Below are positions 1 to 29,715 of a stretch of 29,715 nt of DNA, in pieces. The notes under the pieces were generated by a model. That model was not told the DNA's origin, searched no databases, and saw only the letters and a list, made by a program, of their open reading frames with translations. The first letter of the stretch is position 1, and every line of letters starts with the position of its first letter. A program made the position numbers and the translations under genes. The stretch lies in the IMG/VR virus record IMGVR_UViG_3300031996_000011, positions 1 through 29,715 of that record; one strand, given 5' to 3'. This DNA is from a virus. Lineage: Duplodnaviria > Caudoviricetes.

Positions 1-983
1 CCTCGCTGACCTACCCGACACCTGTTAGCAACGTTGGCACGGCGTATGCGATCCCTGCTAACACTGGTACGAACTACACCAACGCACCTGCCGACAGCGC
101 AGGTGCAACGGATGCTGTTTCAGTCACGCGCGACTATGTCATCAGCATTGGCGACAGCGCTGGCGTCACTGACGCTACGCAGGCTTCCATCGCTGATATT
201 GTCACTATCGGCGACAGCGCTGGCATCACAGACTCTGTCATAGGATGGACTGAGTACCTCAAGACCGCTGGCGATTCTGCCGGAATCACGGATGCAGTCA
301 CAGCGATCCAGAGCTTTGTCGAGACTCAGGATGACGCAGCGAGCATCACTGACTCGGTCAGCGTATTCTTCCAGGGGCAGATTAGTCAGAGTCCTTCGGA
401 TATCGCCAACGGCACCGACACTGCTACCGCAGATCTGCAGCGCCTGTTTACGCAGGGCACGAACGAAGTCATCAATGCCACTGACTCGGTAACCGTTGAT
501 CAGGCTCGCGTTATGGCGGTCAGCCTTAGTGAGAGCATTGGCGCTACAGAGACTTGGGTCCTGCTAGACGAAGAGCTGTTCGCTGACAACGCTGGTATCA
601 CTGACACCACAAGCATTGTCAAGGCTGTCAATGCCGCCCTGACGGATACAGCTGGCGGCAGCGACGCTGCCAGTAGCAGCTTCCAGGGTAACGCCACGCA
701 GAACCTGTCAGACAACGCTGGCATCTCCGATTTGCTCACGCTACTGAAGGCGATCACCAAGGCCAACGCAGACACGGCGAACCTTAGCGATGCAATCGCT
801 TCGGTTCGCAGTATAATTAAGACGCTCTCCGATTCGGTGGGCGTGACAGATTCTGTCTCGGCGACGAAGAACGCACAGGCCAACTTCAAGGTGTGGACCG
901 GAAGCACTGAAGCCCCGCTCACCATTGACGGCTGGTGGAGCGGGACTTCAGTGGTGCCTATGACTTACGACCAGATGACGTAA
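1..983 (+). CDS. Virion fibre/minor structural protein with ~20-aa D-x-A-G-(I/V)-T-D repeats (5' truncated by the window edge)
   Basis: The frame of ORF 513..983 is open from base 3 (SLTYPTPVSNVGTAY...). It has about 13 repeats (DSAGATD, DSAGVTD, DSAGITD, DNAGITD, DSVGVTD...) spaced ~20 aa, and a C-terminal FKVWTGS..GWWSG motif reminiscent of phage fibre ends. Confidence 0.7.
   Translation, partial: SLTYPTPVSNVGTAYAIPANTGTNYTNAPADSAGATDAVSVTRDYVISIGDSAGVTDATQASIADIVTIGDSAGITDSVIGWTEYLKTAGDSAGITDAVTAIQSFVETQDDAASITDSVSVFFQGQISQSPSDIANGTDTATADLQRLFTQGTNEVINATDSVTVDQARVMAVSLSESIGATETWVLLDEELFADNAGITDTTSIVKAVNAALTDTAGGSDAASSSFQGNATQNLSDNAGISDLLTLLKAITKANADTANLSDAIASVRSIIKTLSDSVGVTDSVSATKNAQANFKVWTGSTEAPLTIDGWWSGTSVVPMTYDQMT
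150..224 (+). repeat. Intragenic 60-bp-period repeat (GGCGACAGCGCTGGC at 150-164 and 210-224)
   Basis: Exact 15-bp direct repeat 60 bp apart, matching the 20-aa protein repeat. Confidence 0.8.
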
Positions 984-1515
984 GTGGAGCGTCGGGTATG
1001 TTCTTCCAAGTTCTACGGTGGATGACATGCCAGATTGTTCCTTCGGAGACGCCAAATCTTTCAGCGAGTGATAGATGAGTCTCTAGACCCAAAGGATACG
1101 CCCATCGAATGTACCTTACTTTGTCCTCGTCAAGCTTCGATGCGCCGAACCTGCGTGAGTGGTGTCCATTGTTGGACTTGTGCTCAGAGGGCTGAACTTC
1201 TTCGACAGGAGGAGACTCTGGTGCGACGTGCTTCCCAGTGGCTTCTTCCCAGTAGTCTGGGTGAACGACGAGCCCCTTCTTTTTGAAGGCAACTAGACCG
1301 CTGGCAATCAAGAGATCGACAGAACTGTAGATTTCATCGTGCTTACTGACGGGACCTTCGAAGAACATCACTCGTGCAAGTTCATAGAGCGATATCACCT
1401 TGTTTTTGGCGATATAGTCGAATGTGAACTCAGACAACTCCACCATGTAAGATGGAGCATACTTCATCGCCGACTCGAAGGCAACTTCCTTCTTCTGCTG
1501 CTTGGTCATAGCCAT
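958..1515 (-). CDS. HTH DNA-binding protein
   Basis: C-terminal ASKLDEDKVRYIR...SLAERFGVSEGTIWHVIHRRTWK is the HTH type often found after HNH domains. The N-terminal part looks winged-helix-like. GAAAGG lies upstream. Confidence 0.7.
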   Translation of the reverse strand: MAMTKQQKKEVAFESAMKYAPSYMVELSEFTFDYIAKNKVISLYELARVMFFEGPVSKHDEIYSSVDLLIASGLVAFKKKGLVVHPDYWEEATGKHVAPESPPVEEVQPSEHKSNNGHHSRRFGASKLDEDKVRYIRWAYPLGLETHLSLAERFGVSEGTIWHVIHRRTWKNIPDAPLTSSGRKS

Positions 1516-1541
1516 TGCATTCTGGCCTTTCAGGTGTGATG

Positions 1542-3410
1542 TTATGTGACTCTGCGCAAGCGCTTTGCGCTTGGCGTGCGACCAATGTCGCCAACAGCCC
1601 GCTTCCTCGGCGGTTCGTATTCGAGGATCTGTAGGGCGAGTAGATCGTCGAGGGCTCGACGAAAGAGCGTATTGTCGATTCGACTACTCTTCAGAGCGTT
1701 CTGAACTACCGCCACGGTGGGCGGCTGTCCGCTCTTCTTCGTAAGTCTATCAACCTGATATTCAATCTTCTGAGCTACGATCTGCAGATCGCTTGTGCCG
1801 ATCTGCGTTTCGGGAATACCGTAGGCAGCCTTCAGATACGGATACACCTTGATTGCACAGTCAACCGAATCAGTAGATACGATCTTCTCCCGACTGTTGA
1901 CCGCGAACAGCAGGATGAGCTTCTTTATCGTCAGATCAACGCGAGATAGAATGTCGCCGTGCTGCCCCTTCTGGTCCCGGTCAACGACCTTCATCAAGAA
2001 ATCGTCGTGACGCTCCATCGCTTCGTCGGACCAGTCCATGAGATTACTACCGGTGGAACCTGAGAAGCCAGCTGCGTCCCCGCGAATCTTCTGGAGCGGA
2101 GCGATGGTAGCGGAAAGGTCGATATACCTGCTGCCACTTCGGGCTGCTGCAACACCACGCCTAGCCTTTTCGATACCCGGCGCAAAGATGATACGGTTTA
2201 CCCAGCCAGCTGATTCGTCACTCCTGGTAAGCAGTCCCCTGAGTGCCTTCGGCTGGGAGGTGGTGAGCATTGACCCAAAGGCGTTACGAGCAATAATGCG
2301 CCCGCCGGAACTCCTGGCAGACGCACCAATCTTCTCATCCCCGTCGAAGATCTCCATGAGAATGTCGCGGAGGGTGTTGCCTGTCCGGTTGGTGCGATTG
2401 GAGATTGCACTGAGCTCGTTGTAGTAGATGCAGCCGGTGACAGGATACTCGACCATCTTCTTGCCAAACGGGTCTGCGAGATCCTTCTCCTTGCGAATGA
2501 ACTCGTCAACCAGTGACTCGCCAGAGCCTGCTGATGGAATGTAGCGAGCCCCCTTGCTGGCCGGGTTCGACTCGTCATAGGGAATAGCGAGGTCGATCAA
2601 GCGCTTCAAGTGACGGCTAGCTCGCGACTTTCCAGAACCTGACCGTCCAAGAAGACAGACGAACAGATTGCCCAGCACCGGCTCATCGTCATCGAGCTGA
2701 ATATCCCTGCCGATAGCCAGACCAAGCGCAATCATTCCGCACCAGAAGTGGTACTCCTCTGGTAGATTGTCCTTGCTGCAGGCCTCTAGATAGGCTCGGA
2801 GGAAAGTGTCTTCAGGAACGATATTGCGCCAGCCGAGCTCAAGCTGGAAATTGTCAGGGTCATCTTCGTCATCGTCGTCGCCTTCGATGCTGTGCAACTG
2901 GACAACATTTGAGGACTCTTCGCCTTCTTCCGGAAGTGTGACAACCTTCTCACCACCAGCGATTCGAGTAATCTGCACGCCGAGGCTGAGCGCCATTTCT
3001 TCGCGCAGCTTCGGGAAGGATGCCCCCTCCTTGTAGCCCGGAACAGGATAACCGAAATGGTAGGCAGCAATGTCGAACTTGTCGCCACCCTCACTGCAGC
3101 GGCCACAGTACCATACCTGTTCGTCAGTGTTGATCCATGCACTGGGATCTTTGTCTGCATGGCCGGGAATCGGACAGCTAACCTTGATTCCCTCCTTCAT
3201 GCCCTTCGGGTCAGGGTTAGACTTCCCGCACCATCGGCGATAAGCTTCGAGAATGTCTACGCCGTCGAGTGCGTGGTCGATAGCGAGGTCCGATTCGCTG
3301 CGTTCGCGAGTCTGTTCTGGCACCAGATCAGCGTCGAATACTTCGACCTTCTCTGCCTCTGCAGCTTCCTTAGCCTTCTTCTCAGCTAGCCGCTCCTCAA
3401 GCTTGCCCAT
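1542..3410 (-). CDS. Replicative helicase-like P-loop NTPase (DUF3987-like) with N-terminal CHC2 primase-type zinc finger
   Basis: CPIPGH..D.DPS...WYCGRC..GGD is a CHC2 Zn finger. It is followed by an acidic linker, NLFVCLLGRSGSGKS (Walker A), SAGSGESL, and GWVNRIIF (arginine-finger-like). The start overlaps the primase stop. Confidence 0.8.
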   Translation of the reverse strand: MGKLEERLAEKKAKEAAEAEKVEVFDADLVPEQTRERSESDLAIDHALDGVDILEAYRRWCGKSNPDPKGMKEGIKVSCPIPGHADKDPSAWINTDEQVWYCGRCSEGGDKFDIAAYHFGYPVPGYKEGASFPKLREEMALSLGVQITRIAGGEKVVTLPEEGEESSNVVQLHSIEGDDDDEDDPDNFQLELGWRNIVPEDTFLRAYLEACSKDNLPEEYHFWCGMIALGLAIGRDIQLDDDEPVLGNLFVCLLGRSGSGKSRASRHLKRLIDLAIPYDESNPASKGARYIPSAGSGESLVDEFIRKEKDLADPFGKKMVEYPVTGCIYYNELSAISNRTNRTGNTLRDILMEIFDGDEKIGASARSSGGRIIARNAFGSMLTTSQPKALRGLLTRSDESAGWVNRIIFAPGIEKARRGVAAARSGSRYIDLSATIAPLQKIRGDAAGFSGSTGSNLMDWSDEAMERHDDFLMKVVDRDQKGQHGDILSRVDLTIKKLILLFAVNSREKIVSTDSVDCAIKVYPYLKAAYGIPETQIGTSDLQIVAQKIEYQVDRLTKKSGQPPTVAVVQNALKSSRIDNTLFRRALDDLLALQILEYEPPRKRAVGDIGRTPSAKRLRRVT

Positions 3411-4189
3411 CAGTTGTCACCCCACGGGTTAGTCGTCGTCAGGGCCCAGACAGGATCTGCAGGCTTCATGACAGACATTGGTGAACGCAGGTCGATGAAG
3501 AACGTCTTGTCCTGCGATTTTATGTTCCTCCCCAGCGGGAGGCGGAGCAGATTGCCTAGCTTCTTGCCTTCAAGACTGTCCTGCTTTGGGAACAGTTCGA
3601 TAGAAAGGTTGGGGTATCCAGTGATAGGATCAGAGTCATCCCACTTGTAAAAGTTGTCGCCACGGCTCGGCTTGAGATGGCCGATAGCTGGAATGACGAT
3701 CTCTTGGGCTGCGTATCGCACGTCCTCCGCAGGCATAAGGCCAGTGAAGCCGTAGACGTGAACACCCTTTGCGCCAGAGTAGGCAGTGGCGCAGGGGATC
3801 TCGCACTCTTCCCAGATAGCCTTCATGAGCATCGAGGCCATCATTTTGAGCTGGTAAGTCTGCCACTTCTGGCTCGGATGGGAGCGGTCACGCCAGTCAT
3901 AGCGCGGATTGAACTCGCGAATATTCAGATCATCGTCAGGGTAATAGCCCTGGAACTCGTTTGGCTTGTTTTTCTCTAGGTCAATGTCAAAGGCGAAGAA
4001 CTTGCATTGGTCGCTCGCATTGAGTAGATAGTGCCCGTATACTTTCTCACCGGCAAGGTGAGCATTCAGGTCGGCTCTCGTCCACGGTTCTTCTACCGGA
4101 CTGTACCAACCGCCGGGGTGCGCCAACGCCTTTACATCAGTGCGCGCGATAAACTTTGACGCAAACAGGTTTGCCAGAGTGTCTGACAA
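3410..4189 (-). CDS. Archaeo-eukaryotic primase (AEP), TOTE-primase-like
   Basis: Motifs HL.G....GHY, FFAFDID (motif I), YSGAKGVHVY (motif II), IELFPKQD and GNLLRLPLG. TTG start with GAGGGGG SD upstream. Confidence 0.85.
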   Translation of the reverse strand: MSDTLANLFASKFIARTDVKALAHPGGWYSPVEEPWTRADLNAHLAGEKVYGHYLLNASDQCKFFAFDIDLEKNKPNEFQGYYPDDDLNIREFNPRYDWRDRSHPSQKWQTYQLKMMASMLMKAIWEECEIPCATAYSGAKGVHVYGFTGLMPAEDVRYAAQEIVIPAIGHLKPSRGDNFYKWDDSDPITGYPNLSIELFPKQDSLEGKKLGNLLRLPLGRNIKSQDKTFFIDLRSPMSVMKPADPVWALTTTNPWGDN

Positions 4190-4319
4190 GGAGGTCCCCC
4201 TCAGTTAGAAAAGTGAGTGTTATGCAGTTGTTAGATTGCCGCTCCCGCTGGTCGCAAAGGGGAGAAGGCTGAAACCAGTTATACTTGCTTTGATGGTGTC
4301 GTCTACCACCGGAGCGGCC

Positions 4320-4348
4320 ACCATACCGCCCGGTCGGGCCGGGGTCCA
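4320..4348 (-). promoter_or_regulatory. Putative sigma70/SigA-type promoter for the primase-helicase operon
   Basis: Minus strand TGGACC (4348-4343) - N17 - TATGGT (4325-4320). It predicts a leader of ~125 nt. Confidence 0.5.
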
Positions 4349-4357
4349 GCACGGGTT

Positions 4358-4372
4358 CCCTAGCGTCTAGGG
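4358..4372. promoter_or_regulatory. Palindromic operator-like site CCCTAG-cgt-CTAGGG between the divergent promoters
   Basis: Perfect 6-3-6 inverted repeat. TTCCCTAG (4356-4363) recurs at 4495-4502 inside the spacer of the downstream promoter. Confidence 0.45.
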
Positions 4373-4380
4373 CGTTCGGC

Positions 4381-4409
4381 TTGCGCGGCCCCGCGCTATC
4401 GGCTACCGT
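4381..4409 (+). promoter_or_regulatory. Putative promoter for a small RNA
   Basis: TTGCGC (4381-4386) - N17 - TACCGT (4404-4409). Predicted start ~4416. Confidence 0.5.
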
Positions 4410-4415
4410 GTCCGC

Positions 4416-4488
4416 TAGAAGAGTGAGTGAAACCAGTTAGCAGTAAGAACCGCCGCCCGCGTCGCAACGGGCGGCGGTTCTCTTGCTT
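4416..4488 (+). ncRNA. Putative ~70-nt trans-acting antisense small RNA targeting the primase leader
   Basis: Bounded by a promoter and a 14-bp hairpin. Nt 4416-4439 duplicate 4206-4219 (13/14, the mismatch forming G:U in an RNA duplex) and 4270-4281 (12/12), which lie in the oppositely transcribed leader. Confidence 0.5.
4446..4481 (+). terminator. Strong hairpin, probable intrinsic terminator
   Basis: AGAACCGCCGCCCG (4446-4459) / CGGGCGGCGGTTCT (4468-4481), perfect 14-bp stem with 8-nt loop, followed by CTTGCTT. Confidence 0.75.
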
Positions 4489-4516
4489 GCGCCATTCCCT
4501 AGTCGGAGCCTATCCT
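4487..4516 (+). promoter_or_regulatory. Putative promoter giving a leaderless mRNA for the packaging operon
   Basis: TTGCGC (4487-4492) - N18 - TATCCT (4511-4516). The GTG start at 4524 is 7 nt downstream and has no properly spaced SD. Confidence 0.55.
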
Positions 4517-4523
4517 TCCCGGC

Positions 4524-5891
4524 GTGGGCACTCAGGTCTGGTTCAGAAACGTGGACAACTACATTCGAGAGCTAGTCGAGTGTGGTGAATACCATATTGC
4601 CTGGGATCGAGGTCTACTCGTCAAGAAGAAGATCGACCCGGCGAAGCACGCTGAACTTTACTTTGGCAAGAGCTACCCGTACCGCGTTCTCGTTGTCGGT
4701 GATCAGGGTACTGCCGAACTGCGCCCCGGCGACACAATGGAAAGCCCGTCCGCAGTCTATCCTACCTTCTGCTATGGCGAGCCACCGGCACTCCTAGAAG
4801 AGATGCTGGCGCAGCCTGCTGGTCAGAACCCAGAGTGGTGCGCTGACAAATCACTTCCTCCCGATCAGCGCCCCGTACTCGGACAGGAGCACAGGGTAGT
4901 CATCACGGAGCTACCCAACGCCACCACTGGACCGGGTCGAAAGTTCTTTCGCTACGTCAAGGAACTGCAGGAAGAGTTCCCGCAGGCGATCATTCACGTT
5001 CATGGACTGTACGGCTACAAGGTAGCATTCGGCATGGGCTTCGCCTCTGCAGATATAGAGCCTCGTTCTGCAGCACAGAAGGGGAAGGTTCACCTCCCGT
5101 CTGGGGCTGAGGTGAAATACGAGCGCGCGCAGGCGAATCCTAAGTGGATCACAGTCATGGGCTTCAAGCCGGTCGATCTCGAAGTGCCTCGTAACAGATG
5201 CATGTATAACATCAAGAGCGCGAAGTGGGCTGGCGAAAACTACGACGCGTTGTTTAACTTTAGAGTCAGGGGCAACGGCGGCCCAGTGGATCACGAAAGT
5301 TCTGATGTAGACTTTAAGCCGCCGACTACCAAGAGTCCTTTCAGCACCAGCGGCGAAAAGGCTCGAGCGGGCGACAAGTTCCAGTGCAATACTTGTAGCC
5401 TTCAGAACGATTGTAAGCACTTCCGAGATGGGGCGGTGTGTACGTTGCCTGGAGCAGAACCTACTGAGCTAGCACGATACTTCAAGAGCCGAGACTCCGG
5501 TATGATTATCGACGGACTTGGCACTCTCCTGGCGGCGAATACTCGCCGGCTGGAGAGTGGCCTCCGCGAAGAGGAGACGTTCGGCGAGCGTGACCCTGAG
5601 GTCACCAAGATGATGGGTCAGGTCTTCGAGCAGGGCATCAAGCTCGCTAAGCTAGTTGATCCGGCTCTTCGCGTAGGTCCGCAGGTGCAGGTCAATGTGG
5701 GTGCGCAAGCTCAGGTGGCCGGGGCCAATCCTCAGCAGCTTGTCGCCGCTGCGTTCCGAGCACTTGAGGCACAGGGCTTCGCGCGGGATGAGATCACGCC
5801 CGCGATGGTGCAAGACCTTCTTGTCTCGATGAGCAACCCCCAGAAGTCTCTACCGGAGGCGGTTCAGGGTACTGTCATTTCAGAGGCATGA
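4524..5891 (+). CDS. Degenerate TGT/DpdA-like fold + Cys4 cluster + helical terminase-small-subunit-like C-terminus (hypothetical fusion)
   Basis: IAWDRG and IHVHGL...FASAD resemble TGT-fold DSG and HxxG...SxD motifs. It carries CNTC-x5-C-x8-C and a helical region ending PQVQVNVG. It is the first gene of the terL operon. Confidence 0.45.
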   Translation: MGTQVWFRNVDNYIRELVECGEYHIAWDRGLLVKKKIDPAKHAELYFGKSYPYRVLVVGDQGTAELRPGDTMESPSAVYPTFCYGEPPALLEEMLAQPAGQNPEWCADKSLPPDQRPVLGQEHRVVITELPNATTGPGRKFFRYVKELQEEFPQAIIHVHGLYGYKVAFGMGFASADIEPRSAAQKGKVHLPSGAEVKYERAQANPKWITVMGFKPVDLEVPRNRCMYNIKSAKWAGENYDALFNFRVRGNGGPVDHESSDVDFKPPTTKSPFSTSGEKARAGDKFQCNTCSLQNDCKHFRDGAVCTLPGAEPTELARYFKSRDSGMIIDGLGTLLAANTRRLESGLREEETFGERDPEVTKMMGQVFEQGIKLAKLVDPALRVGPQVQVNVGAQAQVAGANPQQLVAAAFRALEAQGFARDEITPAMVQDLLVSMSNPQKSLPEAVQGTVISEA

Positions 5892-6136
5892 ACATCTGGA
5901 AGCCTATCGACGCGATAGGCGAGTGGGTACTTCACAGAATTGAGGCGCGCGTCCAGCTGCGACTGGGCGTATGCCTCACTCTGGGTTCGCTGCCGTTCTA
6001 TCCGTATCTATTCTGGTCGGGGGAGCCCCCGGTCATTTACTTCCTGTCAGTAGAGGCCGCAACACTGTCAGGACTTGGACTGATAATCGGCGCGCAAGCG
6101 TTGGTACATCTTGAAGAAGGCAATGATGAGCCTTGA
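5888..6136 (+). CDS. Small membrane protein (2 predicted TM segments)
   Basis: ATGA overlap with the upstream gene; hydrophobic stretches LGVCLTLGSLPFYPYLFW and VIYFLSVEAATLSGLGLIIGAQALV. Confidence 0.6.
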   Translation: MNIWKPIDAIGEWVLHRIEARVQLRLGVCLTLGSLPFYPYLFWSGEPPVIYFLSVEAATLSGLGLIIGAQALVHLEEGNDEP

Positions 6137-6431
6137 GCCTCACCTTACTATCGCTGGAAATCTTTGCTCTGTTCACAAGTACCACTGGCCTCCGCCAGTA
6201 CGAACCGTTAAACATCACATCCTCCCCAAGGAGCTTGGTGGACCTACTACTCCAGATAATCTTCTTCTTGTTTGTGACAACGGTCACTACTCGATTCATG
6301 CTTTCATGGATGCGCGCCTTAGAGGATTCGCCACACCAAAAGTCACCAAGAAGGAACAACACTACGCCGAGCTCGGATTAGCGAGGATGAAGAACGGGTA
6401 TGTCAACCTTCGACCCCAAGCGGATAGCTGA
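6126..6431 (+). CDS. HNH endonuclease (terminase-associated)
   Basis: HHILPKELGG....DNLLLVCDNGHYSIH is a canonical HNH motif, located directly upstream of and overlapping terL. The ATG at 6126 follows GAAGAAGG. Confidence 0.85.
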   Translation: MSLEPHLTIAGNLCSVHKYHWPPPVRTVKHHILPKELGGPTTPDNLLLVCDNGHYSIHAFMDARLRGFATPKVTKKEQHYAELGLARMKNGYVNLRPQADS

Positions 6432-8307
6432 AGAAGCAGTATGGCTTATCGAGCACCCTCACTTTGAGCAGAAGCCGGCTTCGATCAAGGAGTTCGTTGG
6501 CGAGGGCTACCTTGAGATTGCAGGCCTGATCCGCCCAGGCCTTATGAAGGCATTGACTGATATCTTCGGCGAGAAGGTCAACGGGAAGCGTATCGCTAAC
6601 TTCGAGCGCGCCATGATTACTGGTGGCATCGGCATCGGAAAGACGACATTCGCCTCGATTGCTCTGCCTTACATGTGCCATTGGATTCTCTGCCTCAAGG
6701 ATCCGCAAGGACACTTCAAGCTCCTTCCCGGTTCGCGCATTGCTTTTATGCAGATGAGTACCAGCGAGAAGCAGGCTATGGAGGTTATCTTCGGTGACCT
6801 CAAGGCTCGCATCGAACACTCGCCGTGGTTCATTAACAACTACCCTCACGACGATAAGTACACCAAGCAGATCCGCTTTCCAAAGGATATCTGGATCCTC
6901 CCCGGTGACTCGTCTGAAACCACGTTTGAGGGTTATAACATCTTGGCCGGTATCCTCGATGAGATGGATTCGCACAAGGTCACCGAGAATAAGGACTATG
7001 CCGATATCGGCTACGACACCATCCAGTCGCGTATCGCCTCTCGATTCACTGAGTACGGTGACGACGGCGAAGAGGCTGGCCACAAGGGACTTCTGATCTG
7101 TATTGGTCAGATGAAGAAGTCCACCGGTTTCGCCGCCAAGAAGTATCGGGAGTACCTGCACGACCCGAAGGCTTACGTCGTTCGTATGTCGATCTGGGAG
7201 TCACTCGGCTGGGACAAGTTTACCCGCAAGGACGGAACGCGCAACTCGTTCTGGTATGACGCCAAGCGCAAGACTATCATCCCAACTCTCGTGGCCGGGA
7301 TGATTAAGAACGAGAACCTTATTGAAATCCCGAACGCCTACAGGATTCAGTTTGAGAACAATCCGGAGAAGGCCCTCAAGGACCTTGCTGGCATACCTCC
7401 CACCACTTCAGACCCGTTCATCAGTCTACTTGATCGCGTGGACGAGTGCATTGAACGCTGGGTTGAGAAGCACGGAGACGAGTCCCCCGTCGGGCCAGAA
7501 ACCTCTCGTCCAGTTTTTGCTAAGTGGTTCCAAGGTCATGGCGATCCTCGTCGGCGTCACATTCACGTTGACCTTGCTGTGTCTGGCAACGGTGATGCCT
7601 TGGGTATGGCTATGGGCCACGTTGACTCTATCGTTGATGTAGACGGCGAGAAAAAGCCGCACATTGTCATCGACTGCTTGATCAGATGGAAGGCCATGCC
7701 TGGTACGGAAATCTTGCTGCAAGAGGTCCGCCGGGTTATCTACGACCTGAAGGAAGATCGCGGGTTCAAGGTTCACTCGGTGTCGATGGATGGGTTCCAG
7801 TCCACCGACACCAAGCAGCAGCTGCGCAAGAAGCGCTATCAGGTAGACGACCTATCAGTTGACAAGTCTACGCTACCGTATGAGGACTTGCGTGAAGCGA
7901 TCTACGAGCGACGACTCGATTTTCCTCCCTATGTGACCTATCTGCGCAAGGGTGATGGTGAACTTGTCAACATCGCTGTTCTCGAGCTGTCTACGCTGCA
8001 GTATACTGGCAAGAAGGTGGATCACCCACCGGAGGGCTCGAAAGACGTCGCAGACGCAATGGCTGGAGTTGTATCGACGCTAATGGGTGACAGGGTGTAC
8101 CGCCGTGGTGTAACTTCAATCTCTGCTGCAACAGTACCATCAGACGAGAATCTTGCAGCAACCGGTACGACTGATCCCCGAGGACGAGTACTCCAATTCC
8201 CCGGCAACGGTGACGGACTTCAGGCTCCATTGCCACCGTCCGCAGGCGGGATGCTTGGATTGTCTATTCCTCCGAGACTTCAGCCGAAGAAGCCACGGGA
8301 GTATTAA
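6400..8307 (+). CDS. terL: Terminase large subunit
   Basis: Walker A GGIGIGKTT, Walker B ILAGILDEMD, nuclease motifs IHVDLA, SMDGFQS and KVDHP..GSKDVADA. It precedes the portal. Confidence 0.95.
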   Translation: MSTFDPKRIAEEAVWLIEHPHFEQKPASIKEFVGEGYLEIAGLIRPGLMKALTDIFGEKVNGKRIANFERAMITGGIGIGKTTFASIALPYMCHWILCLKDPQGHFKLLPGSRIAFMQMSTSEKQAMEVIFGDLKARIEHSPWFINNYPHDDKYTKQIRFPKDIWILPGDSSETTFEGYNILAGILDEMDSHKVTENKDYADIGYDTIQSRIASRFTEYGDDGEEAGHKGLLICIGQMKKSTGFAAKKYREYLHDPKAYVVRMSIWESLGWDKFTRKDGTRNSFWYDAKRKTIIPTLVAGMIKNENLIEIPNAYRIQFENNPEKALKDLAGIPPTTSDPFISLLDRVDECIERWVEKHGDESPVGPETSRPVFAKWFQGHGDPRRRHIHVDLAVSGNGDALGMAMGHVDSIVDVDGEKKPHIVIDCLIRWKAMPGTEILLQEVRRVIYDLKEDRGFKVHSVSMDGFQSTDTKQQLRKKRYQVDDLSVDKSTLPYEDLREAIYERRLDFPPYVTYLRKGDGELVNIAVLELSTLQYTGKKVDHPPEGSKDVADAMAGVVSTLMGDRVYRRGVTSISAATVPSDENLAATGTTDPRGRVLQFPGNGDGLQAPLPPSAGGMLGLSIPPRLQPKKPREY

Positions 8308-10025
8308 TGACAGCACTGCTTGGTCCTAACGGCCAGCCGATTGACAAGTATCTTCTCTACAACAAGAAGGCAGCTCCTCCAAAGCTAGGCGAGTCATTCG
8401 GCGCATGGGCCGGTCGGGATCAGGAGTTCTTCCAGCTCCCAGGCGGTGGTGTCGTCCAGTTCGACCTTTCGAAGCTGCAGCTCGAAGACTATCGGGCGAT
8501 GCGCGATCACTACCAGGTGAACTCTTCGCTGGCAGTCCTCTCGTTTATGCAGCATCAGAGCGATTGGCACATTGAGTGCGAAGACAAGAAGATCGCCGAC
8601 TTCTGCGAAGAGCAGCTTCGCAACAACTGGACTCAGCTGAATCGCGCCTTCTCAGTAGCCAACTGGGCGGGCTATTCTCCCATGGCTCTCAATTACGAGA
8701 ACAACCTTCAGACGCGGTCCATCGACCTGAATAAGGTAAAGGACCTTTATCCTGAAGAGTGCGAGGTCAACTGGAAGCTCGTAGACGGCTGGGCGCCGCC
8801 AGACCGTGTACCCCCGAAGTACAAGGTCTACGATGGTATCAAGCAGATTGGTGCGCCTTGGCCGATTCCTGTGGAGAACAGCCTGTGGTATCCGCTGCTC
8901 ATGGAGCACGGCGACTACAACGGGCGTAAGCTCCTTCGACCTGCGTTTACGAGTTGGTTCTTCAGTATTCTCGTTCACCTTTTCGCGAACAGGTACTACG
9001 AGCGCTTCGGCGAGCCAGTACCTATTGGCCGTGCGCCGTATGACGATGAGATTGTTCTTGACAATGGCACTACCGTCAAGGGCAATCAGTTCATGCTGGA
9101 CACTCTGGCGCAGCTTCGTTCGCGGTCTGTAGTTGTTCTGCCCGACCAGAAGTCTCAGGACTCTAACGGGCGTCCCATGTTCGACTATGACATTGAGTAC
9201 CTTGAGTCTCAGATGCGTGGTGCGGACTTCGAGCGCTACATGACGAGGCTTGATGAGGAAATCTCCATTGGACTTTTTACTCCTATTCTTCTTCTGCGCA
9301 CTGCTGATGTTGGTTCTTACAACCTTGGCGTAGGCCACATGCAGATGTACCTGTGGATGCTGAATGCGATGAACGATGATCGTGCTCAGTATATCGACAA
9401 GTATCTGCTGCGCAAGATGGCTGACTTCAATTTCAGCGAGAAGGCGCCGTCTCCGAAGATTATCTACCGGAAGATGGGCAACACCAACACCGATCTTATC
9501 AAGGAACTGCTGACTGCTCTTGTCAATAAGGACAAGGCGATGGTTGACCTTGAGGAGCTCGGTACGCTCGCTGGCATGAAGCTCAAGGAGGTTCGTCAGA
9601 CGCTCGCGCCTGATCCGAATGCGGCACCGAATGACCCGAACGCACCCACTCCGCAGCAGGGAGATGCCCCCGACCAAGGGGGACAGAAGCCCGCTGCGAT
9701 CCACTCTGCGGCTCCGGTGGACGACGTGTGGGCCATTGGAAGAGAGATCGTAGATCGGGTGCGCCCGCAGGTAGAGGCTGCCGTCAGGAACGGCAACTTC
9801 GACGGTGATCTGCAGCTCAATATGGGCTACAAGCGCAAGATGGAGAAGGCTCTAGCCAGCGCTGGGTTCTCATTCCCGGTAGTCTGTACCAATGAGTTCT
9901 ACGGACGCATGGACAATTGGATCAACGACGCTCTGCCCACAAAGATGGAGCCCGAGTCGTTCATGAAGTTGTTCTGCAACGTTCTCAATATCGAGATCGA
10001 GGCACTACTCAATGCTGCGCCGTGA
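8307..10025 (+). CDS. Portal protein (Mu gp29/DUF935-like)
   Basis: Position after terL. Motifs WAGYSPMAL, GRKLLRPAFTSW, YYERFGEPVPIGR, GSYNLGVGH resemble DUF935 portals. Confidence 0.9.
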   Translation: MTALLGPNGQPIDKYLLYNKKAAPPKLGESFGAWAGRDQEFFQLPGGGVVQFDLSKLQLEDYRAMRDHYQVNSSLAVLSFMQHQSDWHIECEDKKIADFCEEQLRNNWTQLNRAFSVANWAGYSPMALNYENNLQTRSIDLNKVKDLYPEECEVNWKLVDGWAPPDRVPPKYKVYDGIKQIGAPWPIPVENSLWYPLLMEHGDYNGRKLLRPAFTSWFFSILVHLFANRYYERFGEPVPIGRAPYDDEIVLDNGTTVKGNQFMLDTLAQLRSRSVVVLPDQKSQDSNGRPMFDYDIEYLESQMRGADFERYMTRLDEEISIGLFTPILLLRTADVGSYNLGVGHMQMYLWMLNAMNDDRAQYIDKYLLRKMADFNFSEKAPSPKIIYRKMGNTNTDLIKELLTALVNKDKAMVDLEELGTLAGMKLKEVRQTLAPDPNAAPNDPNAPTPQQGDAPDQGGQKPAAIHSAAPVDDVWAIGREIVDRVRPQVEAAVRNGNFDGDLQLNMGYKRKMEKALASAGFSFPVVCTNEFYGRMDNWINDALPTKMEPESFMKLFCNVLNIEIEALLNAAP

Positions 10026-10287
10026 CCGCACAAGGAACGAGCTCCGCTGCTTCTGTGGACGACGGCCCCTCCTGGCCACTTACGGGCTGGATACAGACGG
10101 GAGACTTTACGTTCACGTTCGCATCTTCAAGCAGCAGCGGATATACGGCGAGGTGGTTGTCACGGAAGGAACCGTCAGGCTCCACTGTCGCGAGTGTCTT
10201 CGTTGGCACAAAGTTGTTATTAAGCAATACGGTGGAGCAGGACTGATCGAGGAGACTGTTCCGCCCATTTCCGCTGACGAAGCGTGA
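10012..10287 (+). CDS. Small zinc-ribbon protein, Mu Com-like
   Basis: ELRCFCGRRPLLA...VRLHCRECLRW, basic and 91 aa; overlaps the portal end. Confidence 0.6.
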   Translation: MLRRDRTRNELRCFCGRRPLLATYGLDTDGRLYVHVRIFKQQRIYGEVVVTEGTVRLHCRECLRWHKVVIKQYGGAGLIEETVPPISADEA

Positions 10288-10298
10288 TTTCGCCATGC

Positions 10299-10328
10299 TT
10301 GCCCCATGATGGTGTATCTCTGTAAGGT
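10299..10328 (+). promoter_or_regulatory. Putative promoter for the capsid genes
   Basis: TTGCCC - N18 - TAAGGT in the 100-bp intergenic gap, preceded by CATGC. Confidence 0.45.
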
Positions 10329-10388
10329 GCATGTTCACGAGCCAGTTCGCTCAGGGCCATGCTGAGGAAGTTGAAGGGATAGAATCCT

Positions 10389-11759
10389 GTGCCAAACAGA
10401 GCAAAGGACTTCTTGATGCGTAGCCCGGACCCTCGTGGACCTCACGACTGGTTCCGCATCGAGAACAAGAAGAACGACGAAGGCAAGATCACGTCGACTG
10501 ATATCCACATCTACGACGAGATCGGCTTCTGGGGGACCAGTGCTGCGGAGTTCACGAAGCAGCTTGCGGCTATCGACACCGAGGAGATTAACCTCCACAT
10601 CAATTCGCCTGGTGGAGAGATCTTCGACGGCATTGCCATCTACAACGGTCTAAAGGCGCACCGAGCCAAGGTGAACGTCGTTGTAGACTCCCTTGCTGCT
10701 TCGGCTGCATCTTTCATTGCTCAGGCGGGTGACACTGTTCAGATCACTCGCAATGGCACAATGATGATTCACGACGGCATCGCCTTTACCTACGGCAACG
10801 CCAAGGATCACCAAGACAGCGCGAACCTGCTTGACAAGCTTAGCAACAACATCGCTGACATTTACGCTCAGCGAGCAGGCGGCGACGTCACTGCTTGGCG
10901 AGATGTTATGCGTGAAGAAGCCTGGTACAACGCGCAGGAAGCAGTTGACGCCGGGCTTGCCGACGAGGTTGTAGAAGTACAGCCTTCCAAGGATGAGCCT
11001 GCACCTGAGAACAAGTTCAGTCTCATCAGCGTTTTCAACTACAGTGGAAGAAACGAAGCACCCTCGCCGGAACGAATCCGTCAGCGGGTAATCAACCGAG
11101 TCAAGGAGGCTCGTATGACGACGCCTGTCAATGGGCATGAGGACGGCACTCCTGAGGAGGAGCCGCAGCGACTTGCTGGCCAGCCTGTGGAGGAAGAGGA
11201 CGGCAACAGCCCTGACGGCAGCCAGCCTGCTCCCCCGGTTGAGGTCGGTGAAGTCCCCGTCTCTCCCAACGAGGCCACCCAGCCTGCAGCTGTTCCTGAG
11301 CAGCCTGCTCAGAACCGTGTTGGCGTTCTGATCAACGGTGTCCGCACGTCGGACATGCAGGCGATTCAGAACCACATTAACGTCCTCGAGACTGTCGTGA
11401 AGGACACTCGCGAGGCAAACCGCAAGGGGTTTGTCACCGACCTTGCGGGGTCTGGACGGATTGCCGCCACTCAGCTGGACAAGACGATCGAGTTCGCCCT
11501 GTCGCTGAACGATGGGCAGTATGAGTCGTGGGTTGCGTCGTGGGACGCCGCACCCAGCCTCCCGCTGTTCGGGGATCACGCCGCCCGCGGCCAGTATGGA
11601 CCGGAAGCTACCGGGACTGCTAAGGCCGAGAACGACAGCCTTGCTACCGCGAAGGAGATTCTGGCGATGCACAAGCGCGCCGGGATGCCCCTCAACGATA
11701 TCAAGGAGACTCCCAGCTACAAGACGGTCATTGCAAGTGACCCCGAGTTCCAGCTCTAA
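10389..11759 (+). CDS. ClpP-type capsid maturation protease fused to scaffold region
   Basis: IYDEIG, INSPGGEIFDGIAIYN, LAASAASFIA, MMIHD, EAWYNAQEAVDAGLAD, then an acidic Pro-rich linker and a helical C-terminus. Confidence 0.93.
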   Translation: MPNRAKDFLMRSPDPRGPHDWFRIENKKNDEGKITSTDIHIYDEIGFWGTSAAEFTKQLAAIDTEEINLHINSPGGEIFDGIAIYNGLKAHRAKVNVVVDSLAASAASFIAQAGDTVQITRNGTMMIHDGIAFTYGNAKDHQDSANLLDKLSNNIADIYAQRAGGDVTAWRDVMREEAWYNAQEAVDAGLADEVVEVQPSKDEPAPENKFSLISVFNYSGRNEAPSPERIRQRVINRVKEARMTTPVNGHEDGTPEEEPQRLAGQPVEEEDGNSPDGSQPAPPVEVGEVPVSPNEATQPAAVPEQPAQNRVGVLINGVRTSDMQAIQNHINVLETVVKDTREANRKGFVTDLAGSGRIAATQLDKTIEFALSLNDGQYESWVASWDAAPSLPLFGDHAARGQYGPEATGTAKAENDSLATAKEILAMHKRAGMPLNDIKETPSYKTVIASDPEFQL

Positions 11760-11772
11760 GGAGAAGTGACGC

Positions 11773-12225
11773 ATGAGCACTTTCATTAAGGGCGGCAGCA
11801 CCAGCACCCCGTTCGGTCGTAACGAGTTCCTCCGCTCCACGCGAGGCACGAAGTTCGAGTCCTACACCCTTGCTGCCTCCACTGTTCCGTCTCGCACCAT
11901 TGACGGTGTCGCGGGCCAGAAGATCCTCCAGCCGGGCACTGTCCTCGCCAAGATCACCTCCACTGCGGAGGCTGGCAAGGTTGGTCCGTTCTCGGCTGCC
12001 GCTACGGACGGTCGTCAGACTGCTGCCAACATCGTTGGCCTCAACCTGACCTTCCTCCCGTGGCAGACCATCGAGCGTGACGTCGAGGTGTCGGCCATGT
12101 ATATCGGCACCGCCGTTCAGGCGTGGTGCCTTGAGCTCGACGCGACGAACACTGCCATCGCCCTCACCAACACGACCGCTGATGCTATGCGTAGCACCAA
12201 GGGTCTTGACGTTACCTTCAAGTAA
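11773..12225 (+). CDS. Head decoration protein
   Basis: Lies between protease and capsid. LQPGTVLAKIT...ATDGRQTA..IVG is typical of decoration proteins. Confidence 0.8.
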   Translation: MSTFIKGGSTSTPFGRNEFLRSTRGTKFESYTLAASTVPSRTIDGVAGQKILQPGTVLAKITSTAEAGKVGPFSAAATDGRQTAANIVGLNLTFLPWQTIERDVEVSAMYIGTAVQAWCLELDATNTAIALTNTTADAMRSTKGLDVTFK

Positions 12226-12239
12226 GGGGTTAATGCACC

Positions 12240-13421
12240 ATGACGACTTATGGCATTGACCGCCTGGTCCGCAAGGAGGTCAGCCTCGGTGCTATCCGTG
12301 AGCTGCTCCCTCCGAGCAACTTCATCGGTCTGCAGATCGCTCCCTTCCTTCCGGTTGCCACTGACGATGTGATCTTTGAGTACATCAAGGGCAACCTGCA
12401 GGAAGGCCTGGCCCCGGCTCGCGCCGAGGACGCTGAGGCGGAGCTCGCGCAGAAGGACGCCCTTGCTTACGGGCAGGGTCGCGCCGCTCTGATCGACTGG
12501 GCGCTCAAGGACAAGTACACGGCTTCGGACGTGACTCGTTACCGCGAGAACCTGCTCATCCAGCAGCGCCTTCAGGGTACGATCTCCGACCTCCGCTTCA
12601 ACGAGATCGGTCGTACCACGGAGGACTTCCAGGCTCGCATGGCCCGCGAGGACGCCCTGCGTCGGCGCAAGCTCGATATCCGTATCGAGTGGCTGATCAT
12701 GACTGCCCTCCAGACCGGTGCGCTGTCCTACAACGACGGCAAGATCAAGTTCTCTGTGAACTACGGTCGCCCTGGTGGTCAGCAGGACATGGTTCCCGCT
12801 GGCGGCCTCTGGTCTGCCACGACCTGTGACCCGATCGGTGACCTGCTCGCCGTGAAGCAGTCCGCTCGTGACACCTACGGCGTTGAGCTCACCGAGGGCA
12901 TCCTGTCCTCGCGAGTCGTCAACAACATGTGGAAGTCCACCCGCTTCCTCGCCGCCCTCGGAATGCCTGTGGTTGCGTCTGGTACGACCAACGTGCCGCT
13001 CGACCCCAACTACATGGGCCTCCGAGGCTACAACCCGACTGGGATCCTCCAGCTGGTTTCCGAGGCGACCGGGATCAACTTCCGCGTGTACGACGCTTAC
13101 TACCGGACTCGCGCTATCGGTAGCCAGACCTTCGCCAACACGCGCTTCGTGGCTGACGACAAGGTCATCCTCTACCCGAACCCCGGTGACTTCAACGGCA
13201 ACGCTGGCACCAATGGTCCGGTTGCTGGGCAGGTGGACGACACGCAGCTTGGCTTCGCCAAGACGCTGACCTCCCCCCACCCCGAGGGTAACTGGCAGGC
13301 CGGCTTCTACGAGTGGGAAGACGAGACCAAGGACCCGTGGATGCACGTCCGCGGTTCTGGCATCAAGGCTTTCCCCGTGTTCCCGTACCTCGAGTACTCC
13401 TACGTTCTGGACGTTCTGTAA
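12240..13421 (+). CDS. Major capsid protein (lambda gpE-like family)
   Basis: Size, position and strong codon bias. Motifs RIEWLIMTALQTG, W......DPIGDL, DPW......IKAFPV. Confidence 0.92.
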   Translation: MTTYGIDRLVRKEVSLGAIRELLPPSNFIGLQIAPFLPVATDDVIFEYIKGNLQEGLAPARAEDAEAELAQKDALAYGQGRAALIDWALKDKYTASDVTRYRENLLIQQRLQGTISDLRFNEIGRTTEDFQARMAREDALRRRKLDIRIEWLIMTALQTGALSYNDGKIKFSVNYGRPGGQQDMVPAGGLWSATTCDPIGDLLAVKQSARDTYGVELTEGILSSRVVNNMWKSTRFLAALGMPVVASGTTNVPLDPNYMGLRGYNPTGILQLVSEATGINFRVYDAYYRTRAIGSQTFANTRFVADDKVILYPNPGDFNGNAGTNGPVAGQVDDTQLGFAKTLTSPHPEGNWQAGFYEWEDETKDPWMHVRGSGIKAFPVFPYLEYSYVLDVL

Positions 13422-13436
13422 GCGTCCATACCAGCT

Positions 13437-13478
13437 GGGCGGGTAGCCTTCCTCACATGCTCCGAAGGCTACCCGCCC
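13437..13478 (+). terminator. Hairpin after the major capsid gene
   Basis: GGGCGGGTAGCCTTC / GAAGGCTACCCGCCC, perfect 15-bp stem; no U-tract. Confidence 0.7.
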
Positions 13479-13499
13479 TGAAAAGTTAGGAAGAAGAAG

Positions 13500-14018
13500 A
13501 TGGCTGAGGCAGAGCTCACACCCTCTGCCGCTCAGGTTGACCTTGAGCGGCGACGAGGTCAGGAGGTCGGTGATTCTGCCGTTGGTGCGGTGGAGTCCAA
13601 CCCTGCCTCTTTCGGTGTCGAGGAGTACGTCGGCACCGATCCGGTGTACCAGAACTACGCCGAGGACGTTCACAAGCCCCTCGCGGCTGACGACGGTGTC
13701 TGGAAGGATCAGGAAGAGGAGTTCCGCGAGCGGTCTCTCTCTCACCTCGAAGACCCGCCCGAGGCCAAGGAAGAGCCCGACACCGAAGACCCGGTCGAGG
13801 CCAACCAGCGGCAGCACGAGGCTCGCCTCAAGGCCTACGAGGCCAAGCAGAAGCAGGTCGAGTCGGATGCTGCTGGTCCGTTCGCCTACAACGCTACTGC
13901 TGGCGGCGAGTACGACCTCACCGACGAGGGTGTCGATGTTGGCTCCTCCGAGGCGCTGTCCGAGTCGGAGGCTTCCGACGCGAGCACCGGTGACGCGACC
14001 GACCAGACCGCGTTCTAA
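13500..14018 (+). CDS. Highly acidic hypothetical protein (head region)
   Basis: Good SD region and codon bias like the capsid gene; rich in D/E/A. Confidence 0.75.
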   Translation: MAEAELTPSAAQVDLERRRGQEVGDSAVGAVESNPASFGVEEYVGTDPVYQNYAEDVHKPLAADDGVWKDQEEEFRERSLSHLEDPPEAKEEPDTEDPVEANQRQHEARLKAYEAKQKQVESDAAGPFAYNATAGGEYDLTDEGVDVGSSEALSESEASDASTGDATDQTAF

Positions 14019-14031
14019 GTAGGAGCTAGCG

Positions 14032-14553
14032 GTGGCGTACTGCAATTCTACAGATCTGTTGGCATACTCAGGAAATATTCCTGCGCCGTCATATCTGAAT
14101 CCGCAGAAGTTTGTCGATGATGCTGCTGACGAGATCGACTCCAAGATCGGCTTTGTCTACCAGACGCCCATCGACGTTACTGATGTGCCTGAGAATCCTG
14201 TAGTACGCCCCGCTCGCCTCCTCCTGAAGCGCCTGAATGTGAACCTCGCCACCGGACGTATGCTGCTTGCGGCAGATGCCAGTGGCGAGGGTTCACAGCT
14301 GCACGCCTATGGCTGGTCGCTGATCCGCGAGGTGAATGCAGCGGTCAATAACCTCATCGACGGAGATATTGTTCTTGAAGGTGCACCACTCGTTGCGCCT
14401 GGCGCCTTGAACAATAACATTCCACTGATCTACAACAAGGATGCAGAGTCGAACGTTGAGGCGTTTTACGACCGCGTCGCCAACCCAGGTTACTTTTATC
14501 CGGCTGCTCTTGGCTCTATTCGCTATATCAACCCTGACGGGCTGATTCAGTAA
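14032..14553 (+). CDS. Head-to-tail adaptor (Mu gp36-like)
   Basis: MAYC...DL...DAADEIDSKIG..Y..P pattern; AGGAG SD; synteny. Confidence 0.8.
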   Translation: MAYCNSTDLLAYSGNIPAPSYLNPQKFVDDAADEIDSKIGFVYQTPIDVTDVPENPVVRPARLLLKRLNVNLATGRMLLAADASGEGSQLHAYGWSLIREVNAAVNNLIDGDIVLEGAPLVAPGALNNNIPLIYNKDAESNVEAFYDRVANPGYFYPAALGSIRYINPDGLIQ

Positions 14554-15059
14554 TGCCGGGTGGTCGTTGGGGAGCTTATCTTCAAGACGCTGACGTAGTG
14601 CGTCTGCTCACTCGTCTGGAAGTTACACTTGGTCCTGTGGGCTTGACTGCATTCGCCAAGACTGTTATGACGCCTTACATGCGCGAGAGGGCTCGTGCCC
14701 GGTTCGCCAATGAAGGTGACGATGCTGTTGGTCAGTGGATGCCCCTTCAGGAAGCGACTTGGAACTTCCGTGAAGAGCAGGGGTTTCCTCCCGACCATCC
14801 GATCAACAAGCGAACTGGCAGGCTAGAGGCGTACATTACTGGAGGCGGTGTCGGCGTGACTCCTACTCCAGATGGCGCTCTTCTGACATTTCCTGACCAG
14901 CCTCCAACTGGAGAGACTGCACGGAAGCTTGAGACGGCTCAGTACGGCAAGAATGATCCGTACACTCCCTCCCGTCCCGTTCTCGGAATCAGTGAGGTTG
15001 ATGTTGCCTTTGCTGTTACCGCTCTTGCAGACTTTATCGAGCGGGGAGGCGCTTCGTGA
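14553..15059 (+). CDS. Neck/virion morphogenesis protein (Mu gpG-like)
   Basis: RFANEG....W.PL..AT, RTGRL and P.RPVLGIS motifs; synteny. Confidence 0.75.
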   Translation: MPGGRWGAYLQDADVVRLLTRLEVTLGPVGLTAFAKTVMTPYMRERARARFANEGDDAVGQWMPLQEATWNFREEQGFPPDHPINKRTGRLEAYITGGGVGVTPTPDGALLTFPDQPPTGETARKLETAQYGKNDPYTPSRPVLGISEVDVAFAVTALADFIERGGAS

Positions 15060-15553
15060 TTACCGATACAACCTCGGTCTTTCCGAGTAACGCTATCGGC
15101 GTGCTGAAGCAAAAGACACAGAATCTAGACCCAGACTTGTTTGTCATTGGGCGACCGCTTCGCGAGAGTGACCCGGTTCAGTCTGTTGGCATTTTCGGAA
15201 CTCAGTGGATACCTGATGACCCTCGCTCACTTGAGATCATGGGTCTTCCTGTGGGGCGCCACGTTCCGACTCTGCAGTCGTATCTTATCACGATCCAAGC
15301 TTTCGTGAAGGATATGGATGAGGAGCGAGGACTGACGGTACACTCGGTCCTATCAAAGAAGCTACGGTCCATGCTGTACCGGGATGACTCCGTTCGGGTA
15401 GGGTTGCTAGCGCTGTCAGTTACGATGAATGGTAGCACTGAGCGGACAAAAAGGTTCGGACTAAGAACGCAACGGTTCGTGAGTAACGAGCTGAGCGGGT
15501 CGTGGCTGTATCTGTCCACATTGGAATTCTGGCTAGAGACCGAGACGGTCTAA
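15056..15553 (+). CDS. Putative tail terminator/completion protein
   Basis: GTGA overlap, size, and position before the tail tube. Confidence 0.6.
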   Translation: MITDTTSVFPSNAIGVLKQKTQNLDPDLFVIGRPLRESDPVQSVGIFGTQWIPDDPRSLEIMGLPVGRHVPTLQSYLITIQAFVKDMDEERGLTVHSVLSKKLRSMLYRDDSVRVGLLALSVTMNGSTERTKRFGLRTQRFVSNELSGSWLYLSTLEFWLETETV

Positions 15554-15563
15554 AGGAGACGAA

Positions 15564-15863
15564 GTGGCTACATCAGACGAGGAGCTCGCGGACAAGCGAG
15601 CGCACGTCCAGGAGCTGCGTGAGCAGGTGGCGGCGGAAGAGGCCAAGCGTCTCGAACGTGAAGCCGGGGTCGTCAATGACCTTGCCTCTCAGCAGCTCGA
15701 CGCAGAGGCTGCGCGCCTCGAAGCCCAGCTCGCTCAGGCTAAGCTGGTAAACACGAGCGACAGCACGAACTATGCCCTTGACGCTGCGAAGGCTGCAACC
15801 AAGGCTGCTGAAGAGCAGAAGGCTGCCGTTGAGGGTCGTGCCAACGAGAGCCAGGAGGGCTAA
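15564..15863 (+). CDS. Small coiled-coil hypothetical protein
   Basis: AAGGAG SD and GTG start; A/E/Q-rich heptads. Confidence 0.7.
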   Translation: MATSDEELADKRAHVQELREQVAAEEAKRLEREAGVVNDLASQQLDAEAARLEAQLAQAKLVNTSDSTNYALDAAKAATKAAEEQKAAVEGRANESQEG

Positions 15864-15866
15864 GCT

Positions 15867-16880
15867 ATGGGCTTCACTTCCCAAGCTGGTCAGGCTATCC
15901 TTCGGTCCCAGGCCGTTCAGGGAACCTACCAGTCTGACACAGGTACTACCGGTGTCGCTATCAAGCTGCGTTCTGGTGGCCTTGGTACCAACCGTGACCT
16001 GCTGATCCCTGACCCCGAGATCGGTGGCGGTCGAGACACCGTTGACGCCTACCTTGGTGCAGTCTCGTGGGGCGGTGACTATGAGTTCTACGCTCGCGTA
16101 GACTCCCTCGCCACCCTCCTGTATGCGTGCCTTGGCACGAAGGCTGCGCCTGTCACCGCTACTGGCGTCACGACCCACACCATCACGCCGCTCGACTCCG
16201 GTACGCTGCCGTTCCTCTCCGTTGAGGAGAACATCGGTGGCACGATGGAGACGTACAACTACACGGACGCTGTTGTCAACAGCCTTCACCTTGAGGCTGA
16301 GGCGAACGGCTACCTGCAGGGTACTGCCAACATCATCGCCGCCAAGCAGATTGCTGGTGCCACCAAGACTCCTTCGCCGGTCTGGGATAACACTCCCATG
16401 ACCGTCGGCACGAACATCACGGTGACTTACAACTCCGTGAGCCTTCCGGCGAAGTCCTTCTCGGTGGATATCAACAACAACTTCGAGGATGACGACTTCC
16501 GTCTCGGCTCGTTCTACATCGGTGACCTGACCGCTAAGGGCCGCGAGGTTTCCCTTGGCTTCAGCATCCGCGAGAAGGACTCGGCCCTGTGGCGGCAGGC
16601 TACCTACGGCACGTCTGCAGCTGTCGCCCCCGGTGGCGTGACGACCAAGCAGCAGCTTGTCATCACCTGCAGTACCTACGAGACGATCTCGGGCTCTACC
16701 CCGCCCACCGCGTACTCGCTGACGCTGACGTTCCCGCAGGTTCTGTTCTCGCCGTACTCGCTGGACCCGTCCGGTGATGACATTATCGAGTCGGACATTG
16801 AGGCTCGTGCAGTTCGCCCCGTTCCCGGTACCAGTGTAATGACTGCGGTAGTCAAGACCGGCAAGGCGACCGTCGCCTAA
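15867..16880 (+). CDS. Major tail (tube) protein
   Basis: T/G-rich with strong codon bias; HTITP...LP.LSVE, FSVDINNN motifs; followed by a hairpin and the chaperone genes. Confidence 0.88.
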   Translation: MGFTSQAGQAILRSQAVQGTYQSDTGTTGVAIKLRSGGLGTNRDLLIPDPEIGGGRDTVDAYLGAVSWGGDYEFYARVDSLATLLYACLGTKAAPVTATGVTTHTITPLDSGTLPFLSVEENIGGTMETYNYTDAVVNSLHLEAEANGYLQGTANIIAAKQIAGATKTPSPVWDNTPMTVGTNITVTYNSVSLPAKSFSVDINNNFEDDDFRLGSFYIGDLTAKGREVSLGFSIREKDSALWRQATYGTSAAVAPGGVTTKQQLVITCSTYETISGSTPPTAYSLTLTFPQVLFSPYSLDPSGDDIIESDIEARAVRPVPGTSVMTAVVKTGKATVA

Positions 16881-16886
16881 CAAGCT

Positions 16887-16927
16887 CTGGTGCCCCGACT
16901 CAACTTCTTCTTGAGTCGGGGCACCAG
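16887..16927 (+). terminator. Hairpin after the tail tube gene
   Basis: CTGGTGCCCCGACTCAA / TTGAGTCGGGGCACCAG, perfect 17-bp stem with 7-nt loop. Confidence 0.75.
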
Positions 16928-16968
16928 CTCCACAAGAAGCCACAAGACCATGAAAGGGTCACAGGCAC

Positions 16969-17463
16969 ATGACTGACGTTGAGTACGACCAGGCAGTGAA
17001 CCAGCGCGTTCAGGAAGACTACTTCGGCTTCCAGGCTACCGAGCGTTACACCTTCCCTGATGGACTCACCTACGTTGAGTTCTCGGTGATGAACGAGGGC
17101 CAGAAGCTCAAGTTCCAGAAGGCTACCGGGCGCGACATTGTCCTGCAGCGTTCTGGCGATGCCCGTATGCGGATGGACCCCGGTTCAGAGCGTCACGAGC
17201 TGATCAAGACCTGTATCGTTGACTGGAACCTGACCCGTAACGGGCAGCTCGTTCCGCTCAACCCGCGCAACCTCGACGACTTCCTCAAGCTGACGAATCC
17301 CCGTCTGGTGGAGGAGATCGAGAAGGCGATTCGCAAGGCGAACCCGTGGCTGCTCGGCGACATGAAGCCTGCCGACATTCGCCAGCAGATCGACGACCTC
17401 GAAGAGATGTACCGGATCGCGGTTGAGCGCGAAGAGGGGGAAGCCTCTTCCAGCGGCAAGTAA
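16969..17463 (+). CDS. Tail assembly chaperone (gpG-like)
   Basis: Lies between tail tube and tape measure; IVDWNL motif; slippery site near the 3' end. Confidence 0.85.
   Translation: MTDVEYDQAVNQRVQEDYFGFQATERYTFPDGLTYVEFSVMNEGQKLKFQKATGRDIVLQRSGDARMRMDPGSERHELIKTCIVDWNLTRNGQLVPLNPRNLDDFLKLTNPRLVEEIEKAIRKANPWLLGDMKPADIRQQIDDLEEMYRIAVEREEGEASSSGK
17436..17442 (+). other. Programmed -1 frameshift site G GGG GAA
   Basis: In-frame GAG GGG GAA. The -1 frame is open from 17439 (GSLFQRQVKDYVAGKPVQNAHPIIRMFS...) to the stop at 17711. Confidence 0.85.
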
Positions 17464-17711
17464 AGGACTATGTCGCTGGGAAGCCTGTTCAGAACGCCCA
17501 CCCGATCATCAGAATGTTCTCTATCTGCGAGAGCATGAAGTGGTCACATCTGCCGGTGGCAGGTGGGGTGTACGATCAGCACCCGGACTTGTTAGCTGGA
17601 TTCCAAGTAATCTTCCACGAGCGCGCGGAGCACGAAGAGCGTGAGCGCAAGCGGGAAGAAGCAAAATCAAGAGCTCGTAACCCAGGCGTAGCGGGTCATC
17701 GCCGCAGGTAG
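17439..17711 (+). CDS. Tail assembly chaperone frameshift extension (gpT part of gpGT, 16969..17711)
   Basis: The -1 frame continues into ORF 17514..17711, which has the LP.AGG.YDQ motif common in these extensions. Confidence 0.8.
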   Translation, partial: GSLFQRQVKDYVAGKPVQNAHPIIRMFSICESMKWSHLPVAGGVYDQHPDLLAGFQVIFHERAEHEERERKREEAKSRARNPGVAGHRRR

Positions 17712-17752
17712 GATATCCGGTCATGCTGGACAGCGTGGCCGGATATCTTTAT
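17710..17752 (+). terminator. Hairpin with short U-tract upstream of the tape measure gene, overlapping a putative promoter
   Basis: GATATCCGGTCATGCTG / CAGCGTGGCCGGATATC followed by TTTAT; both mismatches are U:G on the + strand RNA. TGGACA (17727-17732) - N17 - TATGCT (17750-17755) overlaps it. Confidence 0.6.
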
Positions 17753-17813
17753 GCTCGGCAGTCACGTCGGGCACTGGAGGCCCATTGAGGCTTTCAGGTC
17801 TGGAGGTTAAGCC

Positions 17814-20800
17814 ATCAACGCCTTCGCATATATTCAGATGCAGGTGCAGGCAACACAGGCTCGAGCTCAGCTCGCCTTCCTAAAGGGTGATATTGCGCAA
17901 CTCACCAAAGAGATTGCGACAATGAACCTGCAACTTGGGAACGCCCAGGCCCAGCTTAACAGGCAGACCATCTCGGCGAATGCCTCTTCTGCTGCGATCA
18001 ACCGCAACACCGCTGCAGCAACAAGAAACGCAGCAGCCAATGCTAAGGCTGCATCTGGCGTTCGTGCGTGGGTAGCTGCCCAGACCGCAGGCCTCAAGGC
18101 CACGTCCTACCTTGGCAACCAGATCCAGTGGGCCGGCCGCCAGCTGCAGTACAACTTCACTCTTCCGCTCCTGATCGCTGGAGGCGCTGCCTTCAAGTGG
18201 GCAATGGATCAGGAAGCTGGCATGGTCCGCATCAAGAAGGTCTACGGTGACGGTGCCCGCAATGCAGACTTTTACAAGAAGGAGATCATTTCTCTAGGTA
18301 AGGCATTTTCCTTCCTCTCGGAGAAGTACGGCATCCAGAAGAAGGACGTTGAAAGTATCGCGGCTGATTGGGCGGCTGCTGGTGCTTCAGGTCTAGCCCT
18401 GGCAAAGCAGACTGACCTGACCATGAAGACGATGATTCTCGGTGAGATGGATGCCGCGTCTGCGACGAAGGCTCTTATCTCTATCCAGTCACAGTATCAC
18501 CAGAGTACTAAAGAACTTGCCACCACCATCAACACCCTCAACATGATTGAGAACCAGACCGGCATTACAATGTCGGGTCTGATCGAAGGCTTCTCGCGTT
18601 CGGCTGGTGTCGCCAAGGATGCAGGCGTTGACGTGCAGCACCTTGGTGCCATGCTTGCTGCTCTTACACCTGCAGCCGGTAGCGCCACGCAGGCTGGTAA
18701 CGGCCTCAAGACTATCATCTCGCGCCTCCTTTCTCCCACGAAGGAAGCCGCAGAGGTCATGGGCCTTATGCACGTCAACACCAAGAGCGTGGCGTGGCAG
18801 AGCAAGAACGCCGTACAGCGTCTTGAGGCCATGGCGCAGTCTTATTCGCACCTCAATAACAATGAGAAGTTCGCACTCAATACTGCACTGGCTAGCCGGT
18901 ATCAGCTGAACCGCTTGGACGTGCTCTTCGGAGATATGATCAAGACGCAAGGCTACTACCAGCGCGCTCTCCGAGCTACCAACGACCTGGAGAAGAATCG
19001 TATTCAGGCAGAGTACGAGCTTAACCAGGTTCTTGACAGCAGTCCGCAGAAGCTGAAGATGATTTACTCGATCCTCCAGAACGCAATGGTCGATATCATC
19101 CAGCCGCTGATCCCTGTCATCCTCCGTCTGGCATACTGGATTTCAGATCTGGCTAAGAAGTTCTCGGAGCTGCCTCCGCATACCCGCGACACGATCCTAG
19201 CTCTTGGCCTCCTCCTTGCGGCCATTGGCCCGCTGGGCCGGTACATCGGCTCGTTCATGACGCTGCTGACTGTACTTGGTAGCGGCTTTAGGCTTCTGCT
19301 AATTCCGATCAAGGCCGTTGGCTCGATCCTTGCTTGGCTCTTCCTCGGGCCGTTCAAGCTGATCGGCGCCGCTGTTTCTGGTGCAATCAAGGCCCTCATG
19401 GCCTTCCGGTTCGCAATGATCGGCAGGGCGTTCGCAGGTCTTGGTCCGCTGCTCGGTCGCCTCCTCCTCGGTCCGGTTGGCTGGGCGCTGGGTGCCGTCG
19501 CGCTGTTGTTTGCACTGTTCCACAAGCAGATCGCACAACTGTGGAACAAGTTCCTTATTTGGCTGAACAGTGATAGCGCCGCAGGTCTGCGAAACTTTGT
19601 GCAGAACGTTTCGAAGTTCTTTGACTCGATGGTCAAGCAGGTTCTCAAGGCGTTCTACTCTCTGCCTCAGGGTGTCCAAGATGCGATCATGGCAGTTGTT
19701 CGCATCGTAGAGGCAGGCGCCAAGCTTGTCTACAAGCTGTTCAGCTACCTCAACCCGTGGGCGCACCACAGCCCATCGCTCGTTGAGTCGGTTACCACTG
19801 GTATGGCAGCTGTCCGGGCAGCCTACGCCTCGATTGGTAACGTGGCTGGCCCGTTTGGCAGGGCTGCTGCTGACCTTGCGGCCTTCAAGCGTGTTGCCGC
19901 AAGTCTTGACAATGCCAAGATGAATGAGCAGCAGGTGAACGTCGCCAAGGGCGCCCCTGCTCAGCTTGCATTGTTTAAGTCGCTTCGTGCTGATCTTTCT
20001 TCACTCAATACACTTCTTGAGCGCCAGGCGGCAGACGTGTCGCTGCAGCAATCCATCGTGGACCGCTGGAAGGCATCTCTGGATGCCGCGAATCGCGCAC
20101 TTGACGCCCAGCAGGCGAAGCTTGATGATCTGCAGAATACGCTTGACGGACTTAAGGATGCTTACTCGGCGCACGAGGATGCGCTGAACAAGTTTGCTAG
20201 CACCCCGATTCAGGGTATGCAGGCAATGTCTGATGCCATCTTTGAGAACCAGATGGCACAGAAGAAGCTTCAGCTCCAAATGGCTCAGTGGGAGCAGGTA
20301 AATGGCCCCATTGAGGATACCCGCAACAAGATTGCTTCCCTGCAGGGTGATATTGAGCAGCTAACTGGCGAAGCTGCTAACCTGCGCGCCAAGGGTGCAG
20401 GCAGCGATATCCTTGGGCCGATCAATGCGCAGATCGACGCCATGAAGGCTCAGCAGAAGGCGCTGAACAAGGCAGTCGACGGCTCTCCCATTGACGACAT
20501 GCAGAAGCAGCTTGACAAGTTGCAGAAGCAGGGTGAAATCCTCCAGCTGCAGAATGACATTAAGTTCGATCCGCTGACTCGCCAGATCGACAAGTTGGCT
20601 AAGGCTGAGAAGGAACTTCCCTACGCCACCATCGTAGCAGGCATCAAGAACGAGCAGGCTGCAATGGCTAAGCTGCAGCCACAGATCGACAAGATGACTC
20701 GGGCTGTTGCTGCACAGAAGGCAGTCGTAGATGCCCACACCAAGGCTCGCGACCAGCTTCAGCTGCGCTACGACATGGAGAACGATAAGCTTCAGGTCCT

Positions 20801-23717
20801 GCAGGATGCTTACAGCAAGACCGAGCAGATGGTTCAGGATATTAAGTCTGCACTTGATGATCTTGGTTCAGCTGCGGTCGATGCTATGCAGAAGGCCGAG
20901 GACGCTGCAAAGAAGACCAAGAAGGCCGCAGATGATGCCGCGAAGGCGTTGTCGACGGCTGCCGCAAACTTCAATGCTGCAGCTGGCGTGCCAGATTTCC
21001 CCGACGTTAGCGGAACAGGCAGCATCGGTCGCGAGGGCGGCCTGGCTGATCAGCAAAAGCAGATTGACCAGTGGCTCAAGGACCAGCAGGCAAAGTGGAA
21101 GACTTCGTTCGGCAACTTTGATATCTTCAAGCCGATCAAGGACCAGTGGAATAGCCTCTGGACTTGGATGAACAAGAACGTTTCCACCCCGATTAGTAAC
21201 TGGTGGGATAGCGTAAAGAAGAGCTTCCGCCACTGGCTCTTCGACACCTTCAACCTTGGCGACCCTGAAGCCCAGGTCTACATCGGCAACGGTGCGACCA
21301 CACTTGCTAAGAGCACCGGCCAGGCCCTGCGGGAGGCTTTTGCCAAGATCGGCAACCCTGTAGTCGACTGGTGGAACAATAACGTAACTCCTCTCTGGAA
21401 CGTCATTTCGCCTGATATAAACCGCATTATTGATGAGATTGGAAAGATTCCGCGCAAGCTTCGCGAGAGGATCGGTCCTGAGCTCGCAAAGTTCTCCCAG
21501 ATATTCGCGGGTATGCAGGGTAGCATGGAAGGTTTTAAGACCTTTGTGAAGGGCTGGTTTGCAGCGCTGTACGGAACAGCCTTCATGTCGCTGACGATGA
21601 TCTTTTCGATCGTTTCTCACACAATCGGTGCGATCATAGATATGGCGATCGGCACCTTCCAGGGCTTCCTCATTACCATTCGAGGCATCCTGGAGGTTAT
21701 TGTCGGCCTCTTCACCGGCAACTGGGGCAAGGTCTATATTGGCCTCAAGGATATCATGCGTGGCATCGTTACGATGGCACTCTCAACATGGCAGAACCTC
21801 AAGAAGGTACTCCTCGGCATTGTACTCGGGATCGTGGATGGAATCCACAGGCTCTGGCTCTGGCTGAAGGACAAGCTCGTAGGCCACTCGGTTATCCCTG
21901 ACCTGGTTAATGATATCATCAGGTGGTTCTCGGAGCTTCCTGGCAAGGCCGGTAAGTGGATTAGCGACTTCGTTACGAAGGCCGTGAAGCTATTTAGTGA
22001 ACTTCCTGGAAAGGCGTTCACTGCTCTAGACACTCTTAAGAGCAAGCTGAGTAGCGCTGCTGGCACTGCGTTTGATTGGTTCTTGGATCGCGCCAAGGTG
22101 AAGTGGAAGACGATCAATGACTGGTTCGGAGGTCGCCCTCAGGCAGCTTTCGATACGCTTATTAAGATCAAGGATAAGGTTGGCGACGTCGCCAGCAAGT
22201 CCTTCGACAACTTCATGACTAACGGAAAGAAGAAGTGGAACGATACCTTAACTTGGTTCCGGGGCCTTCCTAAGTCTTCCTATGACAACCTCATCGGGAT
22301 CAGGGACAAGGTCGGCGAAGTTGGCAGTAAGGCGTTTGACTGGTTCGTCACCAAGGCCAAGGATATCATCGGACGAGACAGCAAGCACGGCTTCATGTAC
22401 TGGATTTCTCAGATTCCGAACCGCATTGCTAGTGCCCTTGGTAGCCTCGGAAGCACCATTGCCTACAAGCTCAAGGATGGGTGGAACTCTGCTGCAGGGT
22501 GGATCAACAAGCACGGTGTAGACAATGTCAACAAGGCTCTGAAGCTGTTCAGCGTCAGGATCGACCCGCTGCCTACGTTCGCAACTGGTGGTGTCATTCC
22601 TGGCAAGGCTACTCGTAAGGATAACACCATCATCGCAGCGCGCTCTGGTGAAGGCGTTATCGTTCCAGAGGTCGTTCGTTGGCTGGGTGGAGCGCAAGGA
22701 CTGGCTATGCTTAATGGCGCAGCCCAGCGTGGACAGCTTCGCAGGTCCAAGGATGACGTGCCTCATTTCAAGGATGGCGGTGTCGTTGGAAAGCTTGGTG
22801 ACATGCTTTCCGGTATCGGTAGCCACGTCAACGACTGGCTCTCCAAGGGTACTGGATTTGCACTCGACCACATTCTCTCGCCGTTTGAGCCTGCCATGCG
22901 GACACTATTCCCCGGAAAGCCCTTCATTGAAGACTGGTTCGTGGGCGTCATCAAGGAATGGCGCAAGAAGGCCAAGGCCTGGGGTGACAACAAGGATAGC
23001 GCACTTGCCTCGGGTGGTTTTGGTGGTGGCGGAGACTTCGGAGCAGGTTCTGCCAATGCAAAGGCTAACCAGGCTATCGCCCAGCGCCTTCTTCCCAGCT
23101 ACGGCTGGAGCGCCGGTCAGATGAACCCGCTTATCGCCCTTTGGAACGGCGAGTCAGGATGGAATGAGCGGGCTCGCAACCCCTCCTCTGGTGCTTACGG
23201 TATTCCGCAGTCACTGCCTGCTAACAAGATGGCATCGGCTGGTGCCGACTGGATGACCAACCCTGCCACCCAGATTCGATGGGGCATGGGCTACATCAAG
23301 TCGGTCTACAGCACGCCTGCTAATGCTTACCTTAAGTGGCTGGCGCGGTCGCCGCACTGGTACGACAAGGGTGGAATCATGTCTCCTGGCCTTACGCTGG
23401 CCCGAAACGGCACCGGCAAGGACGAGCTGGTGCTCACGAATGCGGACGCTACGGCTATCTCGAATGTCATTAGCATGATGGATCGTGCAATGGCAAAGAG
23501 CGGGTCGGGGGGCACCCCAGGGACCGCCACAGTGCGCTCCATGTCCGCATCGGTTACGTCGCTGGAGTCCCGCCTACGGGCGCAGCAGAGCAGTACCCCT
23601 GCTCGATCCAGCGAGGGCACGACTATCAACATCAACGGCGACCTCGTTCTGCCGAACATCAAGTCCGGCAATGACGCTGACACCTTCATCAAGCACCTGA
23701 AGAACCTGGCGGGCTAA
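17814..23717 (+). CDS. Tape measure protein with TP901-like core and C-terminal lytic transglycosylase; probable ATC start at 17814 (first ATG at 17838)
   Basis: Longest ORF, after the chaperones, with Ala-rich, coiled-coil and Trp-periodic segments. LWNGESGWN..A.NPSSGAYGIPQSLP is an SLT-like domain. GGAGG at 17802-17806 is 7 nt before the in-frame ATC. Confidence 0.93.
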   Translation: MNAFAYIQMQVQATQARAQLAFLKGDIAQLTKEIATMNLQLGNAQAQLNRQTISANASSAAINRNTAAATRNAAANAKAASGVRAWVAAQTAGLKATSYLGNQIQWAGRQLQYNFTLPLLIAGGAAFKWAMDQEAGMVRIKKVYGDGARNADFYKKEIISLGKAFSFLSEKYGIQKKDVESIAADWAAAGASGLALAKQTDLTMKTMILGEMDAASATKALISIQSQYHQSTKELATTINTLNMIENQTGITMSGLIEGFSRSAGVAKDAGVDVQHLGAMLAALTPAAGSATQAGNGLKTIISRLLSPTKEAAEVMGLMHVNTKSVAWQSKNAVQRLEAMAQSYSHLNNNEKFALNTALASRYQLNRLDVLFGDMIKTQGYYQRALRATNDLEKNRIQAEYELNQVLDSSPQKLKMIYSILQNAMVDIIQPLIPVILRLAYWISDLAKKFSELPPHTRDTILALGLLLAAIGPLGRYIGSFMTLLTVLGSGFRLLLIPIKAVGSILAWLFLGPFKLIGAAVSGAIKALMAFRFAMIGRAFAGLGPLLGRLLLGPVGWALGAVALLFALFHKQIAQLWNKFLIWLNSDSAAGLRNFVQNVSKFFDSMVKQVLKAFYSLPQGVQDAIMAVVRIVEAGAKLVYKLFSYLNPWAHHSPSLVESVTTGMAAVRAAYASIGNVAGPFGRAAADLAAFKRVAASLDNAKMNEQQVNVAKGAPAQLALFKSLRADLSSLNTLLERQAADVSLQQSIVDRWKASLDAANRALDAQQAKLDDLQNTLDGLKDAYSAHEDALNKFASTPIQGMQAMSDAIFENQMAQKKLQLQMAQWEQVNGPIEDTRNKIASLQGDIEQLTGEAANLRAKGAGSDILGPINAQIDAMKAQQKALNKAVDGSPIDDMQKQLDKLQKQGEILQLQNDIKFDPLTRQIDKLAKAEKELPYATIVAGIKNEQAAMAKLQPQIDKMTRAVAAQKAVVDAHTKARDQLQLRYDMENDKLQVLQDAYSKTEQMVQDIKSALDDLGSAAVDAMQKAEDAAKKTKKAADDAAKALSTAAANFNAAAGVPDFPDVSGTGSIGREGGLADQQKQIDQWLKDQQAKWKTSFGNFDIFKPIKDQWNSLWTWMNKNVSTPISNWWDSVKKSFRHWLFDTFNLGDPEAQVYIGNGATTLAKSTGQALREAFAKIGNPVVDWWNNNVTPLWNVISPDINRIIDEIGKIPRKLRERIGPELAKFSQIFAGMQGSMEGFKTFVKGWFAALYGTAFMSLTMIFSIVSHTIGAIIDMAIGTFQGFLITIRGILEVIVGLFTGNWGKVYIGLKDIMRGIVTMALSTWQNLKKVLLGIVLGIVDGIHRLWLWLKDKLVGHSVIPDLVNDIIRWFSELPGKAGKWISDFVTKAVKLFSELPGKAFTALDTLKSKLSSAAGTAFDWFLDRAKVKWKTINDWFGGRPQAAFDTLIKIKDKVGDVASKSFDNFMTNGKKKWNDTLTWFRGLPKSSYDNLIGIRDKVGEVGSKAFDWFVTKAKDIIGRDSKHGFMYWISQIPNRIASALGSLGSTIAYKLKDGWNSAAGWINKHGVDNVNKALKLFSVRIDPLPTFATGGVIPGKATRKDNTIIAARSGEGVIVPEVVRWLGGAQGLAMLNGAAQRGQLRRSKDDVPHFKDGGVVGKLGDMLSGIGSHVNDWLSKGTGFALDHILSPFEPAMRTLFPGKPFIEDWFVGVIKEWRKKAKAWGDNKDSALASGGFGGGGDFGAGSANAKANQAIAQRLLPSYGWSAGQMNPLIALWNGESGWNERARNPSSGAYGIPQSLPANKMASAGADWMTNPATQIRWGMGYIKSVYSTPANAYLKWLARSPHWYDKGGIMSPGLTLARNGTGKDELVLTNADATAISNVISMMDRAMAKSGSGGTPGTATVRSMSASVTSLESRLRAQQSSTPARSSEGTTININGDLVLPNIKSGNDADTFIKHLKNLAG

Positions 23718-25861
23718 TGGGAACTGTAACGCTCCGACCTACCTCAGTCGTTCAGGCTGGCACTGGCGTCACGCTCAATGGTGGAGCAGCTAATGCTGCT
23801 GCTGCTCTTGGTGACGCCAACGATGCGACCAGCATTACGTTCTCTACCTACCAGAGCTCAGTGTGGGGTGACGGGCCGCCTGCCACTGCTGTCCCTGTGG
23901 TTGCGTTCGCTGATGCAACAGGTACTATTCCTGCCGGTCGAACGATCACCAAGGTTCAGTTCTACATCAGAGGCCGTAACGGCTCCACTGGTTCTACGTC
24001 GCCTTCGTCTGGTTCGCTGCGGTACTCTGATAACGTTGAGGCTACTTACCTCTCGTTTGACACTGTCGGTGGAATCGTTAATCAGTACGTTGCAAACCTT
24101 AACACTGCATCGACCAGCAGCGGTGGCAACAAGGGTTCATGGACTTACGCTCTAGTCGATGGACTCAAGTGTGCTGTCGGTATGGACGGCACCACTGGCA
24201 CTGCAGTGATGATGGACGTGTGGCTGGTTGTTACTTACACCGACCAGCCGAACACTCCTACCAACGTCACCCCTTCGTCTGGCTCGACTGTTACCACCGA
24301 CACCCCCAACCTTACTGCGACCATGTCCGGTACAGGTTCGGGATCTGGATATACAATCGAGTGGCAGCTAGCCACGGATTCTGGTTTCACCGCCAACGTC
24401 AAGACTATCACCTCGACTGGTCTAGCAGCCAATGGTGTCTGGACACAGGCTGTTACCAGTGGTTCTGCCCTTTCGCCTGGAACTTGGTACATTCGCGCAA
24501 GGGCTAAGGATCAGCTCAATACCTATAGCGCCTATACGACTGGCGTAAGTTTTACGGTCTCGCACCCGGCTAGCGCCACTAGCCTTTCGCCCACCGGCGG
24601 CGCGATCACTTCTTACGTGAGTCCGAAGCGGCTTTCGTGGACGTTCACTGATACTTCGTCCACCGATACTCAGTCTGCATATCAGGTGGTCCTTGAGCGT
24701 AACGATACTGGTCAGGTCATTACTGACACTGGCAAGCTGAGCTCTGCAAACAAGTTCCATGACATGACCATTGCGACGACTTACAAGTCGACAATGTTGC
24801 GGTGGAAGGTTCAAGTCTGGGACGACAACAACACATCGTCTGGCTACTCAGCATACTCGCTGTTCATGCTGGCGGACACTGTTGCCGTCACGATCTCGGC
24901 ACCTACTGCAAATCAAGTTGTTGCAAACGGTGCGCCCACGACAACTTGGTCTATCAGCGGCAGCACGCAGGTCAAGTACAAGGTTGACTACAAGCTTGCC
25001 AGTAACGGAACCATCGTCCATTCCAGTGGCACGATCACTGACGCGAACACTCGTAGCTATACTCCTAGCACAAACGTTCTGCAGAACACGACCAACTATC
25101 AGGTCACTGTATCTATCACAGATGCTAACGGTCTGGTCGGCACTGCAACGCAGAGCTTCTCCACGAATTACCCGACACCTCCTGCAGTAACCTCTAGCGC
25201 AGATGTTAGCAATCTCGTCACGAACGGCTACGTCAATGTTGACTGGTCACAGCAGGTCGCTGACTCAACTTGGGTGGCTTGGAACGTTTACCGGCGCTTG
25301 GCTGGGACGACTACTTGGACGAACATCTTTACGACTACGAATGTCAACACCAGGTCGTTCCACGACTGGACGTTCCCGGCAGGCAACATCGTTGAGTACT
25401 CCGTCACGCAGGTTGCTACTCGCTCTGGCACCAATGTGGAAGGTGCTCCTGACTCCAATCCGCCCGACATTGACACCACTGATGGTAACTACTGGCTGAT
25501 CAATCCGTACGACGAGACAGTCAATATGCTGCTCGACAACGTGACCGACGACGGCTTTACCGATGAGTACGAACAGGAGTCGTTCGTTATCATTGGCCGT
25601 GGTCGAAAGGTCAATTACGGTACGCGGGCAGGTTACACCGGCACCCTCACTGCGAAGTTCCGTGACGACTCGAATAGGACCGCCCGACAGAAGCGCCTGC
25701 AGCTGGAGCTCTTGAAGGCGTCCCGTGCGCTGTATTACATGCGCAACCCTTTCGGTGATGTGATGCAGGTTGCCCTCGGAAACATCGGCATCTCGCGCAT
25801 TGGAGGCGTCGGGTCGAGTGAGTTTGTCGATGTTACTATTCCTTACGAGCAGGTCTTCTAA
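23717..25861 (+). CDS. Minor tail protein with Fn3/Ig-like domains and probable C-terminal distal-tail-like domain
   Basis: First gene after the tape measure; T/S-rich beta repeats (WYIRARAKD, QSAYQV, WKVQVWD); C-terminal YYMRNPFGD domain. Confidence 0.8.
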   Translation: MGTVTLRPTSVVQAGTGVTLNGGAANAAAALGDANDATSITFSTYQSSVWGDGPPATAVPVVAFADATGTIPAGRTITKVQFYIRGRNGSTGSTSPSSGSLRYSDNVEATYLSFDTVGGIVNQYVANLNTASTSSGGNKGSWTYALVDGLKCAVGMDGTTGTAVMMDVWLVVTYTDQPNTPTNVTPSSGSTVTTDTPNLTATMSGTGSGSGYTIEWQLATDSGFTANVKTITSTGLAANGVWTQAVTSGSALSPGTWYIRARAKDQLNTYSAYTTGVSFTVSHPASATSLSPTGGAITSYVSPKRLSWTFTDTSSTDTQSAYQVVLERNDTGQVITDTGKLSSANKFHDMTIATTYKSTMLRWKVQVWDDNNTSSGYSAYSLFMLADTVAVTISAPTANQVVANGAPTTTWSISGSTQVKYKVDYKLASNGTIVHSSGTITDANTRSYTPSTNVLQNTTNYQVTVSITDANGLVGTATQSFSTNYPTPPAVTSSADVSNLVTNGYVNVDWSQQVADSTWVAWNVYRRLAGTTTWTNIFTTTNVNTRSFHDWTFPAGNIVEYSVTQVATRSGTNVEGAPDSNPPDIDTTDGNYWLINPYDETVNMLLDNVTDDGFTDEYEQESFVIIGRGRKVNYGTRAGYTGTLTAKFRDDSNRTARQKRLQLELLKASRALYYMRNPFGDVMQVALGNIGISRIGGVGSSEFVDVTIPYEQVF

Positions 25862-27012
25862 TGGCTACCGCACCTCCCGCACTAGCTGAAGCCGCAATCA
25901 TTGGCCCCATTTCTGAGCTTATCCGTCGCATCGAGATCTATGAATCTGACGGAACAACTCACTGGACTGGAGGCGTAGGCGAGGCTGGCGACGACAGGCT
26001 CATCGACGGCTCGGTGAGTGTTGACTACTCTCGTGACGAGCGCAGATCGTTTGAGCTTACTCTGGATAATACTGACGGCGGGATCATCCACGACCCTGCA
26101 GGCTTCTGGTATGACAAGATCATCAAGATCTACCACGGAGTATCCTACACTGACTACACCACCTTGCCTGGGGTAGACAAGACGTGGGAGACGCAGGTCG
26201 GCGAGTTCATGATCGACTCTATCGCGGAGGACTATTTCCCTCGTCAGGTCAAGGTTGCGGGACGTGATTATACCAAGAAGTGCATACTTTCGTTGTTCAC
26301 TCAGGCGACAAACTTCACGGCGACCAGCACCATTGAGAACGTCATTAAGGGCATGGCCGGTAATGCTGGAATCACGAAGTACAACGTTCCGCTTACTGGA
26401 AAGACGCTTGGCATAGATTACTTCTTCGAGCGTGGAACCTCGCGCTGGGAGGCGATGAAGAAGATTGCCGAGGCCTTCGGCTACGAGCTGTTCTTTGACT
26501 CCACCGGCTACCTGACGATGCGTAACTTCCAAGACCCGATCACTGCGCCGGTCGCCTACGTTCTGCAGACTGGATCGTTCGGTAACCTCGTCACCTTCTC
26601 CAAGTCGATGAGTGACGCTTCGATCTACAACCACGTCGTTATCACTGGAGAGTCTAGCGACTCTACGGTAGCTCCGGTTATGGCTGAGGCGATCAACACG
26701 ACAGCCACTTCGCCGACACGAGTAGCTAAGCTTGGCGATCGAGTTTTCCAGTACTCCTCGAGCTTTATCACCACGGTAGCTCAGGCTCAAGAGTTGGCAA
26801 ATAGTTGGCTCAAGATCTACGCGATGGAAGAGTACAATGTTGACTTCTCCTCCATCGTTCTCGCGTGGCTGGAGGCTGGAACGATTGTGCAGGTGCTCGA
26901 CCCAAATCCTGCGCCTGGTCAGCCTGACAAGTTCTTGCTGACCAACTTTACTATCCCGCTAGGACTTGGTCCCATGTCTGGAAACGCAAAGCGTGTGACG
27001 GTGGTAGGCTAA
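25861..27012 (+). CDS. Minor tail protein (baseplate hub-like)
   Basis: GSVSVD....RRS..LTL, RWEAM..IAEA.G.ELFFD..G, YNHVVITGE motifs; synteny. Confidence 0.8.
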   Translation: MATAPPALAEAAIIGPISELIRRIEIYESDGTTHWTGGVGEAGDDRLIDGSVSVDYSRDERRSFELTLDNTDGGIIHDPAGFWYDKIIKIYHGVSYTDYTTLPGVDKTWETQVGEFMIDSIAEDYFPRQVKVAGRDYTKKCILSLFTQATNFTATSTIENVIKGMAGNAGITKYNVPLTGKTLGIDYFFERGTSRWEAMKKIAEAFGYELFFDSTGYLTMRNFQDPITAPVAYVLQTGSFGNLVTFSKSMSDASIYNHVVITGESSDSTVAPVMAEAINTTATSPTRVAKLGDRVFQYSSSFITTVAQAQELANSWLKIYAMEEYNVDFSSIVLAWLEAGTIVQVLDPNPAPGQPDKFLLTNFTIPLGLGPMSGNAKRVTVVG

Positions 27013-28073
27013 TGGCTGACTTCACAGACTTCAATACCGCTCTCCAGTTCCGTGACGTACTGCAACAGATGGTGCAGGCAGAGGTAGACAAGCAGCGGCC
27101 ACGCTACCAGTACGCAACCGTCACGGCTATCGACCGGACCACTCGGCGCTGCAGTGTTCAGTTCCCCGGTGAGACTCAGAGTGTCTCGGTCAACATGGGC
27201 TCCGTCCAGCCAAAGAGCACTGGGCAGGTTGTCCGTATTGGCGGACTGCTCGGCGACCGCTTCATTGAAGACGTGATGGGCGAGCCATACTTTGAGCCGC
27301 CGTCCGTCTCGGTAGACTTCAACATGCAGTCTCTGAACAACGTTGGCACTTTCAACGTGGGCCAGCTGAACAACACAGCACAGAAGGTAGTCTACTGGCG
27401 CAAGCTCACGCCCGACGGCGTCAACAACTACGAGGCGCTGCAGTATCTGACCGGAGGCACTGCGTCCAGCACGCTCGACACTGTACTGCGTCAGATTCCT
27501 GTTAGCACTGGCGTTTCTACTGAGCTCGGTCGCTATGGCTTGGCGGCTGACGGTTGGTTCACTTCCACCAAGGGCATTCGTCTTGGTGCTTCCGCTCCAC
27601 TCGATGTTGCCAAGATAGGTCTTGGTGGTGGAGCCAATCACGGAACGAATTACTCCCAGCGCTACCAGACCTCTACTTGGAATGCTGGTACTGGCGTATG
27701 GACTGACCATCCATTCAACTCAGCAGGCACCACGGCAGATATTCAAGACGACGGTACGATCTATGCAGCTCCGCTATTCCAGTCTCAGGCTGTCGGCATG
27801 TACTTGATGACTGTATCGACCACGTTTGGCACGAATGCTGGTGGCTACAGATCTGTCCGTATCATCACTGAAGGTGGCACTGTTCTTGCGCGAGATGGTT
27901 TTGATGCTGCATCGACTCCGTTCCGCGATTGTTTCGTGGCTGCGCTCGTAACTCTTCCCGGCGCAGGATACGGACTTAAAGCACAGGTGTACCAGAGCTC
28001 TGGAACTACCATGGCAATGCCAGTCCATGCCGGAACTACACCTTGTTCTGCTTCATTTGTCCAAATTGCTTAG
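27012..28073 (+). CDS. Minor tail protein (tail tip/receptor-binding candidate)
   Basis: N-terminal ATVTAID....VQFPG OB-fold-like segment; C-terminal beta sandwich (GMYLMTVS..F....GYRSVRI...QVYQSSG). Confidence 0.7.
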   Translation: MADFTDFNTALQFRDVLQQMVQAEVDKQRPRYQYATVTAIDRTTRRCSVQFPGETQSVSVNMGSVQPKSTGQVVRIGGLLGDRFIEDVMGEPYFEPPSVSVDFNMQSLNNVGTFNVGQLNNTAQKVVYWRKLTPDGVNNYEALQYLTGGTASSTLDTVLRQIPVSTGVSTELGRYGLAADGWFTSTKGIRLGASAPLDVAKIGLGGGANHGTNYSQRYQTSTWNAGTGVWTDHPFNSAGTTADIQDDGTIYAAPLFQSQAVGMYLMTVSTTFGTNAGGYRSVRIITEGGTVLARDGFDAASTPFRDCFVAALVTLPGAGYGLKAQVYQSSGTTMAMPVHAGTTPCSASFVQIA

Positions 28074-28083
28074 TGGGTCATGC

Positions 28084-28111
28084 TTGACCCTTGGCTGACG
28101 CCAGATACACT
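28084..28111 (+). promoter_or_regulatory. Putative promoter for the lysis cassette
   Basis: TTGACC - N16 - TACACT, preceded by CATGC. Confidence 0.45.
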
Positions 28112-28141
28112 GATGCTTCCCGACGGACACAGGAGGTCCAA

Positions 28142-28621
28142 ATGGAAGCTCAAGTGCCCTATCAGGCTGTTGACACTGTCCTGATAGCGACCATCGTCTC
28201 TATGTTCATCCCTCTCGGGGTGAACTTCGTTACGAAGTATACTGCATCTGACGGACTCAAGGCAGTCATCAACATCGTTGGCGTCTGCTTGATCTCAGTC
28301 GTTACGCTCTGGATCAATCCTTCCGATGTGCCGATCACTTGGCAGCTTTGTCTCAATACTTTCTTGGCCAGTTTCGCAACCAGCTTCGTCGCCTACAAGG
28401 GACTCTGGAAGCCTACCGGAGTCTCTGGAACCATTGCAGCGAAGACTGCTGACTTCGGAATAGGATCGCCTCCCACTATGCAGACTTCTGACAAGGGCGC
28501 AGAGGACAGTAACCTCACGCCCGCTCCCCAGCCTGTTGACGCGCATCCTGATAGCGCGAACCTCAATGAGGGCGACGTGCAGACCATCATCGCTGAGCAG
28601 CCGAACGAGGCTGATGAGTGA
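28142..28621 (+). CDS. Holin
   Basis: Three hydrophobic segments ending AYKGLWKPTG; AGGAGG SD before the ATG at 28142; adjacent to the endolysin. Confidence 0.8.
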   Translation: MEAQVPYQAVDTVLIATIVSMFIPLGVNFVTKYTASDGLKAVINIVGVCLISVVTLWINPSDVPITWQLCLNTFLASFATSFVAYKGLWKPTGVSGTIAAKTADFGIGSPPTMQTSDKGAEDSNLTPAPQPVDAHPDSANLNEGDVQTIIAEQPNEADE

Positions 28622-29202
28622 TGGCGCTCCTTTCGAGCAGCCAGCGAGCTGCCTACCTTCGAGCTCTCGGATTCCGAGGAGCTTCCCAGATCAGGAACTT
28701 TCAGAGGGGATGGAACCTTGGGCCTTCGCTTGCGGTGGATGGAATATACGGGCCAGCCACAGATGCAGCGCTCCGACAGTCGTACGCGAATCTTAGGGCG
28801 GGTCGTCCCACGGCGTCGGCGCACTTCTCCTTCTCGGAGTTCCGATGCCAGTGTGGAGGAACGCTCACAGGATGCCAAGGAGTCCTGATTCACCGGACCC
28901 ACATCAGGCGGCTCGAGGCGTATCGCTCCCGCGTTGGCGCTGGAGTCTCTATTGTGTCGGGCTACCGTTGTCCGCTCCACAACAAGAGGATCGGTGGAGC
29001 GTCGTCTAGCCAGCACATGTTCGGAGTTGCGACCGACATTCGAGGCCCGAAGCTTTCCACGGTGCGCAGCTACCAGCTCTTTGCTGGTATCGGGTATTCG
29101 CGCTCCAGCGGCAGGGTCCTGCACGTTGACTCGCGAGACGTTGGAGGCTACAACGTTACTCACGGAAGGCCGTCCGCTCCCACGATCTGGGAGTATGCCT
29201 GA
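28618..29202 (+). CDS. Endolysin: peptidoglycan-binding domain + peptidase M15A
   Basis: FQRG..L.VDGIYGPAT (PG-binding) and HFSFSEFRC.C, SGYRC..HN..IGGA..SQH..G.ATD, LHVD.R (M15A Zn peptidase). Confidence 0.92.
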   Translation: MMALLSSSQRAAYLRALGFRGASQIRNFQRGWNLGPSLAVDGIYGPATDAALRQSYANLRAGRPTASAHFSFSEFRCQCGGTLTGCQGVLIHRTHIRRLEAYRSRVGAGVSIVSGYRCPLHNKRIGGASSSQHMFGVATDIRGPKLSTVRSYQLFAGIGYSRSSGRVLHVDSRDVGGYNVTHGRPSAPTIWEYA

Positions 29203-29675
29203 TGGTACAGGTAAAAGGATCTGCCGATCCGCAGCCTATTCAGGTTACTGTTGACCCGCCTCCCATGGCAGTTGATGTTGACGTGGACATGACTGATTTG
29301 CGTACGCTGCTGCTCATGGCTGGGTGGACTGCGGACAAGATCGACGTGGCCCAGGCTGTAGCGCAGGCTGAGTCACAGTGCTTCACAGATGCGGTGGGAG
29401 ACGTTACTCTTATCGACGCAAAGTGGGGACCGTCCATTGGACTGTTCCAGGTCCGATCGCTTCGGTCCCCACAGTCGTTCGGCGGAGCAGACGGCTGGCG
29501 TTACGCCTTCCCGTTGCGTCAGCCGTTCTACAATGCTCAGGCCGCACTGGCTATTACTAACGGTGGTGACTGGTCTAAGTGGGCGACTTTTGTTTCAGGC
29601 GCATACAAGCAGTATCTCGGCCAGAGTCCGAAACTTAAGACTGGTCACGCGCAGGCGGCAGACTGGTGGAGATAA
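29202..29675 (+). CDS. Lysozyme-like lytic transglycosylase (actinobacterial SLT-like)
   Basis: A.AVA.AES catalytic Glu, WGPSIGLFQVRSL, P..NA.AA..I..GG.DWS.W motifs. Confidence 0.85.
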   Translation: MVQVKGSADPQPIQVTVDPPPMAVDVDVDMTDLRTLLLMAGWTADKIDVAQAVAQAESQCFTDAVGDVTLIDAKWGPSIGLFQVRSLRSPQSFGGADGWRYAFPLRQPFYNAQAALAITNGGDWSKWATFVSGAYKQYLGQSPKLKTGHAQAADWWR

Positions 29676-29715
29676 CTGGAGATCCTTTATGTGCAGCAGT
29701 GAGCTTAGACTGAAT

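Follow-up and report, generated by a model that had tools for sequence, protein, structure and literature searches.

A predicted antisense RNA complementary to the primase-helicase mRNA leader in relatives of Gordonia and Rhodococcus phages

We found antisense control of phage replication described for temperate phages and plasmids of enterobacteria, in excerpts of the papers cited here by PMC number. In P1 and P7, c4 is a small structured phage RNA that blocks translation through loop complementarity near the ribosome-binding site (RBS) of a phage mRNA, and sequence differences confer specificity among related phages (PMC12197685). The CI RNA of P4 silences the P4 replication genes (PMC4825925), and in ColE2 an antisense RNA acts on the mRNA of the Rep primase (PMC5304414).

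The DNA analyzed here (the window, all 29,715 nt of the 29.7-kb virus record IMGVR_UViG_3300031996_000011) represents ∼38% of its genome by a completeness estimate. Its region 4190-4523 separates leftward primase and helicase-like genes from a rightward operon with terS-like, terL, portal, and capsid genes, and contains a putative small-RNA gene (4381-4488, the unit). Like P1/P7 c4, the unit is predicted to pair via unpaired or loop segments near an RBS (PMC12197685). Unlike c4, which targets ant, it would target the primase-helicase operon, its RNA would start at a divergent promoter and be encoded on the other strand from its target, its seed is not conserved across the family, and the relatives of its carriers are reported to be virulent, whereas c4 phages are temperate. 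Similarly, c4/CI immunity regions have antirepressor, icd, or kil targets, whereas the first target gene of the unit would be the primase, with no lysogeny module evident in the ∼38% of the genome covered by the window. Two-site pairing against the phage's own replication genes is a predicted likeness to P4 CI RNA with seqA/seqC, but CI is processed from the transcript holding its targets and brings about termination in lysogeny (PMC4825925), whereas the unit and its target do not overlap and lie on opposite strands. Because the target sites are direct DNA repeats of the unit, they are complementary to its RNA only on the opposite-strand mRNA.

As in ColE2, the control predicted for the unit is post-transcriptional, negative, and exerted on a primase through the 5' untranslated region; stem-loop changes in related ColE2-type replicons shift incompatibility (PMC5304414). 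ColE2-type RNA is cis-encoded and perfectly complementary, whereas the complementarity of the unit is partial, in trans, and maintained by changes at two sites (PMC5304414). Indeed, the predicted leader (4190-4313) and the predicted RNA (4416-4488) share no positions, unlike a cis-encoded countertranscript and its target, and the unit resides in a tailed phage, with no homologue found in a plasmid search. With trans-encoded sRNAs such as lambda PreS (PMC12197685), the unit would share its own promoter, a terminal hairpin, a short seed, and action in trans. It would differ from PreS-type sRNAs in being directed at a single, neighboring phage target, whereas those have host targets or many targets. 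To our knowledge, Hfq is absent from Actinobacteria.

An earlier note, made from the sequence of this DNA, had likened the unit to C4 and CI RNAs. The likeness extends to the mode of action, i.e. predicted multi-site pairing near an RBS, and not to membership, considering the opposite strand, the lack of target overlap and of a lysogeny context, and the lack of an Rfam match. The Rfam search, c4 and P4 CI included, gave no match at gathering score in the window and 17 related loci; in 4100-4600 there were only five sub-threshold hairpin matches. The same note had proposed an RNA switch acting directly on replication genes; the predicted target is indeed the primase-helicase leader, although P4 CI (PMC4825925) and ColE2 (PMC5304414), as excerpted, are precedents.

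The intergenic region and its surroundings

Features of the region. Positions are those of the window.
Feature	Position	Strand	Details and basis
Helicase-like gene, 622 aa	1542..3410	-	phrog_5311 helicase, E 3.7e-105; DUF3987; 1-nt overlap with preceding primase
AEP-type primase (AEP-TOTE), 259 aa, first gene of leftward operon	3410..4189	-	TTG start; phrog_5362; PF22548 AEP-TOTE
Shine-Dalgarno-like GAGGGGG	4196..4202	-	predicted locally folded (unpaired ∼0.2); sequence, folding
Proximal target site, -30 to -17	4206..4219	-	C/U-rich, predicted mostly single-stranded (unpaired ∼0.7); repeat match, folding
Leader hairpin CTCCC/GGGAG	4238..4269	-	loop UUGCGAC (4251-4257) complementary to predicted small-RNA loop; folding, putative kissing contact
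Distal target site	4270..4281	-	12/12; repeat match, cofold
7-nt site complementary to 3' tail (4482-4488)	4284..4290	-	repeat match
Predicted primase-operon promoter TGGACC-N17-TATGGT	4320..4348	-	TGGACC 4348-4343, TATGGT 4325-4320; putative start near 4313
Predicted small-RNA promoter TTGCGC-N17-TACCGT	4381..4409	+	TTGCGC 4381-4386, TACCGT 4404-4409; co-occurs with hairpin in relatives
Predicted small RNA, ∼73 nt	4416..4488	+	unpaired 5' body 4416-4439 and terminal hairpin; folding, promoter/hairpin arrangement
Predicted terminator	4446..4481	+	perfect 14-bp stem, loop CGUCGCAA (4460-4467), then T-rich tail; inverted repeat, fold test
Predicted terS promoter TTGCGC-N18-TATCCT	4487..4516	+	7 nt upstream of GTG; pattern match
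Terminase small subunit-like (terS) gene, 455 aa, first gene of packaging/structural operon	4524..5891	+	phrog_6902, E 1.9e-62; no Pfam match

The window primase is 38-43% identical to primases of Gordonia and Rhodococcus phages and matches 117 records, from Gordonia, Rhodococcus, and Tsukamurella phages, all at <60% identity. By these sequence comparisons the window phage is related to the Gordonia CS, CX, and DF phages and to Rhodococcus phage DocB7, and blastn of 3400-5900 against phage records returned no match. Excerpted reports describe the CS, CX, DF, DocB7, Reynauld, and Trogglehumper relatives as lytic by prediction and consider their tyrosine recombinase to be no integrase (PMC13313380, PMC4563357), and several of them as having direct terminal repeats (PMC13313380, PMC5559632). 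Lysogens could not be isolated for GordTnk2, Gmala1, and GordDuk1 (PMC4563357), and in one paper the recombinase of GMA3 is interpreted as possibly being an integrase (PMC4524720). We found a tyrosine recombinase in 20/25 relative records searched, including all 16 complete ones, whether or not the unit is present, and a link between the unit and lifestyle was thus rejected. This recombinase is short (open frames mostly of 272-318 aa), is a core gene in phages reported to be lytic, and is a candidate for dimer resolution.

Several other features of the window were recorded. At 455 aa, the terS-like protein is longer than usual, and it has invariant cysteines (C226, C288, C291, C297, and C306) that suggest a metal site. 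Its mRNA may be leaderless (4511-4526), with 7 nt between the -10 match and GTG, a spacing shared by several relatives. A rightward, 5'-open, repeat-like reading frame (3-983, +) is convergent with the primase operon, has a hairpin at 905-953, and gave no match in PHROG and Pfam searches. Two ORFs, of 53 aa (4427-4588, +) and 71 aa (4137-4352, -), overlap the intergenic region.

The sequence reads as the earlier note had it: 4416-4439 joins two motifs with separate copies at 4206-4219 (13/14) and 4270-4281, the primase has a Shine-Dalgarno (SD) sequence at 4202-4196, and promoter-like hexamers occur on both strands. In a scan of the window (≤3 mismatches for the 14-mer, ≤2 for the 12-mer), each motif was found only at its two places, plus one degenerate match. 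A separate pattern scan for the 14-mer gave 60 scattered single matches. The motifs share the TG at 4428-4429, so that at most 14+10 (or 12+12) pairs can form simultaneously. Local alignment of 4190-4320 with 4400-4523 scored 49 (shuffles 20.8 ± 3.9; 0/5000) and is collinear between 4201-4290 and 4411-4488. It adds two matches to the two motifs, the GTCGCAA loop (4461-4467 and 4251-4257) and the tail CTTGCTT (4482-4488 and 4284-4290); a further match is CAGTTAG (4434-4440 and 4202-4208). None of the three is named in the earlier note. The 14-bp inverted repeat (4446-4459/4468-4481, 8-nt loop) is indeed perfect, with a folding z of -4.6 (0/200 shuffles). The promoter-like sites are weak by the Escherichia coli consensus, and a standard scan with that consensus predicted no promoter in 3900-5200; promoter matches in the window and its relatives refer to loose patterns devised for this analysis. 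A primase promoter pattern of the TGGACC-N17-TATGGT type is listed for 39/67 non-redundant intergenic regions.

The unit in relatives and its match to the primase leader

Searching with a profile built from 40 primases brought in 77 and 73 loci, and three cultured phages raised the number to 153. We kept 82 distinct regions in which primase and terS were matched from near their starts and lay ≤720 nt apart, and dropped the others. A hairpin above our own score threshold is present in 46 of the 82 intergenic regions and absent from 36, and the unit is therefore dispensable. Of the 55 non-redundant regions no longer than 350 nt, 29 have the hairpin, and 22 of these also have a middle + promoter match, as against 1 of the 26 without a hairpin (p 4e-8). 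A minus-strand promoter to the right of the hairpin was seen in 1/41 loci, and the 15 nt 3' of the stem are T-richer on the + side than on the - side (5.6 versus 3.3). Units measure 67-147 nt in relatives, have a patchy distribution on a tree of 74 loci, and are poorly conserved (36% mean column identity); aligning 13 units did not give the quality that a covariance model requires. Locus scans with a single protein as query yielded no locus for the primase and one for terS (L001), which has a short intergenic region without the unit.

Other motifs and genes were seen in these regions. CCTA/TAGG, in either orientation, occurs in the spacers of 11/25 terS, 2/27 unit, and 3/39 primase promoters, including the window terS spacer (4493-4510), and may be a late-activator site. 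CCGATAG/CTATCGG recurs between promoters. Small genes lie between the unit and terS in L216, L099, L283, L069, and L081; those of L216, L099, and L283 resemble one another, and a ACATACCTTAACGGCGTGGAA-like motif common to the three lies after them. In L117, the unit has two strong tandem hairpins.

Cultured phages of cluster DF (GMA3, Gmala1, GordDuk1, and Jumbo) carry the hairpin. Part of the primase SD region is repeated at the hairpin in GMA3 (12 nt; record positions 77082 and 77626) and, across the record ends, in Gmala1 (7 nt) and GordDuk1 (9 nt). For Jumbo, no exact 7-nt match was found, and SD pairing, assessed by eye, occurs only with G:U pairs. Our own pattern found no + promoter upstream of the GMA3, Gmala1, or Jumbo hairpins. 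The cluster DF primase/terS gaps are long (∼440-800 nt) and AT-richer, and their anti-SD hairpin is located close to terS, as in L315:180-750 (GMA3), L317/L318 (Gmala1), and L239 (Jumbo). The hairpin was not found in the corresponding regions of Demosthenes, HayZem, MrWormie, Monty, Orchid, Reynauld, and Trogglehumper, nor on the single side of the record junction examined in Mbo2 and DocB7.

Co-variation was assessed in 41 non-redundant hairpin loci, including the window. The loop matches its own primase leader over ≥7 nt in 17/41 loci, compared with 2/41 in the reverse orientation and a cross-locus mean of 2.3 (maximum 9 in 10,000 permutations). The body matches its own leader in 20/41 (6.2 cross-locus), and either a loop match of ≥7 nt or a body match of ≥8 nt is present in 25/41 (3.75 cross-locus), leaving 16/41 loci with neither. 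Most single seeds are only 7-10 nt long. Permutations leave some shared ancestry, which inflates the cross-locus null and not the own-locus count. No excess was seen in controls using the stem arms (0 and 2 of 41), the terS start (0-1), or primase coding sequence (2), and the signal outlasted removal of the SD zone (8 versus 1.7) and of TCGGA loops (12/35 versus 1.6). Both promoters are matched in 15 loci; the predicted leaders of these loci (938 nt in all) contain 20 anchors, four of them those of the window, and the 1274 nt outside the leaders contain one. Seeds are concentrated ≤∼45 nt from the start codon and several are anti-SD, with anti-SD words in the loops of L158, L106, and L080. The matching word differs from phage to phage and is altered in both copies, which is what a co-variation check proposed in the earlier note had called for. 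Sister taxa illustrate this: GTCGCAA in the window corresponds to GTCGGAC in L067, and AGTCGCGTC in L153 to AAGTCGTGCC in L154. Accessibility-corrected energies agree (own leader -7.6, cross -3.3), the own leader being the best of nine in 17/30 cases. By sequence comparison, unpaired parts of the putative RNA and the predicted leader are thus kept complementary, phage by phage.

A second scan of 71 loci found nine new regions, one of which, a near copy of a cultured CS-type region, was dropped. Of the eight new metagenomic loci, a weak held-out set, three pass the hairpin filter, with two body matches (9 and 8 nt) and no loop match of 7 nt. L271 and L272, both below the hairpin filter, show GTCGGAC and TCCAGGGT matches by eye. 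A search for extra targets revealed no clear excess in five relatives, using a crude ORF caller that often chose the wrong strand.

Predicted complex, proposed mechanism, and alternatives

Cofolding returned the two-site clamp foreseen by the earlier note as the minimum-energy complex, with 4416-4429 paired to 4219-4206 and 4430-4439 to 4281-4272, and with the leader hairpin between the sites intact. Its energy, unconstrained and with three assumed mRNA starts, is -28 to -29 kcal/mol; shuffled leaders give -8.3 ± 2.8 kcal/mol, and 0/300 reach the real value. For pairing, the leader ranks first of 464 windows (runner-up -15.2 kcal/mol). The proximal helix (14 bp including one G:U) has a computed energy of -19.2 kcal/mol, and the 7-bp helix of the putative loop-loop contact one of -8.8 kcal/mol as a free helix. 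As a general rule, the two-site clamp does not hold: the closest relative, L067, has a loop match alone, and the family-wide feature is a loop-or-body match to the leader. The SD-adjacent site of L067 aligns with window 4238-4262, which suggests that the window leader has gained ∼55 nt plus two long sites relative to L067. What stands, as a prediction, is a short unit on the + strand, running from promoter to hairpin, with complementarity to the leader of the primase mRNA.

In the best explanation, to which we assign a probability of roughly 0.58, 4381-4488 encodes a small trans-acting antisense RNA that would pair with the leader of its own primase-helicase mRNA and block translation. Transcription from a host-type promoter would give a stable ∼73-nt RNA ending at the hairpin. 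Its loop would first contact the leader loop (GUCGCAA:UUGCGAC), and the unpaired 5' 24 nt would then clamp the sites flanking the leader hairpin. The clamp would cover the open C/U-rich stretch at -30 to -17, the presumed place of 30S loading next to an SD that is predicted to be folded locally, resulting in a standby-site block, a mechanism known from IstR-1/tisB. Since the computed complex leaves the SD uncovered, the proposed repression depends on this standby site. As genome copies rise the RNA would accumulate in step, because the RNA gene and its target are on one genome, and primase-helicase output would be damped, a negative feedback as with plasmid countertranscripts.

Among the roles that the earlier note had listed, late-activated shut-off is not favored and dosage feedback is more likely, because the unit promoter is without the CCTA/TAGG spacer motif of terS promoters (found in 2/27 unit promoters versus 11/25 terS promoters). 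A role in immunity is unlikely: cultured relatives are reported or predicted to be lytic in the excerpts of PMC4563357 and PMC13313380, one genome scan for prophage homologues gave nine candidate stretches and confirmed none, and a plasmid search found no homologue of the region.

Pairing of the two RNAs could instead have another outcome, such as premature termination or decay of the primase transcript in the manner of P4 CI, activation, or control by the primase leader of read-through from the middle promoter into terS. The co-variation demonstrates complementarity and not its sign, the fold of the SD is unaltered in the computed complex, and P4 CI RNA works by termination, according to the available part of PMC4825925. 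We nevertheless consider such an outcome unlikely, considering that seeds lie ≤∼45 nt from the start codon and are in several cases anti-SD, that the computed folds showed no long-range SD-sequestering structure for the small RNA to open, and that terS has its own promoter match 3' of the hairpin, the stem of which is spared by the matches.

The strand symmetry of the data bears on a different reading, in which the matched word is a protein site: the primase or helicase would bind it in the loop of a minus-strand ssDNA hairpin and, repressing its own synthesis, in the leader of its mRNA; alternatively, both copies would be bound by a DNA-binding regulator. The minus-strand loop sequence is the same as the mRNA site sequence, pairing energies do not discriminate between strands (-7.6 versus -7.6 with strands flipped), and the clade to which the window belongs has a recurrent GTCG core. 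A test for G:U bias was negative: within matched segments, 25 transitions were wobble-compatible and 31 non-pairing (cross-locus 51%), and in the flanks the counts were 10 and 17. The G:U result and the equal energies also count against the antisense reading. A protein site is quite improbable all the same. The matched words are diverse (GTCGGAC, TGGGAAAG, AGTGCAG, ATCCCTCC, CTGGGAAGA, and GGCAGGCTC) and are often in the body instead of the loop, the hairpin-linked + promoter and + side T tail would be left unexplained, and the copies avoid the promoter region (1/21 anchors), the expected place for an operator.

There is very little probability that the hairpin and repeats belong to an origin of replication or a site for packaging, the short transcript then being a primer or forming an R-loop, despite the location between primase and terS and the ability of AEP primases to start at hairpins. 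The same primase and terS occur without the unit in 36/82 regions, and the unit is also absent from the examined CS, CX, Reynauld, and Trogglehumper regions. There are only two copies, as opposed to the three or more regularly spaced repeats kept with an initiator gene that mark iterons, and the genomes of cultured relatives end in terminal repeats, their annotated primase lying 4-15 kb from the left end (excerpts of PMC5559632 and PMC13313380). A local duplication next to an ordinary terminator, with a functionless match, would fit the collinearity of the two window stretches over ∼90 nt and the low conservation of the unit, but is highly improbable in view of matches that across 41 loci are confined to unpaired parts and leave stems unmatched, and of a survey of strong hairpins elsewhere in the window and in five relatives, which match nearby 75-nt windows in just 18/337 cases, true units included. 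The best non-unit match, which may be due to chance, is in L219:7114-7151 (G001), a second strong hairpin, with 10 nt of its loop recurring 100-175 nt upstream, inside a structural gene.

Implications for phage replication control

A literature search, mostly of titles and abstracts, found nothing describing the element (the repeat tables of PMC4524720 may include the GMA3 hairpin), and the words "primase" and "actinob" do not occur in the accessible text of a 2025 review of phage sRNAs (PMC12197685). The RNA-type control element preceding the primase-helicase genes, predicted from sequence across this lineage, is thus apparently undescribed.

More speculatively, and with considerable doubt, the unit could be a trans-acting remake, in virulent actinobacterial phages, of the switches that govern copy number and incompatibility in plasmids: a genome-dosage-sensing RNA would throttle the primase-helicase, and the rewriting of seed and target between sisters would mean that superinfecting kin with the same seed are blocked, whereas those with other seeds escape. 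If the preferred antisense reading is true, a trans-acting RNA directed against the phage's own primase-helicase in phages reported to be virulent would amount to replication feedback during lytic growth, and the family would offer a clean natural series of seed-target co-evolution. Cultured carriers of the hairpin exist in cluster DF (GMA3, Gmala1, GordDuk1, and Jumbo), and the CS and CX phages on Gordonia terrae, without it, would serve as controls.
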